Assembly: GCF_003334385.1 (NCBI RefSeq)
Contig: NZ_QOWN01000168.1
Direction: 5' to 3' (one strand)
Length of the DNA: 547 nt
Source of the DNA: Escherichia coli
GTDB taxonomy: Bacteria > Pseudomonadota > Gammaproteobacteria > Enterobacterales > Enterobacteriaceae
Positions 1 through 547 of this stretch are shown here, in pieces. The position numbers were made by a program, and so were the translations under genes. Position 1 is the first letter of the stretch; the number at the start of each line of letters is the position of its first letter. The notes beneath the pieces are model-generated. The model worked only from the letters and a program-made list of their open reading frames with translations. It was not told where the DNA came from and did not search any database.

Positions 1-24
1 GTAAGCGTACAGCCTGAACCGTCT
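1..24 (+). repeat. Putative left terminal inverted repeat (IRL) of the IS66-family element; the inner boundary is approximate
   Basis: Seen in sequence: 5'-GTAAGCGTACAGCCTGAACCGTCT at the very start of the window. Established knowledge: IS66-family IRs begin 5'-GTAAGCG. The length cannot be fixed without the right end for comparison. Confidence 0.45.
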
Positions 25-71
25 GGTCAGAATCTGACGAATTAGACAAAGTGGTGTCCACCAAATAAGTA

Positions 72-473
72 GTGGGAACCAAAGTGTCAGATATGCAGAA
101 AAATGTGACTCCCGGCAGGCGAAAAGGCTGCCCTAATTATCCTCCCGAATTTAAACAGCAGCTCGTTGCTGCCTCCTGTGAACCCGGGATATCCATCTCA
201 AAACTTGCTCTTGAAAATGGCATTAACGCCAATCTGTTGTTCAAATGGCGACAACAATGGCGCGAGGGAAAGCTGCTATTACCTTCTTCAGAGAGCCCCC
301 AGCTACTTCCTGTGACTCTCGATGCAGCTGCCGAACAGCCAGAATCGCTCGCAGAGGACCCGGAAACCCTCAGTATCAGCTGTGAGGTAACGTTCCGGCA
401 CGGGACGCTCCGCTTCAATGGCAATGTCAGCAAAAAGCTCCTGACTCTGCTGATACAGGAACTGAAGCGATGA
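72..473 (+). CDS. tnpA: IS66-family accessory protein TnpA (orf1), a small predicted HTH DNA-binding protein; 133 aa from GTG72, with in-frame alternative starts at GTG84 and ATG93 (127 aa)
   Basis: Seen in sequence: intact ORF ending at TGA 471-473. Residues ~40-60 (nt ~189-251, [22 protein letters not shown]) have a helix-turn-helix-like pattern, followed by an acidic Pro/Ser/Glu-rich linker and a C-terminal leucine-rich helix ([13 protein letters not shown]). Position immediately upstream of, and overlapping, the tnpB-like ORF fits IS66 orf1. No strong Shine-Dalgarno precedes any candidate start, so the start is uncertain. Confidence 0.85.
457..460 (+). promoter_or_regulatory. Shine-Dalgarno-like AGGA for tnpB, embedded in the 3' end of tnpA
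   Basis: Seen in sequence: AGGA at 457-460, 9 nt upstream of ATG 470. Consistent with translational coupling or reinitiation at the ATGA junction. Confidence 0.4.
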
Positions 474-547
474 TCCCGTTACCTTCCGGGACCAAAATTT
501 GGCTGGTTGCCGGTATCACCGATATGAGAAATGGCTTCAACGGCCTG
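470..547 (+). CDS. tnpB: IS66-family accessory protein TnpB (orf2), N-terminal 26 codons only; 3' end truncated by the window edge
   Basis: Seen in sequence: ATG 470-472 overlaps the tnpA stop TGA 471-473 (ATGA). Translation [26 protein letters not shown] runs open to the end of the window. An AGGA Shine-Dalgarno at 457-460 sits 9 nt upstream of the ATG. The N-terminal motif matches IS66 orf2 proteins as recalled. It is absent from the ORF track only because no stop codon falls inside the window. Confidence 0.8.

Follow-up and report, generated by a model that had tools for sequence, protein, structure and literature searches.

Organization of the window

The stretch of DNA analyzed here (the window) is 547 bases long and makes up the whole of contig QOWN01000168.1 in the Escherichia coli assembly GCA_003334385.1, with which it is byte-identical; this contig (L013) came up in an exact-protein search with the E114K form of TnpA. 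Its contents run from a left inverted repeat (IRL) through a complete tnpA gene into the start of tnpB; it contains neither tnpC nor the right repeat, and the larger part of tnpB is missing. The features are as follows.

1 to 547, plus strand: the window, consisting of the IRL, a 92-nucleotide leader, the whole of tnpA, and the first 26 codons of tnpB
1 to 22, plus strand: IRL assigned to ISEc8, beginning GTAAGCG (alignment to the reverse-complemented right end of full copies)
23 to 92, plus strand: untranslated leader from the IRL to tnpA, with two short palindromes and an imperfect direct repeat
93 to 473, plus strand: tnpA, 126 amino acids, IS66-family accessory protein with an HTH_Tnp_1 domain (RefSeq annotation, PF01527, NF047595)
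432, plus strand: A in place of the G of consensus ISEc8, giving TnpA E114K relative to WP_001171554.1 (sequence and translation comparison)
470 to 473, plus strand: ATGA overlap of the tnpB start codon (ATG, 470 to 472) with the tnpA stop codon (TGA, 471 to 473), read from the sequence
470 to 547, plus strand: first 26 codons of tnpB, ended by the contig end (identity to WP_000612591.1)

The original prediction had taken GTAAGCG at position 1 for the terminus of an element, and the comparison of copies agrees with it. The motif occupies bases 1 to 7, and the DNA just before base 1 is unrelated among five independent copies (L001, L002, L008, L009, and L010), so that base 1 is the true terminus. 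When the right end of full copies is reverse-complemented, the IRL is identical to it over bases 1 to 13 and matches it at 18 of the first 22 positions; IS66 terminal repeats are described as being 20 to 30 bp long and starting with GTAAGCG (PMC11946415). The leader that follows holds two palindromes, at 26 to 38 (GTCAGAATCTGAC) and 52 to 63 (TGGTGTCCACCA), and an imperfect direct repeat (49 to 65 and 67 to 83). Within the 2,442-bp element, these motifs are confined to the leader, and they could be protein-binding sites. A promoter scan of the leader detected no sigma-70 consensus.

RefSeq annotation starts tnpA at the ATG at position 93, versus a GTG at position 72 in a mechanical list of open reading frames. 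The small helix-turn-helix protein gene proposed from the letters alone was recovered by two models: TnpA matches Pfam HTH_Tnp_1 (PF01527) with an E value of 2.4e-12 and NCBIfam NF047595 ("IS66-like element accessory protein TnpA") with 97.2 bits, above the curated cutoff of 74 bits. The coupled reading frame noted behind it is also in place, and the RefSeq coordinates of tnpA and tnpB give the same 4-base overlap as that at 470 to 473. We infer that this overlap would couple the translation of tnpB to that of tnpA. The 26 tnpB residues in the window are identical to residues 1 to 26 of RefSeq TnpB WP_000612591.1, and together with the NF047595 match of TnpA they bear out the tnpA-tnpB signature on which the family assignment had been based. 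The complete tnpB product is an IS66-family accessory protein TnpB of 115 amino acids (NF033819/PF05717). On its own, the 26-residue fragment matches NF033819 (IS66_TnpB) weakly (E value of 0.0036) because so little of TnpB is present; full-length TnpB from full copies scores 120 bits against a cutoff of 50.

Just upstream of the tnpB start lies an imperfect inverted repeat (411 to 469, 73% complementary) that covers an AGGA ribosome-binding motif. The substitution G432A falls within this repeat, where it replaces a G-U pair with an A-U pair. Folding of the hairpin is not significant (z score of −1.83; 11 of 200 shuffled sequences fold equally well), and at this z score we do not claim it as a regulator of tnpB.

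Identity of the element

Matches to the window were found by megablast in 3,465 of 5,426 complete E. coli genomes, at 11,104 places. Of the 4,315 E. coli records that match the whole window, 4,132 are at least 99% identical to it, which excludes a chance match. In PLSDB, 1,939 plasmids match, from Escherichia, Klebsiella, Salmonella, Shigella, Citrobacter, and others. RefSeq-annotated copies are 99.8% identical to the window (546 of 547 bases), with G432A as the sole mismatch, and the matching DNA is labeled tnpA and tnpB, followed immediately downstream by "IS66-like element ISEc8 family transposase."

The reference copy of ISEc8 used here (L002:3685-6126, from E. coli OkiPb01695) interrupts an MFS-transporter gene. 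It shares with the window the terminal repeat, the leader, tnpA, the ATGA overlap, the tnpB start, and a G at base 363; it differs by the base at position 432 (TnpA E114K) and by being a full element with tnpC and a right repeat. The TnpC that it encodes is 512 amino acids long and scores 463 bits against NF033517 (cutoff, 180); its Pfam domains are LZ_Tnp_IS66, zf-IS66, DDE_Tnp_IS66, and DDE_Tnp_IS66_C (PF03050, PF13005, PF13007, and PF13817), and on TnpC of full copies PF03050 reaches an E value of 1e-106. The right repeat of the full-length relatives ends ...GTACGCTTAC. In L002, the left end of ISEc8 is present in an exact 184-bp tandem duplication (3501 to 3868), so that two left terminal repeats stand in a row; the element length of 2,442 bp is counted without it. 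The 8-bp duplication in this contig, CCTTTAAA, flanks the outer ends of the element at 3501 and 6126, that is, it flanks the outer repeat. Neither L001 nor L009 has an 8-bp target duplication, because both are rearranged. The three hallmarks of IS66 elements named in advance, a DDE transposase of about 500 amino acids, a right inverted repeat, and an 8-bp duplication, are therefore all seen in full-length relatives of the window.

Other copies show further rearrangements of these elements. Two ISEc8 copies that contain the exact window sequence, L009 (578 to 2866) and L011, have lost 153 bp of tnpC in frame (ISEc8 bases 2066 to 2218), which shortens TnpC from 512 to 461 amino acids. In E. coli O103:H2 12009 (L014:3001-3228), three solitary IS66-type left ends, each starting with GTAAGCG, are stacked head to tail, with a complete ISEc8 directly downstream of the stack, and one of the three corresponds to the initial 47 bp of ISEc8 itself. 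This stack suggests that IS66 relatives insert repeatedly at or near each other's ends. Another contig (L004:1-56) shows a nested insertion, one IS66 relative having inserted into another: an IS66-type right end (...GTCGCTTAC) abuts base 232 of tnpA in an ISEc8-like element with 93.6% identity to ISEc8.

The DNA identity, the family hidden Markov models, and the tnpC gene, right repeat, and 8-bp duplication of the full-length relatives together support the original reading of the window as the left arm of an IS66-family element. We put at about 95% the probability that this arm belongs to ISEc8, which is an IS66-family insertion sequence of 2,442 bp in Enterobacteriaceae, and that the window is at the same time the complete contig QOWN01000168.1. 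It had also been predicted that an ordinary mobile element would explain everything in the window, as it does: a catalogued insertion sequence covers every base at 99.8% identity. That coverage effectively refutes a function apart from mobile elements, for instance as a small RNA, as a helix-turn-helix regulator on its own, or as a component of a novel system. What could be cited for such a function is an unremarkable 98-amino-acid antisense open reading frame and an Rfam match to isrJ on the minus strand at 470 to 535; this match (20.7 bits, E value of 0.19) lies below the gathering score of 37 and is treated as chance, and the hairpin before tnpB is, as described above, not significant.

Which named insertion sequence the arm belongs to had been left as a question, and the answer is a qualified one. 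ISEc8 (L002) and the copies labeled ISEc22 by RefSeq (L006 and L007) are identical over bases 1 to 549 except at base 363, and their TnpA proteins are nearly identical; from base 550 onward, outside the window, identity drops to 80 to 91%, so that the window spans nearly the exact block that the two elements have in common. Because ISEc22 shares the arm, a single base within the window decides the name: base 363 is G in the window and in ISEc8 and A in the ISEc22 copies examined, which weakly favors naming the window ISEc8 rather than ISEc22. Past the window end, an intact ISEc8 copy would continue with GCTGCGAAAGTACAG and an ISEc22-type copy with GCGGCAAAGGTGCAG or GCGGCAAAGGTG.... It is very unlikely that the arm belongs to ISEc22 or to an ISEc8/ISEc22 hybrid, even though the "ISEc22 family" elements L006 and L007 have a left arm that matches the window at 99.6% identity and one copy of the remnant described below (L020) has the ISEc22-type combination 363A with 432G. 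The window has two mismatches to ISEc22-labeled copies versus one to ISEc8-labeled copies, and those copies of the exact window sequence that reach further (L009, L010, and L011) continue as ISEc8, at 99.2 to 99.5% identity, compared with 89 to 92% to ISEc22.

A truncated remnant and the origin of the contig

A copy of the window at 100% identity lies within a 15.6-kb isolate contig (L008:4909-5455, from GCA_040919985.1), where it is followed by non-IS DNA (ttaagaatttcc...). Directly after base 547, this contig continues into a partial ABC-transporter gene of colicin/microcin plasmids, and to the left of the copy is a fragment of a Tn3-family (TnEc1) transposase. The remnant as a whole (4909 to 5494) encodes a 38-amino-acid tnpB stub, and tnpC and the right repeat are absent. 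The same junction at base 547 is present in a metagenome contig (L005:229-775) and in L015 to L020 (at about 2532 to 3117). Assembly chimerism was considered for L005 and rejected, since the whole 1,900-bp mosaic recurs in L008 at 99.7% identity. If the source genome of the window holds the remnant, its right flank there would start with TTAAGAATTTCCTGGCGAAG (TTAAGAATTTCCTGGCG, TTAAGAATTTCC...) and its left flank would end ...GCCAATTACCCCAAACAAAA.

The remnant is widespread in draft and metagenome assemblies: the index lists its 38-amino-acid stub in 79 blocks of the collection, and the contigs concerned reach 210 kb. The base 547 junction was not found in PLSDB, in complete RefSeq E. coli genomes, or among GTDB representatives. 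The remnant sits between a fimbrial chaperone-usher cluster with the TnEc1 fragment on one side and a patchwork of fragments of ABC-transporter and colicin/microcin-immunity genes on the other; the adjoining fimbrial usher cluster was likewise not found in PLSDB. Like the window, the remnant in L005, L008, and L015 to L020 ends exactly at base 547, and the L008 copy is identical to it throughout. Unlike the window, these copies have known flanks inside long contigs; the window is without flanks and need not be the remnant locus.

Copies of the remnant other than that in L008 differ from the window by 1 to 3 bases, and most of them have 432A. This base is a rare lineage marker. It occurs in the lineage of the 547-bp remnant and in a few metagenome ISEc8 copies, and with an 81-base query it was found in 1 of 20,395 complete E. 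coli records. There was no 432A variant among the PLSDB plasmids, and the exact variant was absent from IMG/VR viral contigs and from GTDB representative genomes. The sole complete E. coli genome with 432A is that of O157:H7 strain F7386, in a truncated ISEc8 copy (L003:2675-4081). The first 333 bases of that copy have been removed by insertion of IS1203 (an IS3-family element), and it adjoins an efa1/lifA-like pseudogene with a TcdA/TcdB glycosyltransferase domain. Both markers of the remnant lineage are nonsynonymous in TnpA, namely, A160T (Q23L), present in most remnants, and G432A (E114K). The two substitutions, few as they are, may reflect relaxed constraint.

The original prediction expected tnpC downstream of the window. 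The gene is present in full copies that are 99.8% identical to the window and absent from the identical remnant in L008; tnpC thus need not follow the window, since in L008 the insertion sequence ends at base 547. A truncated or solo accessory-gene remnant had been named as the alternative, and exactly this is seen in L008 and in near-identical copies. The window itself is compatible with both states: an intact or longer copy fits it equally well, because the longer ISEc8 copies L009 and L010 begin with the same 547 bases.

Contig QOWN01000168.1 is probably a collapsed repeat. A short-read assembler would isolate bases 1 to 547 if the genome held at least two copies of the arm with different flanks on both sides, and at least one of these copies would be the widespread immobile remnant fused to the ABC-transporter fragment. 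The right end of the contig is meaningful in this respect because it coincides exactly with the remnant junction at 547. Judging from this one contig of the assembly, it seems reasonably likely that the source genome holds the remnant plus at least one further copy of the arm.

The contig could alternatively have ended near an assembly fork between ISEc8 and ISEc22 in a genome with only intact mobile copies and no truncated remnant. Counted jointly, ISEc8-type and ISEc22-type arms occur in most E. coli genomes, and the near-identity of L002 with L006 and L007 up to base 549, followed by divergence from base 550, would supply such a fork. We regard this explanation as unlikely. A fork predicts a contig end at base 549, whereas the contig ends at 547, at the exact remnant junction; 432A, which marks the remnant lineage and is so rare among complete E. 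coli records, is present in the window; and the ISEc22 copies examined have A at base 363, where the window has G. A collapsed repeat that includes the remnant is therefore the reading that we prefer for the contig.

Mechanism and module exchange in the IS66 family

IS66 and IS679 are the members on which the IS66 family was founded and in which its genetics has been studied. All three genes are reportedly needed for transposition of IS679, a result said to have been obtained by Han and coworkers in 2001, and the roles ascribed to TnpA and TnpB are said to rest on IS679 genetics. In full copies of ISEc8, the IRL (1 to 22) would be the left end recognized and cut by the DDE transposase TnpC, which is encoded downstream. 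The tnpA gene supplies a small helix-turn-helix DNA-binding accessory protein, tnpB would be translated in coupling with it, and 8 bp of target DNA are duplicated on insertion. IS66 elements have been described as carrying tnpABC and generating 8-bp duplications, with TnpC thought to be the active transposase (PMC6778807), and beta-clamp-binding motifs have been reported in TnpB and/or TnpC (PMC3971601). Our literature search found no recent mechanistic paper on IS66 TnpA or TnpB. ISEc8 resembles IS66 and IS679, compared by architecture only, in its GTAAGCG terminal repeats, its tnpA-tnpB-tnpC order, and its 8-bp duplication (PMC6778807, PMC11946415), although those two are distinct elements that come from other hosts or plasmids. 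Cut after base 547, the remnant would be immobile on its own; it would still encode TnpA and could serve as a substrate for homologous recombination, that is, as portable homology.

ISEc8 is an already catalogued and very abundant element, and the window reveals no new biology. It does carry a caution for genome scans, in that very short draft contigs are typically collapsed repeats whose ends are boundaries of repeats rather than of genes. Nor is a lone left arm proof that the element is intact or has a unique name, as two named insertion sequences share this arm and a dead remnant has exactly the same sequence.

The alignment of L002:3685-6126 (ISEc8) with L007:2101-4541 (ISEc22) is a mosaic that changes abruptly at base 550, with third-codon-position differences in tnpB. 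From these sequences, the mosaic would imply a recent exchange of a block comprising the left repeat and tnpA. The switch from about 100% to about 85% identity between ISEc8 and ISEc22 occurs at this point, and the truncation of the remnant, an independent event, lies 2 bp away. On these grounds one could speculate, although we consider it quite unlikely, that bases 547 to 549 (tnpB codons 26 and 27, in its most conserved motif) are a recurrent recombination or module boundary in the IS66 family. If this were true and the proximity no coincidence, IS66 relatives would exchange the terminal repeat plus tnpA as a single module.

Follow-up and report, generated by a model that had tools for sequence, protein, structure and literature searches.

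In the stretch of Escherichia coli DNA considered here (547 nt, in the following referred to as the window), the start codon of the transposon gene tnpB shares nucleotides with the stop codon of the preceding gene tnpA. This raises the question whether translation of tnpB depends on translation of tnpA, as the first-pass annotation had proposed, or whether the overlap reflects nothing more than a compact gene layout. The identity of the element, the conservation of the junction among near and distant relatives, the sequence and predicted mRNA structure around the tnpB start, and the behavior of comparable E. coli gene pairs bear on this question.

Identity of the element

The DNA in the window belongs to ISEc8, a common E. 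coli insertion sequence of the IS66 family. It represents the left end of this element, including the left inverted repeat, tnpA in full length, and the beginning of tnpB (Table 1). In megablast searches, 3,693 E. coli records matched the full 547 bases with an identity of 99.8%, and copies of the ISEc8 left end were present in 3,114 of 5,426 complete E. coli genomes, at up to 24 places per genome. The 99.8%-identical copies are annotated in RefSeq as tnpA, tnpB or ISEc8 transposase, and the gene following tnpB carries the name "IS66-like element ISEc8 family transposase". Outside the window, the TnpC protein of an intact copy scored 462 bits with the NF033517 profile (cut-off 180).

In the intact copy L002, ISEc8 is 2,442 bp long. 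An inverted-repeat search paired its positions 2501-2522 with 4921-4942, and the element is flanked by the direct repeat TCCGGGAAG, which is the target duplication. Since position 2501 of L002 corresponds to position 1 of the window, the window begins with the first base of the element and of its left repeat. The terminal repeats of ISEc8 start with GTAAGCG, and the target site is duplicated over about 8 bp; following ISfinder, we take both features to be hallmarks of the IS66 family. The order tnpA-tnpB-tnpC, repeats of the GTAAGCG type, a target duplication of 8-9 bp, and the ATGA overlap are all common to IS66, IS679, ISEc8 and the element in the window. Compared with the majority sequence of ISEc8, the window copy differs by a single base and in nothing else of substance; at position 433 it has an A where nearly all copies have a G, which replaces Glu by Lys in TnpA.

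The ISEc8 copy in L002 is inserted into tnpC of another IS66-family element, which is different from ISEc8 (410-2517 and 4926-5276). The tnpA/tnpB junction of this host element is also ATGA, and a strong GGGAGGGG is located before it.

Table 1. Features of the 547-nt window and the evidence from which they derive.
Feature	Position	Strand	Evidence
Left terminal inverted repeat of ISEc8, GTAAGCGTACAGCCTGAACCGT	1..22	+	Inverted-repeat search on intact copy L002
tnpA coding sequence, helix-turn-helix accessory protein of 126 aa, stop codon TGA 471-473	93..473	+	RefSeq WP_001171554.1
Predicted mRNA hairpin enclosing AGGA and the tnpB AUG	452..518	+	RNA fold of 420-520
AGGA, weak Shine-Dalgarno-like tetramer inside tnpA	457..460	+	Seen in sequence; 9 nt before ATG
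ATGA, tnpB ATG 470-472 overlapping tnpA TGA 471-473, "-4" spacing	470..473	+	Sequence and RefSeq
tnpB, first 26 codons, running off the window; full protein 115 aa	470..547	+	RefSeq WP_000612591.1

The tnpA and tnpB genes and their junction

The gene names tnpA and tnpB, assigned in the first-pass annotation from the sequence alone, agree with RefSeq and with the NCBIfam profile scores. TnpA reached 97.2 bits with the IS66 TnpA profile NF047595 (cut-off 74) and matched Pfam HTH_Tnp_1 at 2.4e-12. Full-length TnpB, taken from a copy in which tnpB begins with the same 26 codons as in window positions 470-547, reached 120 bits with NF033819 (IS66_TnpB, cut-off 50), whereas the 26 residues present in the window scored 17 bits by themselves and stayed under this cut-off. 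TnpB homologues also carry PF05717 (IS66 Orf2).

The tnpA frame is open from position 72 up to its stop codon. Upstream of the annotated start, ATG 93, an alternative in-frame GTG is located at position 72. No clear Shine-Dalgarno sequence was recognized before ATG 93, and a promoter scan detected no sigma-70-like promoter anywhere in the window, including positions 1-92 between the left repeat and tnpA. The tnpB frame is open from position 386, that is, 28 codons upstream of its ATG at 470. This ATG is the first ATG, GTG or TTG in the open frame, and its Met corresponds to the N-terminus in 11 out of 11 aligned homologues.

The overlap of both genes proposed in the first-pass annotation is exact in the sequence and has the same coordinates in RefSeq. 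Stop and start of the co-oriented genes overlap as NTGA, and ATGA is the commonest stop/start arrangement of co-oriented prokaryotic genes. The AGGA noticed upstream inside tnpA is present as well, separated from the ATG by a spacer at 461-469. Since 470 mod 3 equals 2 and 471 mod 3 equals 0, tnpB lies in the -1 (equivalently +2) frame relative to tnpA; coordinates and open reading frames thereby bear out the offset that had been claimed.

This junction is already known insofar as it is part of the standard RefSeq annotation of thousands of genomes. For IS66-family elements the ATGA overlap is reportedly described, and translational coupling suggested, both by Han et al. (2001) and in ISfinder. 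Our literature search found no accessible paper stating the overlap of IS66 tnpA and tnpB. Han et al. (2001) is cited in PMC6778807, and ATGA is mentioned in PMC2864759 for rit elements only.

Conservation among close relatives

To the two E. coli copies L001 and L002 we added 79 fetched genomic loci encoding a TnpB with 67-100% identity, which came from Enterobacterales, Aeromonas, and many Burkholderiales; together with second elements in some loci they gave 76 distinct junctions. The alignment with other IS66 members, which had been proposed as a check of the overlap, revealed an NTGA in 71 of these (63 ATGA, 7 GTGA, and 1 TTGA; TnpB identity 66-100%). The remaining five comprise one alignment artefact and four decayed-looking copies; in these, tnpA is truncated, 2 nt are inserted, the start is missing, and TGA has become TGC, respectively.

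The 30 nt upstream of the junction vary widely and TnpA is between about 116 and 161 codons long; the frame relation is nevertheless kept. Because NTGA was retained although the preceding 30 nt differ, the junction is conserved beyond chance and beyond what sequence identity explains. A part of this conservation may result from constraint on Met1 and Ile/Met2 of TnpB: among 63 contexts, residue 2 was Ile 57 times and Met 6 times, as NTGA requires.

In a locus of Pantoea stewartii (L080, position 376) the junction reads ATGC. Here the tnpA stop is lost and tnpA extends 20 codons into tnpB, which points either to decay of the copy or to a naturally occurring long-overlap variant.

Distant members of the family

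Among the matches listed in a tblastn search of plasmid records, none had less than about 66% TnpB identity. Distant members with 33-67% TnpB identity were sampled from phage records. An ATGA junction was found in Pseudomonas phage Marin and in one gut contig, and a GTGA junction in the second element of L069. TGATG (-1 spacing) was seen in the E. coli relative L096 as well as in L032 and L034. Human-gut "Bacteriophage sp." contigs (L084-L086, L088 and L090-L095) showed overlaps of 7, 11, 13, 14 and 17 nt. Identical overlap lengths recur across different gut contigs, which suggests junction geometries specific to individual clades. In Streptococcus phage phiStag1 (L087), tnpB lacks an upstream tnpA open reading frame and a split LZ-domain gene was observed.

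Homologues with a different or non-overlapping tnpB start, which the first-pass annotation had regarded as speaking against coupling, do exist: Leptospira phage LE1 (L089) has a gap of 2 nt (TAGgaATG). Nevertheless, proximity is still the rule: in nearly all sampled members stop and start are spaced by +2 to -17 nt, and therefore the distant variants do not refute coupling. The description of ATGA as the usual IS66 arrangement holds for the proteobacterial clade that includes ISEc8, if read as NTGA, but not family-wide for the exact tetranucleotide. Judged from the sequences compared, exact ATGA is a feature of one clade.

Shine-Dalgarno-like motif and local mRNA structure

The duplex of AGGA with the anti-Shine-Dalgarno sequence has an energy of -4.3 kcal/mol, which is equalled by 22% of the 20-nt windows in ISEc8 coding sequence. 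In the relatives, the AGGA positions carry 0.3-0.9 bits and are unconserved outside the close ones, anti-Shine-Dalgarno energies range from +0.4 to -11.8 kcal/mol, and many elements that keep ATGA are essentially without a Shine-Dalgarno sequence. Being weak, at chance level, and not conserved, AGGA was rejected as a significant Shine-Dalgarno sequence. It is a plausible helper, which at most assists, and no signal by itself.

The predicted fold of positions 420-520 has an energy of -30.8 kcal/mol (z = -2.13), only modestly better than shuffled sequences, of which 8 out of 200 folded equally well. Both GGA and AUG are predicted to be paired in the hairpin at 452-518. In ISEc8-like copies the start was mostly paired, and z was between about -1 and -3. 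Over 66 junctions the mean z was -0.6 and the start codon was paired with a probability of about 0.5. Junction windows folded only slightly more stably than in-gene controls (-37.8 versus -35.2 kcal/mol; Wilcoxon p = 8e-4, calculated on non-independent sequences). In view of a mean z of only -0.6 over the 66 junctions, we rejected the idea that the family as a whole has a conserved mRNA structure at this position. According to the fold predictions, the hairpin may gate tnpB in ISEc8, not in the family at large.

Probable translational coupling of tnpB to tnpA

Termination at the tnpA UGA and reinitiation at the overlapping AUG, helped by opening of the hairpin, is the most likely mechanism of tnpB translation, and by analogy with tested E. 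coli gene pairs we regard it as probable. Both genes would be located on one transcript starting near the left end. This common transcript has itself to be assumed, as the promoter scan revealed no sigma-70-like site before tnpA in the window. A ribosome finishing tnpA at the UGA would reinitiate at the overlapping AUG; alternatively, the terminating ribosome would unfold the local hairpin and another ribosome would initiate there. Translation of tnpB would be dependent on, and proportioned to, that of tnpA, and in ISEc8 the hairpin would suppress independent initiation at tnpB.

From five native E. coli gene pairs with a 4-nt overlap, four (hyfHI, astDB, ydbH/ynbE, menDH) were strictly coupled by termination-reinitiation, while the ATGA pair bioBF showed no coupling and initiated de novo (Huber et al. 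2019, PMC6728339). In the same study the contribution of the Shine-Dalgarno sequence was variable among the pairs tested, and the authors suggested that local structures prevent initiation de novo. As models of coupling that do not exclude each other, RNA unfolding on the one hand and reinitiation or scanning of ribosomes on the other have been put forward (PMC12548453). The tnpA/tnpB junction shares with the pairs of Huber et al. the NTGA geometry, an intragenic Shine-Dalgarno-like motif, and a predicted structure at the stop and start codons. In contrast, its Shine-Dalgarno sequence is weaker than that of most of these pairs, and their coupling was shown by reporters with transcript controls, whereas tnpA/tnpB is known here from its sequence.

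Alternatively, tnpA and tnpB might only be co-transcribed, with tnpB initiating de novo at AGGA and ATG and the overlap being a neutral, compact layout. AGGA does lie at a usable distance from the tnpB ATG, but the motif is weak by the duplex energy given above and is missing in many relatives that keep NTGA, some of which have anti-Shine-Dalgarno energies near 0; moreover, motif and AUG are both predicted to be base-paired in ISEc8. The precedent of bioBF, one of the five pairs tested, initiating de novo would fit such a layout, as would the view that the -4 spacing is abundant partly because it easily evolves (PMC12548453). The conservation of A473 may likewise be explicable by TnpB residue 2. 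Against neutrality stands the frame relation, which was held in all but five of the 76 junctions despite the variable length of TnpA. We consider independent initiation of tnpB unlikely.

Retention of NTGA in the proteobacterial clade, while the Shine-Dalgarno sequence is not retained, fits a mechanism of the reinitiation type better than one driven by a Shine-Dalgarno sequence. Together with the longer overlaps in gut-derived distant members, this is a modest comparative addition to the picture of the junction. If coupling is true, the ratio of TnpA to TnpB production would be fixed, which could bear on the control of IS66 transposition; what both accessory proteins do is so far poorly defined. 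Apart from its use for correct annotation, the junction has very little importance, and it confirms a standard ISEc8 left end with an intact tnpA and the start of tnpB.

Frameshifting as an improbable alternative, and the A433 allele

That the -1 offset serves programmed -1 ribosomal frameshifting into a TnpA-TnpB fusion, as in IS3 and IS1, is highly improbable, since in none of the clades was a conserved X XXY YYZ heptamer found within the final 150 nt of tnpA and the tnpB frame is often closed upstream of its start. As in the orfA-orfB pair of IS3 and IS1, two transposon genes follow each other in ISEc8, and the second is read in the -1 frame. In IS3 and IS1, orfB is usually without a start of its own, and a heptamer of the A AAA AAG type with a stimulatory structure gives rise to a fusion transposase. 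In contrast, the start codon of ISEc8 tnpB is conserved and lies at the homologous N-terminus, a slippery site is not conserved, and the ISEc8 transposase is encoded by a separate third gene, tnpC. The open stretch upstream of ATG 470 in the window speaks for a fusion, but several close relatives have a tnpB frame that closes within 1-7 codons upstream of the start, and the length over which this frame is open varies between 1 and 140 codons.

Owing to the A433 allele, positions 431-437 read C AAA AAG in the frame of tnpA. This sequence is located 33 nt upstream of ATGA, where the tnpB frame is open, and the hairpin at 452-518 starts 15 nt downstream of it. However, compared with the canonical A AAA AAG the heptamer is missing its first A, and out of 3,822 E. 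coli records that matched, only one (NZ_CP038360.1, O157:H7 strain F7386) has the allele. It would be very surprising if low-level -1 frameshifting in the A433 copy yielded a TnpA-TnpB fusion beside the separate products. Under the A433-bearing match in NZ_CP038360.1, no feature is annotated. P0088, an E. coli database protein of 145 aa which carries PF01527 and PF05717 and could be taken for a frameshift product, is probably a frameshift-mutant or miscalled tnpA-tnpB fusion.

Additional observations on the element and its relatives

Outside the window, in the 49-nt gap between tnpB and tnpC of the ISEc8 copy in L002, no obvious Shine-Dalgarno sequence was found. A 9-bp hairpin formed by UAAGCCCGG and ACGGGCUUA is located within this gap (L002 3345-3369). 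Its 3' arm reaches the A of the tnpC AUG, and the fold has a z value of -2.09. From this prediction, the hairpin may exert translational control of the transposase gene.

In the Pseudomonas phage Marin (L082 1501-1845) the IS66 TnpB is labelled "transposon-associated TnpB endonuclease". This label appears to confuse the IS66 TnpB with the unrelated TnpB nuclease of IS200/IS605.

Follow-up and report, generated by a model that had tools for sequence, protein, structure and literature searches.

The tnpA leader lies at the left end of ISEc8

The window, by which we mean the whole stretch of 547 bases that was analysed, is the left end of ISEc8, an insertion sequence of the IS66 family. Over all 547 bases it is 99.8-99.9% identical to annotated ISEc8 copies, for which we used records of loci annotated as 'IS66-like element ISEc8 family transposase'. 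The element is very common in Escherichia coli: the window is matched at 11104 places in 3465 of the 5426 complete E. coli genomes, and its sequence is also found on many plasmids of other Enterobacterales. Of the first 30 bases, which include the left terminal inverted repeat (Table 1), 22 recur in inverted orientation at the right terminus of a full copy of 2442 bp, and GTAAGC and C19-C20 are invariant among 45 related left ends. Full 2442-bp copies are surrounded by 8-bp target duplications (TCCGGGAA at locus L002, AGTGATTG at L088 and AGACGTTC at L003), which were read from these copies since the window itself carries no flanks.

The original prediction had taken the element for an insertion sequence and its gene for tnpA, and this identification was correct, as the open reading frame encodes the IS66-family accessory protein of ISEc8. 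The genes are ordered tnpA, tnpB and tnpC, the last of which encodes the ISEc8-family transposase and was seen in full copies. In an Rfam scan the leader had no match at all and no family reached its gathering score; the sole match was isrJ at 470-535 on the minus strand (20.7 bits against a gathering score of 37, E 0.19).

Table 1. Features of the left end of ISEc8, in coordinates of the 547-base window.
Feature	Position	Strand	Remarks
Left terminal inverted repeat (IRL)	1-29	.	begins GTAAGCG; the window opens with GTAAGCGTACAGC
TAGACA, -35 candidate (5/6)	43-48	+	no acceptable -10 follows
5' arm (A1)	45-61	+	partner of 72-88 in the minimum-free-energy fold; helix covaries
Alternative short hairpin A1:A2	52-63	+	TGGT 52-55 with ACCA 60-63, loop GUCC
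Hairpin loop	62-71	+	holds the in-frame stop TAA 66-68 and all length variation of the family
3' arm (B)	72-88	+	holds GTG72, GGGA and GTG84
tnpA ORF, longest version	72-473	+	NF047595 IS66-like TnpA, 97 bits, cut-off 74
GTG72	72-74	+	stem triplet, unlikely start; no Shine-Dalgarno-like stretch upstream
Antisense outward TSS	73	-	EDL933 345430 and 1274788, all 8 conditions; copies carry A86
GGGA, Shine-Dalgarno-like for GTG84	74-77	+	pairs with UCC of 57-59
Candidate antisense promoter	81-109	-	GTCACA (109 to 104), 17 nt, CACTTT (86 to 81), 7 nt, TSS
GTG84, family-conserved initiation codon	84-86	+	most likely main start of this copy
ATG93, clade-specific alternative start	93-95	+	RefSeq call; 5 nt past the stem base
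GTG105, fourth in-frame candidate start	105-107	+	no Shine-Dalgarno-like stretch upstream
Internal sense TSS	238-253	+	TSS at 253, stationary phase; EDL933 345610 and 1274968
tnpB start	470-547	+	ATGA 470-473 overlaps the tnpA stop

Candidate start codons of tnpA

The original prediction had listed GTG 72, GTG 84 and ATG 93 as candidate starts, had named GGGA at 74-77 as the only purine-rich stretch near them and had judged the start ambiguous. All these coordinates are right: the three codons share one frame, which is limited upstream by the TAA at 66-68, and GTG105 lies in the same frame. Only the GGGA motif, which precedes GTG84 by 6 nt and ATG93 by 15 nt, is complementary to the 3' end of 16S rRNA to any appreciable degree. 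The predicted pairing is weak overall, at -4.2 kcal/mol for GGGA and -2.8 kcal/mol upstream of GTG72, and none was found for GTG105. The ambiguity is also borne out by the annotation pipelines. RefSeq/PGAP starts tnpA at ATG93 (126 aa), other pipelines report proteins of 129 aa (MSDMQ..., from GTG84) or 133 aa (MGTKV..., from GTG72), and the ORF lister picks the 133-aa version; a very common element of E. coli is annotated with three different starts for its first gene.

By binomial arithmetic, with 3/64 per codon, three starts within 8 consecutive codons have a chance of about 0.006. The excess is accounted for by the fact that GTG72 and GTG84 both belong to a repeated, self-complementary motif.

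Complementary segments in and upstream of the start region covary across the family

In the predicted minimum-free-energy fold of the sense RNA, the arms A1 and B form a 17-pair helix. For ISEc8 the fold of bases 40-100 has an energy of -15.7 kcal/mol (z -3.3), which was equalled by 2 of 200 shuffled sequences; this hairpin is among the weakest of the family and contains a 3x3 internal loop. For the family, the DNA of 80 related loci was taken from reference genomes and the leaders were read out, giving an alignment of 45 distinct leaders of ISEc8-like elements that range from Enterobacterales to Burkholderiales. Of 47 distinct leaders, 46 have this hairpin as their predicted minimum-free-energy fold (-13 to -33 kcal/mol), and in 46 of the 47 folds both the codon-84 start and the Shine-Dalgarno-like bases are paired.

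The helix is supported by covariation. Across the 45-sequence alignment 82.8% of the cells of the 17-pair helix are paired; sliding the partner by 1-3 columns lowers this to 33-45%. Double-sided changes occur in 80 cells (34.6 +/- 4.2 in shuffles, with none of 500 shuffles reaching 80) and involve 8 of the 17 pairs. Examples of compensatory arms are CAAAGTGGTTCCC with GGGAACCACTTTG in L057, TTTGGTATCCAC with GTGGATACCAAA in L048, and CAAAGTGATGTCCAT with ATGGACATCACTTTG; in L086 the arms form a perfect 15-mer. Insertions and deletions in the 45 leaders are confined to the loop. At two helix positions G-U is fixed (in 18 and 12 sequences), while A-C mismatches are scattered; overall, the long helix has G-U and A-C at 43:32, a small excess. 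Bases 45-104 are nearly invariant among relatives of 83-91% identity. RNAalifold, run on a 159-column alignment, returned 10 pairs only, with the top register-shifted, and the full helix was tested explicitly instead.

The motif occurs solely at the left end: in 8 full elements no further instance was found, whether close to the right end or at other places, which led us to reject the idea of a transposase site common to both ends. A covariance model run over 420 kb matched essentially leaders only, with higher scores on the sense strand; as its training sequences match by construction, this shows specificity and is not independent support. The rod-like fold that can be drawn for the whole left end (1-130, -40 kcal/mol, z -4.3) was dropped as a family feature: a shuffle of the flanks with the core kept gave no conserved extra pairing (mean z -0.56, 6 of 45 below -2). 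No description of a leader hairpin in the ISEc8-like IS66 branch was found in Rfam or in the searchable literature, which yielded nothing on IS66 leaders.

A second partner for A1 lies closer by. The short helix between A1 and the adjoining segment A2 has 7 pairs in the family alignment. Of its cells 87% are paired (19-51% in slid controls), and it has 37 double-sided changes compared with 17.5 in shuffles. Moreover, 49-65 and 67-83 form a direct repeat, and the two partners of A1 repeat each other. Repeats bound by a protein would have the same appearance. A corresponding local hairpin or palindrome at 70-81, with GGGA exposed in its loop, was considered and rejected: it shows no covariation, with 64% of cells paired compared with 67% in shuffles. 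This lack of support argues against two tandem palindromic operators at the locus. Sequence alone cannot distinguish complementarity that is needed in DNA from complementarity that is needed in RNA.

Start-codon conservation points to GTG84

Among the 45 leaders the codon equivalent to 84 is GTG in 21, TTG in 20 and ATG in 4; no other codon occurs there, and its frame is in every case that of the conserved domain. In three elements (L057, L062 and L065) the stretch from the upstream stop to the domain offers no other start. An always-present start codon that is the only candidate in three elements argues, on comparative grounds, that GTG84 is the ancestral start. The motif GG(G/A)N precedes this codon by 6-7 nt in 44 of the 45 leaders, and the distance from the hairpin motif to it is constant. 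Within the enterobacterial clade codons 84-92 have 1, 1 and 5 variants at the first, second and third codon position, and codons 87-92 vary mainly at third positions, which is weak evidence, from substitution pattern, that codons 84-92 are translated.

ATG93 is present in the enterobacterial clade only and is well conserved there, whereas GTG105 is not conserved and is replaced in relatives by ATG, ATA, GTA, GTC or GTT. Both ISEc8 copies examined in E. coli O157:H7 EDL933 carry G86A, which turns codon 84 into GTA. Judged by an exact 58-mer, at least 796 complete-genome records of E. coli carry A86 and at least 2895 carry G86. Since the GTA84 copies are left with only ATG93, or the unlikely GTG72, ATG93 must be usable, and given the records that carry such copies, GTG84 is not indispensable for persistence, which makes the ATG93 of RefSeq defensible. 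G86A also makes the predicted hairpin weaker at its base, with the energy going from -15.7 to -10.1 kcal/mol. For the present copy, which has G86, the comparison gives GTG84 a roughly even chance of being the main start; ATG93 comes somewhat below even, and the small remainder falls to GTG72 and GTG105 taken together.

An alignment of homologous N-termini had been suggested as a means to settle the start. At face value it favours GTG72: the predicted N-terminus is MGT(K)(V/L) in many TnpA homologues that share 35-50% identity, and this corresponds to GTG72-GGA-ACC-AAA-GTG; in many loci the tblastn matches run as far as residue 1 of the 133-aa ORF, and GTG72 is the choice of some gene callers and of the ORF lister. 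The test is nonetheless misleading, because the conserved residues reflect a nucleic-acid stem. The codon equivalent to 72 is GTG in 25, ATG in 14 and GCG in 6 of the 45 leaders, opposite CAC or CAT as its partner, and in 10 sequences a pair at these bases has changed from C-G to U-A. The elements with GCG have no start upstream of it. Codons 72-83 show no third-position bias (2, 1 and 3 variants by codon position), no Shine-Dalgarno-like stretch precedes GTG72, and in a Pantoea relative, which is frameshifted further downstream and possibly degenerate, TGA directly follows codon 72. It is the GCG codons in particular that lead us to read the apparent MGT conservation, from the aligned leaders, as a by-product of the stem and not as a feature of the peptide. 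The 133-aa model of TnpA is probably wrong.

Transcription at the left end

A consensus scan of positions 1-547 gave 0 promoter-like sites (0.3 +/- 0.6 expected) and no sigma-70 consensus. For measured transcription start sites (TSSs) we turned to the one public map found, the Cappable-seq data of E. coli O157:H7 EDL933 (PMC10469882, supplementary tables, 8 conditions), and placed them on the window through the RefSeq annotation and an alignment of the two ISEc8 copies. The positions are identical in both copies, and reads from repeats were evidently retained. Between the tip of the element and tnpA no sense TSS was recorded in either copy, in data that cover A86-type copies of one strain under 8 conditions and may miss a weak native promoter. 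The sole sense TSS upstream of tnpA lies 141 nt outside the element, at one of the copies, and represents read-in; given its position, this transcript carries both arms of the hairpin.

These data agree with the original prediction that there is no convincing promoter in 1-71, and no TSS fits TAGACA in EDL933. Two further expectations need qualifying. Native signals had been called weak, and the left end indeed has no sense TSS in these data; this description leaves unaccounted for a conserved hairpin over GGGA and two of the starts. It had also been suggested that transcription may depend in part on read-in from the flanks, and the only upstream sense TSS is external; what would follow from the hairpin, however, is poor translation of read-in transcripts and not a dependence of the element on them.

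On the opposite strand, an outward TSS at 73 was recorded in both copies, and the authors of PMC10469882 assign it to the flanking gene ykgM. The RNA covers position 73 down to 1 and beyond, leaving GGGA, GTG84 and ATG93 outside, and no terminator-like site was found on the minus strand of 1-73. The candidate promoter in Table 1 was read from the sequence, whereas the bTSSfinder output in PMC10469882 names gtcaca/gatact for this start. The TSS was measured in the A86 allele while the window has G86, and A86 turns the antisense -10 from CACTTT into TACTTT, a better -10; the measured activity may consequently exceed that of the allele in the window. With the ancestral start lost and the antisense -10 improved by G86A, the two alleles make a natural pair for testing the model that follows.

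A proposed model of translational sequestration and its alternatives

We propose that 72-110 is the initiation region of tnpA and that it is an inefficient one, subject to translational sequestration resembling that of IS200 and IS10. We put the probability of this reading at about 0.55; it draws on sequence comparison, predicted folds and analogy. In the sense RNA, 45-61 would fold back on 72-88 and bury GTG72, GGGA and GTG84. Sense transcripts would mainly be read-in transcripts which, carrying both arms, would translate tnpA poorly, and the gene would probably stay almost silent. The outward promoter, overlapping the start region, would yield an RNA able to pair with the first 73 nt of any sense transcript, for which a regulatory role may be envisaged, and the same RNA could also drive neighbouring genes, as its promoter can the flanking genes in O157. 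A conserved leader hairpin would give a concrete account of why the IS66 family lacks obvious expression signals.

A live, if unlikely, alternative is that the complementary segments are DNA sites for TnpA or the transposase, which would bind the A1-A2 palindrome and the related repeat at 67-83 for autoregulation or to mark the left end, and that their overlap with the start is incidental. TnpA has an HTH_Tnp_1-type domain with weak similarity to the IS2 repressor TnpA model, the A1-A2 palindrome covaries between clades, there is the direct repeat of 49-65 and 67-83, T52, A63, T70 and A81 are invariant, and the asymmetry between G-U and A-C in the long helix, which would betray RNA pairing, is modest. 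Against such operators speak the unsupported palindrome at 70-81 and the spacing of the repeats, which varies between 18, 19 and 21 bp with the entire change in length falling in the would-be RNA loop. Furthermore, the UCCC and GGGA centres are complementary, with the U-G fixed in 18 sequences, as an RNA helix would need and operators would not; the right end lacks the motif; and its distance to a conserved start codon is constant.

Slightly less likely still is that nothing special resides here, and that tnpA, like many IS genes, is just poorly equipped with signals and owes its expression mainly to read-in transcripts. The missing consensus promoter, the weak Shine-Dalgarno-like pairing and the external position of the only upstream sense TSS in EDL933 all fit this view. 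It leaves unexplained, however, a 17-pair helix that covaries across bacterial orders and the near-invariance of 45-104, and a helix over the ribosome-binding site should hinder the very read-in transcripts on which expression would rely. That TnpA is a 133-aa protein begun at GTG72, with a conserved MGTK(V/L) N-terminus, is very improbable in view of the GCG codons, the compensatory pairing and the codon-position pattern described above.

The two partners of A1 suggest a more elaborate, and doubtful, possibility: a folding switch in which A1 (45-61) pairs with either A2 (58-66) or B (72-88). The nascent RNA would form A1:A2 first and leave the ribosome-binding site briefly free, and later refolding to the stabler A1:B hairpin, nucleated by the UCC in the A1:A2 loop and the GGG of the Shine-Dalgarno-like stretch, would shut it off. 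If true, synthesis of TnpA, and of TnpB coupled to it, would be limited to the moment and place of transcription, the IS66 family would have a built-in cis preference, and the same DNA would double as the promoter of the outward antisense transcript.

Comparison with other insertion sequences

The sequestration model has its closest likeness in the tnpA leader and art200 of IS200 (PMC4513863). There, too, the sense promoter is weak and undefined, a left-end inverted repeat pairs the Shine-Dalgarno sequence in its RNA form (as is predicted for ISEc8), and an antisense transcript starts inside the leader or initiation region. The two elements differ in several respects. IS200, which has a single HUH transposase gene, is a member of an unrelated family; its Shine-Dalgarno sequence is near-consensus, compared with the weak stretch in ISEc8, and it has a terminator against impinging transcription, of which none is evident in ISEc8. 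In addition, art200 is a discrete 90-nt sRNA over the Shine-Dalgarno sequence and the first codons, whereas the antisense RNA of ISEc8 starts upstream of these, at 73. Repression has been demonstrated for IS200 (PMC4513863); for ISEc8 we infer it.

In transcripts that enter IS10 from outside, folding reportedly pairs the start region, while native ones begin inside the structure, as Davis, Simons and Kleckner are said to have described in 1985 (Cell 43:379). For IS50, Krebs and Reznikoff reportedly described the same arrangement in 1986. IS10 further resembles ISEc8 in having an outward promoter near the transposase start whose RNA, the antisense regulator RNA-OUT, can base-pair with the sense transcript at its 5' end (PMC5006887). 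The native promoter pIN of IS10 and its TSS are established, whereas the EDL933 data gave no native sense TSS for ISEc8, and RNA-OUT, unlike the ISEc8 antisense RNA, extends over the ribosome-binding site. For ISEc8 a distinction between native and read-in transcripts would be conjectural. Because its antisense RNA misses the ribosome-binding site, we do not file ISEc8 in the RNA-OUT/art200 class.

In ISPpu9 of Pseudomonas putida (PMC8450116) the transposase is under the control of small RNAs and of structure in the mRNA 5' UTR, similar to what we propose for ISEc8, although ISPpu9 is an element of another IS family with another sequence. Repressors of the IS2 InsA and IS3-family OrfA type, which bind at the left end, have the same kind of helix-turn-helix as TnpA, and a palindrome in the leader is a further shared feature. 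The match of ISEc8 TnpA to NF006928 ('IS2 repressor TnpA') reaches 29 bits, far under the cut-off of 229. Unlike in IS2, the repeats of ISEc8 overlap no recognisable promoter and the second palindrome is unsupported; an operator for TnpA is putative. As far as the searchable literature shows, our model would extend a known strategy of insertion sequences to a family for which it had no prior description; the general understanding of IS regulation is unchanged by it.

Other transcription signals of the element

Several further promoter candidates were considered and rejected. A promoter borne by the inverted repeats or formed at a circle junction would lack an outward -35 at the right end and a -10 at usable spacing at the left tip. 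In the loop, the -10 candidates ATAAGT and TAAGTA are not conserved across the family and fit no TSS; better versions are present in some relatives (AATAAT in L025, AATTAT in L041). CAGAAT at 28-33, which is CATAAT in relatives, has no -35 before it, and no TSS was detected for it in EDL933. Inside tnpA, the sense TSS at 253 is preceded by TGT-TCAAAT, which on reading the sequence resembles an extended -10. Further downstream, both EDL933 copies have a sense TSS that coincides with the first base, A, of the tnpC start codon under all conditions.

Transcription start sites in ISEc8

The published Cappable-seq tables of E. coli O157:H7 EDL933 (PMC10469882) list transcription start sites (TSSs) on both strands of ISEc8 in two copies of the element (loci L088 and L089). 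On the minus strand, an antisense TSS at window position 73 directs transcription outward and is constitutive in the two copies; in one of them its authors assigned it to the flanking gene ykgM. Because this TSS is listed for ykgM, ISEc8 can serve as a mobile outward promoter. A second constitutive antisense TSS was reported within tnpC, at 347115 and 1276473 (PMC10469882).

On the sense strand, the TSS of tnpC coincided with the A of its ATG start codon under all conditions and in both of these copies (PMC10469882), which implies that the tnpC mRNA is leaderless. A hairpin (AAGCCCG...CGGGCTT) ends just 5' of this ATG, and its loop holds a -10 element, TAAAAT. Another sense TSS was found within tnpA in EDL933, in stationary-phase conditions only (PMC10469882), and the sequence upstream of it, TGT-TCAAAT, is similar to an extended -10 element. 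Transcription from this site would be expected to yield a tnpB transcript without tnpA.

Positions of transcription start sites and associated features
Feature	Position	Strand	Basis
Outward antisense TSS	window 73	minus	published TSS tables
Sense TSS within tnpA	window 253	plus	published TSS tables
Sense TSS within tnpA with its extended -10-like TGT-TCAAAT	window 238-253	plus	published TSS tables and sequence
tnpC TSS region	L088:1303-1327; ISEc8 ~845-869 (outside window)		published TSS and sequence
Antisense TSS in tnpC	L088:2216; L089:1858 (ISEc8 ~1758)	minus	published TSS tables
G86A	window 86; L088:544; L089:186		sequence
isrJ (Rfam) match	window 470-535	minus	Rfam

Sequence variation and folding of the left end

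G86A is a common natural polymorphism that converts the candidate start codon GTG84 to GTA. The A86 form of a 58-mer was matched exactly in at least 796 E. coli records and its G86 form in at least 2895. The substitution weakened the base of the leader hairpin in the computed fold, from -15.7 to -10.1 kcal/mol, and changed a minus-strand hexamer from CACTTT to TACTTT.

The leader also contains a 17-nt direct repeat (49-65 and 67-83; 76% identical, spacing 18), and this repeat gives the 5' arm of the hairpin two alternative segments with which it can pair. The predicted fold of the whole ISEc8 left end (window 1-130), at -40 kcal/mol (z -4.3), is a long rod in which ATG93 and GTG105 are also paired; the rod pairing beyond the leader hairpin showed no conservation across the family. 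The palindrome GTCAGA-A-TCTGAC at 26-38 is specific to ISEc8. Relatives have a T at position 30, which weakens this palindrome and creates CATAAT at 28-33, a 5/6 match to the -10 consensus that is accompanied by neither a -35 element nor a TSS.

Within tnpA, position 432 is A in this copy versus G in four other ISEc8 copies, replacing Glu by Lys close to the TnpA C-terminus (SKKLL versus SEKLL), and the best identity is 99.8% because of this difference. The weak match to isrJ (20.7 bits against a gathering score of 37, E 0.19) is most likely due to chance.

On an E. coli chromosome (L002:910-5776), the tnpC of another IS66-family element is interrupted by ISEc8, a nested insertion flanked by the duplication TCCGGGAA. 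In Paraburkholderia (L054), the leader hairpin occurs twice, at 2673-2721 and 2969-3017, 296 nt apart, suggesting that part of a left end has been duplicated.

Follow-up and report, generated by a model that had tools for sequence, protein, structure and literature searches.

Domain organization of the accessory protein TnpA at the left end of an ISEc8-type insertion sequence in Escherichia coli

What does the small first protein of an IS66-family insertion sequence contribute to its element, and which of its parts are conserved enough to carry that contribution? The question is raised by a 547-nucleotide stretch of Escherichia coli DNA, referred to here as the window, in which a preliminary description based on the letters alone had read positions 189-473 as encoding a small regulatory or accessory protein with a DNA-binding motif, a disordered linker, and a leucine-rich C-terminus. 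ISEc8 and its relatives rank among the most abundant insertion sequences of E. coli, Klebsiella, and their plasmids. A literature search turned up neither structure nor biochemistry for any IS66 protein, no study of the mechanism of TnpA, and no direct evidence of DNA binding by TnpA; the only IS66 interaction data that it found were on beta-clamp-binding motifs (PMC3971601). The ISEc8 protein itself is already known and annotated, and its layout adds nothing beyond the existing annotation; the value of the present analysis lies in a verified description with three corrections, which concern the boundary of the helix-turn-helix (HTH), the acidity of the linker together with an overlooked LLPV motif, and a beta-beta-alpha module in place of a lone helix. 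The protein is TnpA of an ISEc8-type element, and we consider it probable that it works as two folded modules on a flexible tether, a DNA-binding HTH and a C-terminal module for protein contact.

The window covers the left end of an ISEc8-type insertion sequence of the IS66 family. It is matched by 4315 records in 3465 of the 5426 complete E. coli genomes, and the best matches, 99.8% identical, carry the annotation "IS66-like element accessory protein TnpA" with "IS66 family ... TnpB" after it; a search of the E. coli and plasmid collections returned no record 100% identical to the window. The window opens with the left terminal inverted repeat (IRL), passes through a stretch that is untranslated or regulatory and then through the complete tnpA gene, and closes 26 codons into tnpB (Table 1). 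The full element was taken from a 99.8%-identical chromosomal copy, locus L001, where the IRL pairs with the right end as a 22-nt inverted repeat that is 82% complementary (3501-3522 / 5919-5940; element of 2440 bp). In that element, tnpA is the first gene of a tnpA-tnpB-tnpC array, with TnpB recognized as PF05717 and TnpC as DDE_Tnp_IS66, within inverted repeats of the GTAAGCG type; this tnpABC organization of IS66 elements has been described (PMC6778807). Of the 19 related left ends that were scanned, 15 carry GTAAGCG at an equal distance 5' of tnpA, and the order tnpA-tnpB-tnpC is kept across the related loci, along with the overlap of start and stop codons. A simple promoter scan found no sigma-70-like promoter in the window. 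At L001, the gene after tnpB bears the annotation "IS66-like element ISEc8 family transposase" and is frameshifted; this tnpC (4367-5903) is annotated as a pseudogene, so that copy of the element is probably non-autonomous.

Table 1. Features of the window with their coordinates; all lie on the + strand, and residues are numbered from ATG 93.
Feature	Position	Strand	Details
Left terminal inverted repeat (IRL) of the ISEc8-type insertion sequence	1-22	+	GTAAGCGTACAGCCTGAACCGT; window position 1 is the first IRL base
Subterminal inverted repeat	53-80	+	Arms GGTGTCCAC (53-61) and GTGGGAACC (72-80); A/T-rich 10-nt spacer
tnpA coding sequence (RefSeq)	93-473	+	126 aa, WP_001171554, ATG 93; gene clusters of 126, 129, and 133 aa
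HTH_Tnp_1 DNA-binding domain	120-269	+	Arm 120-143; helix 1, 144-176; helix 2, 195-218; helix 3 (recognition helix), 228-263
Flexible linker	270-374	+	Residues 60-94; Pro/Ser/Glu/Ala-rich; net charge -6; block pLDDT 54-66
Conserved LLPV motif within the linker	303-314	+	Residues 71-74
Predicted beta-beta-alpha module	375-467	+	Hairpin E95-101/E104-110 (375-422); helix 114-125 (432-467); AF2 block pLDDT 86-89
Start of tnpB (PF05717)	470-547	+	ATG 470-472 overlaps tnpA TGA 471-473; gene runs off the window

The encoded protein is certainly the IS66-family accessory protein TnpA of the ISEc8 type, and every defining feature that was tested was found. The curated model NF047595 (IS66_ISRel24_TnpA) matches with 97 bits against a cut-off of 74, aligning residues 21-131 of the 133-aa form with model positions 3-113 of 113. 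The TnpA represented by WP_001171554 and NF047595 has the same gene order, terminal repeats, and ATGA overlap with tnpB, and the window differs from it by one nucleotide. That difference is at position 432, where the window has A and the common E. coli and plasmid copies have G, and it replaces E114 by K114 (VSKKLL vs VSEKLL) at the N-terminal end of the C-terminal helix, leaving the protein one amino acid from the common E. coli ISEc8 TnpA; residue 114 is variable across the TnpA family. The earlier observation is confirmed and its interpretation partly supported: the assignment to a small DNA-binding regulatory or accessory protein holds for the accessory identity, on the model score and the gene context, and its DNA-binding part is expected from homology, as discussed below.

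The + strand open reading frame 72-473 contains all three peptides quoted in the preliminary description, which numbered residues from GTG 72; numbers counted from ATG 93, as used here, run 7 lower. Nucleotide 189 falls in I33 (I40 from GTG 72), and nucleotide 473 closes the TGA stop codon. The start codon of tnpA is ambiguous, as GTG 72 (133 aa), GTG 84 (129 aa), and ATG 93 (126 aa) are all used by public gene calls. GTG 72 is positionally homologous to the annotated starts of four distant homologs (loci L093, L096, L082, and L085), and GTG 84 has an SD-like GGGAA five bases upstream, at the same spacing as for the ATG of loci L086 and L089. No SD lies near ATG 93, the RefSeq start.

The N-terminal part of TnpA contains the PF01527 (HTH_Tnp_1) domain. 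Upstream of helix 1 (residues 18-28) lies a basic arm with the conserved pattern RKGxPNYP (R10-P17), followed by E19-F-K21, and the AF2 model places helices 2 and 3 at residues 35-42 and 46-57 with a pLDDT of 91-95. The segment that had been proposed as an HTH, at about residues 40-64 in the numbering from GTG 72, matches precisely helices 2 and 3 of this model with the turn between them, but helix 1 and the basic arm were omitted from it; a feature bounded at 189-473 cuts off the first third of the domain, which begins about 70 nt upstream of 189. Within the domain, W52 is invariant in the family alignment, and the net charge of the HTH region is only +3 in ISEc8 compared with a family median of +7, a point against the two-module reading given above. 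The three-helix fold resembles DNA-binding domains of the CENP-B/Brinker/Tc3/IstA type at the level of fold only (2-19% identity), the fold-level matches including the DNA-binding domains of Tn3 resolvase, IstA, and Tc3 transposase, and a Foldseek search with the TnpA HTH returned matches of the same kind that were without significance. In none of the CENP-B/Brinker/Tc3/IstA-type domains are the LLPV motif and the C-terminal beta-beta-alpha module present. Neither the protein nor the family profiles retrieved a solved relative when compared by sequence with the PDB, the best match being 2jn6 (E = 0.22). In a copy of a 91%-identical relative on a Pluralibacter plasmid (L094, 1501-1839), TnpA lacks 13 residues through an in-frame deletion that takes out helix 1 together with the beginning of helix 2 (…PEF/NISKLA…), and this TnpA copy is probably defective.

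IS3-family OrfA and IS2 InsA have a homologous HTH_Tnp_1 (PF01527) in common with ISEc8 TnpA, and like it they are encoded by a small first ORF near the left end. They act as regulators and also make up the N-terminal part of the OrfAB transposase. The OrfA-type HTH of IS3 and IS2 binds the ends of its element. Because the HTH of TnpA is homologous to it, binding to ISEc8 DNA is to be expected, and the three-helix domain with its basic arm most likely binds DNA within its own element, either at the ends or in the left subterminal region. The likeness to OrfA is nevertheless partial, and TnpA lies outside the IS3 family, since it has no leucine zipper, enters no frameshift fusion, and scores below the curated cut-offs. 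OrfA has a multi-heptad leucine zipper, whereas the corresponding part of TnpA is a predicted 12-residue helix on a beta-hairpin; OrfA is joined to the DDE protein OrfB by a programmed -1 frameshift, whereas the TGA of ISEc8 tnpA overlaps the ATG of tnpB; and the downstream gene of ISEc8 encodes an unrelated 115-aa TnpB (PF05717), with the DDE domain in a separate third gene, unlike in the IS3 family. The model of the IS2 repressor TnpA (PRK09413) gives E = 1.1e-6 and 29.1 bits against a cut-off of 229, and the transpos_IS3 model gives E = 2.2e-4 and 20.6 bits against a cut-off of 160.

A candidate site for such a protein is the subterminal inverted repeat, which sits between the IRL and tnpA, overlapping the start of that gene, in a set of 13 diverged IS66-family left ends (window 53-80; L086, 127-152; L089, 219-243; L091, 721-746; and L088, L082, L096, L092, L093, L097, L084, L090, and L085). 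Its consensus is GTTCCCAC-N8-11-GTGGGAAC with an 11-bp stem, the copy in L086 reads CAAAGTGGTTCCCAC-N9-GTGGGAACC, and the arms reach 15-20 bp in some other elements. The repeat of the window is shorter and imperfect (9 nt with one mismatch and one G-T), and its right arm opens with GTG 72 and includes the SD-like GGGAA, so that both fall within it. Across the 13 left ends, 88% of the stem cells are paired, compared with 37-56% in controls that shift the partner by 1-3 columns. Both members have changed in five of the pairs, and a covariation score as high as the one observed arises in 10 of 500 shuffles. The repeat was looked for and not found at the right end of the element. It could serve as the operator of a dimeric HTH protein, for which TnpA is the obvious candidate, or it could fold into a hairpin in read-through mRNA and so hide the start, and the counts of 14 G-U cells and 9 A-C cells in the stem do not settle which of the two it is. 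The homologs with upstream starts share an N-terminal peptide, (V/M)GT(K/I/T)(L/V)D(S/T), that coincides with the right arm; it was set aside as a protein feature, as conservation of the repeat arm at the level of DNA or RNA explains the peptide at least as well.

Both IS2 InsA and IS1 InsA repress the expression of their own elements. It is possible, if rather unlikely, that TnpA too is mainly an autoregulator, which as a dimer formed through its C-terminal module would occupy the repeat, over its own translation start and probably the promoter, and repress tnpABC. That 13 diverged elements have the conserved repeat at their left end only, where it covers the tnpA start, fits such a role, as do the similarity of the HTH to the IS2 repressor model (E = 1.1e-6, below the cut-off) and the two-fold symmetry of the site, which suits a dimeric HTH protein. 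The ISEc8 repeat is, however, short and imperfect, and it could equally be an RNA hairpin masking the start codon or SD in read-through transcripts. Furthermore, mutations in each of tnpA, tnpB, and tnpC of IS679 reportedly abolished transposition, and a need for tnpA in transposition is unlike what a pure repressor would show.

In the preferred reading of TnpA as two modules on a tether, the linker is the tether. Across 44 homologous sequences, the linker measures 31-51 aa and consists to 57-77% of P, S, T, A, G, E, D, and Q, and its columns in the family alignment have high entropy and many gaps. The 31-aa stretch that had been described as a Pro/Ser/Glu-rich, probably disordered, acidic linker, at about residues 70-100 from GTG 72, does belong to it and contains 5 P, 5 S, 5 E, and 2 D, with no K or R. 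Disorder and variability hold family-wide, as the low pLDDT and the range of lengths indicate, but the acidity is specific to the ISEc8 element, which lies at the acidic extreme of a family whose linkers span net charges of -6 to +4 (median -2). What went unnoticed in this stretch is LLPV, a strongly conserved motif that surpasses every other feature outside the HTH in conservation, with L at 84%, L at 89%, P at 93%, and V at 89% in the 44 homologs (33-69% identity). In the AF2 model of TnpA alone, LLPV is coil. The possibility that QLLPV is a beta-clamp-binding motif was dropped, as a study that tested IS66 peptides located such motifs in TnpB and TnpC, not in TnpA (PMC3971601).

The C-terminus had been described as a leucine-rich amphipathic segment that could mediate dimerization or contact with TnpB or TnpC. 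A helix is indeed predicted there, at residues 114-125 (12 residues, about three turns and fewer than two heptads), and it has one conserved hydrophobic face formed by L117, [L/V]120, [I/L]121, and L124 in the family alignment; the conserved beta-hairpin that always precedes it had been skipped. The family pattern of the whole region is IEIxxxxAxVRxxGxVDxxxLRxVLxxL. As a single sequence, the helix is only moderately amphipathic, with a hydrophobic moment of 0.52-0.53, a value equaled in about 8% of shuffles. Because the helix has only 12 residues and always follows the conserved hairpin, the C-terminal element is modeled as a beta-beta-alpha module of about 32 residues, not a stand-alone zipper. 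A leucine-zipper-type coiled coil that dimerizes TnpA on its own, as the zipper of IS3-family OrfA does, would account for the leucine-rich sequence LLTLLIQEL, the conserved hydrophobic positions 117, 120, 121, and 124, and the moderate moment of 0.53, but it is very improbable, as these positions form a single i, i+3, i+4, i+7 set on a helix of under two heptads, the hairpin and the helix make up one module, the moment is matched by that share of shuffles, and the leucine-zipper domain of the family (PF13007, LZ_Tnp_IS66) sits in TnpC.

The open reading frame 72-473 is a real gene, as indicated by its thousands of near-identical annotated copies, the 2222 TnpA homologs at E<=0.001 among 50%-identity cluster representatives, and its matches to Pfam and NCBIfam models. 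The notion that the three-part layout arose by chance in an ORF without function can be dismissed outright in view of these homologs, the domain-wise conservation with its invariant W52, the conserved tnpA-tnpB-tnpC synteny with its start/stop overlap, and the matches to curated models. Wholly inside tnpA lies an antisense ORF (137-433, minus strand, 98 aa, TTG start), which we treat as a mechanical ORF within a conserved sense gene, with no sign of expression.

One candidate partner of the C-terminal part of TnpA is TnpB, the product of the adjoining gene. The sequence ATGA at 470-473 of the window contains both the tnpA stop and the tnpB start, and each of the 19 related loci examined (12 contig regions and 7 plasmid regions) shows an overlap of this kind, as ATGA, GTGA, or TTGA. 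According to a passage in PMC3469429 that cites Han et al. 2001, the three proteins of IS66 elements are made through translational coupling, and the overlap is consistent with such coupling, by which tnpA and tnpB would give both proteins together. TnpB shows much stronger conservation than TnpA. Where the TnpA of a pair has 35-60% identity to that of ISEc8, its TnpB has 57-87%, and 13 TnpB sequences agree at 36 of the 115 positions (window, 470-547; L001, 3970-4317). Viral contigs offered only three identity groups of tnpA-tnpB pairs (99%, 91%, and 57%), and since these were too few, 17 pairs were built from plasmids and metagenomic contigs. A TnpA-(GGS)10-TnpB fusion was modeled with AF2 on an alignment of 17 paired rows and 71 unpaired ones; the result was weak (pTM 0.47), its mean pLDDT falling from 71 to 60 over five models that agreed poorly with one another. 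In this weak model, the HTH is unchanged, and the C-terminal module loses confidence, its blocks having a pLDDT of 77/80/68, compared with 89/86/88 in TnpA alone. The segment LLPVTL became a beta-strand (E71-76) with somewhat higher confidence. The model is not counted as evidence for contact between TnpA and TnpB. The TnpB part gave a weak, non-significant Foldseek match to a putative restriction-endonuclease-domain protein (9y1l, E = 0.16, prob 0.77), and no solved TnpB relative was found in the PDB by sequence search.

A small beta-beta-alpha unit together with a short conserved motif on a floppy tether is typical of interaction modules. As a module of about 32 residues is too small for stability alone, it most likely acts by protein-protein contact, that is, by self-association and/or by docking to TnpB or to the DDE transposase TnpC. 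The tether of 31-51 residues carries LLPV, and together LLPV and the C-terminal module may have an adaptor role. A more specific proposal, which is tentative and which we regard as doubtful, is that the LLPV strand and the beta-beta-alpha module dock the highly conserved TnpB and, through it, TnpC, and that the left-end repeat over the tnpA start is the site bound by TnpA. Were this so, it would provide the first mechanistic account of why three proteins are needed and of how the left and right ends are discriminated in IS66. For mutants and constructs, the domain map offers the HTH at residues 10-59, LLPV at 71-74, and the beta-beta-alpha module at 95-126.

The same plan extends to the long-form IS66 TnpA (NF038385, IS66_access_TnpA; about 190-225 aa, e.g., ISCro1), which has the same HTH, LLPV, linker, and beta-beta-alpha core. 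NF038385 aligns to residues 7-117 of ISEc8 TnpA with 88.6 bits, under its cut-off of 150, and the long form has about 90-100 additional N-terminal residues that are missing in ISEc8 TnpA. Long TnpA proteins of the ISCro1 type are encoded at L095, 1207-1884 (225 aa), and at L100, 1213-1863 (216 aa).
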